64,000 bases of DNA from Chlorokybus atmophyticus. Taxonomy: Eukaryota > Plantae > Mesostigma and Chlorokybus algae. The first letter of the stretch is position 1. Each line of letters starts with the position of its first letter. This document shows positions 1 to 64,000 of this stretch, in pieces. The position numbers were made by a program, and so were the translations under genes. The stretch is taken from positions 86,091 through 150,090 of the forward strand of contig RHPI01003009.1 in the NCBI GenBank assembly GCA_009103225.1, read 5' to 3'. The notes beneath the pieces were generated by a model, which was not told the DNA's origin, searched no databases, and worked only from the letters and a program-made list of their open reading frames with translations.

Positions 1-265
1 AACTCCCAAATAGCCTCGATTACCCCCCCCTCCCTACTTTGGCGATTATTATTGAATGTGTGAATTACATTACGACAGAAAGTGATAATTAATACGTAAT
101 TTTAAATTACGTTTTCAATTTCATTACCATGAGTAATATTTTTATTATATATACATATCATACTTGAAAAGGAAGATTGTTTCTAATCTGTAAAACATGT
201 GTTAAAGACTTTAACACATGAGTCATGCTTGTGCACGAGGGTGCGCATTGTGGGGCTACCGAGTG

Positions 266-550
266 CCGTATTTACCCGGTCAGAGCCCCCCGCTTTTAAC
301 ACAGCCCCCCAACTAATGAGGGGGGTATACTATTAGAGGGGGGCGCAGTATGGTACCAACAGTACCATACGACGGCCGCCATACGGTGTGTTGGCCTGTC
401 GTATAGTGTTTGGCCGGTTAAAGAGGCGCCGGGTAGGGGGCAAAGGGGGTTGTATACGAAAAGGGGGGGCTTTGCATGTAAACATAGCCCCCCTCTCCAA
501 AAACCAGGGGGGGTACACGATTAGAGGGGCTTCAAACCGGGTAAATACGG
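266..550. mobile_element. MITE, Tc1/mariner (Tc2/pogo-like) non-autonomous element
   Basis: 15-bp perfect terminal inverted repeats CCGTATTTACCCGGT (266-280) and ACCGGGTAAATACGG (536-550). Right flank is TA and left flank is TG (a mutated TA?). A subterminal direct repeat GGGGGTAYAC..ATTAGAGGGG occurs at 321-341 and 509-529. No coding capacity. Confidence 0.65.
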
Positions 551-829
551 TACCTGAACTACATGATGTATGAATGTATGAAGTATCAGGTCATTTCCCT
601 TCAGGCCGATGGATGCTATGGTCTTGATAAATTTTGGCTGGATGTGCATCGTCACGTGGCGTCCCACAATCGATGACTCACGCCTTGGTAGTCACGTCGC
701 GACAGCCGTGACGCCAACGAGCGTCACCCACCACGATGGGATGCGTGACGCATCGCTGCCAAAAATACACCAGGCAGCGTAACGCAGATGTATTTCAACT
801 GCTATGAGTACTTTGAGCAGCTGAAATCC

Positions 830-925
830 GACCGTTGCGCGTAACCAGAGAGACGCGCACTGCGGTTTAGCAGACTCACCCACGTGCGGGCAAGCTCACA
901 AGGGTTTCGCGCCTTCCCGTTTAAA
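830..925. promoter_or_regulatory. Putative cell-cycle elements upstream of cyclin B (MSA-like AACGG cores, E2F-like site)
   Basis: GACCGTTG at 830-837, CCCGTTT at 916-922 and TTTCGCGC at 905-912, just upstream of a GC-rich probable non-coding first exon (~960-1060). These are short motifs and chance matches are possible. Confidence 0.3.
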
Positions 926-1495
926 CTCTGGCGCAACGCTAGTTTGTATTATTTATTGGATAGCCGCCGCCGCCGCTACCGCCGCCGAGGACGACGCCGT
1001 CGACGACGAAGAGGACGGCGCCGTCGCAGCGTGTGAGGCCGGCGAGGGACAGCGTGCTTGAGGTGATCTTGACGTTGCGCGTCTGTCGCTGTCGTCTGTG
1101 TTAGCGTTGATTGCCCATGGCTTGTCTCTGCTACTGTGCATTGGCCTGGCTCAAGTGGGCTTCAGCTAGCCCTGATCAAGCTGTCGTGTGTTGATCAGCC
1201 GTGCGTTTCCTTGGTCAATGTTGGGATAGACGGTGCTGATGCACAATGCAGTAGATGCTAGCCATGCTGCATCATACAAGGTCAGCTGGTCTAATTGTCT
1301 GTCCACAAGAACAAGCACAAGTACAAGCAAACCCTACTTTGCTACTACTCCCTCTCCAACTGGGTGTATGTTGTTCAATGCGCTTTGTACAGGTGGCGTC
1401 AGCAAGGGTGTGGCACGCAGGGACTAAGCGGCACTGAGCCGCAGTCCTCTGTGTCGCCTTGAATACTACTAGAATACACCAACACAGCAGCCAAG

Positions 1496-3975
1496 ATGGC
1501 TTTCGCCCGGGTACGTTTGACTTGTTGATGTGTGTATGGTGACATCAACACATTGATAGGATCTGCCAGTTGAGGTTTTTGCCAACAAACTTGTACAATG
1601 CGCAGCCGCAGGCTGCACTGGATGAGAACAGGTTGGCCAAGCAGGCACTTGGCGACGCCAAAGGTCTGACAACAGTTGCATGTCTGATTGATCGCTACCT
1701 CCGTACCATAATGGGGTTCTTTTCTTGTCGTTCGTACCTTTCACTGCAGTTTGCACACTTCTTTGCACTCATGGTCTTTGCACACAACTCACAGGCTCTT
1801 CACGTGTGCCTTTGGGTGGCACTGGCCGCAGAGCTCTCGGCGATATCGGCAACACCATCGTCAGCCAAACCCAGCGCACAACCGTCTCTGCCAAGGATGG
1901 GTGTGTAGTTGTTCATGGCTACTACTACTGTTCGCTATATACAGATACACTTCAGTTAACTCACTTGTGCGTGTTCGCTCAGGGCATCAAAAGCTGTTGT
2001 ACTAGCAGAGCGCACGGTCGTCACCATGTAAGACCATCTCAACGACATGCCAGCAATGTGCATTGTTGATGTTGGGAAGTCATGTTGTTGTATGTGTTGT
2101 TGTGGCAGTGCTGGACCAGCGGCGGGCGGGCAGATTAAAGAGAGGGCGCGCCGAGCCGCAGCTCCCGCAGGCGCAGGGTAAGGTTGTGTGTACTCTAACT
2201 GACAGGTACAACTTGTTGTGTGCTCACCATATGCACATTGTGTGTGTATCTTGTTAATAGATGGGGTGTGACAAAACCTCGAAGCACGCGGAGTGGCGAT
2301 GCGCAGGTTGCAAGCGTGAGTCAGCAACACACCCGCACAGAGCATGATGCGATGGTGTTTGGCTCCGAGAAGAGCCAATCTGCTCATCTGCACGCCACCA
2401 GCCAGGTGTGTGTATATTTGTGTGTGTGGCACTCTGCTCAAGAACATGTTCATGTGTGATGTGGTATCTTTCAAGCGCTAGCACTGATGGTGTTACATAA
2501 CAGACTGCCCTGTATGGGGCCACTCCCATGCAAGAGGATGACATGTTTGGCGACCTGCCCGATATTGACGCAGCCGACAAGAATAACGAGCTGTGCTGCG
2601 TAGAGTACATCAATGACATTTTTGCCTATTACCGGCGTGTTGAGGTGAAACACTGGAACATGCATATGCACACACGTGCTAAGGCTCACACGCACATGCC
2701 TCAAGGCCCACACTTGCACTCACATGTATACAAAAACGCGCATCCACTGATTATGTAGCCATCACAACTCTGTGCAGCGTGAATTCTGTGCGCCATTCAC
2801 CTACATGGAGAACCAGCGTGACATCAACGAGAAGATGCGCGCCATCCTCATTGACTGGCTCGTAGAAGTCCACCTCAAGTTCAAGCTGATGCCCGAGACT
2901 CTTCACCTCACAAGCAATGTCATCGACCGCTATCTTGCCAACAAGCCCGTCACACGCAAGAACCTCCAAGTAACACACACGTTTAGTCGTCTCACTCGAT
3001 CACTGTATGTGTACACGCCTTACGCGTGGTCGTGCAGTTGGTTGGCGTGACAGCAATGCTCATCGCGTCCAAGTATGAGGAGATATGGGCACCTGAGATC
3101 AACGACTTCGTGTACATTTCCGACAAGGCATACACGCGGGAGGAGATCATCGCCATGGAGCGCCAGATGCTTAACACGCTTCATTTCAACCTCACTGTGC
3201 CCACCCAGTTTCCATTCGTGCAGCGCTTCATCAAAGCCGCTGGTGGCGACAAGCAGGTGTGACAACATTGCAGCGACAATGTAGATGTGTGGTGTGCTGA
3301 TACAGTCCGTACGTGTTTATGATGTGCAGCTGGGTCACTTAACTGCATACCTGGTTGAGCTCGCCATGTTGGACTACACGATGATCCGATATGTGCCTTC
3401 ACACTTGGCTGCAGCGGCTCTGTACACGGCCACGCGCGCCCTCAAGCACCCCATGCCTTGGGTACTTGGTCACTCTCTTGTCTTTCTGTTTTTGTGTTTG
3501 TGTGTGTGTAACGTGTGGCTTGTCTGATTTGCCTGTCATGGTGGCTTGCAGTTTCCTGTCCTGCAGCGCCACACGGGCTACTCGTATACGCAACTGAGGT
3601 AACAACCATCATGCAGCTGTAACTGTGAACACGCAGACTGTAAACAGGCATGACAACAACATGAACACCATGTTGTCGTTTCAGGCCTTGTTCTTCATTG
3701 CTGGCTGCTCTCTGGCGCCGGGCGCCCAAGGCAACATTGAAAGCGGTAGGTAGTGCAAAAAACTGACACATCAAAATGTTGTCTTACAACACTTGCGTTG
3801 GTGTTCACCAAGTCGACACACTCCACAGGTGCAAAAGAAGTACAGCTCCGTCAAGTACGGGGAGGTGGCTATGCTGGCTCCGCTGCAGGATTCGGCTTTG
3901 AGCGGCTGCGTGGAGGAGTGCATGCTGGAAGGGGACCTGTCGGGTTCTGCTTCAGACAACAGCAGCGCTGCTTAA
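1496..3975 (+). CDS. CYCB: B-type mitotic cyclin, multi-exon
   Basis: D-box RRALGDIGN (~1826-1852), cyclin box MRAILIDWLVEVHLKFKLMPETLHL, LVGVTAMLIASKYEEIWAPEINDFVYISDKAYT and KKYSSVKYGEVA exons with GT-AG introns. Start is inferred (MAFAR|PQAALDEN). Confidence 0.93.
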
Positions 3976-4816
3976 AAGTGGTTGTATGTAATTTTGGATC
4001 AACACGAGTGCTTCAAGTGGAGGAGGAGAAAGCATCAGAGGCCGTCACCTTTGTACATTACAGGCGTGTGCGTGTACAAAGCTTTGCGTGTGCGTACGTG
4101 TGTAAGTAGGGTTTGAAGGGAACGCTGAATTCATTCATGTTGGACAAGGTGAGGTTGTATTTATCATTGGGGAGAGAAAAGGATTGACAGGCCAGTTACA
4201 TGCTGTGCGTGCGTGCGTGCTTTGCGTGCACGCACAGCTTTGCTTTAAGCAGAAATGGTGGTTTATATCATTCTAGAATGTTGGTTTTAAATCGAGCTGC
4301 TGGCAACTTGATTCTGCGTGCTGAACTGATTGCCCAACATCAACAATTGCAATGCTGCACTACAAGCATAGCATGGAATGACCTTCATTTCATGCAGAGG
4401 ACCATCATTACGGTGCACCATTGTGAATCCCAAGTTGGATTCTCAACACACCGATGTACTTCAAAACGTCAGTCATCATGCTGGGTATCGGGCTAGAAGT
4501 GGCATAACCAGCAATAGCCAAGGCACTTACACAAGCGTTAATTGTATTTGCCGCTGGTTGTAGCGTTGCTCTGGTAAACTCTGTGCAACTTCACACGTAG
4601 CCAGCCACTGCCAAGCTGTATGATGCAAGCCTCAGGCAGTGACAATGTCTCAACAACTGCTTAATCATGTCATGACTCAGCAGCTATTGAACCGCACTGA
4701 GTAGTACCAACACGATCTAGATAGAGGATTCACATTACAGCAACACAACATGTATCCAGCTACCACTACTGACTATTTTGAAGATGCAGAGGGACCATCA
4801 ATGCCCTCTCTCAGCC

Positions 4817-7800
4817 TCAAAGCTGGGTCACCTGAATACGTGAACACTGTCAGCGCGAATGATGTTGTGACAACAGAGGACAACCACAAGAAAGCTGTAT
4901 GAGGCTTACTTTCACTGCACTGAAGACTGCCCTGTTTGATCGTGTGCTGTTACAGCCACTCCCACGCGGAACGTGTTGGCCAAGCTCACAGTGAACGTGT
5001 CCGAAAGGGTCCATGTTGCACCGTCGGCTGATACAAACGACTGGATTTGCGTGCCAACTTTGTCCAGGCGCAGGTACTGGGTTGGAAGATTGCTCACAGC
5101 AAGCCATTGGTAGTTGGTTTGTGCATTGGTGATAGTTCTCCAGTGAAAACCAACCCAGCCTTGGCCAGAAACCAGCAGCGACACTTCGTTCGAACCAGCC
5201 ACAAGAGAGTCCCGTAGCATCACACCGGCCTTTGCGTCTGCGAAGGCAGCAGACAGGCTGTGCAGCTGCGCCACAATACGCACATTGCCAGTGGCACTGG
5301 TGGAAGCGTAGTGCCCTCCGTCTGCTACATTCCAACTGCGAGATGCATACAAGCAACAGTGACAAAGCGCATGACACTGCAGTACAGAGTATGTGCGCGC
5401 ATGTGAGTGTGCGTGAGTATGCGCCATTACTTACAAGTCTGCACCGCTGCCGTACAGAGTGAGTGCGCCATTCGTGCCAAAGACAGCGCGACCTTGGACT
5501 CCCACAGTGCCAATATCAGCATTCGTCCAACCCGGCCATGGTTGTGAGGGCGCCACCATCTTGTACGTCGCTGTGTACGTGGCAGTGCTTCGCGGTGCCG
5601 TGATGGTGTGCACTTGCGGCTGACCCGAGCTCCAACCAACAAACACGTACTGTTGGCTATTGAGTGTTTGTGGCGAGGGCGCTATAACTGTGACAGGTGA
5701 GTTTGCAACCGCCAAGTGTGTGAATGGCGCCTTCAGAGTGTCTGATGCTGCAGTGAGGGTCAAGCCAGGAGGAGACGAATGCATGACCATGTGTGAGACA
5801 ATGGGATTGATGCGACGTGAAAAGGTCTTGCTGAGACCCGCGGGCGTGGTGACGGTCAAGATGAACTCCAGATAGCAGTAGTACTCGTGGTCTGGCGCTT
5901 TCATGGAGAAGGACAGACCGCTGTGGGGTGGTAGAGTGTGGAGATGGCAGGCATTCTTCAGCGTGCTGACGCAGTGATGCAGCAGCACCTGCCAGGATGC
6001 TTGTGAGCCAGCGGGTGCTATGCTGGCTTTGACGTTGATGGTGTCACCAACTGCCCAGGTCAAGCTCGCACTTGGCAGAACGATGTTGGCTGTGGGAATT
6101 TGGCTTGTGCTCGTCACCACTCGAATCGTCGTGAATGTTGTGCTGATGGCGCCATTGCCTCCCTTCACTTGCAGTCCAACCTTATAGGAGCCAGCTGAAG
6201 TGTACGTGTAAACAGGTGTGGCGGTCGTGGCGTCACCAAACTTGCCATCACCTGAAGGAGATGTGACCCACAATAAACAAACACAACAAGTACAAAAGGT
6301 GCAAACAGCGCACACGGGAAGTGAACGTCCTGACTTGCAATGAGAAACAAGCTGATTACCGTTCAGGTCCCAGGAGTAGCTAATGGGACTGGGTGCCACA
6401 GACTGCGAGCCAGAAAACTGAGCCACCAGCGGTGCTACTCCAGAGTTTGGTGAAGCTGTGACGACAGCGCTTGTGACGCCACTGCCAGGCCCAATGAGGC
6501 GAAATATTTGGGCATTGGAGAAGTCCGCAATCACCAGCGATCCATCTGGTGCCTGAGTGATGTCCACGACACCAACACCGTCGGCACACACTTGCATTTG
6601 GCTGGTGTCCGGTACACCACCTGAGCCAAGGGGCACTACCCAGATGCAACCAATGGCATAATCACCGAAGAACAGTGCCCCGTTGTAAGCTGTACCAAAT
6701 TTCGAGCCTGAGTAGAACTCCAGCGCAGTCACTGCGGCGCCATTTACTCCCGTTGCCCTCGAACACTTGCCATCAGCGTTGGGGGGACTGGTGTGCATGT
6801 ACGAGTAAAACGGTTCCGCGACAGCATCGGAGGAGTAGAGTTTGTTGCACAGGTTTAGGTTCAATCCCTGCAACAGCGAACAATCGCAATCACCTTCTCT
6901 CCAGATGTGTGTGCTCAACGCAACAACCAGGGCAAGCTTGTGAAGGAATGCTGCACTTTCAGTGATGATTGCTGACCTGAAAGGAGGGTTGAACAACAGG
7001 GCCTTCGTAACATGGCCACCCGAAATTGGGAACAGAGCTGGAGCCAGTGCGTTGTATGCGGTATATGCTCTCCCAATTCCACCAGCCTACATTTGCCCAG
7101 AAGACCTCGTTGGTGCCGGGTCGCACAGCGCCACGGAACGGATTGCGCAAGCCTTAGGCAAGAACGCGGCCTTTCTCCGTGCCACTGTACGCATAGCGTG
7201 CGTTAGTGCGTCCACGAGGTTGTGACCAATGCTGGGGTAGAACAAGTTGGCAACTGGTGACACACAGCAACCTCTTACCTGTTGAGGGCAGGGTTGCCAG
7301 CTGCAGCGTTGCCAGTCAGAGGGTCTAGCGACAGAATTGTGCCACTGTATGACACTTTCCACGGCGACTGCGAGGATGCAAAATGTTGGGAGCGCAAGGC
7401 ACCACCTTCGGCAGTTGGTGGCGACAAGGACACGCCTAAGAATGTGTATTGTAAGCTGCACTGGTGCAACGACAGGCAGCAGCTACCAAACATGTAAACA
7501 CTGTGACCAACCTGTAACACCTGGGGGATCACCACATGGGTTGCCAAACTGTCCATAATCAATGTCATTGAAGTTTGACCCTTCACCACCTGCAAAGAGC
7601 GGCATGCAGCAGTCACAACCTGCACCGCAAATCAAAAGTGACACTAACACTGACAAACTCACACCTGGTACCTGAGACTAGCAACCGCTCTTCCTCATCA
7701 AACAAGATGTCACCAAGACTGTGCGAAGTGTATGCCTGCACAGTAGTCGATGCGCAGACTGGTAAATGGTTCACGATTGTGCAGCACAGTGACACGAACG

Positions 7801-8391
7801 AACATCATACAGCTGTGGAGTACGGACCTGGCACCAGACGTTCTGCAGCACAATGACTTCGTTGCCAATAATGATGTTTGTTGGGGAGATCTCAAATCTG
7901 GACACGCGGCCATTAACCAAGCACTGGTCACTGTTGGGATTGCAAGGAAGGCCCGCAGTGTAGACAACAAACAGCAATATGTTGCCATTGGGCAGCGGAG
8001 TTGGTTTCACGCTGATACTTTCCAGACCTCGATCACCGTAGTCGTTGAGACCATGTGAACTAAGGTCCAGTAAAGTTTGCCCAGCACTGTTGTCGTCGAG
8101 GCTGCTCCAAACCCGCACAATTCCATCCTGCATTGAAGTTTCTTGTCAATGCCTGGTGAGAAAAGCAAGCATGCACACATTGCAGTAAGCTGCATAAGCA
8201 TGCAACGCATTGTGCACCTTTGAGCTGGCGAAGACTCGACCATCAGAAGAAAACCTCACGCTAGTAACAAGGTTGACGCCTTGCCAAGGGAGCAGCTTGA
8301 ATCCTGCTTGCACAGCAACTTGCGCATGACTAACAGCAATGCATGCTAGAGTTGCAGTGCATGCAAGCATGAGTAGTTGAAACGTGGCCAT
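4817..8391 (-). pseudogene. Secreted glucose/sorbosone dehydrogenase-like beta-propeller + PKD + lectin-like domain protein, copy 1, with one in-frame TAA
   Basis: Signal peptide MATFQLLMLACTATLACIAVSHAQ. Motifs GLRNPFRG, NFGWPCYEG, PKD SYSWDLNGDGKFGD and GSGAD-WNVADGGHY. Exon structure matches copy 2. TAA at 7154-7156 lies where copies 2 and 3 have TAC. Confidence 0.75.
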
Positions 8392-10703
8392 GCTTGGCAG
8401 CATGACAAGCTTCACACAATGACTTGATGACCGGCTGTGACTACAACCCCGCCCAGCAATATATACTGTCGCTGTTCCATAGAGAAGAGCATGTGCATGT
8501 GGTCACGGACAGATCCGACATGTCAAAAGACACTTGAGCGTTGGTCATAGAACTTTTCAACGAACAGGAAACGGTGCGACGCAGCAGGCACACTGGACAT
8601 GTCATGCACTCGACAATGTCGGACACGCAAACATTGGAGAAGCCCTGCACAGCTCATCGGACTCAGGAGATGTGACTGGCTGAGTGCAGGTAGCACGCTC
8701 TTGCACTGTTTGTATGTACTAGGTTGCACAAGTCAAGTGCGTGCTACCAACCAAAGCGCTGCACTCCTTGCCCTGAGCTTGACCCAGGCAAGGAGGGCTA
8801 CGAGGACAACCCACACAGCCAACGCATCTCGAAGACAGTTGCTTTGATGTGTTCGTGACAGCAACAACGACCTTGCACTGCACTGCACTGCACTTGGGTT
8901 TTCTCCGTTACCATTATGCCTGACTTACTGCTGCTGGACGGCAACTCGTGCGCAATGGCTACAGAGCGCTGTGGCATGCACTGATTACCATCCTGTTCAC
9001 AAACGACCAGCTAATAGACACGACAGAAGCACAACTACGACACACATGCTGCCTGCTTGCGCCGCATGCATTGGACAGCAGCTCCGCTCATCGGATCCAA
9101 GTGCACGTTGTAACCGTATATCTCGTGCAATTCCTCGACACACAACTGCGCTTGATTCGTTGCTACAACTGTGTTCAACAATGCATGCCTCTGCTGCTTA
9201 CCCACGAGAGCATCGCATCGTTGTCCGTACCTTCGGCTGGTGTGCTAAGGACAGCACAAGCAGCCTGGCCTGGCCTTCAGTCGCCCCACTGCTTGGCTCC
9301 CAGCAGACGACGCTTTCCGGGCACGACGCCGACTCATGTTGCTGCTGCACCAGCCTCACCTTGACAAGCGAAGAGCTCACCAACGACGCCACGAACACCG
9401 CCGCCCAAAGCGAGACGACACTGAGTGTGACACACTGCAGCTTGATGCTGTCACCAAGCACCGACTGTCGACGGTCTGCTGCTGCACGTACTGCGCCAAC
9501 CGTCGGCGCAATGCATGCTGCGTGAGCCTTGAGCAGCTGCTGACGCCGAGGGTGGCAGGCTGCTGGACAGCGCCTCAAGCAACAGCAACCACGATGGCAG
9601 CTTTGCCAATACCACATTACTATCACTAGCAGACTGATGGGTTGACAGGCTGTGCACAGCCTCAGACAGACTGCATGCACTCAAGCAGTGCCTTGCCAGC
9701 AGCTAACACCCTGGAACCCAGCTGTCCTCCCAAGTTGCTCCTCTGCAAAACCGGTATAACTTTCTCTTTCCTTTGGGCATTGTTTCAGCCAGCCCCCTAA
9801 AGTACAATGACAATGCGAGCCAGCAGCAGCAGCAGCAGCAGCAGCGGCTCGCGCAACCAACCGACATGCTTAACCATGCCAGCAAGCTGCTCGCACGGCC
9901 ATGCATGCTCTGGCACGTCAAAAGTAAGGCCAGCGTCCAGTCCACCGAATGAGTCCCACTTAGAGGCTGGCGGTGGTGGCGCTGGCATTCGGTTGGTGTG
10001 ATGGGTTTCAAGATCGCAGCCTTACCTGTGTGCTGCTCTCTGGGAAGCTGAAGAAGACACGTTCTGTGTGCCTGCCAACCAGCTGCGATGTGGTTCGCTT
10101 GGCTTGGTGTGGTCGGCCTGGTGGCGTCAGCCTTGTGGTCTGGTCTGCTCGGTTACTGGTCTGATTCAGGGCAGTAGTAGGCCCTGGTTGCGTTGATGCC
10201 ATGCAGTAACGATCACGATGAGTCGAATCTTCAACGGCTGTGTTGAGGCACAAGGCAGCTGTCTTCATGCATATGCGATCAGTGTGTATGCCACAGTGAG
10301 TTTGCCACACGTGTATGAATGCTATGCGTACCATCTTTGACAAGCATACAGGACCAGTCCATGCGGTGGAGGTGCCATACTGAACAGCGCATTGCAATCA
10401 GACTTTTGCTTTGAAGTGCTGCTGCACTCATCGCTTCCGCATGACGCGCTTCGAGTCATTGTCTGTCAGTATGTTGCAGTCAATAACACCACCACGGCCA
10501 TGATACGCACGCCAATTATACTTACAGACCACATGTCCGTGCCTGTGGAGCCGTTGCGTGAAGGTAACCAGCATCGCCGGGGTGCTTGCTGGATGAGTTT
10601 TGTTGATGGACACAGCAGATCTACACTCGTGGTTCACATGCAAGCAAACCTTCATCTGCAAGCGCAGAATTGCAAGCGTTGCTTACGCTAGTTGCTGCAC
10701 TTG

Positions 10704-10733
10704 TATGGCAACTATAGGCCTATAGTTGCCATA
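10704..10733. repeat. Perfect 30-bp palindrome
   Basis: TATGGCAACTATAGGCCTATAGTTGCCATA is its own reverse complement. Confidence 0.9.
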
Positions 10734-10964
10734 TAAAGCATGTTCAATGCTCATTAAACACGTTCACAAGCGGCATACAAGGCATGTACGATGGAAGCAA
10801 GTCTGACACGAACAGGAGAGCTTACTGGTTGTGTTGGCTAATAACAGAGCAGATATGCCTGCTGCAGGCATCCCTGAAGTAATGCATAGCACGTTCAGCT
10901 GCTGTATACTATAACTTGGTAGGTGTAACATTTGGAAGCGTTATTGAGAATTGTTATCGAGACA

Positions 10965-12944
10965 TCAAACAGCCTGCTTCCTACTCTTCAGCTCTGCCAA
11001 TACTTGCGGCATCTCAGCCTTGCCAACATGCACATCAGCTGCAAAGGGGAGTACGCACGTCAGTGTGCAGTGAGACAATTTGTGTTACCCTTATTGAACA
11101 TAAACAATGTAATTATATATGCAAAGTCACTCACGTTCGATGATGGGAGCTGAGCGGTCGTCAACAGCTTCCACATGCCTCAACTCGTGCATCTTGCTGG
11201 CCTCAACGAGCTCCCCAATAAGGGACTTTCGCAGTTCAGACCTCTTCACCGTCACGCCCTCTGCAAAACAAAGGTGAGGTTAACAATGCCTTTGTGTGCG
11301 TGTGTCCAGGCATGTGAATGCGAGCGTGTGCGCGTGGATGTGCGCGTGTGCGCGTGCATGCGCATGTGCGTGTGCGTGTGTTTGCCAGTGCGTGTGCTTG
11401 TGTGCGTGCCCCCGTGTCCGTGTACAAGTGCATACACATGGGTCTGTCTACACATGTGCACGCGCGCTCGCCCGCACACAGAGTTGTCTCTCGCACCATC
11501 CACTCCCAACCACCCCACATCCCTCAACACTCCTCTGCTCCTTTCTCCGTCTCTCTCACCTTCAATGACGGGGGCAGAGCGGTCCCCACTGCCATCTGCG
11601 ACATGCCTGAGGAGCGTCGAGGAGGGAGAGTCGCTGATGCTCTCCATCAGGGCGGCCACGGCGGCGGGGGCGGGCGGAGGTGAGGGCAGCAGAGGAGCGC
11701 TCTTGTCTGTGACCTGGTAGACGACAAGGTACTTGCTGTTATGTGAGATATAGATTACACCCATGCATACACGCACGCTGACTCTGACAGTAGTTTGTTT
11801 GACGCTTGCGTTTTACGCTGGAATTGCTAGAGTTGCTAGAGGTGGTGCAGCAATTTGGGTCTGTGTGTATCAAATGATTTGAAACACACAGAGTAAAACG
11901 CTGCAACAGTCCGCTTGTCAGCTGTCACATAGTTACGCATTCACGCATGCGTGCACAGCCTTGGACGGTAAGTTTGATCATGACGTGGTATTCCATTATG
12001 AGCAAGTTGGGGCTCATGTATTCCGACTTGTCTGTTGTGATACCTCAATGTGGCGTAGCGACGCGTTCCCGCCCTCGATCTCCTGCTTGAGGGCTTCCCT
12101 CTCACTCTTCTTCACCCTCACACCACCTGCACACACCAACACCATTCCTATCGTCATTTTCCTCTGCCCTGTTCCTTACCAAGCACTCATGTATTGCACC
12201 TATCTCTCACCTTCAATTATGGGTGCGGACTTGTCTCTGGTGGCGTCCTCAGCCACGTGACGCAATTGGTGTCCATTGGAGCCGACATTGGTCGTCTTGC
12301 TGGCGAGCTCGTGAAGAAGCAGTGCATGCACGCTCCCGTGCAGCTGAGCAGCTGAGAGAAGGCAACACAACGGTCAAGATTGGTATTGTGCTTGTTCGTG
12401 TACATGTTGCATGAACATGTGCGCCCGTGCAGGCAGGTGTGGGTGGGCAGGGGAGCGCAAGCACATGTGTGCTCGAACGAGTACATGTGTGCGTGCATGC
12501 ACGTGCGCGTGTGTCCGTAGATTTGGCTGTGCGTGCATGTGAGTGTGCGCTGAGAGGGTGATAACTTTACATCATGACAACAGTGTGCATCAATTGAGCA
12601 CCCTCGAGCATTGTGTAGTCACGCTCCCGCCTGTTGTGATTCGCAGGACATGAGTGCATTAGATTTCTATACTTGTGGTCAAGCCCAACGCCTGCTACAC
12701 TTAGGCGGGTTAAGTGAATCACAGCTATAGCCAACACTGATGTCGATCAGAACCCAAGAAAGCAGTTTTTGGTTTTTCTTTCACAACAAACCATAAGGGA
12801 ATGTACGCATTGACACAGTCCAAGCTGATGATGATGACCACTCTCACCCTCAATGACGGGTGCGCTACGATCAAGGCTCATCGCCCGCTTTAGCCTCACA
12901 CCTTTTTCCACCTCCTTTATCAGCTCCGCATGCGCCGCCGCCAT
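10965..12944 (-). CDS. Actobindin-like actin-monomer-binding protein with five WH2/beta-thymosin-type repeats, 224 aa
   Basis: Exons 12944-12848, 12351-12211, 12126-12044, 11713-11560, 11260-11135 and 11038-10965 splice in frame with GT-AG boundaries. Repeats: LKRAMSLDRSAPVIE, LRHVAEDATRDKSAPIIE, LRHIEVTDKSAPLL, LRHVADGSGDRSAPVIE, LRHVEAVDDRSAPIIE. C-terminus PDVHVGKAEMPQVLAELKSRKQAV. Confidence 0.85.
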
Positions 12945-13008
12945 TGCGGTTGTTACTACCTCCCACACCCTCTTTATTTCACCTGCATCACGAATGCAGA
13001 ACAGAGAA

Positions 13009-13085
13009 CGCACACACACACACACGCACACGCACACGCACACGCACACGCACACGCACACGCACACGCACACGCACACGCACAC
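13009..13085. repeat. (CA)n/(CACGCA)n microsatellite
   Basis: Direct reading of the sequence. Confidence 0.95.
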
Positions 13086-13519
13086 AACATGTTATGGGCT
13101 GTTTTGCGAGCAAGCATGAACATCAACCTGACAAAGCCATTGAGAGTATGTTAATGGAAATGCGCACACCAAGTGCCTCGCCGCACACTAGTCATTCCGG
13201 CAATGTGGCTTACTGCAAATGCGCCTGGTTGCAAGCAGCTTGCAAGCCGCGCTCTTTGTCCCACCACTCTGACAAAGTGCTCCCAATGAGGCGGCAGCGG
13301 TGCAAAATACGACGACGACGACGACGACGACGACAACGACGACAAGGTGAGCAGCGACAAGGCGACAGATGTGCTGAAGAAGACGTTGAAGACTGATATC
13401 GATCACGTTTGCCGCTCGTATCAGCTGAAAGCCTCATCGATATCCGCGCGCTCCTGTGTGTCAGTTTTTGTGTCAGCTCTGACACAAAACGCCCAGTCAG
13501 CATCCGACACAAAGTACGG

Positions 13520-15082
13520 ATGTCTCACTCTGACATGGCGGCGGCGGCGACGGCGACAGAGGAGCAGCAGGAGAGGAAGGAGGAGGAGGAGGGTAGGAAG
13601 CTCAAGATGGTGGTGGTGACGAGGCACGGCGAGCGACTGACTCCGTCAATGCCGCTTGAACTAGCGACAGGCCGTGGGATCCTCCTCTCTCCGCCTATGG
13701 CCTGGTATGGTAGTCTGATTCGGACTGTATGTTCTGGCTTAACATGCTGGTTGTTTAGACGTCATATGCTTCACCAGTGCTGCTCTCCGTCACTACATGC
13801 GGTGTTGGTTGCATGCATGAAAGATGCATGAAAGATGCAACCCATGCACAAACGCACCAACACGCATGCAGAAGTTATATTTGTCAAATGATTACACGTG
13901 CAGCGAGGTGTAACTGTGTAACTGTGTACCCATGTGAACGCACACACACAACGACATGCAGTCGTGTCAGTATCATCATCAGTAGCTGCATGCCCCAGAC
14001 ACCTACAATAATGAATGTCTCTGACTGTCGACGAGGAACGCATCAATAGCTTCTGCATGGCAACTGTCACATGTATAGATCTCTCACATTTTGTACACCA
14101 CACAACATGTGTTCACACACCACTCCACCTTTATGTCCTCATGTTTCCCAGTCACAAGCCCGCAATCGCGGCCTCGATTTCGCCTCTCGCTTCCCCGATA
14201 TCTCCTCTTTCACCCTCGTCACCTCTCCCTTCCTCCGCTGCATCCAAACCTCCGCCCAACTCGCCTCCTCTCTATCCTCTCAATTAGGATCTGATATCAC
14301 TATCCGCCTCGATAACGGCCTGTCGGAAGTCATGTGCCCCCCGGTGATATACACCCGGTAGGGGATGAAGGGAGGAGGAGGGATGTAGTGGGAGGGTGGC
14401 AACCAGAGCTGAGGAGTGTGGAGGAGTTGGCAAACATGTATCCGGAGTGGATTGATGTTGAAGCTTCCGCATCACCCGTGCCGGTATGGTGTGAAAAGAG
14501 TGTGTGTGTGTGCGTGGTTTTATTTTCGGGTCTTTTGATGCGAATGTAGTTGCCAATGTGGCCAGAGAGCGTGAGTGAGGCTCGACGCTGCTCCACGCAA
14601 GCTTTTGAACGCATCGCTGCGCAGTACTTTACATCCTCCGTGGTGGTCATCGTCACGCACGGTGAGACACACTGCAATTCATACTTACATGTGAAGATGT
14701 GCAAGCAAACGGAAAAGGTGCACATACACATGCAGGTGCTGCACATGCACATGCACATACACGTACACGTACATGTACATGTACACACCCACGCTCCCAT
14801 GCGCACACGGATACGCACACGCACGGACACATGCAAGCACACCCATACAACATGCACACACCCACATATACATCAGGCGAGGCTGTTGTAAGAGCTGCAA
14901 TGCTAGCTGAGCCTCGCGCGCATGTGTACGGCGTGGAGCCGTGCGGGTACATCATGCTAGAGCAGAGGGAGTGGGACGCGAGGCCGCACGGTGGTGCAGG
15001 CAGCCAACACGCATTTTATGTGACTCAGCCGTGGGAGATTGCGGAAGCGCACGGTGTATCGATATTGGAAGCGGGTAAATGA
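13520..15082 (+). CDS. Histidine phosphatase (phosphoglycerate mutase-like) family protein
   Basis: VVVTRHGER catalytic motif, then SPFLRCIQT, RLDNGLSEV, WPESVSEARRC, VIVTHG and a final exon ending SILEAGK*. The junction after exon 1 is unresolved; start is 13520 or 13535. Confidence 0.85.
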
Positions 15083-16341
15083 AAAAGCGAACTTGTGTAC
15101 CGTTTGTGCAATGGTACCTTTACCCGGTGAGTAGTAGTAATCAAGTGGTGTATGCGGGCTCTACACAGGTCCCGAAGTGATAAACCTCTCTTGTTCTGTT
15201 GTACTTCTGTGTTGTTATGCGTGGATGCATGCTTGTGGATCTGTAGTATCAATGCCGTTATGGCAGAGCATTGATGAAAATCTGTTACTGCCCCCATGCG
15301 CATGCACACTTGTGCACACGCAGCTGCATAACGCCCTACTGTGGCTACTACTACCGCTGTGTCTGACCAACACGCAGCGCTTGTGCACAAGTATATTTAT
15401 GACTACCAGTAATTGGGTGGAGCGGTTGGTTTGCGATGAGTAGTACAGTGGCAACCCATTACCAAAGCCCAAAGGTGCTGTAGGCACATTTAGGCGAGTA
15501 CTCTGCCTATTGGTATGCTATGCTTATGCTGAGCAAGTGCAACGCTGCCTGCATTGTACTTGAACAATTGATGGGATCCCACACACGCACGTACACGCAT
15601 GCGCGCCCCTCTCTCTCTCTCCCTCCCTCCCTCCCTCCCTCCCTCCCTCCATCCCTCGCTCGCTCGCTCCCTCTCGCTCTCTTGCTCCCTCTCACCCTCT
15701 GGCTCTCTGGCTCTCGCTCTCTCGCTCTCGCACACGGACACGGCATGCGTGTATAAATGTCTCTAGTGCTATTGCGCGCTTGCTCACTCATGTTGCACAT
15801 GCCTGTCACACACGTCCATATATCACCCACACTCACCTCCGTCACGTACATCAACCAACCACCGGGCTCAGCCGCCTTGCTTCATGCCGCCTACTTGCGT
15901 GCGCACGCACACAGGTCGGCAGCATGAAGCATGGTGACTCAACGCAGTAGTCGGTTGATGTCAGTCACTGCCTTGTATGCAGCACCATTGTGAACACCAA
16001 CACCAACACCAACACCATATGATGGAAACAACAAGTTTGCCAAGCATCAAATTGCACGTAATCATTCCATATATATAATAATTGCACGCATATAGTCACG
16101 CGCCTAATCTCAGCAACGCAACCAAGAGATTTGCGTATATATACAACACATACATGTATGCTTGGACATGCACGCACATATGGAGGGATGTACCAACGAA
16201 GCGGAGTGCAATGTGTGTCGTCGTGGGCGCATGTGCATAGAATGGGTATGCTGGTGTGACTACATGCGCGCGAGCACGTTGTCTATGCGTGGACAAGCGT
16301 ATATGCATGTGTGTGTGTGTGTGCGTGTGTGTGCGCGTGTG

Positions 16342-16772
16342 TGCGTGTGTGTGCGTGCGCAGACGTTAATGGGCAAGAACTTCTCGTCGAACACATCACC
16401 TTCACCGACTGCCGTGGGGTGTATGTGCGTGCACGAGTGTGTGTGGTTGTTTGTTGGTGGGTTGCAGATATGTCTGTGTGGGCACAGACATACACTCGCT
16501 CGGTTGCGAGTGCTACGTTTGTGTGTGCGCGCGTGTAGGCAGAGAAGTTATGTGTGGGCGTGTGTCTCTTCTTTGTGCATGCGCGTCCATACACACGAGT
16601 GAGCTTGTGCGTGCGCGTGTATCAGAGAAACGAGGATCTGTGTCATGATAAGTCACCTACACCGACACCTGCCTCAGGCCCTGCCAGCGCTTGGTGCATT
16701 GGCGACTCTCGGAGCCAGAGCTTCGGTCTACTTGTTACTCACTCGGACATCCAGATTATCAACAAATCATAA
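16342..16772 (+). CDS. Possible exons of a hypothetical protein
   Basis: AG/GT-bounded segments encoding DVNGQELLVEHITFTDCRG and RNEDLCHDKSP...SDIQIINKS*, set among GT microsatellites. No recognisable family and 5' end unknown. Confidence 0.25.
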
Positions 16773-19261
16773 CAACAAATAGTAAGCAGCACCTCCTTTC
16801 CTGCTTGCTGACGACGTGATGCCCAAGTGCGCCGGCTCCCAGCTACACTCCGCGCGCATGCATGCCTACGAAGCTAAGCATAGTGTATGCTGCGCCAGGC
16901 AATGCGCTCAAGACTTCGTCATTGGTGCGAGGGATGGCGCTTCATCTCCATGGCGGCGGCGTCATCGCTGCGGTCAGTGCTGCTGTTGTGGGTCACACTG
17001 GCGGAGGTGTACACCATCCGTGAAGCACACCGTGTCGCTGCTGCAAGCTGCCATCGTTGGACGCAACTCGTCAAAAAAAAGCAGCTACGCAGCGACGGCG
17101 CAGGCCGGCAGTGTGGACGCCTGCTTGCTGACAGCAGCAAAGACGTGGGTGGGTGGGTGGGTGGGTGGGGGCGTGGATTGCGTGTGGAACCACAAGTAGT
17201 AGTTGCCTCAGAGTCTGCATGCCCAGCAGCAGGTACACAACCTTTGTCTGCCTGCTATAAGTGCAGGCAGAAACGTGGCGCACACGTAGTGCGTATGGTG
17301 TACTGGCATGCATAGGCAACAACAACGGAATTGCAAAACACCGTTCGTTGAGTCACTGCAAGGCAAGCTTCCGTACTATCTTTGTGTAAACGAAAATCAT
17401 TGTGCAAATCAATCTCTGTTGAAGAGCATGAAGCACCGTTCGACAGCTGAGTCGAACCTCAGAGTGTCATGCAATGTGCATGCTCTTGGGGCTCCTAGGC
17501 TACGTACACTATGTTTGCGCAAGTTAATTGTCATCATCACCGGCACCGCATTGCCATTCACGGTGATCGTCAACCCAGTTGTTGTTGCTCATCTACATCA
17601 GTTGTTTGCTTAGTTGCTGGTCTAGGGTTGGTTAGACCCAGTGTTGCTGGCAAGCTCGCTTTGAAGTTGGGTTACATCTGCTGCTGTTGCTTAGCCTGAT
17701 GGTTTCATTTGTAGTCTCCATATTCTGGCTGTCCGCAAGCGCTGTTAATTCTTTGCCATTTGGATTCGGCTTTGGCTTTGGCTTTTAAACCAATGCTGGT
17801 GCTGAAAATTGACGTGGTTGCCATCAAAGCTCATTTCAGCAGTGTTGCTACCACCACCCAATGCCTGTTTCCTGTTGCAGTATGTTCTTAAGACTAGAAC
17901 ATGTTGCAAAACAATGTTGAACAGGCTTTTTTTAAGTAGGTCACCCATACGAGCCGAAAGGCGTCGCACGCAATCGCATGGAGAAAGCAACCACCACTGT
18001 GCAACCATAATTATCGCACCTCTGCCACCATGGGGATGGACCTCAAAGTGCACCTCAACATAGATCAAGAGGCTGTTGAAAAGTACCTCGCACGTCCCAA
18101 GCTGGATCGAGATAGTTGCCATGGTGTTTATTCCTTGCAGCGGATTTGGAGATCCATCCATTCGTAAAAATGATCGTAATGGAAGCGAGCACTTTCATGA
18201 GCAGTTCGCACGCGAATGGTGGTTTCCGTTCCCAGATAGCCTTTATGACTTGGCAGGCTTAAGGTATGTACACGATGACATCAGCGCAAGAGAGGTGGCA
18301 AGGGACCTGCAACTATGCTTTCCAGACGATGATGAACTGATGGCTATTGCACATTGGTTGTTGTGTACTGCGCACTACTGCAAGGTTTACGACTGCTGAG
18401 TTAGTGATTCGTGTTTATGTGCTAGTTCAAGCGCTAGCTACTTGTGCATAACATTCATTCGCTAGCTGGCTGCGTACATGTATGTGTATGTGTGAGGTCT
18501 TGTGGACTCAGAATGGGCACTGCCACTTCAACATGCAGTGCATGGTTGGGATGATGATATTGCACAGCATAGCAACCAAGCACTTGCCCGTGGCATGCAT
18601 GCGTCTGCCATATCGCAACGCACAACGTACATGTACACACGTCACGCTACCAAAGGCCGAGGGCTTAATCTTAGGGCTAACCGACCAGCTGACGACAACA
18701 CATTGGACGTATGCAATGCCAAGGGCAACCTGTAGTGTACAGCAATTCATGAGCGTTAATACATTCCACACATCACCTCAGTCTTGGACTCAGAAGCTCC
18801 AGGCCAGCTTCTGTCAACCAGCTCAACATAGCAGCTACCTTCAATGTCATCAGTTAGTCGCCCCTTGTTGACCCTAGCATGTTGACCCTAGCATCAGCAT
18901 ATCCTACCATTTGGAAGTGATGTTATCGTAACCCATTGCTGATAGTAACAGCAGGCGTTGGCTAGTACACAAGCGTAGCGGTGTTCGAGTGCAGAACCAA
19001 ACTGCCCCCCTGTAGGAGGAGTTGCAACAGGCTGGCGTGTGCAGTACAATGCATCTTAAGGACACCGTAGTACTCATTGATGCATATCATCATATCAAGT
19101 CATCCACAAGCGCACATGCAAACGCACATACAGACAACCACACATGCGCATGCATGCACGTACCTGCAGGTGCGCACATGCACATAACCACACACACCTC
19201 CCAAGCGCACGCACACACACGCAAGCACTTGTGCGCACTCTCACTGAAACTCACTTGTATT

Positions 19262-19352
19262 GGAGCCAAAGGCGGCGCTAACGGACACCTTTTGCGTCAT
19301 GTCGCTGAGGACGCCGCCAGAGACAAAGTCCGCACCCATAATCGAAGGTAAG
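19262..19352 (+). pseudogene. Orphan frameshifted copy of exon 2 of the actobindin-like gene
   Basis: GGANGHLLRHVAEDAARDK, then a +1 A, then SAPIIE followed by a GTAAG donor. Matches 12211-12300 on the opposite strand. Confidence 0.8.
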
Positions 19353-21661
19353 ATACAGACCGTCTGTTGAACACAAGACAGTGTGTTGTTGGGGAAGCAG
19401 GACGTGTGCGCTTCACCACACCGAGGTATCACGACAGACGAACAGAGTCTATAAGTGCCAGCTTTAGCAGAAGTGTAGTATCATGTCATAGTCGAGTGTA
19501 TGGAGGGCTGTCACTGCGTGCACATGGCACGCGTGTGCATGACTGCGCGCTGTTTCACAAGTGTGTGTGCAAAGTCGACAACCGGATTGTTGTTGTACTG
19601 TGCTTGTGTATCATACTGTACAACACTCAGTGTTGTGCAGCCTGCTATAGTATGATACACAAGCACAGTACAGACCAACTGAGTCAGCCGGACTGACTTG
19701 GTCAGTCGCACGCGTGTACTACATGTTGATCTTTGCATGGGTGTAGTAAGGGTGTACGCGCGTGCATGCACATATGTGTGTGTGACACTGGCACCTATGC
19801 GTGTGAGAAGTGTCTGCGCACATGTGTGGACACAGGCATGCGTACACATGCACACACACACACGCACGTTTATGCCTGTACTGGCAACAAAACACAAATA
19901 TTACCTCACCTTCATGCGATCGAGTTGAGGCATGTAGTTGCTGTCAGCGCACGCTCAGCTCCCAGCATCGAATGTGAGCGAAACCAGACCAGTAAGCGGG
20001 CCGACCAGAGCCATAAAGGTTGCCGCTGCGGCAGCAAGCTAACCAACGCAAGCCAAGCCATGCACGTTACAGGCAGGCAGGCAGGCAGGCAGGCAGTATT
20101 CTGTTTCTAACTCTTGAATAGAGAGCAGCATGCTGCTCTTGTCACAGGTTCCAGGTATCTTGCAGCTCATCACATCATCACCTCCGCCGCCGCCGTCAGC
20201 GCCTCCAAATGACGGACTCAGTCGGACTGGTGGCACCGTACCTATGACGTGCTAGAGCATGCATGGCCGTATGAGCTTGCTAGCTGGTGTCGGCGGAGGT
20301 GTGGTTGAGCATGTCTGTGAAGCGACGTGCTGCTGGCTTGCAATGTCCTGCGAAAGCGCTGGAGCCAGCGCTGGAACAGGAAGAGCGGTTGGGGCCAGCT
20401 GGCGCATTGACGGTCGCTGAGAGGTGATGCGCATCAAATGGTAAGCCTTGCTGCGCAGTCAGCATGGGTTTAACTAGCCAACGCCAAACACAACAGTTTA
20501 CACACTTACACCAGCACATCAACTACAGTACTTGGACTACACAGCATGAGTCGCACTGCTAGCCACTAAGAAGCATGCAACACGACGCTGCTGGTAGTAC
20601 AGTGGTCAAGTGGACTGACCAGCAGCAAATCAGCGGGTTGGCCGTGGCTTCTTCCGAAAGCCCTTGCACAATCGCTGCCCTTGTAGTTGCCGCAAGCTTG
20701 ACCAGAGCAAACAAACGTAACACGCAGTGTCGTACTTTAGCTAGCTTACATGCAACTTTGCTGCAGTGCTGCAACTTTGTTTGAACTTGGCTGGACCTCT
20801 CATCCGCCGACATGGCGTTCACCGACCACCGACTGTCGGAGCATTAGAAGCACGCTGCTTGGCGTGTGCGTGAGCTCGTAGCTGGGCAGAGGCGGCGATG
20901 ACGGCGGTGTTCGTGGCGTCGTAGGTCCGGAGCACAGGACGAGGCAGAGTGCTTGAGTAGTAGCGTATGCAGCAAAATGTAACTGCTTGGTCAGAAGCGT
21001 TGCCGAGGCAATGCCAAGGCGCTGGCAGCAGCAGGAGGAGAGTGTTGACGCAGCGCCTGGTGGGGGGGCCTGCTCTGCTGCCTAGCAAGCCCAGCAACAC
21101 GGGAAGGGCAGCACGAATAACTCATATTTTTGTTAGGCCGGTGTGTCTGTGACACCAGTACACGGGTCAGCTTCTAAGTGTGAGTACTAGCAGCTTCGTG
21201 CCGAGGCGTTCCCGAGGCAGGATCAGCAGCAGCAGGAGGCCGGAGGAGAAGGATGACGTGCTGCACAAGCTTGGCTAAAGAGGTAACCAGCCGTAGAATG
21301 GCATGTCTTGGTGGGTTGAAGATGTGAATAGGCAGCAGCTGTGTGCCGAGGCGAGGCCAATGCTGAGGTGAGGCCGAAGGGTAGCAGCCACTGCAGTCTT
21401 GCTGGTTGGCCCAGTTCGGCAAGCAATGGTGAGGCATGGAGTGCATGGTGTCGTACAGTGTTTGTGTTGGACGAGGTGTTGGTGTTAGCTGCTGCCCACG
21501 TTTGTGTCTCTTTGGGTGCATGAGCTCTCGTCACAACTTTAGCGCCGAAGCCAACTGCAGTACTAGTATAAAAGCACTCATAGTCAGAGAAGTCCAGTCA
21601 GGAGTTAGACCTCTAAGGTCTGAGAGTCTGCTGGCTGTGTGTGCCTAGTTGGATGCCAAGC

Positions 21662-24600
21662 ATGGCGAGTCCCAAGCTGCTCGTAGCATGCGCTGCAATT
21701 GTGGCGTGTTGTTTTGCTCTTGCTCATGCACAAGTGGCTGTGCAACCAGGCTTCAATCTGCTTCCTTGGCAAGCTCTCAACCTGGTCACCAGCGCACGGT
21801 TTGCTCCAGATGGGCGTGTCTTTGCATCCACAAAGGTGCCTAAGTTGCTTCTTTGTTGTGCATGCAGCTGCTTGCTGCACGCAAGTTTACAAGCTAAAAT
21901 CAAGCTGTTGCAATCAGGACGGCACTGTGCGTGTTTGGAGCAGCCTCAATGACAACAGCGCCGGGAGCGTTCTACTTGATCTCAGTTCACACGGCATCAA
22001 CGACTACGGGGATCGCGGTCTGGAAAGTGTCAACGTGAAACCAACTCCGCTCTCCAATGGCAACATCTTGTTGTTTGTTGCCTACACTGTAGGTCTGCCT
22101 TGCAACCCAAACAGTGATCAGTGCTTGGTCAATGGCCGTGTGTCCAGATTTGAGATCTCCCCAACAAACTCTGTGGTTGGCAACGAAGTCATCGTCCTGC
22201 AGAATGTCTGGTGCCAGGTCCGTACTCCACAGCTGCATAATATTTGTTCGGTCTGCTTTGTGGTTGTTGAAGAACTATTGATCGTGCGTATCTATTGGCC
22301 TTGTGCAGGTTTACATGTCGCACAGTCTGGGAGATATCTTGTTTGATGAGGAAGAGCGGTTGCTAGTCTCAGGTACCACGTATGAAGTTGTCAGCATAAG
22401 CCAGTGCTTTGCAAGTGCTGCACGGGTTGTCACTGCTGCATGCTCCTGGCAGGTGGTGAAGGCTCGAACTTCAATGACATTGACTACGGGCAGAGCGGAA
22501 ACCTATGCGGTGACCCCCCAAGTCCTGCAGGTTGATCATAGTGGTCACATGTTTGGCATCTGCTATATGTCATTGCACCAGTGCAGCTCACAGCACAACA
22601 CTGCCAGGAGTGTCCTTGTCGCCACCAACTGCCGAAGGTGGTGCTTTGCGCTCCCAACATTTTGCATCCTCGCAATCACCGTGGAAAGTGTCATACAGCG
22701 GCACAATCCTGTCGCTAGACCCTCTGACTGGCAACGCTGCAGCTGGCAACCCTGCCCTCAACAGGTAAGAGGTTGCTGTGTGTCACCAGTTGCCAACTTA
22801 TTCTACCCCAGCATTGGTCACAACCTCGTGGACGCACTAACGCACTCCATGTACAGTGGCAGTGCGAAAGGCCGCGTGCTTGCCTACGGTTTGCGCAATC
22901 CTTACCGCGGAGCTGTGCAACCCGGCACTAATGAGGTCTTCTGGGGAAATGTGGGCTGGTGGGATTGGGAGAGCATATACCGCATACAACGCACCGGCTC
23001 CAGTTCTGTTCCTAATTTCGGGTGGCCATGTTATGAAGGGCCTGTTGTTCAACCTTCCTTTGAGGTCAGAGATGTTCATTGCGAGTGAAGCTTTCCTTGG
23101 TCATTCCTTGGTCAATTGCAGCAGACACATGTGGAGAATGCGATCATGGTTGGCTGTTGCAGAATTTGAACCTGAACCTGTGCAACAAGCTGTATTCCTC
23201 CGACACCGTCGCCCAACCGTTTTACTCATACATGCACACCAGTCCCCCCAACCCTGGTGGCAAGTGTTCGAGGGCAACAGGAGTGAATGGCGCTGCAGTG
23301 ACTGGGTTGGAGTTCTACTCAGGCTCGGCATTTGGTACAGCTTACAACGGGGCACTGTTCTTTGGCGACTATGCCATTGGTTGCATCTGGGCAGTGCCCC
23401 TCGGCTCAGGTGGCATACCCGACACGAGCAAAATGCAAGTGTTCGCTGACGGTGTTGGTGTCGTAGACATCACTCAGGCTCCAGATGGTTCGCTGGTGAT
23501 TGCGGACTTTGCAAATGCCCGCATATTCCGCCTCGTTGGGCCTGGTAGTGGCGTCACAAGCGCTGTCGTGACAGCTTCACCACACTCTGGAGTAGCCCCT
23601 CTGGTGGTTCAGTTCTCTGGCTCGCAGTCTGTGGCACCCAGTCCCATTAGCTACTCCTGGGACCTCAACGGTAATGAGCCTGTCTTTCATTGCAAATGCG
23701 CACATTTCAATGTGCGCTGTTTGGAACTTCTGTACTTGTTTTGTTGGTTTATTCTGTGTCACATCTCCTTCAGGTGATGGCAACTTTGGTGACACCACAT
23801 CCACCACACCTTCACACACGTACACTTCAGCTGGCTCCTATAAGGTTGGACTACAAGTGAAGGGAGGCAATGGCGGCATCAGCACAACATTCACGACGAT
23901 TCGAGTGGTGACGAGCACAAGCCAAATACCCACAGCCAACATCGTTCTGCCAAGTGCGAGCTTGACCTGGGCAGTTGGTGACACCATCAACGTCAAAGCC
24001 AGCATAGCACCCGCTGGCTCAAAAGCATCCTGGCAGGTGCTGCTGCATCACTGCGTCAGCACGCTGAAAAATGCCTGCCATCTTCACACTCTACCACCCC
24101 ACAGCGGTCTGTCCTTCTCCATGAAAGCGCCTGACCATGAATACTACTGCTACCTGGAGTTCATCTTGACCGTCACCACGCCCGCCGGGCTCAGCAAGAA
24201 GTTTTCACGCCGCATCAATCCTATTGTCTCACACATGGTCATGCATTCCTCTCCTCCTGGCTTGACCCTCACTGCAGCATCAGACACTCTGAAAGCTCCA
24301 TTCACGCACTTAGCGGTTGCAAACTCCCCCGTCACAGTCATAGCGCCCTCACCACAAACACTCAACGGCCAACAGTACGTGTTTGTTGGTTGGAGCTCGG
24401 GTCAGCCGCAAGTGCACACCATCACGGCACCGCGAAGCACTGCCACATTTACAGCGACGTACAATCTGGTGGCGCCCTCTCAACCATGGCCGGGTTGGAC
24501 GAATGCTGATGTTGGCACTGTGGGGTTCCAAGGTCATGCCGTGTTTGGCACCGGCGGCGCACTCACTCTGTACGGCAGCGGTGCTGATTTGTAAGTGATG

Positions 24601-25276
24601 GCGCATACTCACGCACACTCACATGCGCGCACGCACAAGCATACGCATGCATGCCCGCACACAGATTGTATAGTGCAGTGTCGTACACTTTGTTAGAGTT
24701 GTTGCTCCTGACAAGCTCTCTTACAGAATGTATCTATGTCTTGCAGTTGGAATGTAGCAGACGGAGGGCATTACGCTTCCATCAATGCCACTGGCAATAT
24801 GCGCATCGTGGCGCGGCTGCACAGGCTGTCTGCTGCCTTCCCAGATGCAAAGGCTGGTGTGATGCTACGGGAATCCGTTGCAGGCGGGTCGAAAGAGGTG
24901 TCCCTGCTGGTTTCTGGCCGAGGCTGGGTTGGTTTTCACTGGAGAACTGTCACCAATGCACAAACCAACTACCAATGGCTTGAAGAGAGCATTCTTCCAA
25001 ACCAATACCTGCGCCTGGACAAGGTTGGCACCACAGTTCAGTCTTTCATCTCAGCGGACGGTAAGACATGGAGCCTTGAGTACACGTTCACTGTGACCTT
25101 GGCCAACACGTTTCACGTGGGAGTGGCTGTGACATCACACGACCAGACTGGGCTTTGCCAAGGGGTTTTCAGCGCAGTGAAGGTAATCCCTCATGTCCAC
25201 TTTATACGGTTGTCCCCTGTTGTCGAGTCATCAACATAGCTGCTGGTGTTCACCTTTTCAGGTGACCAAGCTTTGA
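21662..25276 (+). CDS. Secreted GSDH/PQQ-type beta-propeller + PKD + Ig-like + lectin-like (DUF1349-like) protein, copy 2, apparently intact
   Basis: Signal peptide MASPKLLVACAAIVACCFALAHAQ. Motifs DYGDRGLESV, AYGLRNPYRG, NVGWWDWE, NFGWPCYEG, ALFFGDYAIGCIW, PKD SYSWDLNGDGNFGD...HTYTSAGSYKVGLQV, GSGADFWNVADGGHY and AKAGVMLRES. Exons splice in frame to VTKL* at 25274-25276. Confidence 0.88.
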
Positions 25277-26487
25277 TGCAGCGGAGTCAGGCGTTTGTGG
25301 CTCTTCTGGAATCTCAAGTTGGTCAAAGTGGTAGCTCAAGACATGTCATGTTGCTGTACGTTGAAACCTCTACCTAGATCATGTTGGTACAACAGTGCGG
25401 TGCAATTGCTGCCAAGTCATCACTTTTGACGGTGTAACATTTGACAGGCTTGCGGTTTGGCAGTGGCTGGCTTCTTGTCAACATCTGCATGCACGGCGTT
25501 TGCCACAGCAACGTGCGGCAAGTGCATGTGTGTAAGGCAAGGCGCCAATGCCTTCGGTGTTGTGACAGTCCTGCCTGCTAAGTCTCATGACTCAGCTTAT
25601 ATGTTTATCTCCTGGTGCATGCGTCTTGTTCCTTTCTGACCAGCCTTCGTGAACTCAGCTGTTTGCGCAACACATATGAGGCATAACATCTTTTGTACAC
25701 TCGTGCTTGGGACAGGTATTGGATGATGCTGACGAACATGCATGCATGTGTGGTGCACGGGGTTCGGGCCGTAGGAGTAGTAGGCTAGGTAGTGTACTAC
25801 TTGGTGTGACTACCTAGCTCGGGGGTGGTGTATATACTGGCTGCTGTCTGCGTCTCACGTGTGCTATGCATGTGACTTGCGCTGTTAGGTGCGATACACC
25901 TTGCGCATGCCCCTAGTTGTGCCTTAGATCTTTATACACTGTGCATGTTGCATCTTTTCTACATATGTACTACTTTGTGATGTTGCAACTGCCATATGCT
26001 GCTCTGTATCAACTTGTGTTTTGCGCATGCACCTTGATGCACAACAGCACTGTCTGCGTCCTCCTCGCAGGTCCCGAACTGACGAACCTTCTGGTACGTG
26101 TTGCCTTGCTCTGCTGCTATGACGCACGCGTAGCGCTGCTGCACAGGCTTATCGATGACACCAAACGCGTAGGGGCATGGGTGCGCGTGTGGACATAGCA
26201 GCACCGTGGTGACCATATAGCCAAGCTGTTCATTGAGTATTGTGAGAGGTGTTGCTTGGTTGTCACTGCCTTGCCTGTAGATGTGTACAAAGAACGCAAA
26301 GAGCAACTGCCCATGCATAGTGCATGCAGCAACCATGTATGCAAAACAAGTGAAACTGACCATGTCTTACGCAAGCCCCAATCACTGGGAACCTGCGCAC
26401 GCTTGTGAACTTGATTTGTATGATGAGACAGATGTATCAATCGCTCTCTTTATATTGCACTTGCATGCGCGTGTACAACTGCACCTG

Positions 26488-26493
<6 letters not shown>

Positions 26494-26544
<51 letters not shown>

Positions 26545-26634
26545 NNNNNNNNNNNNNNNNNNNNNNNNNNNNNNNNNNNNNNNNNNNNNNNNNNNNNNNN
26601 NNNNNNNNNNNNNNNNNNNNNNNNNNNNNNNNNN

Positions 26635-26717
<83 letters not shown>
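26494..26717. repeat. (CT)n microsatellite spanning an assembly gap
   Basis: Pure CT runs on both sides of a 90-N gap. Confidence 0.95.
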
Positions 26718-26721
<4 letters not shown>

Positions 26722-26945
26722 GTGTCGCGTGTCGCGTTCGCATAAACATTGTGCCCGCCAGTGTTGTGCCAACTTCTCGGTCGGGTCGCTTCCTGCCGCG
26801 TATTGTATGCCCTTAACCAGCTGATGTGTCCCGGTCGCGCCATCCTTATAACCAGTCTGTGCCAGCAGCGGCGGTGGCGGCGGCGGCGGCGGTGGTGTAC
26901 GCATTGCTGTCGGTGGCAAGGATCGCTGTTTGTGCTCCTTTGCGC

Positions 26946-28199
26946 ATGGTGTACTACTTCGTCCCCCGTCGGGGGGCTGCCGAGGAGGAGTCCGGCGGCG
27001 ACGCTGGCAAGGATCGCAGCGTCTACATGGGCGTCGACAAGCACGAGAACGAGGAGCTGATCAGGTGGGGTATGCCCGAGGACGTCTGGTTCCACGTGGA
27101 CAAGCTCAGCTCGGCCCACGTGTACCTGCGCCTGGCCAAGGGAGAGACCATCGAAGACATACCCGCAGAGACGCTGGAGGACTGCGCGCAGCTGGTCAAG
27201 GCAAACTCCATACAGGGGAACAAGATCAACAATGTGGATGTTGTGTACACGCCGTGGGCGAACCTGAAGAAGACGGCGTCAATGGAGGTTGGACAGGTCG
27301 GCTTCCACAGCCAAAAACAGGTGTGTGCCGTGCTTCACACTTTGCATACGTTGCTATTGTGATTATGTTTGCTTGTAGTGTGTTTACTTGCCTTGAAAAA
27401 GTTGACCTAGGTCTCATTGCCACCATTGACTGGGCTTTGTGGGTGATTGGAATGCTTCGGCACACAGTTCAGGGCAAGCACAATATAGCTGTACTGCAAC
27501 ACTGCATTACCTCTCTCACTCAGCAAAGCAGCAATCAGCACTGTATTCGTATGTTCGTATACATGGATTTGTATGAACTAGGATGCTGCATGCAGTCGTG
27601 TGTGTGCATTGCTACACCAATTGAATAAGAAAGGACGTGTTGTGGAGCAATGCTAGAGAGCACGTGCTTTTGAAGGTGAAGACTATTCGGGTAGAAAAGC
27701 GAAGCAACGAGATCATCAATCGATTGAACAAAACAAAGACGGAGAGGCACCCAGATTTTGCAGGTAACAGTTTTTCGCATTTTTTGTGTATAATGCTTGT
27801 GCGCCACTACCCAATATGAGTATGTTGTGTATACCCCACGATATGTTGTGTTGTGCTCATTACAGCTGAGCGAGAAGCATACAACCAAACCGAGAAGTCT
27901 CGACGAAAGGCCGAAGAGAGATCAAAGGTGCACAGAAGTTGCTTACATACACATCACATAAACAGCGGACATACTTGCTTTGTTGTTCTCAAGTGGTGTT
28001 GCGTGTTCTCACAATATGCTGCCTGATTTGTGTTGAGCAGAAGCGCGTGGAGCAGGAGGCCCTCTTGGCCAAGCGTGAGCAGGAGGAGCTTCACAGCTAC
28101 AAGAACCTCATGACGGGGTCCAACATGAAGACCAACAAGGAGCTCATGGAAGAGAACCAGGGGAAGAGTGTGACGGAGATTGAAGAGGACTTCATGTGA
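26946..28199 (+). CDS. CCDC25: Coiled-coil domain-containing protein 25 (NFACT-R domain)
   Basis: MVYYF..., [73 protein letters not shown], and C-terminus EEDFM*. Confidence 0.95.
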
Positions 28200-28880
28200 G
28201 AACAAGGAGGAGAAAAGATTTTGCAGCTGTTTGTGCAGCAATTGAGTGAAGAAGTAGTTAGCTTGCGTGGGTATAACTACTTGTTGTATGGGCGCTTGCT
28301 GGAAGTGCCCTTCTCTAGTTTTGAAGCACACTAGTGTTGTAGTAGTCGGACGGGGCCAGCTGCCTTATATTGGGCAGATGAATGTTGTTCCAAAGGTTTA
28401 GGAATTGGTACTTTCACTGTAAGGTTGTCCTTTTTGGTATAGGTTTGCAACCAGGAGGCGCGTGTTTGCGTGCGTGTGTCTGTGCGTGTGTGTGTGTCTG
28501 TGGGTATGTGTACATGCGCGTGTGTCAGCGCCCGTGGGCATGTAAGGGCAAACAAGTGTGCGTGTGCGTGCGTATGTGTGCGTGTTGTGTTGGTGTACCA
28601 TCTATCCCATTCAATATGTTTTCTCAACAAGTAGCACTGGCATCCTCAGTAGTATGTGTTGGGGCAACTAATGCACGTAGTGCAGCAAGCACTTCTGTCA
28701 CATGAAGAAGCATTCTGCCGCAGTGTGTTGTAACACATGCTGCTACCTGTGCCGATGTCGTGTGATATATGTCGCAGTGAGTGAGTGGCATGTTCAAATG
28801 ATAATTTGCGCACAATCAAGCATTCACACACGCCACATTGCCACACGCAACGCACGCAATATGCGCACGCAACATCTGCA

Positions 28881-31800
28881 TCAATGATATGGAGACCGTG
28901 ACGTCCTTCTACGCGCACTCGAGGCCCTTGAGCGCGGCATCCCAACGATAGACTCTCTCTCACCATCAAGCACACTCGCCCCGAAGGCCGCAACACTGGG
29001 ACTGTTGCTTCTACTCGACGTGGACTTGTTGCTGTCGGGACTATCTCTCCTGAAGTGAGCTCTGCTGACAAAGTGGTTGTTGTTGCTGTTGATGTGGTTA
29101 ATGTGTGTGGTGGTGCTGCTGCTGCTGTTATGGTTCGAGCTGTTGTTGTCGTGCGCTACGCTCTTGGACCTCAGAAGCTTTCGAGCCCTCGCCTTCAGCT
29201 CCTACCGTGTGTTGATAGTCAACAACAACAACAACAACAACGACGACGACGACAACAACAACAACAACAACGACGACGATAGACAATAGCTCTCACTTCT
29301 CGTGTGAGCACTTGGTCGTCCTGATCCTCATCAGCGACGCCGTTGAGGCTCTTGATGATGTCAAAGGTGGTGTCGTGCAGGTAGTCGCTGTCTTCGCTGT
29401 CAATGTCACCATCTTCAAAGTCATCGTGGCTATAAACTCGCGCAGTGTTGGGTACGGATTGCGAAGCTGCCGCCTCAAATGCCTACAACATTTGTTAAGT
29501 AAGCAATAAAGCCAGGTGTGAGACAAAAAAAGAGCGTAACATCACGCACGCACACATGCGCACATGTGTACACAGGCACTCATATGCATACGCATGTGCA
29601 CGTTTGAGCGCGAGCACACACACACACACACAGTGCGCACGAATCACTCACAAGTGATGTTCTTCTCTGGTTCGCATGCTTCGGCCGATCCGTAGCCGAC
29701 CCGCTCCGCATCAGTATCGGCACGCGCACGTTGTGTTCGGGCGTCTTCACCATGCGATAGTCCAAGTCGATGGGCGGCCCGAGCGTCATCGATATCGACA
29801 TTATTGGTGGCGATATCGGCGCCGGGCGCAGCTTGAGAGGCTTGGACAAGGCCTTTAGAACAGGTGACGTGTTGTGATTGTTGTTGTTGTTGATAATGTT
29901 GAAGTCTATGTCGCCGATGTTGCTACTACTCGCAATCTCAACCACCTGATGTTGTGTTTGTGTGTTGCTTCTCGCCTGTTCCAACTGAGAAGACAAACCC
30001 ATCGACCACGTGCGCGACAACGATATCGACGCCGCATCATTATCCTTCTCCCGCTTGTCCTTATCCACAACAGCGATATCCTTAGCATCGCTCCCCGCAG
30101 CCGCAGCGATATCCGACGCAAGTATCGGCTGACTCGGCGTCCTCGCAAGAAGTCCTTTCTTCGGCGCGTTCGCACGCAAGACCAACATGTTGGGTCCCGG
30201 TCCCGGACCCGGTCCCGAAACCGGACTGAGTGTGGATCCTGGACCCAGTTTCGTGGGAGGAAGCAGCGGGTCCTGAGACTTGTTGGGTTGGGGTTGTGTT
30301 GGGAAGTGTCGAGCGATCCACGCGAGGAGAGGACGCATGTGGAGCTCGATGTCGGTGATCTGAGCGTTGATGCGGTCGATGGAGGACTCGTTGAACGGGT
30401 CGAACGCCGGAGGGCCAACCTGCAGGGTTGTTTTCTCACAAGATACCTAATGCGAGGACGTAAAGATGTGTAGTTTTTCTCTGGGTACGGGTATGTATGA
30501 ATACAGTGACAAGGAGCACATGCAGAACAGGGTGTGCGCGAGTATGTGTGAGTACATGTACATGCAAGTATCTGTGTGTGCATATGTGCGTGCATACCAA
30601 GTTGTGTGTGTTCGTGCATGCGCATGTGTGCATGTTCTTGTGTGCATTCACTTGTCAGTAGGGACGCATGCGTACATGTAGACACGTAGCTATGCATGCG
30701 CATATGCTCGGATGTGTGCGGTTGACCACAACCAACTGTGTACAACCTTGCAGGTTGGCTTCACCTGCCTTTTGCAGACTGCTCTCAAACACATCACATG
30801 CATGCGAGCCCACATTGACAGGAACCTCACCTCCGCAATCGCGTTGTTGGCATTCCCCCTCGCATTCCTTGACGCCGGCGCTCCTCCTTCCCCCGTCCTC
30901 AGCAAGCTCTCCCTTCGTGGCGTGCCCGCCCCCGCGTTGGGAGCCGTCGTCGTCATCGGCGTGGACGGCACGGACGTGAGCGTGGGGCGACGGAGGGTGC
31001 GGGTGCCGGAGGAGAAGGGAGATTGGGGGGAGGCGGCGGAGGAGGAGGAGGAAGGGAGGGGGGGGACGGTGACGGTGCCGTCTAGCAACACGTCTGGGGA
31101 GAGGGGGGGGTGTGGGTCAACTTGTGTGGACATTGCGTGCGTATGTGCGTGTATTGCGTGTATGTGCGTGCGTGTGCAGTACGCGCTTGCCCATGCACAA
31201 GGAGATAGGCACGCATGCATGCACGCATGCACGCACGCGAGCACACAAGTACATGCCCGCGCGAATCTGTCCACACGCAGACAAACACACGGCTGCGTGT
31301 GCGCGCACGCAAAAGCACAGTCGTGTGGCAGGCATGAACGTACGCACGCAAACACACACACATGTCTCCGTGCACAACCCTACAGTAACCACCATCCTCA
31401 CCCGGTATGCGGTTCGCGACGCCTGCGAGCGCCGCGACCGCCGTCCCGCTCCGTCTCGCGCTCTCCCGCACCCCCACCACCGCGCGCTCCAGTCGACGCT
31501 CCGCCGCGGAGAGGCGCTCCGTCGAGGCGTCGAACGCGCGGGAGGTGCCGGACGCCTGGCACACGGACACGCATGGGAGGTCTTGCATTGAGCCACTGCT
31601 CGCAACGAGGGTTGCGAGCAGACAGTTTTGGCATATATGTGACACATGGCATGGGAGTGAGTTGCACACACGCACGTCATACACCGCCCACGCTAGTACA
31701 CACCCAACCCCTTCCACAACACGCGCACTCACGTACCCTCACGCACACACACATACGTACACGCGGGTCCACGTGTAGCTGCCTGCTCAGATACACGCAT

Positions 31801-34800
31801 ACACCCACGCACACGCGCACACGCACACGCACACGCACACGCACACGCACACGCACACGCACGCACACACGCACGCGCACGCCCACCCACCCACTCCCCC
31901 ATCCACTCCCCCACCCACCCATCCCCACCCACCCCTNTCACCTGGAACTTTATCTCCGCAAGCTGTCTCCCCCACTCCCCCCTCTCCCCCTTCAGCCTCT
32001 CCATCTTGATCTCGGTCTCGACGATCTGCGCCCTCAGCCGCGCCCGCTGCTCCTCCTTGGTCACGAAGAAGCTGACGATGGCGTCCAGGTCGCTCGTGCC
32101 GGCGACGAGGGCGAGCTGCTGGAACATGTCGGCGAGACGGGAGGCGTAATCCTGAGGAGGAGAGACACACCACAACGGGGATGAGTGCGACAAGGTGATG
32201 GACAAAACAATAGCAGCAACGACGACGACGACGACGACGAGAACTTTTACAACAATAGTAACAATGGTCATGAAGTTAGTGTTGTTGTTGTTGTTGCGAC
32301 AGTGCACCTGTGAGAGAGCTTTCAGGATCTTGGCTTCGGTCGCGACGCGTTTGGAGTCTGCCTGCTTCTTCTTCTCCGCCTGTTGGCAGGCAAGAGACAA
32401 TCAAGTCGCTGCAAGAAGTGTATACAAGTTGACACACGCACGTTCATACATACACATGTGCATGTAGTCACGCACGGTACCTGCAGGATGTTTTTGTTGA
32501 GCTCTTCCAGGATTTTGGTCCGGGCAGCCTCCCGCTGCTCGTAACCTGAGAGCACACTCCATTCCTGCCTGCAACAAGAGGAAGAACGCTGTCACACAGG
32601 CATAGACGCGCACACACGCACACACGTGCACGCTTGCGCGCGGCACGCAGCAGTGCACGCTTGCGCGCACGAACATGCACATACACGCGCATATGTGCAC
32701 CCACACCCAAACACCAACAACGACAACAACTCATACTGTTGCAGGTCTCGCAGCTTGGCTATCTCCGCCTCCCACGCCTCGCGCATGACTCCGTAGTCCC
32801 ACCGCCACGTGTCGAGCTGGTCCTCCGCGTGGCGCTGACCCTCGCGCGCGCTCGCGCACTTGGCTTCGAGACCAACCATCACCTGCGCGCACGTGTCAGG
32901 TTGTGTAATAAATGTGTGTATGTGCATGTGCATGTAGTTGATAGGTCTGGAGGTGCGTGTACGGGTACAGAGAAGCATGCAAATGCATGTGGGTGCATCT
33001 GCGCTAGTTAGTTGTGCGCTTGTGCATGCATATGCATGTGGTGACGACTGCACAAGCGCAGACACGTGAATACACACGTCTGTGTATGTGTATCAACACG
33101 TGCTCGAAAGCGCGTAAAGGTCGTCGCGCACGCTTGTGCGCAACCGAGAGTAAGGATACTCATGCCCACACGCTGACACAATACCAAAACGTACACTTAT
33201 ACCCGTATTCGCGCACGCACACGCACATGCGGTGTGTGCATGTTCGTGTACATAGTCATACACGAAGGTACCTATGCTCATGCGAGCGCGCGCGCGTGTG
33301 TGCGTGTGTGCATGTGCGCGTGCGCGTGTGTGCGTGCGCGCGCGCGTGCGTGTCTGCATGCGGACGCGTGCGCGCATGCACTTGCGCACCCGCGTGCGTG
33401 TACATACTCCCCACCTGTCCCGCCGCGTCGCACTCCGCCCTCATCCCCCCGCACCCGCTCCTCACCCTCTCCACCTCTTCCCTCATCCGGTCCCTGACGT
33501 GTCGGTAGCTCCTGGTCGTCAGCGCCGCGCGCTCCGCGTCCTGCTGCGCTCTCTCCAAACAGCGCTGGGCCTCCGCGGTCGCGAGAGATGATGTGGATAA
33601 AGCGGAAGAGGCGCCGGTGTAGACGCCCAACTCCTCGCGGGAGAGGAAGAGAAGGCGCTCCTTGGACTCGACCTGTGGAGATCCGAGGTGTGAGTGTGCG
33701 GGTGCGCGGCGCATGGATACGTGTGTTAACTTGCGTGCACGCACACGCATCTGTTTCTCTGCGACTGGCCGTGTGCGCGACCGCGCGCATACGTGTGCGT
33801 GCACGCATGCGCACGTGCACATGTGCATCGTGGACACGCAGGCATCTACACTTGCGCGCACGTGGCAAAAGAAGTTGCACGCAAGCACACACACACACAC
33901 ACACCTCCGCCCTCAGCGCGTTCCACCGTCCCTGCAGCCTCATCCCGGTGTCTCTGGCGGCCCTCTCCGCGGCGGCGGCGGCGCGGCCGGGGCGGGCGGG
34001 GGAGGAGGGGGGGAGGGGGAGGCCCACCAGGGGAGTCACGGCGGCGGAAGAGGAGGAGGAGGGGCCTGCGNTGGATACATGTGTAGTTCAACTTTTGGGT
34101 GTGCATAAGTACATGTTGCACTTCTACCAATTGTGTCCATGTATGCCAATTGGCTATGTCCATGTTAGTTTCTGTGGTGTACTAGAAGCACTTGTTGACG
34201 TTGATAACGGTGGACGACAATGATGGCGCGTGTGCGTGATTATGAGTATTTGTTCGTGTGCATGCGCCTGCGCACTCACGTGTGTATGTCTGTGTGTGCT
34301 TACTTGTGCACACTTGTACAGTTACGTCGCAGCTGTCAGTGTACATGTGTGCAACACCTGATGTGTTGCACACATGTACACTGCGTGCATGTGCTGAGAT
34401 GTGTAGCCATAAGCAACTATCCTTTTCTTTATACGGAAAGAAAGGGAAGGGGGGACAGGGTGAGTGTGAGACATGTGCGCGTGACACGCGAATTGTACCC
34501 GCAGTTACCCACAGTTGTGCAGGTTTGGGTATACGTGAGAGTTTGAAGATGCGGCGTTAGCTTAACTGCCAGTGGGCGTGTAAACCTACACACTCGTCAT
34601 CACACTCCAGACACACCGGACTAACAATCAAGCTGCGGTACTTGCCAGCCATGCGTGCAATCGCACTCCAAGTCGCAATCTGCAATCACACACTATCACA
34701 CTTGCAATCCAGGGAAAACGCACACGCACACGCACACGCACACTCAATCGTGATCACTCCCTCTCGCGCTTTGACATGAACACCCCTACTCAACTTCACA

Positions 34801-35503
34801 CTGACACCCACTTGCATGCCACATGTACACCGCGCACACGCACGACCCTTAACTGTAGTGAGACACACAGACACTAACTAACTACCTACCTTTCTGGTGC
34901 GCCCCGCACTCCCAGTGCCCCTTCCTCATCATCAGCATCATCGTCCCCGTCCCCGTCGCGCTGCGTCCCGACAGCGGACGGATCGCCTCCAAGTACGCGT
35001 CCAGATCCGATGCGACGTTGTTGTGCGCGTCACCGTTGTTATCGTACTCCAAGGCACCGGGCGGAAGAGTGTGCCTGCGGCCCTTCTCACCAGGCGGATT
35101 GGGACCTGTAGAGCGTTGTTGGGGTGGGGGTGGGGGTGGGGGTGGGGGGTGATGTGTCATGATGATGATGTTGGGGGTGCGTGCGTACGTGGGGTGTAGC
35201 TTGTGGAGGGGCGGTTGGGGACGAGGGGCTCGCGATGAGACAGGAAGCCTGTTGTGTGACACATTGTGTATGTGCAACACGTGCGTGCACACGCACACGC
35301 ACACACACGATCAGTGGTATTATCTCACGCAGAGAGACATAGCACCACCGTTGGCAGTGCATCTCTGCCGACCGTGACTGTTACCAACGCTGCCCCAACT
35401 GACCTGCAGCGTGCGTGTGGTCGTCATCGATGCCGTTCTCGTTCTCATCGTCGTCGTCCTCGCCCTCCTCGGCGTTGGCGCGGGCGCTTCTGGTGCTGAT
35501 CAT
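28881..35503 (-). CDS. Long coiled-coil protein resembling outer dynein arm docking complex family (CCDC151/CCDC114-like)
   Basis: About 13 exons, including FQQLALVAGTSDLDAIVSFFVTKEEQRARLRAQIVETEIKMERLKGERGEWGRQLAEIKF and an acidic patch followed by VLTRE|ELKARARKLL. Family assignment is from recalled similarity; some exon boundaries and the start are uncertain. Confidence 0.6.
29219..29279. repeat. (AAC)n/(GAC)n trinucleotide repeat in an intron
   Basis: Direct reading of the sequence. Confidence 0.85.
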
Positions 35504-36428
35504 CTTGAGGTTGATTGATCATCCAACAGTGACACTGATGATGATGATGCTAGTGTCATGCTGGTAGTGTCACTTCAACCTCCCTGACCTGTGGCCAGCA
35601 TAGCAAGCGTATTGATATGCAAATGGTTTGATCAACGTGTTAGGTCAAGAACCAACAATTTAAAACGCCCACAAGCTGCTGCAAAAGAAGAAAGGAATCT
35701 GGCATGAAAATGAATTGTTCTCAAGAAGGTGACAGCGCTCATCAGCGTGCAGAGTGTCTTCGCTTGTGTATCACAGTCACGCAAAAGTCATGACAAATAT
35801 GTGCATTGCACCACATAGAGTTCCGCCAACAGGATAACCACTTGTGCCAAAAGTTTTCTTGTGCCAAAAGCTTTTTACGAATAATACACTATAAATACCT
35901 ACTTACAAAGGCCCTGAACTACTGAACATTGGATGTGCCCAGATCAACGACTATACGTCTCCTCCAACTCCTTTCCAAGCATCAGTTCAGTGACACAACA
36001 GTACCTCAAATGTGCGGCCATAAGACTGCGCATCCAGCCAGCAGCAGCACCACCATGTGCTGTAGTGCGCTCCGTCACCACACTTGCTGCACATTCACCT
36101 CAATGTGGGTCAGTGTTGGAGACTCTGTGTACAAGTAAGACATCTAAACAAGGCAATCTATTCAAGCTGATCTGAAAAACTTTCAGTTGTGTGCAATCGA
36201 GCCGCCGCCGCCGCCTGCACAACGCCAGTGCAGTGCACATTGCCTTGTGATTACTTGTCGCTCTCTGCTTTTGGGTGTTGGCAGAGCCGGGTTGACCGAC
36301 TCGGACTGATTTTGGGTTTGCCTGAACCCGGTCGAGTTGTTTGACACAGAACTAACGTTAGCTGTCGCCGCGGTGGCAGCATTGACGGCATTGGCGGTCT
36401 GGTCGCTGGCGGCGGCGGCGGTGGCGGT

Positions 36429-37430
36429 ATGGTGTCTGCAGGCGCCATGGCTGGCTGCACGGTGGTATGCCTGAGGGCGCCGTCGCCGCTGCTTTCTGCA
36501 GCGGCGCCGGCGCCAGTCACGCCAATGCGACGGTGAGAGTGCTTTGTCTGACACTGTTGTGGCCAGGTTTGGCCTGGCCGAGTTAGTGCATTGAGTTGCA
36601 GTAAGCAAGGATTAAACACAGGAGAAGAGAAAGGAAAGAGGGAAGTAAGGGTGCAGATAGTGAGAGGCAGATAAACACAGAGATAGAGAGCTGACTGGAG
36701 TTAGGGAGGTGATAGAAGGCAGTGGAGGGGAGGAGTTGAGTGTGAGTGGCATGGCATGTGGTGATAAGCTCCGTGTGCGCGTGTGTTTGTGTTAACGTGT
36801 TGTGTCGTGTTGTCTTCATGCAGCAGCAGGAGGATGATGGCGGTGAGGATGACGGCCGCCGCAGAGGACAGCAAGAAACGGCTAAAGCTGAAGATATCCG
36901 CTGTCGAGGTTGAGGACGAGCCCTGCCCAGTTTGCCAAGCAAAGAAGGTGATAAACATTTGGCACACAAGTCACAACCAACACAGCTGGTACATACAACC
37001 CAACACAGCACCAAACAACACATTTGCGCTACGAACAGTGTGTCATGTGCGCATAGATACTTGTCCCAGCGCATCACTGGACTTGTTGGCTGCACAGAAG
37101 CATGTAGACAACATGTTGGTGTTTATCCGACACGCACGTACTCACTCATAATCATTGCCTACAAACATATGAAGTTCATATATGATATTTTTGCATTACT
37201 TGCTAGTGGCTACTGTCGGTCTCATATGTTATCAAGCAGTAAACATGTGCACATGTAGACATTGTTATTTCCACGTTCAGGCGGTGACGTGCGAGACGTG
37301 TTCGGGTTCGGGTATGTACCGCGAGCCGTGTCTTGAGGCAAAGGGCGTGCTGAAGGACGTCGAGTGCATCGACTGCGGGGGAGGCGGCACTGTGCTCTGC
37401 ATCAAGTGCGGCGGACGCGGCCATCTCTGA
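36429..37430 (+). CDS. Plastid-targeted DnaJ-type zinc-finger (CXXCXGXG) protein
   Basis: Three exons: an Ala/Ser/Arg-rich transit-peptide-like N-terminus, then CPVCQAKK|AVTCETCSGSGMY...VECIDCGGGGTVLCIKCGGRGHL*. Confidence 0.85.
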
Positions 37431-38488
37431 TAGTCTCTCTCGATTATCGGTATGGGTACATGGACTGGACCATTTGTGTAGTTCTGCTGTACATAGATAA
37501 CCTTATGAGTTCCTGGTGCTTGCTGCATGGGTGAGTATTTGTGCATGCATGCGTACACGCGAGTACGTGCATGTGCACACGCATGTGCGCACATGCAGTT
37601 GCATTTCAACAACTGGATGCGTACAGGTAATGGGGCTCATCCAGGGTACGTTGGGTGCTCTTGTTTTAACCAGTATATGCAAAGACAATGGTAGAAGCAC
37701 GCACCACATCAAGGACTACCTGCAACCACATCCTCAGTCTAAGGGCACCACACCTGGCACGCTTTGTGCAGAATGGATTGGTGTTCATGCACAAGCCAGT
37801 GCATATGGCGAAATTATTGCAACGAATGCAGTCTTGCTTGCGTATGGTTCTCGCCAAGGCAAGCAGCAGTGCCACACTTGGAAAGGTTGTGGTTGTGCTG
37901 CAACGCTTGTGTTGCCCGACAACAGCACCGTGGGACAAAGCACCCACACAGGATAAGCAGTTACATATTGCATTGCATGTGACCCGTCTGTGCAAAACCA
38001 ATCGTTGTAGGTATGGCAAGATTGTGTTGCACACTGAAATTTGCGCAACCAGCGACACTCCGACTCTTGGAACAGTTTTGACTGTTCCGAGAGCGGTGGT
38101 GACGACCATCAAACAGTTGTTTGTACCATGCTTGTGAAGGCTGGATGTGCAAGCAAACATGCAGTGGAGGCAAGTGTGGTAGGTAGCATATGTCCACGCA
38201 CTGCTTTATCATTGTTTAAGAAACGGACAAACACAAACAAAACCAGGTGTCCATACCTATCACATCACTATTACAACAACCACAGCATCTGCTGTGCTAA
38301 CACCAACAGGCAGCAGCACGTCCGCTCATTCGCAAGGCAACATATGCACACCTACTTAGGCTTGATGAATGGCCAACTGCGCTCATGGCTGTGTTGCAAA
38401 ACTGCACATTGTAATGACGTATCCCGACACGAGCGATATGCAGGCGACTGTGCATTGCAATCGCTAGGGCTCCTGATCATCGTTGTTG

Positions 38489-41400
38489 TTATAGGTGTGT
38501 GACCTGGAGCACAAGACAACAACAATGTTTCAATAGATAATGAATGCCTTGACAGGGTTATGCCAAAGCTTACTTGCACTTCGCTGAAGGCCGCCTCGCA
38601 GAGTCTCAACTGGTCGTGTGAAGTGACTACAACGCCAACATGGACGCTGTTGCAAGTTCGCCGTGTAGCTGTACTCAAGACCCCAAGTTGCGCCATCAGC
38701 AGAGATATCAGACTGAATGACGTTGCCGATCCTGTGGAGGCGTAGGTATTGGTTCGGCAAGTTGCTCAATCCAACCACTGGTAATTTGTTTAAAAGTTTG
38801 CAACGGGTCACCAGTGGAACCCTACCCAACCCATTCCCAAACCAGAAGCAACACCTCTTGGGACCCGCTAGCTATTGCGGGTCGCAACATCACCCCAGCT
38901 TTGGTATTGTGAAAAGCCGCCGCTGGCAAGCTTTGCAACTGAGCCACTATACGCACATCTCCAGTGATGTCCGTGTATGCAAAATGACCTCCATTAGCCA
39001 CGTTCCAACTGCCAACAAGCAGAAGTTAAGTACTGAGCCACACACAGACATACACGCGCACGTAGACAGGCTTGCAGAGACCACTTACATGTCCTCGCCA
39101 TTGCCGTACAGGGTCACGGAGCCTGAGTCCCCAAATGTGGCATGACCATTAAAACCCACACTTCCAATGGTAGCAACGGCCCAGTCCGGCCACGGCTGTG
39201 AGGCCGCAGCCAACCGGTATACGGTATACGTTGCCATGTATGTGGCAGACCCAAGAGGTGCCGTGACGGTGTCCACCTGCACATTGCCTGAGCTCTAGCC
39301 GGTGAACACGTACCGTTGGCCATTGAACGTCTGCGGCGAGGGTGCGATGATGGTGACACCAGAATTGACAACCGCCGGGTGCTTGTAGGGCGTCGGGAGG
39401 GTATCCGATGCTGCATTGCGAGTAAGGCCGGCGGGTGAAGACAGCATCTGCATTGTTGACAGCAGCGGGTCCACGCGGCGTGAGAACGTGGCGCTCAGAC
39501 CCTCCGGCGTGGTGACAGTCAGGATGAACTTTAAGTAGCGGTAGTACTCGTGATTGGGGGCCTGAATGGAGAAGGACAGACCGGAGCAAAATTTGCCATG
39601 ACGCTGTTGATCCGGAAGGCCCAATAGTGGCAGCCACATCAATGGTGTCTTCAACTGCCCACGTCAGGCTTGGGCTCGGGTCGATGATATTCGCTGGTGG
39701 AAGTTCAGCTGAGCTTGACACTACCTTCATAGTGAAGAACTGAGTGCTCGTGTCGCCATTGCCTCCTGTGACTTGCAGGCCAACATGGTCGGAGCCAGCT
39801 GCATTGTAAGTGTAAGAAGTGGTGGCAGCTGTTGCATCACCATCACCGGAATACAGCAATGTTAGCCAATTTAAAAATGTGACTACCGCATATGCATTAC
39901 TTTGCTCGACACTACAAGCTTACCATTGACGTCCCAGAAGTAGCTGACAGGAGGATGTGACACAGATCGTGTGCCGTTAAAGTTCACAGACAAGGGTGCT
40001 ACTTCAGAGCCTGCTGTAGCCGTGATGATAGCGCTCGTGACCCCGCTGCCAGGCCCGAAGAGGCGGAACAACTGGGCCCTGCTGAAGTCTGCAAGTAACA
40101 GCGAACCATCAGATACCTGCTGAATGTCCACAATGCCAACGCCGTCCACTACCACGTGCATCCAACTTGGATCTGGTTGCCAATTGGAACCGAGCGGCAT
40201 CGCCCATATGCAGCCAATTGTGTAATCACCAAACGAAAGTGCTCTGTTGTAACTGACACCAAATGCTAAAGCGGAATAGAAAGCTAGGCCAGTCACCGAA
40301 GCACCATTTACACCTGTTTCTCTCGAGCACTTGCCACCCGGGTTGGGAGGAGTGGCATGCAAGTATGCATAGAGTGGCGGTGACACTTAGCTGGTGGAGT
40401 ACACTTGGTTGCAGAGGTTCAGGTTACGACTGTGCAAAGTTGCAAATATGAGATACAACAGCAGAGCTATACGTGCAAGGGCTCACAAGAAGCGACTAGC
40501 GTGTTAAGAGATTGTACCTAATAAGACGATTGTACTTTGGGTCCCTCATAACACGGCCACCCAAAATTTGGAGCGGTGTTGGATTTACGTTGGATGCAGA
40601 ATATGCTTTCCCAAGTCCATCCAAGCACGCTTTCCCACCACACCTCCTTGCTGCCTGGGCGTATGGCACCGCGGAACGGGCTGCGCAAGCCGTAGGCAAG
40701 CATGCAAACGTTGTCACTACCACTGTACAAACGCACTGAGTTTCAACCCCGTCCTGCAGAGCACAGCAGAGCAACAGTATTACCAAGTGCAGGGGAAAAG
40801 AAGCACTTTACCTGCTCAAGGCAGGGTTGGTAGACACAGCGTCACCGGTAAGAGGGTCCAATGGTAGGATGGTACCAGAGTCCAAAACTTGCCAAGGTGT
40901 TTGTGTGGATATGAAATGCTGAGCTCGCAGCGCGCCACCTTCAGCGGTGGGCGGCGTCAATGAAACACCTGTAAGGGTAGCATGTTATGTTGTCAGAAGC
41001 CTGCACTTTAAAGGCAGAAGGGCAGCCATATGAGCAATGCTTATGACTGACCTGCAGGGCTTGGAGGGTCACCGCACAGATTTCCACCCTATCTATAGTC
41101 AACGTCGATGAAGTTGGCACCTTCATCGACTGGAACAAATTGCAAAGGTGTTGATGTGTTGGGCATCTCCTTGCAAGCATGTGAGAACGCTACGCGATGC
41201 AAGGCACTAGCAATCACACTGTACCTGTGCAGATAAGGTTCTCATTCTCGGCAACGTGGATATTTGTCACGAATTGGGATAAATTGTGACAGACCTCACT
41301 CATGGTAGTGTCTTTTACTACCATAGCCTAGTGGTCGGGCCCCAATTGTTACAATGGTTTCGGAGCTTGACGTCTCAGGTTCAATTCCCGCAGGGGACTG

Positions 41401-43276
41401 AGGCGGATCCAAGGCAAAAACAAAAACATTTGGGGCGGCTTGCCTTAGGTTGGGCGCGGGATCACGACCTGCGCGCCGAGCCAGTTCAACCTAAGGCCGC
41501 ATGAGCGGTCGCGCTGCGATGGCAGGTCGCGCGGTGAGAATGTCACGAATTGGGATAAATTGTGACAGACCTCACTCATGGTAGTGTCTTTTACTACCAT
41601 AGCCTAGTGGTCGGGCCCCAATTGTTACAATGGTATCGGAGCTTGACGTCTCAGGTTCAATTCCCGTAGGGGACTGAGGCAGATCCAAGGCAAAAACAAA
41701 AACATTTGGGGCGGCTTGCCCTAGGCTGGGCGCGGGATCACGACCTGCGCGCCGAGCCAGTTCAACCTAAGGCCGCGTGAGCGGTCGCGCTGCGATGGCA
41801 GGTCGCGCGGTGAGAATGTCACGAATTGGGATAAATTGTGACAGACCTCACTCATGGTAGTGTCTTTTACTACCATAGCCTAGTGGTCGGGCCCCAATTG
41901 TTACAATGGTTTCGGAGCTTGACGTCTCAGGTTCAATTCCCGTAGGGGACTGAGGCAGATCCAAGGCAAAAACAAAAACATTTGGGGCGGCTTGCCCTAG
42001 GCTGGGCGCGGGATCACGACCTGCGCGCCGAGCCAGTTCAACCTAAGGCCGCATGAGCGGTCGCGCTGCGATGGCAGGTCGCGCGGTGAGAATGTCACGA
42101 ATTGGGATAAATTGTGACAGACCTCACTCATGGTAGTGTCTTTTACTACCATAGCCTAGTGGTCGGGCCCCAATTGTTACAATGGTATCGGAGCTTGACG
42201 TCTCAGGTTCAATTCCCGTAGGGGACTGAGGCAGATCCAAGGCAAAAACAAAAACATTTGGGGCGGCTTGCCCTAGGCTGGGCGCGGGATCACGACCTGC
42301 GCGCCGAGCCAGTTCAACCTAAGGCCGCGTGAGCGGTCGCGCTGCGATGGCAGGTCGCGCGGTGAGGATGGCCGTTCGGTCGGTCAGGACCGTTCGTTGG
42401 CCGGATCCAATAGGCCGCGGGCAGACCGATTGTGGTACGGCCGCGAAAACGGCGACGTGGGCTAGTGCCTCATTGGATTATGAGGAACTCATGGGTTAAA
42501 TTAGGGAGGAATGTCACGAATTGGGATAAATTGTGACAGACCTCACTCATGGTAGTGTCTTTTACTACCATAGCCTAGTGGTCGGGCCCCAATTGTTACA
42601 ATATTACCCATGCTATATGAAATGTAAACCTGCAGTTGTCGATAGGCAGAGTCAGCTCCATCGCAGTATTTCCCTGGAGCAGAGACGCATCATGCAACAA
42701 GTACATACCTAGCAATAGACATTCTCCAACACAGCGACTTCGTCCCCAATCACAGCGTTTGCGATGGATAGACTTTAAATCGTGAGATGCGGCCATTGAC
42801 CAAGCACTCGACGCTGTTGAAACCGCAGGAGGGACCCATAGTGTAGGCAACACATTGCCGTTGGCCAAAGTTGTGGCTTCACATTAAGGCTCAGCAAGCC
42901 GCGGTCTCCAATCTTGTTAAGCTCGTGCGAGGACAGACTTAATCTGATTGTCCCGGCACTGCTGTCGTCCAGGCCGCTCCAAACACGCATAGTGCCATCC
43001 TGAATGCAAACAACATGAATCAGCTTCGGGCATGCATGCAACAAAAAGCAGCACACATCTACATGTGCGCACGCACACACGCGAACATACATAAAACCAA
43101 TTTGCACCTTTGTGGATGCGAACACGCGCCCATCCAAGGCAAATCTGGCGCTTATAACCAGGTTGAGAGCTTGCCAAGGAAGCAAATTGAAGCCTGATTG
43201 CACAGCCACTTGTACATGAGCAAGAGCACTACAACACGCCGCGATCGCATGCTATAAGCAGCTTGGGACATGTCAT
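38489..43276 (-). pseudogene. Decayed GSDH-PKD-lectin gene, copy 3
   Basis: Same exon order as copies 1 and 2, but with a frameshift and stop in the signal peptide (MTCPKLLIACDRGVL*), several further frameshifts and a TRIM insertion in a coding exon. Confidence 0.88.
41265..42600 (+). mobile_element. Tandem-array TRIM (miniature non-autonomous LTR retroelement)
   Basis: Five identical 89-bp TG...CA LTRs starting at 41265, 41541, 41817, 42093 and 42512. PBS TGGT(A/T)TCGGAGC lies 1 nt after each of the first four LTRs. PPT AGGGAGGAA precedes the last LTR. 5-bp TSD ATATT at 41260-41264 and 42601-42605. No ORF. Confidence 0.92.
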
Positions 43277-44265
43277 GCTTGCAAGCGAACGCACCCAGTT
43301 GGCAAACGGCTGACTCCAAACTGGACTTCTCTGACATTGAGTGCTTACAAAGTGATGCTCAACTGGCTTCAGCGCCACAGTTGTAACGAGGACTCATGCA
43401 CCCATAGAGACAAACATGGGAAGCAGCTAAGTATTATTCAACTCCTCATGAGATACAAAGCACACGAGACCCCTTGCATTGCATGCCTCATTGCCCAAGT
43501 TAACCAGCCAGTAGGATCGCATTGGCTGCTACTAGCTAGTACTTTTTGGCCTTAGCTCAGCTCAGCATTGGCCTCACCACGGCAGACAGCTGCTGGCTAC
43601 TTGACATCAACTATCATAAACCATTAAGGCATGACGCTTCATGGCTGCGATTACCATACTAGCAAAGCTTGTAGCACACCATCATTTTCCTAGTCCTCCT
43701 TCTTCTCAGCCTGCGCTGCCTGCTGCTGTTCCTGCAACGCCTCGGCACAAGGTTGCTATTGCTCATAAAAAAAAGCTTCATTAGTCTTCTTGTGCGCCAA
43801 CGCCGGCGCAACAGTAATCGTGCTTGTTGTCCTACCCTTGTTGCTAGCGTCCTGAGGTTTGCTGGCCAGCAGACACCACCACTAGGCCAATGCGTCAACA
43901 CTCCTCTTGCTGCCTGCCTGAGTACTTGGCAATGCCTCGGCAACGCTTCTCCAAATTAACTTGCTCTTATTCACTTAAACAGCCGTGCTGTCCTGTGCTG
44001 CTCACCTACGACACCGCCGCCGCCTCTACCCAGCTACAAGCGACTTGCACAGTACAAGCAGGCTGCCGCCAACCATGCACCGACAGTAACGCTGTCGCGT
44101 AGACCATCGACCGTCGGTGGACGCCATGTCGGCAGAGATCAAACAGATTTCCACGCTGGCAACTTGTGAAGTATTCCACGTGGCGGTCCACTAGCGTAGC
44201 GGCGGCGAAGGAGGAGGAGAAGAAGGAGGAGGAGGGGAGCCGGAGGGCTGTTGCTGTTAGGTAGT

Positions 44266-45408
44266 ATGGCGTTCATGGTGGTGCGCGGATCATTGTCAAG
44301 GTCAGTGAGGTTGCCCGGGGACTAATTTGTTGTTCTCTGCATGGCAGCAGTTGCTTGCATGCACCCTGGGAAGGCTTGTTTCTTTAGACTGCAGTTGAGT
44401 CATTGGGTTAGGTCTTGATGCTTGACATGTGCTGCTTCTATTACAAACATCCTTAATACGTTTTCTATGACGGCATATGCATGTACTAGCTAGTCACAAG
44501 GCCCTCCAGTCCTGACCAAACTTACAGTTTGCCCCTTCCTACCTGTCGTGCCAGCTGATTTCCTCCTTTTGTGTACAATATCCACTTGTTATGGTTGTGC
44601 AACGCCGTCATGCCACCCACTGGTTATCAAGGCCATGCACAGTGCAGGATGCATGCTGAGGCCCCACATGTAACCATCATGTCGATTGGTTTAGGCTGTT
44701 GTTATTTTCTCGTCAAGGTTTCAACTAAATGCAACAAATGCCCTGAGTTTGTTCTCTATCTCAACACATACCACCATGCAGGTTGGTGTCGGCGTCTGCG
44801 CGGGTGTCATCGACCTCCTCGCCGTCATCTTTGTCAGCCGTGTGTTCATACGCGAAGGAGACTGAGGCGGAGGGACTGGCGGCCGCCGGCAGTGCCCAGC
44901 AGCAGCCGGGGCAGGGAGCCAACGCTGTCAGGCAGGACGAAGATGTGCCCAAGGTGAGAACATATCAGTTCGAGTCAGCTGCTGTCGTGCGTGCCTGCAT
45001 GTGGGTGTGTGCGTGTGCGCTCGCAAGAGCAAAAACACACAAGTATGCATGTGCGTGCGTGCGTATGCGTGCACAGGTGTGCCAATGCATGCACTGTGAG
45101 CATACGACTCTGGCCATTCTCGATTGTTTTCTTGGTATGATGCCGCTATGCTGTGCATAGCAGTGTTGATGGCAGACGTCACTGCAAGCACGTGTTTAGC
45201 ACTCTTTTGCCTGGCCAGCATGTGTTATGCCTCTACGCCCACACAAACAACATGCTGTGCACGCATGCAGGAGGAGACGGCAAAGGCGCAGGAGAAGATG
45301 ACGAAAGCCGCGAGCGCAACCAAGACTGCGGGCTCTGCCGACAGCGAAGGAGACAAGGACGAGCGGAGGGGCAGTGCCAGCGGCGCTGCAGAGGGTTATG
45401 CGCGATAG
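44266..45408 (+). CDS. Small hydrophilic protein with mitochondrial-presequence-like N-terminus (LEA/hydrophilin-like), 114 aa
   Basis: Exons 44266-44300, 44782-44953 and 45271-45408 splice in frame: MAFMVVRGSLSRLVSASARVSS...EETAKAQEKMTKAASATKTAGSADSEGDKDERRGSASGAAEGYAR*. Confidence 0.6.
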
Positions 45409-46952
45409 ATGTGTTGAAGTCTACTTCCCTGGCAAGATCTGTTGAGCACTGCAGTTGTACAGTGGATTGTGTGCTATCAGGCTGATCAATCAAAATATAA
45501 CCATTGTGTTTTGCATGTTTGTGTTTGGCGTGTCATTGGCGTCATGTGGTGTGCGTGTTGACTACAGACACTGCGGTGCAAGTTCTGCCATGCTGTGCGC
45601 AACCATGGCTACGTGCAGCTGCCTCTGGCCTGCCATAACAAGGTCATGCGAACGGTGGTCTGCATGGAGCAGCCAGGAGAGCCGGCATCGTTACCATGGC
45701 AGCTCCAGCTACCCCTTATAAGCAGCCCTCTATACCTGCTATGTTGTGTCGTGTGACATGCTGCTATGCATGTGTTGTGTTGCTGCTGTGCATGATAGCA
45801 CATAAGCATCAGCAAGCGCGTGTTTTGCTGACTATTTTGCAGACTGTGCCTAACTCCCAACGGCTCTACTCTTGCTACCTGCCCTACGATCCCCTGCAGC
45901 CAATTCACACGCCTCACCGGTCTTACAAGACAGCCAATGGACCACACATACACCCTGCAAGCCGCCAACTTCAGCAGCATTTGCACAGCACAGCAAGCAC
46001 TACTGCCCTGGTTGCACAGGTTTGCTTGCTGCTTCTTTACCACCCTGCTCTGCCTGCCTGCCTGCCCGCCCCTTGCATTACACTGAGCTACTTGCACATA
46101 GCTAAATGGTCCTTGTGAAGCCCCCGCTCAAATGCATTTGCTCACCCTGTTCTGCTCTTGGCTTGCTGTGTGTGCGCGTGCATGCACTTCGCATCTATTG
46201 GAAAGCCTATACCTATGTACGTGTGTAAATAAATCTCCACAACTATTCTCGCCATGCCATAAGTGCTGCGCATCCATTGTACATGCACAATGTCACTCAG
46301 CAGGCAGCATTCCTAAGCACATACCTTCATTCAACAAGCAGCACCACCGGGCATAGCCAACTACGTGCGTGTAATAGCTTAGGCAGAACAGTATCATACG
46401 CCTTTTGTACAGCTCAACGCTACGTCTACTACTAGCTACCCCACCATGTGCATGTAGCACGTCCACTCGTAAGTCAGTTCTCCCCCTTCCTCCGCGACAG
46501 CATTACCCACTGTGGCAGGTGGGTGCATACTGTTGCGACACGCACAACCCAGACATTGTAGAGCAACACATGCAAACAGGCAGTCATATTACAGGACCAC
46601 CAGTACAGTATCGGACCTGTACATTAGTAAGTGTGATACATGTTTTCTTGACAGTCGGTTGTACCACCATTAGTGGTGTTCATGCAGAGTGTTCAATATG
46701 CCAATCATTCAGCAAGTGCACCAGTTGCATACTACAACAGCGGTCATTACACGCGATACTGCACAAATTTTGCATCCACCACAAGACAATTGTACAGGCA
46801 GACATGTTGATGCAAGTCACTACTGATCTATGCAGGAGGGTGAGAACAGCGATGCTGGAGTCTAGACCAGGGTCTGCAAGCTAGCTTGCTTGGACAGGCA
46901 TCAGCCAGAGCGGAGTTGCGGTGACAAGCGGGTGGGAGCAGCAGTGTGGAGT

Positions 46953-47017
46953 GCCGCCACACATGTTCAGGAAGTCGCCAGACATACGCTTTCAGCGAGT
47001 TCCGTCATAGTGCTGCT
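46953..47017 (-). promoter_or_regulatory. SECIS element of SELENOW-like gene A
   Basis: Minus strand ATGA-CGGAACTCGC-TG-AAA-GCGTATGTCTG-GCGACTTCC-TGAA, about 160 nt after the stop: AUGA/GA core, ~10-bp helix II, apical AAA. Confidence 0.82.
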
Positions 47018-47170
47018 TTCGCCTGCGCCGTCGCTTTTGCACAAGTGATTAGCATTAGCTTGGGTGAGGGAATCACAAACCATGGAGCTTTAATCTGGCG
47101 CAATGGCAATGTTGTTGGAACATCAGCTTACCTTCACGACCACCGGCTGATGCCGGCAATGACATTAGCC

Positions 47171-48432
47171 CTACTGATTGGCTGCCTTTATATCAGGCTG
47201 CACCTCCAACAAGACGGCCTTTACAGCATCTTCAATGGCTTGCACCTTGTCATCCGTGTCCACCTGCCACAGACCAGCATAAGACAAAAGCAAACAAAAA
47301 CAAGCTGCCAGCTGAGGACTTGAAGCCCAATGTGAGTCGGCATATGGCTCAACAATCATCGCATCACCACTGACAAATCTTGACACCACAATGGCAAACA
47401 TGCAAGCCACTCACATAGCCTTGGCCGTTCTTCTTGGAGTGGAGCAGCAACCGTGTACCATCTTTCTTGACGACCTCGACCTCTGCAAGCAACAGCCAAG
47501 TGAGCTTGCAGCACAACGGCTAAGCTTATGCACAATGCTAAATTCCAAGTCAGCAACGGCACTGTCCAACTGGAAAAGCGCGCTTTGCTTCATGTGTTCC
47601 ATGCCCTTGAGCCATATGGCACGCATTTATGAGTGCAAAATGAGTGTCTGCTTGAGTCATCTACTCGACTGAAATACACTCTGCACTCACCTAGCCAGCC
47701 GGTTCTGGTTTTTGTTGCCACTCCTGTCTGCAACACACACGCATACAGCTTCAGAACCGAAGCAGCTGGGCGGACGGCATTTACCAGGGAATGCGCAATC
47801 CACAGACACCCAGCCCTCTTACAATGTCGATTCGTCCAGGAAACCTTGCATTGAGGGCACACACAAGAGGACCAACAAGCTTCGCCATGCACATGATCAC
47901 ATGAACGTCAGCATCTGACTTGAACTCACCGCAGCCAATTGAGCGATTATGCCAATTACATGAAGAGCTTACCACGCTGAGTCTTCCTGGGAACCTTGCA
48001 TTGAGGGCACTCTCAATGTGTCGGTAGTGTGAAATGTACCCTGAATAGCAAGCAGATAGGCAAGCTCAGCAGCGTGATATGGTACCCGGCAGGAAGCCAA
48101 ACCAGCAAACAACTCAGACATGGCACAATACCTCATCCCCCGCTGTAGACAGAAGGCAGCCGGATGGAAGAAGCAGGGCACAGAGCAGCATTTAGCATAC
48201 AATGACAGACAGTCAAGTCAGCATAAGAGGCAGCAGCTAAAGATCAAAACAGCCACCCATGAGACATTGAGCAAGCAAGCAAGCAGCAAGCAACAACCAA
48301 GCAAGCCGATGGGCAAAGCAGAAGACCACTCGCCGCAGCCTACCAGTAAGTGACCTCAATCTTGAGGCGCTGGTCCGGCGGCAGCGGGACGGCCGGCGCG
48401 GGCAGGCCGGAAGGAGCTGAAGACTGAGCCAT
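47171..48432 (-). CDS. SELENOW: Selenoprotein W-like (Rdx family, CxxU), gene A, 121 aa
   Basis: Exons 48432-48344, 48142-48132, 48040-47973, 47727-47691, 47482-47415 and 47263-47171 give ...KIEVTYCGGUGYISHYRHIESALNARFPGRL...WLEVEVVKKDGTRLLLHSKKNGQGYVDTDDKVQAIEDAVKA... In-frame TGA at 48133-48135. Confidence 0.92.
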
Positions 48433-50894
48433 GGATGCCTGAAAAGTTTCTCAACCCCTCTCCGGGCGTGCACCTCGCCGCCCTCCGGCCGCCGCAGTCG
48501 CTCAACGGGCTCTTGCTCAAGGCTGTAGCACCGCTGGCAGGCTGGTAGGCAGCGAGCGCTGCTGACTGACACATGGAATCTGCAGTACACGTGTATGATT
48601 ACTGCGGTACCGCTGCCGGTTTGATTCCTGATGATTATTATGAGGCCAATCAAATGGACAGTAGGTAGGCCTACCAGCTAATGCTTGCATAGATTTTGCA
48701 TTGCCACAAGCCTTTTGCTTGAGAATTGAACATGAGACCTGTTTGTATGTGAAGTCCAACATGTTCACATATCAAGGGATGATTATGGTTTATGACTAGT
48801 AACGTTCATAAACCCTACATTGATAAAAGCTCGTGATTTGTCACTAGCTGATTTCGGGTATGTTTTATTGCAACCATTGGTGAAGCTTTGCTTGTTGGAG
48901 TAAATGTTATGTTATTTTGTGGTTCGGTATAATATGCTTTGCTATGTTGTGTTTTTTGAGTGCGTATATCCTGCCGTGCACGCGTTATACAACAATTAGA
49001 GTCATACTATTACGCCGTGTTACGCTAGCTATTATTATACAAAATATGTAATAATGAGTCGTTATTACATACTATGCATACCCTATGTATTGTCACACAA
49101 CCGGGCAAGGGCAATAGCGAAGCTAGCTACTTAGGTTGTATACGCAGCCTGGTGGTGTAACAAGTTGTTGGCTGGCATGTGGGACCGTGCTTGTGCTTGC
49201 ATATGTCACAAAGCCGTGCAATGGTTAGTCACATGCACACCATTGCATGTATTCTACACAAAGTGATGATCACACAAACTTCATGTGCACTTGTGTAAAA
49301 GACCACAGATAGCAAGTGACATTTTGTGCGGAAGCACCTATTTGTGAGACATACCTTATGATATTGTTAAGCACATAATGTTCTACTCGTACTACACTGA
49401 TACCCACAAAAATCGTTTGTATCTATAGGTTAAATGACGACCAAATGCTAGTTTGAGGACATATAAGGGTCCAGGTAGGGGCAAAAGTGAGTGTACGTGC
49501 TTGAAAACTGCGAGGTGAAAAGTTGGATAATCATATGCAAGTAACAACTCCAAGTTTTTATGCTACCACAAACATGCTTATTTAGTTGCCCCGCGTGTTT
49601 CCGCACATTACCCCACAAATGAATGCCTGATAAAAATGCATGCTGCAGGGAAAGTTATCTATCCGCTATCTGCTAGGTCGGTTTTTAAGTGGTATATACA
49701 AGGCAACAAATATCAACATGACGGTTGTGCTCATGCAACATGTTCGTCGCCTGCCAACGGCCAATGATGACCTTATTTGATTGAATGTATTGCAAACCAT
49801 TGCAATACATTCAATCAAATTATCCAACATATAAACATGCCTTACAAAACCATTATGTTATAGTACATGCATTTCATATACACGTACATATGCATAAGAT
49901 GCATGTATTACGTGACTCATATGATCAATGGGATTGCGTGGCTTATATTGTAATGCATCTATCCACATGTTGGCATAGGTATGTATAGTGTGGCTGCTCA
50001 ACCATATACACGCATTGTGCCAAGTTGAATCGGCAAAGGGTCGTACATATCATGTGGTATGTAATCAATACATGTGCACATCATGTTGTACTCTACGAAT
50101 TATAAAATGGTGTTATACTTGAGACCAGAAGGTGGTGCACATGATGTCATGCTATGCCATGTGTTGAATGCATGCCATGATTGTGCTCAAGCATTAGGGG
50201 TGGCCCACTCATACCAAAGCCTTGGTATGCTATGCTGTGCACACACGCCCACACCATCACTACCCGCATCCATAGTGACGCAACATGCTCCACACAACCA
50301 CAGCCATAGCTGCTTGGCAAGCCCATAGCGTCGCCCCACCCTCAACCCCAAGATTACCTGGAGGGAAACGCCACTATCAGCAAGTTGCCATGCATGCGGG
50401 CAACTGCCAACTCCGGCCGGCCAAGCTTTTACATCTAAGTGACTACGCTATATGAAAACCTGTGACTGCAATGCTTTTTTAATGTGTGCTCATTGCTTCA
50501 ATATTTGCGAATCACAACATGTTGAACAATTACACGTGATTGATTACTAGACATGTCAGTTTACAACCACGTCAACATAGGACTAATAAAAGCATGCACA
50601 TGCAACATACATCTACACAATAGCTACAGTCTTTGCCTACAATGGCCTACTAGCAAACACGGCATCTGTTGCAGCAATGCACAAATGGCAATCTAGTTAC
50701 TCAAACAAGTTTGCGCATACGTGCCCGTGCTACACACTTGCACGTCGCACCACTAGGGTTTGATGCGGACTGCCATTGATCTACACAATGCAATCTGTCA
50801 ACAGGTTGAAGCGGTCTTCTTGTCACTTGAGGTACGCAATCTATATACAAAGACTACTAGCGAGCCTGCACGCCAGTAAGCAGCTATGTAGCAG

Positions 50895-50962
50895 TGCCGC
50901 CACACACTGGTCGGGCAATCACCAGACTTGCATCTTTCAGCGACTGCCGTCATGCTTGCTGC
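50895..50962 (-). promoter_or_regulatory. SECIS element (form 2) of SELENOW-like gene B
   Basis: Minus strand ATGA-CGGCAGTCGCTG-AAA-GAT-GCAA-GTC-TGGTGATTGCC-CGAC: long helix II with G-U pairs, AAA and a mini-stem with a GCAA loop. Core is shared with the SECIS of gene A. Confidence 0.88.
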
Positions 50963-51008
50963 TCCTATGCATGCACACACATCCATCTTCACAATATACT
51001 TGAAACCT

Positions 51009-52044
51009 CTATTCGCTTCCACCCGGTGGTGAAGCTGGTGGCTTGATATCACTCTGCTCCTGCAGCAGAGTGGCCTCCACTGCATCCAGCACTCGCTTAC
51101 TCTTTGTGCTTGTGTTGAACTGCAATGAAACATTCTCAGAACGGCTGCGTTAACGCACTTGCATAACCACATTGCCAATCAAACAAGACAAGCTCCCACT
51201 CACATAGCCTTCACCGTTCTTCTTTGAGAAAATCAACTCTCGCGTTCCATCCTTCTTGACTATTTCGACTTCTGCAGCAACATGTCTTACTTACAGACTT
51301 CCCCAACACATCAAAGTTATGTAAATTATGCAAGTCGTCAGTAGACAACTAGGAATGAGACTCTGGCAGTTGCAATGCTGTGCATGAAACCAAGCAAAGC
51401 ACGCCAAATAAACTGCAGAATGCAACACTCACCAAACAAGCTTGTTGTCTTCTGTGTCGGTGTTCCTACCTGAACAACATATGACAGCGCTGGTCAAAGG
51501 TTGCAATAGCAATACCGCATGCCTTCTGCAAAACAACTACCAACTTGGTAAATCATGTCACCAATCAACATCGTTTCATCATGCAGTGCAATACCACTTG
51601 CAGCCGCCCAGGAAACCTCGCATTGAGGGCACTCTCAATGCTTCGGTAGTGGGTGCCGTACACTCCTACACAACAGCAGTGGCTCTGTCAATGCTTGTAG
51701 ACACAACTGCATCTGACATAATCGGTTTGTGAATGGCATGAGTATCCTAGCCTACAGCACAAGAGACACAAGAAACTAAACTGGTACCTCATCCGCCGCT
51801 GCAGGACGAGCAGAAGGTTCAATCCGTGCGCCACATAAGCACAATGCGGCATCAGCAACATGACATGAGATTTGTTCAGGTCTTTCAAGAGCGAAGGTAA
51901 CAACCACACTTACCAGTAAGTAACTTCAATCCGTAGGCGCTCCTCTGGAAGCAAAGGGACAGCCGGTGGCGGGAAAGCGTCGGCAGCAGCGGCAGCTTGC
52001 CGCTGCGACGCCGCACCGCCGTCCGACCCACAGCAGTTGCCCAT
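51009..52044 (-). CDS. SELENOW: Selenoprotein W-like (CxxU), gene B, with N-terminal MGNCC acylation motif
   Basis: Exons 52044-51914, 51798-51788, 51665 or 51662-51595, 51469-51433, 51271-51204 and 51119-51009, with the same phases as gene A. ...RIEVTYCGGU(G)VYGTHYRSIESALNARFPGRL...FEVEIVKKDGTRELIFSKKNGEGY... TGA at 51789-51791. Confidence 0.9.
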
Positions 52045-52719
52045 GCTTGTGTATGCAGGTCACCTCCTCAGCAAGCCATGCCGCTCATGCTGCCCACACC
52101 GCCGCCCCAGGCAAGAGTCTCACCGCCAAGCAAGCTAATGCTGTACTACGCTGTACGACAACAGCACGACAACGTGCTGAAGGGACTTCCAACATGATGG
52201 CACATCTAGTTGTGGAAGTTGTCCTTGTCCAGCTTTGGCGGGAAATGCTTCCTGCTTCCCGCGTTGTATTTATCCGGCGGGGCGCGGTCGCCACGTCAGC
52301 CCGCAGGTCGTGCCCATCCGTTAGGCAGGACGTAACGCCTGCATGTTGGCCAAGCCTCACCCGGCAGCCGCTGCGCTGCGGACAAAGCGGCTGCACTGCA
52401 GCAGTAGCTGCTGCACAGCGGTGGCAAAGCACCTGCAGTATTCGGCTGCTTTGTTCAATTGATTGCTCCATTGCTCTGCTTGCTTGCCAACGGCGACGGT
52501 GGCGGTGGCGGTGGCGGTGGACGTTGTTGAGGAGGTTGTTGTGGTTACCGACAGGGTGTGCGTGAAGCTCGGTGTTTGCAGGGCTGGTTATCATAGGTTG
52601 TTCTGCTAAGTGGTTGGCTTTGTATTGGTGTTGTTCCGTGTGCGGTCGGTGGGTTGTTAAGGTGCACAAAGTGCGGGAAAGGGGAGTTGTTGTGTGCATA
52701 CCGTCGTGGTGCAGGGACA

Positions 52720-54170
52720 ATGGCTGGGGAGGGTGAGTTTGGCAGTCAGTCCCAGCTCAAGTCAGCGGCGCTCATGGATCAGATGAAGGCTCACCTGGGT
52801 ACCGACGCTGGCAAGGAGTTGCAGAAAAAGATTGGTGCGTGTTGAAAGTCGTGACGTGGTGCTTGAGCTAGGCGTACAGTTTGCTGCATGCCACTGCTTG
52901 CAAGTTCTGTGTCCAATGTGCAGAAGAATTGTGTGTATGACAGTGGTTATCTACACAATTAACGACATATGAATGTATGTGAATGTGGATTGACACAGTG
53001 CTAACCCCGGTAGTTTGACGCACTGTTATCATCCTGCAACAACTGTGTTTAGGCTGATGACAGCACGGCATACAACCTGCACGCAAGCACCGGCGACCAA
53101 CGTCTAGCGCGCCTTACATGGGGTANNNNNNNNNNNNNNNNNNNNNNNNNNNNNNNNNNNNNNNNNNNNNNNNNNNNNNNNNNNNNNNNNNNNNNNNNNN
53201 NNNNNNNNNNNNNNNGGGCAAATGGCACGCGTTTACACCGTACAGTTAGCGCATAACAACCTGGGTTCAACTGTGGTTTTATCCATAGTTGCTGCACTTT
53301 ACGCAAGCGCTCTCGTCAATGCATGGCTAGCCATATACAGTATATACAGCTTTGTAGTCCAGTGCACGCTGTCTTCACTAGGTGTCTGCTTGCACTCTCT
53401 GCAGCTTTGGCGGTCAGTACATATGTGAATGGCACCAACCAACTGGACGTACTGCATTGATGAACCCGTGTGCGCCATGTAATGCCTTCTGCGCCTGTGG
53501 ATTTGTAGCTGCCTTGGTTGTTCTGCCCGGCCGGTTGGTTGACCGTACAATAAGGCTAAACACATTTTTTCTTGCAGGCTATGTCTATCAACTCAACATC
53601 TCTCCAAAGGTACCACTCAAGTAACCACTTGATGCTTGGTTGATACGACAGGCGCCATGCAGTGCCACTGTCTTGATCTGCTACTTGCGCAGAAAATTGG
53701 TATCAATGCCGAGTCGTTTATAGTGGATCTCAAACAATTGAAAGTGACGAAGGGTGAGTTGTATGGACAAGCTTTTACCTAGCCTGCTGTAGCATATTCT
53801 GCTCTAGCATTTGTACTAGTAATGTGCATGGCACTGGTGCCAACAAGACCAACGTGTCACGCAGGTGAACAAGACAGTGCAGATGCAACGTTCTCCTTCA
53901 CAGATGATGACTTCATTGCTATTTCGTCAGGCAAGATGAACCCTCAGATCGCGTTCATCCGGTAAGAAAGCAGCGTTGCATCGCCCCAACAACCCTGCTC
54001 TGGCTTTCATTGTAGTGCTGGTGTGATCAAGCTTGGCATGGCTTGCGAACATGACTTGCGAGCCATCGACCCAAACATGCGGATGCAGGGGGAAAATGAA
54101 GATCAAGGGCAGCATGGGGGCAGCAGCTAAGTTTACTCCCGACATTTTCCCCAAGACTTCCAAGTTGTAA
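52720..54170 (+). CDS. SCP2: Sterol carrier protein 2, peroxisomal
   Basis: LKSAALMDQMKAHLGTDAGKELQKKIG|YVYQLNISPK, ADATFSFTDDDF, GKMNPQIAFIRGKMKIKGSMGAAAKFTPDIFPKTSKL*, ending in PTS1 SKL. Confidence 0.93.
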
Positions 54171-55268
54171 GAATTGAATAGGGCAGCAGGGCGGCTGTTT
54201 CCTTGTATTTGTTTAAACCGTTGTTGTTTCCTACTGCATACCCGCCTTGGGCCCTGCTTTGGCGCATCCAACACGGGTTAGCATTGGTCATCCTTGGCTG
54301 CTTGCCTCTAGCTGGATGCAGCTGCCTGAGGCAGACTTATCGCTGCTGGTGCGGTCAGATTAGGTACATTCTTGATGATAGGTGTCTTGACTATAATGCC
54401 TGCAGGAGCTAGTTGCTGTATGTGTTTACATTGTCAATAAACACACATTGGCTTATCATATGTACCACTTCAACCATCAAGCGCGTTGCACAGTCGTGGG
54501 CACAGTATATATTGCCAACCCTATATGCCCTGGGCAGCCCAGGGCACAACCAACTCTGGAGGTTTAGGTGGCCCGCGTTGTAGGCAAGCGCACGCACGCA
54601 GTGAAGAGCCAATTCCTCAGAAGCTGCCCTGCCGTGGGCTTTTGCTACAGCAGGCCTGTATGTATGTGTTGACCACTCAAGGGGGGTTGCAGCCCTCTCC
54701 TTCACAGATCAGTGCAATTCACCTGCATTCCGTCTGCAAATTGATGCGCACTCCAAGCAGCCAAGCATGCAACCATAGCCAAAAGCTTACAATACTATTT
54801 CAGTCATGCACACCCATCTCGACTGAACTTCTGCTGCAGCATTGTTTGACATGGGTAATGCTGGAACTGGCATGAGCTCCGTAGTTACGCAGAAGCATTT
54901 CTATGTCAAGCGACTTGTGTGAGCTGTCAGCTTTAACGGCACAGGTGCATCACAATGGTACCATGCGACTGCTGCTAGCAGGGTATCTGCAGAGCAACGC
55001 GACTACTGTTTGTGCAAGCGAAATGCGCTACAGCTGATATGGCTGGAAGCACACGATATTAGTACACAAATTGTTGCTCTCTGCAGCTTGCCAGCACAAC
55101 TTCCAACAGGATGGAAAGCGTGCACTTGCCTAGGCAAGCATGCAGCAAAAACACGGCATGCGTGTCAGAGTAGTAACAAAAAAAACATGCCACTGACACT
55201 CTGGTGTGCAAAACAAGACATTGCACGAGGTGGGTAACCGCAACAGACCACTGCCTGCAAGATGAACT

Positions 55269-57810
55269 TCACCTGCCTCTACCTCTGCCTCTGCCCCTGC
55301 CCCTACTGCCAGCACCCTTGCCTTTTCTCTCCTGCAACTTGGCCCGCTTCTTGTTGACAAAAGTCTGCCGCCGATCAGCTCGCGTGCCGACTGGCTCGGG
55401 CCGCGCACGCTTGATCGCAGCCTTGTCCTTGTCAGCGGCATCAAACTCATCGCGCCTACCTGGTGAGGCACCTTGCCGCTGAAAAGGTTTTCGCCACTTG
55501 TGAAGCCCGCGGGTGAAGGAGTCGTCCGGCTCTTCTCCTACCTCCTTTCTGTAGTACTCCGCGTCATCATCATAGTCATCATCATCATCGTTTGCCACAT
55601 CAGCATAGGCGTTCTCCTCTTCGGGCTGTTACACAAGCAAAGGTGTCAATGTGGCATGCTGAGTGTGCTTGTCAACAGCTCATTTGCGTATCTCAACAAA
55701 CCTGTTCCGTGCTCTCGCCACGCTTCCGCTTGCCTTTCTGCTTCAACTCTTCAGCTGCCTTCTTGCGTGTGACATTCTCGTCCTGCTGCTTCTTGCGCTC
55801 TGCCTTGAGCCGAACTTGTTCGTCTTTCCTCTTCTGCAGCTCTGCCACCTCCTCTTCTGACCTTTGAATGTAACCATGGTAGAGGACTTTCCCATCACAC
55901 AGTCCCTCCTCAACCTGCAAAGGTGTACATTGAGGGCAGGCTGCAAGTCTTGAGCATAAACTTGTACACACGAGTGTTGCAACAGCACGTGAACAACGAT
56001 GAATACAACAAACACACCTTTACAAGCTCCAATTCCATGCGCGGGCCAATCTCATGAAGCTTCACAGCGCTGAGCATCCCCGAGCGCCCGGGCTTTGCAC
56101 GCTTGGAAGCTTGAGGTAGAGGCACTTGCGAGGCCTCGTCCTCGACTTCACTATCGGATGCATAACCAGCACGCGTCATGAACTCACTCACGTCCGCCAA
56201 CTCCCCCAGGTTTGGTAATTGCCTCTTCTGCAATGCACACATGCATCATCACATGTGTGGGAAACCCAACTATAGCTTAATGTTGTGAACTACCAGCGTA
56301 GTATAACTGCGCAAGGTACGGTAACGACCACTGTGTGTGCTATCACAGACATAAACACAAAGGCACACGCAGACACAACAGGCACGCACGCTCAAACACA
56401 CCCGTGCCTGTGCAAGCAAAAGTACACTTACGCACAAGACAGCATGGCGTGTACCTGTAACAGGTGGCGGATGGGCTTTGACACGCCAGCAGGTGCCGCC
56501 TCAATGGCGTAGTGTCGAAAAAACACACGGGCAGTAGCAGCATCGTAGTGCAGCAGCGCCACTCGCTGGCACTGCGACAGCTTGATGGTAGCGACGTTCA
56601 AGGCGGGAAACATGTTCTGAAACATGACTGTGCAGAGCTTTAGATGCTCCTCCCCTGTGTTGAAGTTGTTTAACACAACAAGAGGAGAGGTCTTGAATGC
56701 GGAGGCTGGAGCGCGCGGTCTCTTTTGCAATGACACCACATCTCTGCAGCATTGAAGCGGCATTACATCAACGCTCACAGCAAAAACAAACATGAACCTA
56801 CTGCTAGCCGAGTCAAATAAGAACGCGCACCCACATGCTTGCATGCGTGTACGTGTACGTGCGCGCATTGCTGTGGGTGTAGCTTAAGCCTAGGTTACCA
56901 AGAGTTACAAGACATCCTTGTGAAGTGGTTTGCACGCACCTTGCGAGCGAGTAGCCATGAATGCGAAATGTTAACGTTGGTCCTCGTGGCATCTTAGCAA
57001 AGCGAACATATGCGGCGGTGGAGGTTGCGGACAGCATGACGAGGTGTGAGACGCCCAGCGGGCCCGCAACATGCACAAAATCCTTCAGACTGTTGCGCTT
57101 AGACTCGCGCAGTCGTGTGGCTGTATGCGGCATCATCACCTGAGCAAAAATGAGTCAGATGCGCAAGGTGCATGCCACTTGCGCGCCAAACGCGGACCGG
57201 TCTATACGACACTAATCTACATATACACTTGCATATGGAGCAAGACAGTGTGCATGGGTGCTGCTAGCGACCTGAAGCGCACATAATAATGGACACCTGC
57301 TTACCATTACGTTGTGTAATTTTAATGTAACACAACCGTTTTCAAGCACGCAGCTTAGCAGTCTTAGTGGCAGCCATACAAGCTGCTTTCCACGCTGCCC
57401 AGATTACGTGAACAACGTCAAACTGGCGTACAAGCAGTAATAACTGGTACCAGGTATTTCAACAAGTCGCAATTTCGTGGACCAAAAGTCCTTTTGCTCG
57501 CATTGTCGATTGCATGGAAGGAGCCAAGCTACCAACAGCTCAGCAATATGCTATCGCTGACATGTTGTTCCTGGAGCATTGAATTGATGGAAACGTGGCG
57601 CCAATTGTATTGGAAACAACCAACCTGTCTGAGGTTCATTTCCAGTTCCCGCAGCGCTTTGCCAGAGATAGCAGCCCCCTTCCCCCGCCGCATGACAAAG
57701 CTGCGAGGCGGGCCCTTCTCCCCAGTCGTCGCAGAGGTGGGCGCCGCAGCGCCATCCCCCCCAGCACCCGCCTGGTGCGTGCGCTTCTTCTTCCTCCTGG
57801 TCTTCGCCAT
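55269..57810 (-). CDS. PPAN: Peter Pan / Ssf1 Brix-domain ribosome biogenesis protein
   Basis: [99 protein letters not shown]. Confidence 0.95.
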
Positions 57811-58179
57811 CCCAGCAACCTCACAAAAACCACTTACAACCCAGCTACCACAGCAACAACAACTACTACTACAGCGACAAGCCGACTAACCTCCCAAACC
57901 CTCCCTACCTCCCTGCCTGTCTGCCTGCCTGCCTTGTGAACTTACAGTGCGTCCTGCAGCTGCTGTGTGCAAAGCCAACAACCCAGCACAAATACGCCTC
58001 TGAGACGCGTGCACGCACAGTCCAGACCGCCGCCAACTCCAACCCGCCTCCACAAGCTCCGCCGCCTCCGCCGCCGCCGCCGCCGCCGGTGCACCACCTT
58101 CCAAATCTTTCACTTGCGACACTTGCGAGATAAAGTTTTTGACTGGAATTGCTTGGCGTCGTCGTCGGCGGCGGCGGTC

Positions 58180-59557
58180 ATGGGCATGAAGTAAGTATGT
58201 TGTGGGTGTCGTTGGGCAGAAGAAATTTGAAGTCCAACCATTTGAAGTCCAACCATTTGCCCGGGGGCGCCTACGACATTGACAAAACGATGTAGCTGGT
58301 CCTCTATAAACAATCGCAGCAAGTTCTGCAGCTGGGCACAACACTGCCACCACAAGCAGCTAGCTTGTGGTGGCAGTAATGCTGTGACTTTTTGCCCAGG
58401 GCGAGCTTGCTGTACTCCCGTAGTTGGATTGTGCCGTAGCTTAGTCACACAACAAATGCGGTAATGCGCTTCAGTTGCTTTCTCTAGAGGAGTTGTCAGC
58501 TTGAACACAGCATGGTGGTGTACAAGCGCGTGCTAGCGCTGCAGCTCGCTGCGTTGGAGGTTGGGACGACATGCGAGTGCGTGGGAGTTGCCGTTGATGT
58601 CGACCCTGCCCCAGCCTTCGTGCGCATAGGAGGTAGGCTCATGCACAAGCCGGATGTAGCGCAGTTTAACCCAAGCACGCTTGTGCATTGTGCTCCGCTG
58701 CGTGTCCACAATTATGAGGTGCTCCGGTCCACAGCTGTTGTTGCGTGAGCAGCATGTTAGTGTGTTGCCTATGAGTGTGTGTTTATTAGATACATGTGCT
58801 TGACACTACCCTGCTGACACTTGCTCCACCTACCGTAACCATGGGCGCACGCATGCATGCATACACGGGCATGCGCACAATGATTATCACCTGTCTGCTG
58901 CTTCATGCCAGCAGGCCTGTTGTGAATGAGCGCGAGGTCTGCCTGGCTTTCCCGCATGCAAGACGCCAGCATGCATGCATGCGCAATGTCCCCTGTTTCC
59001 GGAAGCATCCTCTGTTGTTAGCGCGTGGTCAGAGAGCTGCTATCAAACATGCTTACATATGTGCACAACTCAGTGTTGCATGGTGTTGCTCAGTGGACGA
59101 TGGAACCGGCATAGTGCACTGCATCCTCTGGCCCAAGGAGCACGGGCCACCTCTTTTTGACAAGGAGGGGTCGTTGATCGCAGTGCGGCTGGGAGACTTG
59201 GTTCGCGCGCAAGGCAAGCTTCGAGAATGGGAAGGCCGGCGCGAGCTCTCACTACATTCGTTCCGTAAGTTAACTGGTTTATCACGTCCACACACAACGC
59301 ACACACGCACGCAGGCAGGCACGCATGCGTATACACTCCCATGCGTATGCACGCGCGCCCTTTTGCATGCATGCAAGTGCGTCAGATAGCATAACAGATA
59401 CACACACGCAACTTACAATTTCTTGCATGCAGAGGTTGAGGCGGACCCGAATGCGGCAACCCTCCACTGGCTGGATGTCATAGCGCATGACAGGCTTGCC
59501 CAACAGCAGCAGCAACACAGACATCAGAGGCTTCAGCCCAAGCGTCAACGATTCTAG
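58180..59557 (+). CDS. STN1: CST complex subunit STN1 (OB fold)
   Basis: VDDGTGIVHCILW, RLGDLVRAQGKLREWEGRRELSLHS and VEADPNAATLHWLDVI. The 5' exons and start (58180 vs 58512) are uncertain. Confidence 0.8.
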
Positions 59558-62500
59558 CGTGTAAACACTTTCGCTCTTGCTTATCTGCGTCAACGGAAGC
59601 TACAAATAGCTACCACATGCAATGGCATCGCATAGTGTCCAGCGCTTGCCATGAAACAGCAAGGACTTGACCGCAGACAGAGATGTGGACAGTGCCCGAC
59701 TGCGTGTGTGCATTTGCAAACAAGATGCCGATGCGCTTAGAATGCCAACATGACTCCAGCCAGGTATGCCCAGCGCATGTGTAGCTCACGCAATGTGCAT
59801 TGGCAAATAATTCTTTAGCAGCTTCTTGCACCCTCGGTTGCAATATGCGGGGTATATCATATTGACTACTTGCATGTGCAACTAAGAGATAGTGGCCGCT
59901 GGTAGGTGTGCAGCAGTTGGTTGGAGCAAAGGCTGTGTATGAGGCGACCATGTTTACTGCGCAATGGATGCGATATGATTGTGCCATAAGAGATTTGGAG
60001 CTAGAAACGTCCGGAGTAAGGTGTGTGGCTGTGCACTGCCCAGTGCAATTTACTTTCAGTGTGCTGAAGGTTGTTTTGCTTGTGTGCTCATTCACTACAG
60101 GTTCAACGTTACATCACATAACTGAGCGCGTTGACCTAGCCATGGCGTGTTGATGGCTTGGTAACAGGAAGGGCTGCACACTCGCAGTGCATACTGCCTA
60201 TACTGGAGTGTAAACTACCTCTGACATGTGTCTTGGACAAACAACACTCAGGAGGGTAAGCCATTAACTGTGCAGCAAGGTTGTGAGTTTGCTCATTACA
60301 CTTGTCTCAACTTTGACCATCTCGGCTGCCTTTGCGTATGTGTGCGCAGGCATGGCGGCCACCATGTCTGCAGGTTCTTGTCAGACACGGGTAATGGCTA
60401 ACTGCTGTTGTGGTAGATATGTGTCTATGTCCGGCACAGTAGCATTACTCCTTTTGTACCACCTGTGTCGAATAGTGTCAACTAACAATTGTGGACACTA
60501 GATAACATTCGGGCGCACATATGGTTATGCCATGTTGGCAGCTGTGACATGTTAAAAACATGGTGACTGCTTGTAATGAACCCTTTTAAGAACTAACTGG
60601 TTCTTTGCTGGCATGGGCATGCGCATGGTTTGGGAACATGGCTGATGCATGTTGAACAGGACAGCTTATAATAAAGGCTGGTAATGTGTCAACAACGCAT
60701 CATTTGCGGCCGGAAGGGCTTGGAACTATTTTAACTATTTTAAGCTTCATCATTTGTGCGGGNNNNNNNNNNNNNNNNNNNNNNNNNNNNNNNNNNNNNN
60801 NNNNNNNNNNNNNNNNNNNNNNNNNNNNNNNNNNNNNNNNNNNNNNNNNNNNNNNNNNNNNNNNNNNNNNNNNNNNNNNNNNNNNNNNNNNNNNNNNNNN
60901 NNNNNNNNNNNNNNNNNNNNNNNNNNNNNNNNNNNNNNNNNNNNNNNNNNNNNNNNNNNNNNNNNNNNNNNNNNNNNNNNNNNNNNNNNNNNNNNNNNNN
61001 NNNNNNNNNNNNNNNNNNNNNNNNNNNNNNNNNNNNNNNNNNNNNNNNNNNNNNNNNNNNNNNNNNNNNNNNNNNNNNNNNNNNNNNNNNNNNNNNNNNN
61101 NNNNNNNNNNNNNNNNNNNNNNNNNNNNNNNNNNNNNNNNNNNNNNNNNNNNNNNNNNNNNNNNNNNNNNNNNNNNNNNNNNNNNNNNNNNNNNNNNNNN
61201 NNNNNNNNNNNNNNNNNNNNNNNNNNNNNNNNNNNNNNNNNNNNNNNNNNNNNNNNNNNGGGGGAGGGGGGGCCTCCATCTAAATGAACACAGTAACACA
61301 GCTGTGGCATAACGACTTCATTTGTATCGACAAGACCTTTAAGCATACGTTTGTACATGGCATACCATGATCTATACCCATACATAAACTCAAGTGCGCA
61401 TGATGATTCAACCACAACCAACAAACATGCGATTTGTATTTAGTGTCACCATTGTTGCATTTTTGAAGGGTACGCAACTTTCAACATGTGATAATGTTAA
61501 TTCACTCAACATAGTTGTGTATATTCAGGCTGTTTGATATGTGTATAGTTGTTAAGCAAGAACAACTTGAATGCATGCGTGCACATGCGCAATCGAGCAT
61601 TAAAAAAACATTTTAAACAATTTTGAATTCAATTAAACATTAAAAGCAGCTTTTGATAGCATAAGATACGAAACTGGTTACACACAATAGTATAACCTCT
61701 CCATTGTAAACCGCCGACCAAGAGATCTTGCCTTGTAAGAGACATTTTTGAGGAAACATATCGTTACCAAATCTTCAAATCTCTTCCATCTAAGAGCAAG
61801 AAACCTCGCAATAGGAAACCTTAACAACATGGATTTTCTCTTACACGGAGGGTGCATTATAAAATTTATTAGTAAGTATGCTTTATGAGAATGATACTTT
61901 CCTGAACATGAGCAAGTGTTATACATATATTTGTGTCACAGCATTACATAGCATCACAAGCTGTAAAATGCGTGATGTGTTTGACGTAACCTCGATATAG
62001 ACTATGCTCTTACATCGAGGAAAGAGACCCTTGTTGTAAGAGACAAAGTGCAGGGAATAAACATGTCTTCTAGATCCATGTCATACTGCATACCATGCAC
62101 ACGCAACGTAACGGCACAAACAAATACACATGCAACTATTACGCTAATGAAAAATGGATCAAGAGGGGAGGCATGCAATTGCGAGATTAAAAAAACAGCA
62201 ATAGCTTAACATGTCCCTATCGCATAGAAGAAGAGAGGACATGAGGAGAGGGATTGGACTGCATTTGCTTATTGCGTATCCTCTGATAAGACATGCAATT
62301 ACCAAATGCAATTTAATGACAAGATTTTTGTGTTACAAATACGACCACATATATCCGTTTAACTATTCTTACAACAACCTGTAAGTTGGGTTATCCGTTT
62401 AACATATCATCTTACATTGCGGACAACGCCTGTTTGATCTGACAGCGTGACAGTTCCATTACACCACTTCACCACTAGCTTTCGTGTTGTGGGCTCCCAA

Positions 62501-63089
62501 TAGGGGAACCGAGTCAAAAACGCAACATGTCATCTCGTAAAAGGCAACCTTATACAGTGGTAAGGCCAAGGCGTTCTCGCTACGCAACACGGACATTCAG
62601 ACGACGACAGGTGATGCCGGGGAAGGCGGTGAGGAGGAGGCGTCGGAGGAGGAGCAGGAGGGCGGTTATCAGACAACCCCCGCTGTGTTGTGAAACCTGT
62701 CGACGGCATAGCTAAGCTTGGGGCACGGGGGGGCTTGATTACAAGCTGGCATTGTCGAGCTTCCACCTGCTGCGGCTCATGCAGTGTAGCCCTTCAAGGT
62801 AGGCTGGAAGGCTTGGCCTCCATCTTGCAGCTTGGCTTGCATGCGCGTGTGCATGTATGAAGGTTCCTGAATGCAGTTGATCTGGTGACTGTGCAGCATG
62901 TTGGCTACATATTGGCAAGCTCACTTTGTTGCCCGTCAGAATGCAAGCACGCTTGTGAGCAAGCTGGCGCGCATTCACCTGCTTGTTACCCACTGCACGC
63001 AACTCAGGAAGGGCCTGAGCCAGTCAAAAAGTTCAACCACGACCAACTGCAAGTCAAGTCGGGCACTGTGGTGAAGTCACAACACGAGC

Positions 63090-64000
63090 ATGGCAAGCGT
63101 TTTCCAGCAGTCTGCTGCCCGTAGCTTTGCCTTGAGAAGTTCTGAGGTACCAGAACGGCAGCCGCTGCTGGACGACGGCAGTGCCAATGACAACCAGTCC
63201 GCAGCGACCATCAGGTGAGCCATATAATTCATAACTTGCAGTTCAAACTTATAAAAGACATGCACCCGCCATTACACAATCACCTGCAATGCTGTTTGCT
63301 CGTATGTTACTGGCTTGCAAGTGCTGTATCCGGTTTGTCAAGCGCTGAAGCAAGCGTGCGTTGGCGATGGCGACTGTTCGTACGTATAATGACAACTGCA
63401 GGCCAGGCTTGTACTCACGTGCAAACGATTCGTGGTTCAGTTATATAACCCGCTGGACATGTTGAGGTGTTGCAATGGATCAAACTAATTGTCTATTGCT
63501 TGTCTCATCTATCAGGCCGTCTTCCAGCCTGCTCATGTTGGACTCCATCGAGCGGACGGAAGAGACGTTGCCACCCCCAGACCTGTGCAGATGGAAGCGT
63601 GTAAGCATGCACGAACAGGATTTAGCTCTCGCCAAGCGAAGGCGACAAGTGCGCATGTACTCTACACGCGACAGGTGGATAATCGAGCCAAGGTGAGTTG
63701 CAAAGTCTATACATCATGCGCAAAGGACAGTGTCCGTCATGCCATGCTTAGCTGAGTTGCGATAACCTGTGCATGACAGGTCAATATGGATGAGGCATTG
63801 GGACTTGGTCATGCTACTGTTCCTGGCATACACAGCTATCGTCACACCGTACGAGGCAGGCCAGAGTAACTACTTTTATGCAAGGGCTTTTGGACACAGT
63901 CTGAGCTTGTCAACATCTTATAGCTAACTACTGTTTGCTATGTTTGCAGTCTTGCTTCCTGGACACGCAATGGACTGACCCATTGTTCTGGATTAATCGT
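63090..64000 (+). CDS. Voltage-gated/CNBD-family cation (K+) channel, 5' part, truncated by the window end
   Basis: Spliced WIIEPR|SIWMRHWDLVMLLFLAYTAIVTPYE|SCFLDTQWTDPLFWINR matches the pre-S1/S1/S2 pattern of KCNH/HCN/plant Shaker-like channels. Start is inferred. Confidence 0.75.

Follow-up and report, generated by a model that had tools for sequence, protein, structure and literature searches.

Is the TGA that lies within the codons for Y-C-G-G-U in two neighbouring genes of the early-branching green alga Chlorokybus an ordinary stop, or is it read as selenocysteine (Sec)? Land plants are without selenocysteine and several algae keep it; among streptophytes, the lineage of Chlorokybus is the one farthest from land plants. 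A CxxU motif in a thioredoxin-like Rdx fold defines selenoprotein W (SelW), and a preliminary description of the 64-kb stretch of DNA analysed here (the window) had taken both genes to be of SelW type, each with its own SECIS. Selection past the TGA, covariation in the SECIS elements and a match to the known structure of SelW support this reading. Very probably the two genes, A and B, are tandemly duplicated SelW (Rdx/thioredoxin-like) selenoprotein genes whose UGA is read as Sec by means of a SECIS. They are overlooked members of a known family, SelW being known from animals and other algae.

Two genes with a probable Sec codon on a micro-exon

The genes are head to tail, both on the minus strand (as are all features given below), A at 46953-48432 and B at 50899-52044. 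In models made from the sequence each has six exons, of 89, 11, 68, 37, 68 and 93 nt in A (121 codons) and of 131, 11, 68, 37, 68 and 111 nt in B (141 codons). All ten introns are GT-AG and their phases are identical between the two.

The coding part of exon 1 of gene A (48344..48432) begins with the ATG at 48432, which is also the start of the public model discussed below, and encodes MAQSS...RLKIEVTY followed by the TG of a Cys codon. Exon 2, a micro-exon of 11 nt (CGGGGGATGAG, 48132..48142), carries the TGA at 48135-48133 as codon 33. Exon 3 (68 nt, GYISHYRHIESALNARFPGRLSV, 47973..48040) can be aligned to SelW relatives in their N-terminal half, exon 4 (37 nt, 47691..47727) is also in the public model, and exon 5 (68 nt, EVEVVKKDGTRLLLHSKKNGQGY, 47415..47482) is placed by the gene model, by an island common to gene B and by the structure search. 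The coding part of exon 6 (47171..47263) closes with the stop TAG at 47171-47173.

Exon 1 of gene B (51914..52044) has its ATG at 52044 and encodes MGNCCGSDGG...RLRIEVTY, again with the TG of a Cys codon at its end; the micro-exon (CGGCGGATGAG, 51788..51798) has the TGA at 51791-51789, codon 47. Exon 3 (51595..51665) has a tandem acceptor, tAG|gAG, at 51667-51663, such that it starts either at 51662 with gAG|T (68 nt) or at 51665 with tAG|G (71 nt), and the frame is kept either way. Exon 4 (37 nt, 51433..51469) comes from the gene model, exon 5 (68 nt, EVEIVKKDGTRELIFSKKNGEGY, 51204..51271) from the model and from the island common to gene A, and the coding part of exon 6 (51009..51119) ends with the TAG at 51009-51011.

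The in-frame TGA within YCGGU that was noted at the outset is present in both models. The internal exons of matching size (11, 68, 37 and 68 nt) and the identical phases described with it hold in the models too, except that exon 3 of B may be of 68 or of 71 nt. If the 11-nt micro-exon is left out, the frame is lost in either model.

A search of the window for a third SelW copy gave none, only a fragment within gene A. This is a partial duplicate of exon 3 (its 3′ half plus the GT donor) in intron 3, at 47818..47866; it would read ALNARFPGRIDI and is probably a relic.

Conservation between the two copies

Purifying selection acts on the codons that follow the TGA. Between A and B, dN/dS is 0.19 over the 58 codons 3′ of it (Fisher p 1.5e-6) and 0.20 over 84 codons (p 4.7e-8), values that cover all the time since the genes were duplicated. 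In comparisons by two independent tools the loci have no islands in common but exons 1, 2, 3, (4) and 5 and the SECIS, the last being the sole conserved non-coding island. At the micro-exon the island extends over 20 nt, both splice sites included, with 90% identity. Of the 22 residues compared in exon 3, A and B share 18; among its 10 changed codons, 6 differ by synonymous changes only.

Since synonymous sites are near saturation (dS about 1.3-1.6), the duplication is, as judged from the divergence of the two copies, an old one. The introns are weakly alignable at most (global alignment 1.3-3.3 sd over shuffles). Gene conversion behind the similarity of the exons was considered and ruled out, because of this weak intron alignment and a dS of about 1.3.

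Relatives and the public model

Gene A has a public Chlorokybus model, Chrsp51S06508 (here P0001), which is identical to it except that residues 27-56 are missing. A donor inside exon 1 is joined to exon 4, so that the redox centre is deleted in frame and the CGGU part is lost. Against the PDB, the part of this model encoded by exons 4-6 finds Selenoprotein W, 2npb_A, as its best match (E 8.2e-6), the next match being 10,000-fold weaker. Against the SelT/SelW/SelH profile TIGR02174 the model scores 26.3 bits (E 6.8e-6; cut-off 34.2) over positions 29-73 of 74, and against PF10262 (Rdx) 15.7 bits (cut-off 22.6), the query in this case being gene A minus residues 27-56. The profile positions absent from the match, 1-28 of TIGR02174, are those encoded by the skipped exons. 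Searches exon by exon, with 8 pieces against Pfam and 3 against the PDB, gave no matches; pieces of 22-30 residues are too short.

Among the relatives found in databases are some with the UniRef name Selenoprotein W. Two full-domain members of the family, P0011 and P0012, score 57.8 and 53.4 bits on TIGR02174. From CGGU or just before it, over 79-83 aligned columns, the spliced model of gene A has 46-49% identity to these two, and the spliced model of gene B 33-35%. The closest database relative outside Chlorokybus is a Logan contig from run SRR15274642 (L001). Its SelW open reading frame aligns with gene A without a gap over 83 residues at 54% identity, and the TGA codons of A, B and L001 share one alignment column. 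The YCGGU motif of A and B, which comes right after the first beta-strand, corresponds there to YCGAU in L001 and to GGWGY in P0011 and P0012. L001 has ITYCGAUGY, that is, a CGAU motif where A and B have CGGU. Its open reading frame runs uninterrupted along the contig, so the contig is either an mRNA or a gene without introns. The SelW-like assignment first proposed is borne out by the best structure for the C-terminal half, by the shared TGA column and by collinearity over the whole domain with the full-domain members. Membership in SelW proper, which is small and single-domain, is supported by these comparisons, in that the closest named and the closest solved relatives are SelW.

Could the public form without Sec be the real product? 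In that case the donor after ...KIE in exon 1 (48355|48354) would be spliced to exon 4, the product would be a SelW-like protein of 91 residues that lacks the redox motif, and both the SECIS and exons 2-3 would be left as relics. The model exists and is in frame, as the skipped tail of exon 1 and exons 2 and 3 (11+11+68 nt) amount to 90 nt, and gene B has a GT at the corresponding place. However, the skipped exons are conserved between A and B while the introns that flank them are not, the substitutions within exon 3 are of the kind given above, and the SECIS is both conserved and covarying. Moreover, the skipped residues correspond to the first, N-terminal half of the profile for the family, and they align with relatives. 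Gene finders by construction shun in-frame stops, and it is because they cannot place a TGA within coding sequence that the public model is without exons 2-3. That the form lacking Sec is the true product is accordingly judged very unlikely, and the six-exon model with Sec is preferred.

For gene B no public model was found among the database relatives, and neither its unspliced exon-1 open reading frame nor P0001 gave a record on exact look-up in the contig collection. The expectation that annotation would truncate or miss such genes has come true: the CxxU of A has been cut out and B is without a model among these relatives. Chrsp51S06508 should be replaced by the Sec-containing form of 121 residues and a second gene added beside it.

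SECIS elements

The SECIS of gene A is at 46953..47016, with its AUGA at 47008, 162 nt past the stop and, in the mRNA, 429 nt past the UGA; that of gene B is at 50899..50962, with AUGA at 50953, 55 nt past the stop and 340 nt past the UGA. Both match the Rfam model SECIS_1 over its full length, with 22.7 and 20.9 bits respectively, under the gathering score of 35. Their E values are 0.051 and 0.11 when all 4227 families are counted, and about 1e-5, by our own arithmetic, if a single family is considered. No other SECIS_1 match is listed in the whole window, and with Rfam gathering thresholds the whole window gives no match. Each element has AUGA, then 12 nt, then an unpaired AAA, and its 3′ side carries the GA. 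The stem-loop with AUGA/GA core and AAA that had been described in the 3′UTR of each gene is hence present in both, it is conserved and its helix II covaries.

Helix II is 97% paired, compared with at most 58% in slid controls, and once a relative is added 5 of the 11 pairs have double (compensatory) changes. A custom SECIS descriptor finds 3 matches in the 64 kb where 0.12 are expected, two of them being the elements of A and B. (The third, at 4476 on the minus strand, is without Rfam SECIS support and was rejected as due to chance.) Single-sequence folding gives z-scores of 0.14 and −0.32, no better than shuffled sequences; a weak thermodynamic fold signal is usual for SECIS elements because their core is non-Watson-Crick. 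The layout in L001, AUGACG...GCUGAAA...UGA, is the same as in A and B. Its SECIS scores 26.3 bits, also below the gathering score, and for this reason SECIS_1 appears to under-score this lineage.

These features bear on a rival reading, in which translation simply terminates at the TGA and the hairpins resemble a SECIS by chance. The genes would then yield peptides of 32 and 46 residues or no product at all. The sub-threshold Rfam scores and the fold z-scores, which are not significant, speak for it. Against it are purifying selection past the TGA, the occurrence in the unrelated contig L001 of a TGA in that column together with a SECIS of this type, and descriptor matches 55 and 162 nt behind two stops when 0.12 are expected per 64 kb. 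Termination at the TGA is held to be extremely improbable, and its reading as Sec is retained.

Whether both copies are functional is a separate matter. At least one of them could be silent or a young pseudogene, leaving one functional SelW gene. Gene B is the farther from other SelW: it has 37% identity to L001, against the 54% of A, and TSLFEV in place of TGWLEV. Its acceptor homologous to that of exon 3 of A is a weak gAG, the lack of a public model found for it fits with silence, and dN/dS, since it spans the whole history, is compatible with recent loss in one copy. Against this, neither copy has lost its open frame, its TGA or the AUGA, AAA and GA of its SECIS, the ten introns all have GT-AG ends, all pairs of helix II are formed in B, and the divergence between A and B is mostly synonymous. 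Loss of one copy is considered improbable, and two functional genes the more probable reading.

Sec machinery and the published selenoproteome

For the Chlorokybus genome, Table S2 of a published survey (PMC6627142) enters one eEFSec, one PSTK, two SBP2, one SecS and no SPS; for the transcriptome the same table enters one SPS. There are no tRNA genes in the 64-kb window. Where the survey gives its count for the Chlorokybus genome, only three selenoproteins are recorded, and from low counts of this kind the survey argues that selenoproteomes are eroded by living out of water (PMC6627142). With A mismodelled and B without a model found, the present pair illustrates that gene finders and protein-to-genome aligners alike miss a Sec codon when it lies on a micro-exon. 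The published Chlorokybus count may be too low.

Proposed decoding and comparison with known SelW genes

It is predicted from the sequence that A and B are transcribed, that the micro-exon is spliced in, that Sec is inserted and that the proteins have a redox function. In the proposed scheme the UGA within Y-C-G-G-U, on the 11-nt exon of each mRNA, would be decoded as Sec because the hairpin in the 3′UTR would recruit SBP2 and eEFSec with Sec-tRNA. The products would be small CxxU redox proteins of 121 (A) and 141 or 142 (B) residues. Both copies have retained Sec codon, micro-exon and SECIS since the old duplication.

Mammalian SELENOW (mouse structure 2NPB) resembles A and B in its six exons, its 3′UTR SECIS, a CxxU close to the N-terminus and the HSKK-G-GYVDT block. 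As only 9 residues of mammalian SelW come from exon 1 (PMC3316567), its first intron is at CxxU, as in A and B. The algal proteins are however extended at the N-terminus, with 24 (A) and 38 (B) residues before the conserved IEVTY strand, and compared with 2NPB they have a five-residue insertion in the KKDGT/R region. Their Sec codon, unlike that of mammalian SelW, is alone on an 11-nt exon. The mammalian SECIS is in a separate sixth exon (PMC3316567), whereas the models of A and B have no intron in the 3′UTR.

Green algae have a Sec-bearing family of this kind: SelW1 and SelW2 of Chlamydomonas reinhardtii are, by their description, algal SelW proteins with CxxU, and the SelW1 protein has been detected by mass spectrometry (PMC9404770). 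Chlamydomonas reinhardtii is a chlorophyte, whereas Chlorokybus is a streptophyte. A tandem SelW-type pair with Sec kept in both members is known from zebrafish, SelW2a and SelW2b (PMC3316567), but it stems from an independent, lineage-specific vertebrate duplication and is without an N-terminus of acylation type. In selenoprotein V (SelV) an enlarged exon 1 has added a novel N-terminal extension to the SelW core (PMC3316567), which may be compared with the variable exon 1 of A and B. SelV, however, occurs in placental mammals alone and has about 230-330 residues encoded by exon 1, whereas the extensions of A and B are short and B starts with MGNCC.

The start of B suggests, tentatively, that the paralogues are split by location. 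As MGNCCGS would be N-myristoylated and palmitoylated, B could be a membrane-tethered SelW and A a soluble one, a possibility to which we give rather less than even weight. We know of no lipid-anchored SelW that has been described. A weaker suggestion than the split by location is that the 11-nt Sec exon, together with the in-frame skip of 90 nt, might serve as a switch between forms with and without Sec when selenium is scarce.

Gene structure

Genes A and B, the two selenoprotein W (SelW)-like genes, are arranged head-to-tail on the minus strand, as judged from strand reading and scripted exon location. Gene A has its exons at 48432-48344, 48142-48132, 48040-47973, 47727-47691, 47482-47415 and 47263-47171 (89, 11, 68, 37, 68 and 93 nt; 121 codons in total) and gene B at 52044-51914, 51798-51788, 51662-51595, 51469-51433, 51271-51204 and 51119-51009 (131, 11, 68, 37, 68 and 111 nt; 141 codons). 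All ten introns are GT-AG and their phases are identical between the genes, so that the scripted models bear out the six-exon structure of the preliminary description. Each gene has a single in-frame TGA, within the 11-nt exon 2, at 48135-48133 (codon 33) in gene A and at 51791-51789 (codon 47) in gene B. Exons 1 to 3 of both translate as ...IEVTY-C-G-G-U-..., which confirms the YCGGU context first described for the TGA. Direct splicing of exon 1 to exon 3 loses the frame, and the micro-exon is therefore required.

The internal exon sizes proposed for both genes (11, 68, 37 and 68 nt) hold for gene A, while exon 3 of gene B is either 68 or 71 nt. Its acceptor is a tandem, tAG/gAG at 51667-51663 (minus strand), the two sites being 3 nt apart and both in frame, and the choice alters one residue right after Sec, giving U-G-V-Y (71 nt) or U-V-Y (68 nt). 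By splice-site rules tAG before G is stronger than gAG before T, which favours the longer exon and U-G-V-Y-G; the shorter one, with U-V-Y-G, is favoured by its register with gene A and the Logan contig L001, a relative. At every other acceptor in genes A and B, nine in all, the sequence is cAG.

Intron 3 of gene A contains, at 47818-47866 (minus strand), a partial copy of the 3′ half of exon 3 that includes the GT donor (80% identity over 49 nt with exon 3 of gene A, 88% over 34 nt with that of gene B) and translates as ALNARFPGRIDI. With an AG further 5′ as acceptor, this copy would make an in-frame cassette of 57 nt, though a run of 19 open codons is nothing uncommon. The copy is a local-duplication relic or else an unused alternative exon.

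Family assignment

Translations of the joined exons, scripted from the window, served to check the frame, to calculate dN/dS and to make pairwise alignments with returned sequences. Single-exon queries of the gene models had no match in Pfam or PDB, the pieces being too short. The stop-free ORF at 47174-47410, which contains exon 6 of gene A, had one database match, the public Chlorokybus protein model P0001 (eukprot jgi/Chlat1/6809/Chrsp51S06508). The top solved structure for P0001 is 2npb_A, Selenoprotein W (E 8.2e-6; the next match has E 0.1). It matches NCBIfam TIGR02174 (SelT/SelW/SelH) with 26.3 bits (E 6.8e-6), at profile positions 29-73 of 74 only, and Pfam Rdx with 15.7 bits at positions 38-74; the profile positions absent from it are the portion encoded by the exons that it skips. 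A word search with P0001 returned a dozen short proteins, two of them Selenoprotein W in UniRef naming.

In script alignments gene A is 46-49% identical to two full-domain relatives, the ENA metagenome proteins P0011 and P0012, over 79-83 aligned columns beginning at CGGU or just before, and both relatives are above the TIGR02174 cut-off. They have GGWGY at the SelW Sec position; the gene caller apparently took UGA as Trp, and both are probably selenoproteins. The closest comparison is with the read-through translation of L001 (run SRR15274642), to which gene A is 54% identical over 83 residues, gap-free, and gene B 37%. L001 has a contiguous ORF, ...ITYCGAUGY..., with TGA in the Sec column of genes A and B, and a SECIS_1 match (26.3 bits) about 90 nt past its stop. 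Together with the 2npb_A match, this alignment upholds the SelW-like identity originally suggested.

Conservation and selection

The islands common to the two loci in blastn are the 3′ part of exon 1, the micro-exon, exon 3, exon 4 (weakly), exon 5 and a non-coding stretch of about 75 nt in the 3′ UTR (47008-46937 versus 50953-50879, 79%), and an independent repeat finder gave the same islands. The micro-exon with its two splice sites is identical at 18 of 20 nt. Introns differ in length between the genes, and global alignment scores are just 1.3 to 3.3 sd over shuffles. Gene conversion as the source of the A/B similarity was rejected since it would have homogenised the introns too.

In the A/B comparison synonymous sites are near saturation (dS 1.3-1.6) and non-synonymous change is low: dN/dS is 0.20 across 84 codons (p 4.7e-8) and 0.19 for the 58 codons after the TGA (Fisher p 1.5e-6). 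A genuine stop would not be followed by sequence retained in this way. That the TGA is an ordinary stop is effectively excluded by this downstream selection and by L001, which has its TGA at the aligned position. It is possible that one SelW copy is silent or recently dead, gene B being the likelier since it is more diverged and its homologous acceptor is weak.

SECIS elements

At gathering thresholds Rfam has no match in the window. A sensitive Rfam scan gives full-length SECIS_1 matches in the 3′ UTRs of gene A (46953-47016, minus strand; 22.7 bits, E 0.051) and gene B (50899-50962, minus strand; 20.9 bits, E 0.11). Both are below the gathering score of 35; the E-values cover 4227 families and would be about 1e-5 for the family tested singly, by our own arithmetic. 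When the whole window is scanned sensitively, the gene A element is the sole SECIS_1 match listed, and the remaining matches are microsatellite-driven miRNA look-alikes. The gene A element starts 162 nt past the stop codon and 429 nt past the UGA in the mRNA; the corresponding distances for gene B are 55 and 340 nt.

Both elements have AUGA, 12 nt, an unpaired AAA and a helix II of 10-11 bp, with UGA (gene A) or CGA (gene B) on the 3′ side. When they are aligned with the L001 SECIS, helix II is 97% paired and five of its 11 pairs are maintained via two-sided changes; slid controls reach at most 58% pairing and at most one compensatory pair. The covariation and the SECIS_1 matches substantiate the stem-loops with AUGA/GA core and AAA noted at the outset. 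Energy folding of the elements is not better than that of shuffles, as is to be expected of a SECIS, with its non-Watson-Crick core.

Our own descriptor (ATGA, a spacer of 11-13 nt, AA, a helix II in which 9 or more of 10 positions pair, and finally N-GA) has three matches in the window, where Markov-simulated sequence gives an expectation of 0.12, and two of the three are the gene A and gene B elements. The third, with ATGA at 4476 (about 4420-4480, minus strand), follows a stretch of coding sequence on that strand. Rfam SECIS_1 does not match there even at E-values up to 10, and this descriptor match is probably due to chance.

Public annotation

P0001 consists of residues 1-26 of the gene A model joined to residues 57-121, with no other difference. 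The missing segment is VTYCGGUGYISHYRHIESALNARFPGRLSV, and with it the redox centre and the initial third of the domain are lost. The P0001 splice runs from a GT within exon 1 (between 48355 and 48354) to exon 4, and the frame is preserved since 11 + 11 + 68 = 90 nt are removed, a pattern attributable to a gene finder barred from putting TGA in coding sequence. It is unlikely that this Sec-less form is the true gene A mRNA, as the skipped exons and the SECIS are both under selection. The search with P0001 found no second Chlat1 protein, though it would detect a gene B model that includes exon 5 and is 50-159 residues long, and gene B is probably without a public model. The expectation that annotation truncates or misses both genes is thus correct for gene A (residues 27-56 lacking) and only probable for gene B.

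Probable selenocysteine decoding

In eukaryotic Sec decoding the SECIS core is bound by SBP2, and eEFSec brings Sec-tRNA to the UGA. Genes A and B would most likely be decoded in the same way, by SBP2 on the SECIS core and eEFSec carrying Sec-tRNA to the UGA. Mammalian selenoprotein mRNAs can undergo nonsense-mediated decay under selenium shortage. By analogy, the A and B mRNAs should be open to such decay when selenium is short, since their UGAs are far 5′ of the last exon junction.

Sec machinery, to whose presence the preliminary description had linked its reading, is reported for Chlorokybus by Liang et al. 2019 (PMC6627142), a paper that lists eEFSec, PSTK, SBP2 and SecS in the genome and SPS in the transcriptome, and counts three selenoproteins. 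Sec-containing SelW is known from Chlamydomonas, where SelW1 was detected by mass spectrometry (PMC9404770), and tandem Sec-SelW pairs from zebrafish (PMC3316567). In mammalian SelW, exon 1 contributes 9 residues only (PMC3316567), and intron 1 thus falls at CxxU, just where genes A and B have it.

At the level of annotation the find is correct and useful, and its kind is already known: SelW selenoproteins, algal SelW, the streptophyte-algal Sec machinery and tandem SelW pairs have all been published. New are the two specific SelW genes, found in the streptophyte lineage that branches deepest, the carriage of the Sec codon by an 11-nt exon, the demonstrable fault in the public gene A model and the MGNCC start of gene B.

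The gene B N-terminus and surroundings

The N-terminus of gene B is MGNCCG (52027-52044, minus strand), and gene A is without such a start. We take it to fit G-{EDRKHPFYW}-x(2)-[STAGCN]-{P}, the pattern for N-myristoylation, and its two cysteines would be candidates for palmitoylation. Plant calcium-dependent kinases have a start of this kind. A further case of an altered SelW N-terminus is SelV, which has the SelW core and a new N-terminal exon (PMC3316567). An upstream ORF of six codons (ATG AGC GGC ATG GCT TGC TGA; 52068-52088, minus strand) is 23 nt 5′ of the gene B start and is relevant only where the 5′ UTR extends to it.

The 2.4-kb spacer between genes A and B is AT-richer (GC 0.45) and has inverted repeats at 49775-49820 and 49036-49080, one a perfect 21-nt repeat (4-nt spacer) and the second an imperfect 22-nt repeat, which may be hairpin or MITE-like remnants. 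The next gene upstream (55269-57810, minus strand), judged by ORF translations alone, such as ...FKTSPLVVLNNFNTGEEHLKL..., looks like a Brix-domain ribosome-biogenesis protein. At 60001-62000 GC falls to 0.315, and at 60686-61424 almost every one of the six frames has an ORF, which suggests low-complexity or repeat sequence.

Follow-up and report, generated by a model that had tools for sequence, protein, structure and literature searches.

The biochemical role of selenoprotein W (SelW) is still described as unknown. In mammals, SELENOW encodes a small thioredoxin-like protein in which the CxxU redox motif follows straight after the first beta strand (beta-1), about nine residues into the chain; the protein is cytosolic, the first exon of the gene extends to just short of CxxU, and the SECIS element of the 3' UTR occupies a separate exon. 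SELENOV is a duplicate of SelW that has diverged significantly in exon 1 only, where an N-terminal addition of 228-334 residues lies upstream of CxxU; the addition has no lipid signal, and the gene belongs to placental mammals and is expressed in testis only. Two adjacent SELENOW genes in Chlamydomonas reinhardtii have been interpreted as the outcome of duplication and divergence.

A further point of reference is the thioredoxin h family of land plants, small thiol oxidoreductases of the classical thioredoxin type. Among the Arabidopsis members, h1, h3, h4 and h5 are cytosolic, h7 and h8 are found on ER/Golgi membranes and h9 at the plasma membrane; N-terminal extensions are present in h2, h7, h8 and h9. 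For thioredoxin h2, a myristoylated Gly within the extension anchors the protein to the ER/Golgi, and a Gly-to-Ser change releases it to the cytosol.

Here we describe two candidate SelW-type genes of the early-branching streptophyte alga Chlorokybus atmophyticus, one of which (gene B) begins with a predicted dual-acylation signal. Both lie in the window, by which we mean the whole stretch of 64,000 nucleotides that was analysed (contig RHPI01003009.1); strain CCAC 0220, the source of the genome, is now named C. melkonianii (PMC8611356). Gene B is a six-exon gene on the minus strand with a spliced open reading frame (ORF) of 142 codons (142 aa), in which the single in-frame TGA is codon 47, within a CGGU motif. 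Exon 1 is exactly 52044-51914, with a GT donor at 51913 (Table 1); it opens with ATG GGC AAC TGC TGT GGG TCG and encodes, in order, MGNCCGSDGG, a Gly/Ala/Pro-rich stretch, AVPLLPEERLRIEVTY and the two leading bases of Cys44. Gene A, with 121 codons (121 aa), is found 3.6 kb further downstream; it is on the same strand, also carries CGGU and starts with MAQSS. An earlier note on this DNA had described the MGNCCGSDGG start of gene B, its Ala/Pro linker and the join to PAVPL.P..RL.IEVTY, and translation of the minus strand bears this out to the base; the MAQSS start that it gave for gene A likewise agrees with the translated exon 1.

Table 1. Features of the two SelW-type genes, by position in the window
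Feature	Position	Strand	Basis
Gene B, minimum 5' UTR, with in-frame TGA (52062-52060) and upstream ORF MSGMAC-stop (52088-52068)	52045..52098	-	X1 contig end and sequence
Gene B, codons 1-7, MGNCCGS, predicted signal for N-myristoylation (Gly2) and S-acylation (Cys4, Cys5)	52024..52044	-	sequence and motif fit
Gene B, codons 8-27, Gly/Ala/Pro-rich linker DGGAASQRQAAAAADAFPPP	51964..52023	-	alignment; mostly without counterpart in gene A
Gene B, codons 28-43 and TG of Cys44, AVPLLPEERLRIEVTY; common to gene A, precedes strand beta-1 and the CGGU centre	51914..51963	-	alignment
Gene B, 11-nt microexon CGGCGGATGAG, completing Cys44, then Gly, Gly, TGA (predicted Sec47)	51788..51798	-	transcript contigs
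Gene B, exons 3-6: 51665-51595, 51469-51433, 51271-51204, 51119-51009 (stop TAG)	51009..51665	-	splice joints and model
Gene B, predicted SECIS element of the 3' UTR: AUGA, 10-bp helix, AAA, GA	50899..50962	-	Rfam SECIS_1 20.9 bits and fold
Gene A, comparator without acylation motif	46953..48497	-	gene model, transcript contigs
Gene A, exons	48432-48344, 48142-48132, 48040-47973, 47727-47691, 47482-47415, 47263-47171	-	model and splice joints
Gene A, 3' UTR intron (98 nt), between stop codon and SECIS	47131-47034	-	
Gene A, predicted SECIS element	47016-46953	-	Rfam SECIS_1 22.7 bits and fold

The proteins of the two genes are identical at 72 of 121 residues, and the intron phases are the same throughout. 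As judged from exon lengths and phases, divergence is confined to exon 1, which measures 131 nt in gene B against 89 nt in gene A, while the remaining exons are equal or differ by 3-18 nt. Within exon 1 the two peptides share P.PAVPL.P..RL.IEVTY (16 of 29 aligned columns identical), and the alignment makes the N-terminus of gene B longer by about 14-21 residues. Given a dS of about 2, which is saturated (dN 0.31), the duplication behind the pair is on sequence divergence an old one rather than a recent one; transcript contigs place both paralogues in sibling Chlorokybus as well. In each gene the Sec codon sits on an 11-nt microexon that completes a Cys codon and continues with Gly, Gly, TGA and a single G, and this arrangement is likely to be one reason why gene predictors miss genes A and B.

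Several smaller features accompany the pair. Gene B has no 3' UTR intron, an X2 contig being colinear with the genome across 50677-51119; in gene A such an intron places the SECIS element on a last exon of its own, the arrangement described for mammalian SELENOW and SELENOV. Intron 3 of gene A holds a partial copy of the 3' half of exon 3 (47822-47860, minus strand), which encodes ALNARFPGRIDI, has a GTAAGA donor and no acceptor, and is skipped in all transcript contigs. Between the two genes, at 49764-49826, lies a near-perfect AT-rich inverted repeat with several weak matches to microRNA families on both strands; it is probably a simple intergenic palindrome. Elsewhere in the window, the 2 kb at 60001-62000 have a GC content of 0.315, against about 0.5 for the rest; the latter value agrees with the 50.3% published for the assembly of strain CCAC 0220.

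Assignment of the pair to the SelW type draws on both halves of the proteins and on the 3' UTRs. The redox motif follows the first beta strand as RIEVTY-CGGU-G in gene B and KIEVTY-CGGU-G in gene A. Exons 4-6 of gene B (residues 56-126 of the public protein model P0001, described below) find mouse selenoprotein W, 2NPB, as their best PDB match (E 2.5e-4), through SKK.G.GY..T; the same query aligns with positions 38-72 of Pfam Rdx (PF10262) at 14 bits, below the cut-off of 22.6, as would be expected of a query that spans half the domain. Family searches took exons 4-6 or single exons rather than the full-length spliced proteins, and the single exons, too short as queries, returned nothing from Pfam or PDB. 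Support for genes A and B as SelW-type selenoproteins can accordingly be called good but not complete.

The predicted SECIS elements occupy the same relative place in both genes and agree at about 80% of some 85 nt, although other UTR sequence does not align. Each folds into AUGA, a 10-bp helix, an AAA bulge with mini-stem and GA, with canonical motif spacing; the Rfam SECIS_1 scores of 20.9 bits (gene B) and 22.7 bits (gene A) lie below the gathering score of 35. The TGA of CGGU is present in the window and in contigs of all four transcript runs (X1, X2, X3 and X6). Insertion of selenocysteine at the UGA of both messages is predicted. Directly 3' of each SECIS element, at about 50885-50905 and 46935-46958 (minus strand), there is a second short hairpin (GUGUGGCGGCACU...), near-identical between the paralogues.

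Transcript evidence consists of spliced contigs from these four public runs, of which X1, X2 and X3 hold gene B. All introns of both gene models are confirmed by the contigs, and gene B was assembled and spliced in three of the three runs that hold it; such contigs cannot rank expression, and for gene B they attest the presence of a spliced transcript, not its level. Nine to twelve letters, the microexon, lie between the flanking joints of gene B (51667/51914) in the X1, X2 and X3 contigs. Contigs from X1 and X2 match the window exactly, and those from X3 and X6 are diverged by about 5-10%. X3 and X6 probably represent sibling Chlorokybus species, because this divergence fits the published distances of 2.5-8.7% among cryptic species of the genus (PMC8611356). 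X1 also holds a low-depth gene B contig (50966-51592) with many X3-type differences, which suggests that the sample contains a second lineage or allele.

Gene B already has a public protein model. P0001 (jgi Chlat1 6810; jgi/Chlat1/6810/Chrsp51S06509; EukProt EP00898 Chlorokybus atmophyticus) is 126 aa long: residues 1-43 correspond to exon 1, the next 12 come from an exon placed in intron 2, and residues 56-126 correspond to exons 4-6. The MGNCC start is kept; the Sec microexon and exon 3 are replaced by a 34-nt exon at 51751-51718 (minus strand), giving WLGYSCHSQTDY. No transcript contig uses this alternative exon, which we reject, and a database look-up has no contig on record that encodes P0001. 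The annotated protein is thus a mis-spliced model, and it lacks the CGGU centre because the Sec microexon and exon 3 have been spliced out. For gene A, a word-index protein search gave no public protein model among the matches to P0001 and to P0001:56-126; these queries could have revealed one because several five-residue words are common to both proteins, and gene A appears to be without any public protein model. Since the model of gene B loses its Sec and gene A seems to be unmodelled, the published count of three selenoproteins for Chlorokybus may be too low.

The start of gene B deserves particular attention. The ORF contains no Met codon other than the ATG at 52044. Extension to an earlier AUG is ruled out by a TGA that lies in frame five codons upstream, and for want of any further Met no downstream AUG could give a protein with the SelW domain; this ATG is thus the only possible AUG start of gene B, and it is well supported. 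The X1 contig reaches 52098, where Illumina adapter begins, and reports no splice joint between that point and the ATG, so that the 5' UTR is at least 54 nt long. Contig ends bounded by adapter set a lower bound rather than mapping a transcription start, because an X6 contig also has adapter after an end that lies inside the coding region of gene A. The ATG has A at -3 and G at +4, and P0001, an independent public model, uses the same one. The start codon named in the earlier note is upheld by the sole Met, the upstream TGA, the X1 cDNA and P0001 together.

It can also be envisioned that this ATG is little used, through capture of ribosomes by the upstream ORF (uORF) or failed read-through of the UGA, and that MGNCC has no biological consequence. 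Two upstream AUGs, at 52088 and 52079, fall within the minimum 5' UTR, the second in a strong context, and may reduce translation of gene B; the SECIS score below the Rfam threshold points the same way. However, the uORF MSGMAC-stop has six codons (three from the second AUG), and 23 nt separate it from the main AUG, a layout that favours re-initiation or leaky scanning; the observed cDNA begins 10 nt before the first upstream AUG. Gene B is moreover spliced and assembled in X1, X2 and X3. Despite saturation at silent sites, the two paralogues have retained the TGA, the exon structure and the SECIS core, a pattern that speaks for selection on the protein. We consider a little-used start very improbable; the uORF would be expected to modulate rather than block translation.

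The signal itself can be compared with the published motif for N-myristoyltransferase (NMT), quoted from Castrec 2018 in PMC9018777 as M-G-[not DEFRWY]-X-[not DEKR]-[ACGST]-[KR], with the last basic residue non-obligatory. Gly2, Asn3, Cys5 and Gly6 of gene B fit this motif, and the N-terminus also matches a PROSITE-type regular expression. Position 7 is Ser rather than the preferred Lys/Arg, and Asp follows; according to PMC9018777, NMT also accepts substrates that have no positive charge at position 7. Cys4 and Cys5 fall within positions 3-6 beside Gly2, the Cys placement of dual-acylated N-termini, and could be available for S-acylation; they are the only cysteines of gene B outside CGGU, and gene A has none there. 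By a rough hand estimate, about five per million random N-termini would combine Gly2, Cys4 and Cys5 with permitted residues at positions 3 and 6, which is well under one expected per 10,000-gene proteome.

Related N-termini have been followed in cells. In cells of mouse, human and Drosophila, a heptapeptide that begins MGNC, fused to GFP, is located mainly at the plasma membrane, and a Ser6-to-Gly change in the G-alpha-o heptapeptide-GFP leaves membrane binding intact (PMC9018777). MGNCC N-termini recur in membrane-bound plant calcium-dependent protein kinases (CDPKs), and mutation of either the myristoylation or the palmitoylation site of CPK34 abolishes its plasma membrane localisation. Among the membrane-associated CDPKs, BnaCPK7 begins MGNCCGSP, identical to gene B over the first seven residues, BnaCPK32 begins MGNCCGTA and BnaCPK34 begins MGNCCGRD; the proteins are unrelated to SelW, the likeness is limited to the signal, and it is presumably convergent. 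Software has been less uniform on such sequences: in published canola data Myristoylator returned 'not detected' for the MGNCCGSP of BnaCPK7 and 'yes' for MGNCCGTA, and for several MGNCC N-termini of maize, in which the sixth residue is Pro, Arg or Val, the prediction was 'No'. Of the dual-acylation signal put forward in the earlier note, the fit to the published NMT motif and the two cysteines stand, while lipidation and membrane location are predictions.

The 'not detected' call on an identical heptapeptide, along with the missing Lys/Arg at position 7, leaves room for another use of the same residues. The tail could be disordered and un- or marginally lipidated, with Cys4-Cys5 acting in redox chemistry or metal binding, for example as a relay dithiol for CGGU, in a protein that stays soluble. 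These are the sole extra cysteines in a redox protein, and the long flexible linker could bring the pair to the active site. Yet Gly2 and the allowed residues at positions 3, 5 and 6 are required by NMT and not by a redox tail, and MG.CC is a recurrent signature of dual acylation in CDPKs and G-alpha subunits. No N-terminal relay dithiol is known to us from any SelW or Rdx protein, and we regard this soluble alternative as unlikely, though it carries the most weight of those considered here.

An organellar destination can be weighed from the composition of the extension. Ala-rich N-terminal extensions are common among green-lineage transit peptides, residues 11-23 of gene B are Ala-rich, and a plastid or mitochondrial targeting peptide would make the product an organellar SelW. 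The first 33 residues, however, have a net charge of -1, with one Arg as the sole basic residue and two acidic ones, and the first 35 contain one basic residue against three acidic. The extension exceeds that of gene A by about 21 residues and has no amphipathic or hydroxyl-rich character, and the PAVPL...RL.IEVTY that follows is common to gene A and therefore not part of a cleavable presequence. The transit-peptide reading was rejected on composition, and an organellar SelW is highly unlikely.

The reading that we favour is that the gene B protein is myristoylated, S-acylated and membrane-bound, which we hold to be fairly probable. The initiator Met would be removed and Gly2 N-myristoylated co-translationally; the weak membrane affinity conferred by the myristate would then allow DHHC-type acyltransferases to S-acylate Cys4 and/or Cys5, and this second step would hold the protein firmly to a membrane, either the plasma membrane or Golgi/endomembranes, on its cytosolic side. 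The redox domain, set off by a linker of about 26 residues that is flexible and rich in Gly/Ala/Pro, could then reach membrane-proximal targets. The product of gene A (MAQSS..., with neither Gly2 nor an extra Cys) would be the soluble counterpart. Anchoring to a cilium, which the earlier note had offered beside a general membrane location, is not supported: flagella are confined to zoospores and vegetative Chlorokybus cells are non-flagellate (PMC8611356), yet gene B contigs are present in X1, X2 and X3.

How widely the N-terminus is shared bears on its age. Relative to the window, the X3 linker (codons 8-27) lacks one codon and shows three amino-acid and three silent changes, in an exon 1 piece for which differences less than 30 nt from the piece ends are unlisted and 2 of 11 differences are unplaced; the comparison therefore does not extend to codons 1-9. 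Among the letters between the X3 joints near 51665, Cys44 is TGT (a silent change), and Glu takes the place of Gly directly after Sec47. In a word-index search of proteins, the exon 1 peptide, P0001 and P0001:56-126 had no homologue besides P0001; HMMER, run in full with the exon 1 peptide against 1.84 billion representatives, gave P0001 and one spurious low-complexity match. Such a blank is weak, given that a 43-residue query misses diverged orthologues and that a 46-codon ORF ending at UGA is absent from most predicted proteomes. Metagenome scans with the pattern PAVPL[LP]P[ED][EQ] matched 544 stretches, none of them confirmed, and with the pattern MG.CC...EVTYC four, all by chance (in-frame stops or no SelW sequence). 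Across these protein and metagenome searches, weak as they are for a 43-residue query, no orthologue with an MGNCC-type N-terminus was found, and no usable outgroup either; what the earlier note called a gain of the signal by gene B may instead be a loss from gene A.

It is conceivable, though we think it rather improbable, that gene B belongs to an old and conserved green-algal lineage of lipid-anchored SelW, possibly one of a tandem pair of the Chlamydomonas type. Such a lineage would place SelW redox function at the cytosolic face of membranes, and its product would be, to our knowledge, the first fatty-acylated selenoprotein. More generally, a pair made of a soluble and a predicted membrane-tethered SelW would give a handle on the site of SelW action.

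In comparison with known systems, genes A and B resemble mammalian SELENOW in size, in a putative thioredoxin-like character, in a CxxU placed straight after beta-1, in an exon 1 that ends just before it and in a predicted SECIS element in the 3' UTR; gene A shares the separate SECIS exon as well. They differ in carrying the Sec codon on its own microexon, and gene B has 43 residues before CxxU, beginning with the dual-acylation motif, in place of the short start of the cytosolic mammalian protein. The Chlamydomonas genes offer the same adjacent arrangement of two copies. Mammalian methionine sulfoxide reductase A, another redox enzyme (of repair), reportedly has an N-myristoylated form on late endosomes (Lim et al. 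2018, as cited in PMC7539508); it has a different fold, is a Cys form in mammals and carries myristoylation only.

SELENOV is the closest evolutionary analogue of gene B, analogous and not homologous. The comparison, which the earlier note had drawn, holds in that both are SelW duplicates whose divergence from the paralogue is confined to exon 1 and whose N-terminal additions lie upstream of CxxU; it does not extend to the scale or lineage, gene B having about 21 additional residues with a predicted lipidation signal, in a streptophyte alga, where SELENOV has more than 200 without one, in placental mammals.

In function the nearest parallel is the thioredoxin h family, in which small thiol oxidoreductases come as soluble and N-acylated paralogues; its members have WCGPC and the classical thioredoxin fold rather than Rdx, Cys rather than Sec, and occur in land plants rather than an early-branching streptophyte alga. 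Open-access full text yielded no literature linking SelW to myristoylation or reporting a lipid-anchored SelW, apart from coincidental co-mentions. The earlier note had thought a split into soluble and anchored forms undescribed; none has been reported for SelW, but the principle is known from the thioredoxins h, and the split would be new only in its occurrence in SelW. The Chlorokybus pair would carry the division between soluble and N-acylated paralogues from the thioredoxins h to the Rdx selenoproteins.
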